Shown in pieces: positions 1-934 of a DNA stretch of 934 nt. The DNA is from a phage: sequence record AB841365.1; one strand, given 5' to 3'. Position 1 is the stretch's first letter. Every line of letters starts with the position of its first letter. The notes beneath the pieces are model-generated. The model saw nothing but the letters and a program-made list of their open reading frames with translations, was not told where the DNA came from and ran no database searches. Position numbers and translations under genes: made by a program.

Positions 1-157
1 CGCCAGCTTCTATGGTTCGCTCAATGTCACGGACTACGTTCTTCGGCAGCTTTCCAAATGCTTTTGCCACCATAAAAGAATCTGTAACCGGATCGTTGTT
101 TGCTACAAAAATTAGGTCTCTGAAATCTATATCGTTAACAACGGTTGGGTAGTTCAT
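1..157 (-). CDS. Rha-family phage regulatory protein (antirepressor-like), N-terminal 52 codons; 3' end continues beyond window start
   Basis: Not in the supplied ORF track, probably because it is open-ended. My translation from ATG at 157..155 gives MNYPTVVNDIDFRDLIFVANNDPVTDSFMVAKAFGKLPKNVVRDIERTIEAG..., open to position 1. The segment LIFV..NDPVTDS..VAKAFGK....VVRDIE resembles the N-terminal signature of Rha-family proteins (Pfam Phage_pRha) as I remember it. Upstream in frame there is no alternative ATG/GTG/TTG before the stop at 274..272, so 157 is the first possible start. The SD is weak (AAAGG about 14 nt upstream). Same orientation as Rz/Rz1, as in P22-like late regions where rha follows the lysis genes. 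Confidence 0.6.
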   Translation of the reverse strand, partial: MNYPTVVNDIDFRDLIFVANNDPVTDSFMVAKAFGKLPKNVVRDIERTIEAG

Positions 158-304
158 TGCGTCTTTACCTTTTAGAAAGATGAGCCTGTTCGCACAGAAA
201 AGCCGTCCCCGAGATGGTCGCCACCATATACGGCAATTCTCAGGCTCAGCTTTCTGAAAGACTCGGGATTGTTACGCGCTGCGATGCGCGGTTTACTGCA
301 GATG

Positions 305-331
305 TAAAAAAGCCCCGCAAATGCGAGGCTA
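305..331 (-). terminator. rho-independent (intrinsic) terminator, oriented for minus-strand transcripts coming from the lysis genes
   Basis: Minus-strand RNA reads a-GCCUCGC-AUUU-GCGGGGC-UUUUUU-aca: a 7-8 bp GC-rich stem (one G-U wobble), 4-nt loop and a run of 6 U. On the plus strand the same stem would have a C-A mismatch and no downstream U-tract, so the orientation is minus. It lies about 170 nt downstream of the Rz stop and about 150 nt upstream of the Rha-like start. Confidence 0.7.
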
Positions 332-363
332 AATCCTGGTATTTGTAATGACTGGCTCTTATC

Positions 364-507
364 TCAACGCAGCCCCTTACCGCGCGCCAGATGCTCAACT
401 TCAAGCATCAGCAATGAGATGTTTAATCTGGATTCACTCCAGAAGTGATCACCACCCTGTCTACAGAGCCAGATGTGAAGGATGATGAGTAAAATTATCG
501 CTATCAT
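364..507 (-). CDS. candidate small protein, 47 aa, hydrophobic N-terminus; hypothetical and unverified
   Basis: My translation: [47 protein letters not shown], stop TGA at 366..364. Its ATG (507..505) overlaps the Rz stop (506..504) as ATGA, a common translational-coupling arrangement. The first 13 codons have T at the second position in 10 cases, as expected for a membrane segment. The ORF ends about 33 nt before the intrinsic terminator. There is no recognisable SD and no homolog I can name; short hydrophobic ORFs also arise by chance in AT-rich DNA. Confidence 0.25.
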   Translation of the reverse strand: MIAIILLIILHIWLCRQGGDHFWSESRLNISLLMLEVEHLARGKGLR

Positions 508-934
508 CGAAGGCATTGCGTCCTGATGTACTCCTGCAGGTAGTTAACCTGCGCGGTTATCCTGTCGATTCCACTTCGGAGACGGTAATAATTGAGTTCA
601 NCATCTGCTGTAAGTCCTGGGCTTTCTCCATCGCCCATGCCGCTGGCTCCGGTCGTTGACTTTGCACAGGTGGCGGCGACTTGCAGGCGCTTACGCCCAG
701 CAGAAACATCAGCACGGAGACTTTCGATAGTCGCGTTAGCATCAGCAAGCTCCTTTGTGTATCTTGCGTCGAGTTCTGCTACATCACGTTGACGCATCTG
801 CATGTCAGTAATTGCCGCGTTCGCCAGCTTCAGTTCTCTGGCATTTTTGTCNCGCTGGGCTTTGTAGGTAATGGCGTTATCACGNTAATGATTAACANCC
901 CCATGACAGACAGACGANNGATNCNNNTAACCAG
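504..934 (-). CDS. Rz: i-spanin Rz (inner-membrane spanin subunit of the lysis cassette); 5'-partial, N-terminus continues beyond window end; stop TGA at 506..504
   Basis: The supplied ORF (504..803, 99 aa) is only the part downstream of an internal Met. Translating the same frame upstream of 803 gives ...[38 protein letters not shown]..., which matches phage lambda Rz as I recall it (...[56 protein letters not shown]...). Beyond about 900 the reverse complement of 901..915 reads VCLSW (lambda ...IIVCLSW) but in a register shifted by one base, next to the N at 898, consistent with a sequencing indel. Two Cys are retained at positions equivalent to lambda Rz C99 and the C-terminal Cys (...TQCLR). 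A lambda-length Rz (153 aa) would start around 960, outside the window. Confidence 0.92.
557..742 (-). CDS. Rz1: o-spanin Rz1 (outer-membrane lipoprotein), wholly embedded within Rz in a different reading frame
   Basis: Supplied ORF 557..748 starts at a TTG; I prefer the in-frame ATG at 742..740, which sits 7 nt downstream of a perfect AAGGAG. The product is [20 protein letters not shown]|[19 protein letters not shown]...: a signal peptide with basic n-region, hydrophobic core and lipobox V-S-A-C (Cys codon 683..685), Lys at +2 (not Asp, consistent with outer-membrane sorting), then a Pro-rich mature region. Architecture matches lambda Rz1 as I recall it (signal + lipobox Cys, PPPPP, AW, C-terminal ...G). 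Stop TAA at 559..557. Full embedding inside Rz is the classic lambda-type spanin arrangement. Confidence 0.85.
750..755 (-). promoter_or_regulatory. Shine-Dalgarno sequence (AAGGAG) for Rz1, encoded inside the Rz reading frame
   Basis: Minus-strand sequence is acacAAGGAGcttgctgATG: a perfect AAGGAG with a 7-nt spacer to the Rz1 ATG at 742. In the Rz frame the same bases encode the K-E of the YTKELAD motif. Confidence 0.7.

Follow-up and report, generated by a model that had tools for sequence, protein, structure and literature searches.

The small open reading frame behind Rz in a P22-like lysis cassette: an annotated gene of the Sf6 gp65 / PHROG 11822 family and the candidate RNA elements at its 3' end

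Does the short frame directly behind the i-spanin gene Rz of a lambdoid phage encode a protein, is such a gene new, and what could it contribute to the lysis cassette? These questions were raised by a 47-codon open reading frame (ORF) on the minus strand of a stretch of phage DNA with a length of 934 bases, which is called the window in the following. The window contains several N base calls and resembles one low-quality read. The original prediction regarded the frame as an unannotated gene for a peptide with hydrophobic N-terminus, coupled to Rz and followed by its own terminator, and considered an undescribed arrangement.

Position and annotation of the small ORF

On its minus strand, the window covers the last part of a lambdoid lysis cassette (P22-like, Lederbergvirus-type). 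The closest DNA matches were Escherichia phage vB_EcoP-720R6, Sf101, CUS-3 and epsilon34 with 97-98% identity. A lambda-type Rz i-spanin gene is represented by its 3' two-thirds at 504..934 (minus strand); it is partial, as it leaves the window, is interrupted by N and ends with the stop codon TGA at 506-504. Rz is annotated in Sf101, epsilon34 and Sf6, and a near-identical Rz matches phrog_13 (E=2.5e-72). The o-spanin gene Rz1 (557..742, minus strand; ORF 557-748) lies inside Rz in the +1 frame and has the lipobox LGVSAC. Its coordinates agree with those of Rz1 in Sf101, epsilon34 and Sf6, where Rz1 ends 53 nt before the end of Rz. On the far side of the small ORF, the 5' part of a gene for a Rha-family regulator (MNYPTVVNDIDFRDL...) was found at 1..156 (minus strand), matching phrog_518 (E=1.4e-16). 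The match of this gene to Pfam Phage_pRha was weak; it is annotated as Rha in Sf101 and in RefSeq. No promoter-like site was detected on either strand of the window, and no terminator on its plus (antisense) strand.

The small ORF (364..507, minus strand) comprises 47 codons and the stop codon. As predicted, it is open from ATG 507-505 to TGA 366-364, and the overlap of this ATG with the Rz stop codon TGA 506-504 (cgATGAtag) is seen in the sequence. The frame is also open from an in-frame ATG at 516-514, which is located 9 nt upstream and yields the 50-aa form of the databases (three more codons, start MPS-). A Shine-Dalgarno-like tetramer AGGA was read from the sequence at 521..524 (minus strand), 4 nt upstream of ATG 516. 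ATG 507 is without a Shine-Dalgarno (SD) sequence; stop-start coupling would be needed there. Since the divergent homologs of the Klebsiella and Kluyvera type start at the equivalent of ATG 507 and not of ATG 516, the ancestral start was probably the ATG that overlaps the Rz stop. Upstream of this position, several divergent homologs are interrupted by an in-frame stop or lack a start codon.

In the window 14 ORFs of at least 20 aa were counted, nine of them with at least 44 aa. The length of 47-50 codons alone is unremarkable in the window, and the support for a gene comes from comparative evidence. The opposite strand, supposed to be closed by stops, was found to be open over 45 aa in the plus-strand frame 348-485. 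This frame was rejected as a true gene: indels of 2-5 nt between GAGCC and CATTAC break it, its omega is 0.83 and it is closed in 22 of 56 variants.

The assumption that the small ORF is unannotated and would be missed by default annotation was wrong. The same gene is annotated as gene 65 of Sf6 (AAQ12250), gp67 of epsilon34, Sf101_0062 and gene 62 of g341c, is contained in PHROG 11822 and is called by PGAP. The window peptide is 92-100% identical to the proteins of Sf6, epsilon34, Sf101 and g341c, which are encoded at the same site after Rz/Rz1 with the same ATGA junction; the arrangement, too, had already been annotated in Sf6, epsilon34 and Sf101. In the comparison with the PHROG 11822 profile, residues 1-50 of the small ORF matched positions 1-50 of 50 (E=8.6e-38). 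By every testable criterion the small ORF can be assigned to the Sf6 gp65 / PHROG 11822 family. In g341c and in many newer phage records it is annotated as a hypothetical protein, and a few records, including HK620 and mEp213, are without annotation of the small ORF. The exact 50-aa sequence was found on at least 1000 contigs, with the UniRef name 'Bacteriophage protein (Gene 65)'. Of 5,426 complete E. coli genomes, 1,952 (36%) contain DNA of the small ORF, with up to four copies each and roughly 2,300 copies in all, and PGAP/RefSeq labels it there as hypothetical protein, beside 'lysis protein'.

Hence, the small ORF is already known in GenBank, RefSeq, UniProt and PHROGs, with annotations in thousands of prophages, and the prediction is a correct gene call but no discovery. 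PHROG 11822 is listed with no function, and no function is assigned in the databases. Searches of the literature with the gene names, for small lysis-cassette membrane proteins and with the peptide sequence revealed no published study of the small ORF. A paper on LysZ concerns corynephages and is unrelated. Relatives of the small ORF were found neither in Pfam, NCBIfam and PDB nor among the defence systems of PADLOC. A match to phrog_37432 ('transglycosylase') was rejected; it is weak (E=0.028) and covers the hydrophobic run only.

Conservation, selection and dispensability

Copies of the small ORF from E. coli, Shigella and Salmonella share 84% identity or more, and at this level of similarity the sequences are too close to settle if the gene is real. 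A 45-aa homolog (MLILFILLSIWLCRLSEKPGWFKVSHIISMLALEDEHPARGKGLR) was found in Klebsiella phage ST16-OXA48phi5.2, located 2 nt past its Rz stop. Further homologs with 43-60% identity, nearly all of 44-47 aa, were identified by protein searches and genome scans in prophages of Raoultella, Kluyvera, Citrobacter and Phytobacter. Divergent homologs with 50-60% identity preserve frame, start, length and position, and divergent members also match PHROG 11822. When 1.84 billion representative proteins were searched exhaustively with an HMM, only about two dozen true matches were obtained, which indicates a small family confined to prophages of Enterobacteriaceae. The family consensus consists of M-L-x-L-F-I-L-L-S-I-W-L-C-R, a variable stretch with one fixed Trp, and E-H-P-A-R-[GS]-K-G-L-R. 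The motifs [ILF]-L-L-[SH]-I-W-L-C-R and E-H-x-A-R-[GS]-K-G-L-R are present in the window as IILHIWLCR and EHLARGKGLR. In nearly all members the WLCR motif is separated from the stop by 31 residues. In-frame indel variants are about as numerous as expected under neutrality and, therefore, a constraint on the length of the linker is not claimed.

The hydrophobic start of the peptide, described in the original prediction for the first 15 residues, was confirmed with a mean Kyte-Doolittle value of 2.95 for residues 1-15; the summed Hessa dG is -3.6 kcal/mol. The segment of codons 1-16 (460..507, minus strand) is a candidate membrane anchor according to hydropathy, omega and the AF2 model. The hydrophobic run of 13-15 residues (18 with the MPS extension) is short in comparison with a membrane-spanning domain of about 18-22 residues. 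AF2 modelled two helices with an overall pLDDT of 67; the first one comprises residues 2-19, and the pLDDT is about 89 over the first 10 residues. All five Lys and Arg residues are located C-terminal to the hydrophobic run. According to the positive-inside rule, the peptide may be anchored in the inner membrane with the N-terminus out and the C-terminus in. The tail of about 30 residues could then be an amphipathic helix, basic at its end, on the cytoplasmic side.

Selection was examined with 56 distinct intact nucleotide variants in all six frames. The real frame showed the lowest dN/dS of the six (0.53 compared to 0.76-1.5) and was the only one without stops in 56/56 variants. For regional omega values, changes were counted along a minimum spanning tree. 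Codons 1-16 gave an omega of 0.24 (p=1e-10) with 34/7/47 changes at the three codon positions, and this pattern is the signature of selection for hydrophobic residues. For the middle codons 17-37 the values were neutral, with omega 0.96-1.13 over both samples, of which the second is described below. Codons 38-47 reached an omega of 0.44, which was no better than that of a shifted frame. Synonymous divergence was lowest in the last 10 codons (pS 0.21 vs 0.30-0.46). As retrieval of some loci with an N-terminal peptide pattern might lower dN, the test was repeated on loci found via the downstream DNA motif alone. In this second sample omega was again 0.24 at the N-terminus (p=1.7e-7) and 0.96 in the middle; no significance was reached at the C-terminus, where a shifted frame scored better than the real one. 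The N-terminal synonymous excess was obtained in both samples, hence translation of the hydrophobic N-terminus is under selection. Codons 1-16 are the only segment with demonstrated constraint at the protein level, and the conserved C-terminus may be held by constraint on the nucleotides instead of the protein. The conservation proposed as a check of the small ORF was observed: the hydrophobic N-terminus is conserved under purifying selection, and the homologs keep the start beside the upstream stop.

Intact frames are not found everywhere. Among 110 distinct nucleotide variants about 95 were intact, about 10 were truncated and 4-5 had lost the stop. The truncations were caused by nonsense mutations, frameshifts and recombination. 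In phage SEN22 an insertion sequence (IS, a transposon) is located within the small ORF at about codon 10. For the neighbouring Rz, no variant with point nonsense was detected among 90 full-length ones, and 15 short Rz frames are recombination remnants. From the truncated variants (about 10%) and the insertion in SEN22 it follows that the small ORF is dispensable and accessory.

In all cases the small ORF is the last gene of the lysis cassette, located behind spanin or membrane genes of at least five unrelated kinds, and the predicted same-strand small gene appended to the spanin genes is borne out by this comparison. The preceding genes encode the lambda-type Rz (phrog_13), another Rz family (phrog_312), separate o-spanins (phrog_1275, phrog_5672), a two-helix membrane protein (phrog_8494) or a 94-aa ORF (phrog_717). 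The start lies between an overlap of 4 nt (ATGA, TAATG) and 7 nt beyond the upstream stop. In other clades GAGGT or AGGTG is usually found 3-6 nt before the conserved ATG. Beside unrelated spanins, the small ORF carries the last 8-12 codons of the lambda-type Rz including its Shine-Dalgarno sequence. Since this remnant travels along, the mobile unit consists of the SD, the ORF and the 3' element. The genes downstream differ (Rha, GIY-YIG nuclease, HNH, terminase), and the types of holin and endolysin beside the small ORF vary as well; a separate holin is present in each cassette examined. The combination with many unrelated types of holin, endolysin and spanin speaks against a dedicated partner protein encoded in the cassette. 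This independence is compatible with a general effect on the membrane, with a target in the host or with a module that acts mainly at the RNA level. A function as spanin or lipoprotein was rejected: no lipobox is present, I-W-L precedes the only Cys, and homologs have Tyr or Trp instead of this Cys. An o-spanin or u-spanin would carry small residues ahead of the lipobox Cys, and an i-spanin combines an N-terminal TMD with a long coiled coil in the periplasm. Moreover, the protein has only 47 aa, and Rz and Rz1 are separate upstream genes.

The explanation we favour, with a confidence slightly above even, is a real gene for a late-expressed accessory inner-membrane peptide of the Sf6 gp65 / PHROG 11822 family. 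The small ORF would be the last cistron of a lysis cassette driven by the late promoter pR'; late expression from pR' is deduced from a window without promoter-like site. Translation would be coupled to the preceding gene, either by the ATGA overlap with Rz or from the ATG 9 nt upstream with its AGGA. The product of 45-50 residues would be held in the inner membrane by its 13-18 hydrophobic N-terminal residues in the orientation given above, with the remaining 30 or so residues as basic-ended amphipathic helix at the cytoplasmic face. It may act as a dispensable accessory membrane factor, made alongside holin, endolysin and spanin, and its most likely effect would be on the timing or efficiency of envelope disruption. 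A role in lysis can be deduced from the position only. Transcription or mRNA processing of the lysis module would end at the conserved hairpin just past the ORF, in the window at a canonical terminator. The neutral residues 17-37, a C-terminal conservation that is indistinguishable from constraint on the nucleotides, the short run of 13-15 residues, the truncated variants, the IS in SEN22, the many unrelated cassette types and the database searches without any clue to an activity stand against this explanation.

Candidate RNA elements at the 3' end

With RNAalifold, two hairpins were predicted from 19 diverse relatives. The first candidate, HP1 (AUCUGGCGCGCGGUAAGGGGCUGCGUUGAGAU; 361..392, minus strand), lies in the last nine codons and encloses the stop codon. 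Its 12 pairs are paired to 99.6%; five of them vary on one side, and all of these changes are wobble-compatible. HP1 shows no compensatory double changes, and the evidence for a hairpin is only suggestive. In the window alone the 3' fold, the terminator apart, was not more stable than shuffled sequences (z = -0.96). The stop codon and the following 10 nt form a 13-mer (TGAGATAAGAGCC; 354..366, minus strand) with near-invariant columns in all clades, and it is better conserved than the coding sequence. In viral contigs, TGAGATAAGAGCC followed by ATTAC occurred directly after the small ORF in 117 of 120 cases.

The second and longer hairpin, HP2, was found in most relatives outside E. coli and in some E. 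coli ones. It has an outer stem CAUUA/UAAUG and an inner stem of 10 bp. Compensatory double changes were detected in 8 of 15 pairs, located in the inner stem, a covariation reached by 0 of 500 shuffles, and slid controls collapse. The phages are homologous precisely up to the 3' foot of HP2. In the window the sequence CATTAC (345..350, minus strand), which is the 5' arm of the outer stem in the relatives, is present, the partner arm of HP2 is absent, and its position is taken by a terminator. This replacement after CAUUACAAA was found in the window and in about half of the E. coli copies.

The intrinsic terminator (305..330, minus strand) is the only terminator-like site in the window. It consists of the stem-loop AGCCUCGC-AUUU-GCGGGGCU (330-311) with a stem of 8 bp, six of them G-C pairs, and a loop of 4 nt, followed by U6 (310-305). 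It had been predicted about 33 nt past the ORF, and the stem at 330-311 with its T6 on the minus strand indeed begins 33 nt after the stop. The stem forms in the minimum-free-energy fold, and the annotation of epsilon34 contains a rho-independent terminator. The terminator is a separate mosaic module and also occurs in SPN3UB, SE1 and HK022 without the small ORF. A hairpin or a terminator follows the small ORF in every clade.

Known RNA families and a masked gene start were also considered. No Rfam family above threshold was detected in the window; matches below threshold were driven by the terminator (RyhB with 20 bits compared to a gathering score of 55). The anti-sRNAs AgvB and AsxR are encoded in a moron site that directly follows pR' and precedes the lysis genes; they have a length of 51-60 nt and a conserved 3' region of about 42 nt (PMC4104026). 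An sRNA of this type was rejected, since their site follows pR' and not Rz (PMC4104026) and Rfam gave no match. A preprint on Pas sRNA has no link to lysis genes. The AUG in HP2 was discarded as masked start of a downstream gene, as the frames range from 2 to 317 codons without consistency; together with an SD-like GAGGGG it opens no conserved gene.

These elements allow a reading in which function resides chiefly in an RNA or DNA element that closes the lysis module on its 3' side and is composed of HP1, the invariant GAUAAGAGCC and HP2 or the terminator. Such an element would determine where the lysis mRNA ends or how stable it is, for example as a processing hairpin of the RNase III type or as an insulating terminator, and the peptide would be secondary or functionless. 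The conservation of the 13-mer beyond that of the coding sequence, the compensatory changes in HP2, the pairing of HP1 that survives all five one-sided changes and the end of homology at the foot of HP2 are consistent with such an element. The minimum of pS in the last 10 codons and the C-terminal omega, which is not distinguishable from that of a shifted frame, point in the same direction. But this reading leaves the N-terminal omega unexplained, with position 2 nearly fixed and positions 1 and 3 varying freely, and likewise the conservation of an SD or of a stop-start junction around the ATG and the frame that is open in about 86% of the distinct variants. The unremarkable stability of the 3' fold in the window and the Rfam result speak against it as well. 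Overall, we consider a mainly RNA-level function possible, though rather unlikely.

Further readings and comparison with known systems

The accessory inner-membrane peptide has also to be weighed against functions outside lysis. The small ORF could encode a membrane-active moron product, such as a small toxin, a superinfection-exclusion factor or an inhibitor of a host protein. The slot between lysis and packaging genes is a known hot spot for morons and mosaicism, and the exchange of the downstream genes fits this. The transfer of the unit with only 8-12 Rz codons to a place beside other spanins, and the independence of the peptide from the types of holin, endolysin and spanin, are in line with a moron, too. 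On the other hand, the small ORF is found on the same strand throughout and is tightly coupled to the preceding lysis gene. Expression in the lysogen or an antisense antitoxin RNA is unsupported, because the window contains no promoter-like site on either strand and no antisense terminator. PADLOC, Pfam and NCBIfam gave no match, and the idea of a toxin-like peptide met with neither a toxin-family match nor an antisense promoter or terminator in the window. Such a moron is unlikely in our view.

Peptide and RNA could also work together. In this case, the small ORF and the 3' RNA would be an unrecognised regulatory module that closes lysis cassettes. The hydrophobic nascent peptide would engage the membrane during translation, about one exit-tunnel length from the stop, and the readout would take place via HP1 around the stop, the invariant GAUAAGAGCC and HP2, the hairpin with covariation further downstream. 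By this means the formation of the 3' end, or read-through towards the packaging genes, would depend on the state of the membrane. In a weaker form of this proposal, the peptide would be a fifth, general lysis factor acting on the envelope irrespective of the types of holin, endolysin and spanin. We regard both forms as quite improbable.

A related proposal is a cis-acting 'monitoring' peptide in the manner of SecM, MifM and VemP. The hydrophobic N-terminus would leave the ribosome when the conserved C-terminal codons and the stop are reached; engagement of the nascent chain with the membrane would control pausing, and pausing would control the downstream RNA structure. The layout of a selected hydrophobic N-terminus, a neutral linker and 10 conserved last codons is consistent with this, as is the distance from WLCR to the stop in nearly all members. 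Thirty-one residues correspond approximately to the length of the ribosomal exit tunnel. In addition, HP1 encloses the stop, and a ribosome terminating there would have the 10 invariant nt beyond it in its mRNA channel. But no conserved controlled gene is found downstream: the sequences diverge right past HP2, the frames from the HP2 AUG are inconsistent (2 to 317 codons), and Rha, GIY-YIG nuclease, HNH and terminase genes alternate. The nearly neutral number of in-frame indels proves no length constraint, and similarity to known arrest motifs was not detectable. A monitoring peptide therefore appears very improbable.

Hardly credible is a chance or decaying frame conserved only through recent sharing of DNA among mosaic prophages, which would agree with the high identity of the E. 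coli, Shigella and Salmonella copies, the many window ORFs of similar length and the neutral middle of the ORF, but which is refuted, as far as sequence analysis allows, by the 50-60% identical homologs of other genera with the same frame, start, length and position, by the significant N-terminal synonymous excess and by the other five frames, which are closed or unconstrained.

The gene of the presumed accessory peptide is found in the well-studied phages Sf6, HK620, CUS-3 and epsilon34 and in about a third of the complete E. coli genomes. If the small ORF modulates lysis, the description of lambdoid cassettes by holin, endolysin and spanin lacks an accessory component. If instead the 3' RNA elements are functional, they would mark the partition of the late transcript between lysis and morphogenesis genes. 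The remaining interest lies in a very common, conserved terminal cassette gene with a conserved RNA element which, judging from the searchable literature, was apparently never characterised.

Small late membrane proteins of lysis cassettes with a hydrophobic segment and a basic C-terminal tail are known among the holins and antiholins (lambda S105/S107, P1 LydB, T4 RI). The small ORF resembles them in the general layout only. A separate holin already exists in each cassette examined, the run has only 13-15 residues, no family match was obtained and the small ORF is dispensable. For a cognate antiholin, the occurrence with unrelated holin classes would be unexpected.

The slot directly after Rz is shared with bor of lambda. 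This gene is convergent, i.e. located on the opposite strand, has its own promoter and encodes a 97-aa outer-membrane lipoprotein expressed in lysogens. In contrast, the small ORF lies on the same strand as Rz and is coupled to it, and it has neither a lipobox (Leu at the -1 residue) nor a promoter.

With SecM, MifM and VemP the small ORF has in common a hydrophobic N-terminus, a variable spacer, a conserved C-terminal stretch and a hairpin at or after the end. The likeness is architectural only, as a conserved regulated downstream cistron and a recognisable arrest motif are missing. Downstream of SecM and MifM, a hairpin masks a ribosome-binding site until the paused ribosome opens it; such a site has no counterpart behind the small ORF, and HP2 is replaced by the terminator in the window.

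Finally, type I toxins (Hok, Ldr, TisB, Ibs) are likewise hydrophobic peptides of about 50 aa or fewer. Compared to these, no antisense RNA gene, promoter, fold-back mRNA architecture or family match was found for the small ORF, and it is the last cistron of an operon and not a separate locus.

Conserved sequence downstream of the small ORF

The stop codon of the small ORF and the following 10 nt form the motif TGAGATAAGAGCC (window 354-366, minus strand), which was also found in L004 (2555-2567) and in all other related loci. Comparison of these loci showed that the motif has hardly changed between E. coli on one side and Kluyvera and Phytobacter on the other, and that it is more strongly conserved than the coding sequence of the small ORF. 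Among viral contigs, 117 of 120 occurrences lie directly 3' of the small ORF.

Many relatives carry a long hairpin, HP2, 3' of the small ORF (L004 2571-2606; columns 55-97 of alignment A3), which is absent from the window. It consists of an outer stem (CAUUA/UAAUG) and an inner stem of 10 bp, and compensatory double changes were detected at eight of its pairs. The 3' foot of HP2 coincides exactly with the end of sequence homology between phages. This hairpin might serve for processing or stabilisation of the RNA where the lysis genes meet the packaging genes.

Genes upstream of the small ORF

For L101 and 12 similar Klebsiella-type loci, the gene order is GH108-type endolysin, phrog_8494 and small ORF. 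The phrog_8494 gene (L101 2294-2494) encodes a two-helix membrane protein of 58-66 aa. Since no obvious Rz/Rz1 pair was found in these 13 cassettes, this protein may be an unrecognised spanin substitute.

Remnants of a lambda-type Rz (..QEYITTQCLR), reduced to the last 8-12 codons, were identified in L016, L119, L127, L136 and further loci. They follow an unrelated o-spanin gene and precede the small ORF, approximately 35 nt upstream of its start. These remnants indicate that the 3' end of Rz contains a recurrent recombination joint.

Disruption, fusion and the opposite frame

The Salmonella phage SEN22 (L005) harbours a transposase-bearing mobile element (785-1932) within the small ORF, about 10 codons from its start; thus, SEN22 does not need the small ORF. 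A different change was seen in a few prophages (L019, L022, L063, P0001 and P0093). Because the TGA of the small ORF is mutated to a sense codon, the ORF is fused in frame, through the terminator, with the next gene, giving a product of 169 aa.

An open frame of 45 aa on the plus strand (window 348-485) extends across most of the small ORF. It is not kept as a frame in relatives, as indels of 2-5 nt precede it, and no purifying selection on it was seen. Undetermined bases (N) occur in the window at 601, 852, 885, 898 and 918-927, scattered and densest toward the high-coordinate end; this distribution suggests a single-pass, low-quality sequencing read.

The terminator as a module

The 40 nt of the terminator module (window 290-330, minus strand) recur with 92-100% identity in phages without the small ORF, namely HK022, mEp234 and the P22-like Salmonella phages SPN3UB, SE1 and SE10. 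The terminator is thus a mosaic module separate from the small ORF.

Some E. coli prophages (L036, L010, L069) possess, 3' of the small ORF, a terminator cassette of about 41 nt between direct repeats of CATTACAAA (cf. window 305-350), with an HP2-type hairpin after it. It looks as if the terminator had been inserted into CATTACAAA with duplication of the latter.

Immediately 5' of the terminator stem lies AUACCAGGAUUU (window 331-342, minus strand), present only in E. coli copies of this terminator type. The CsrA SELEX consensus is RUACARGGAUGU; with this consensus, AUACCAGGAUUU agrees at 10 of 12 positions.
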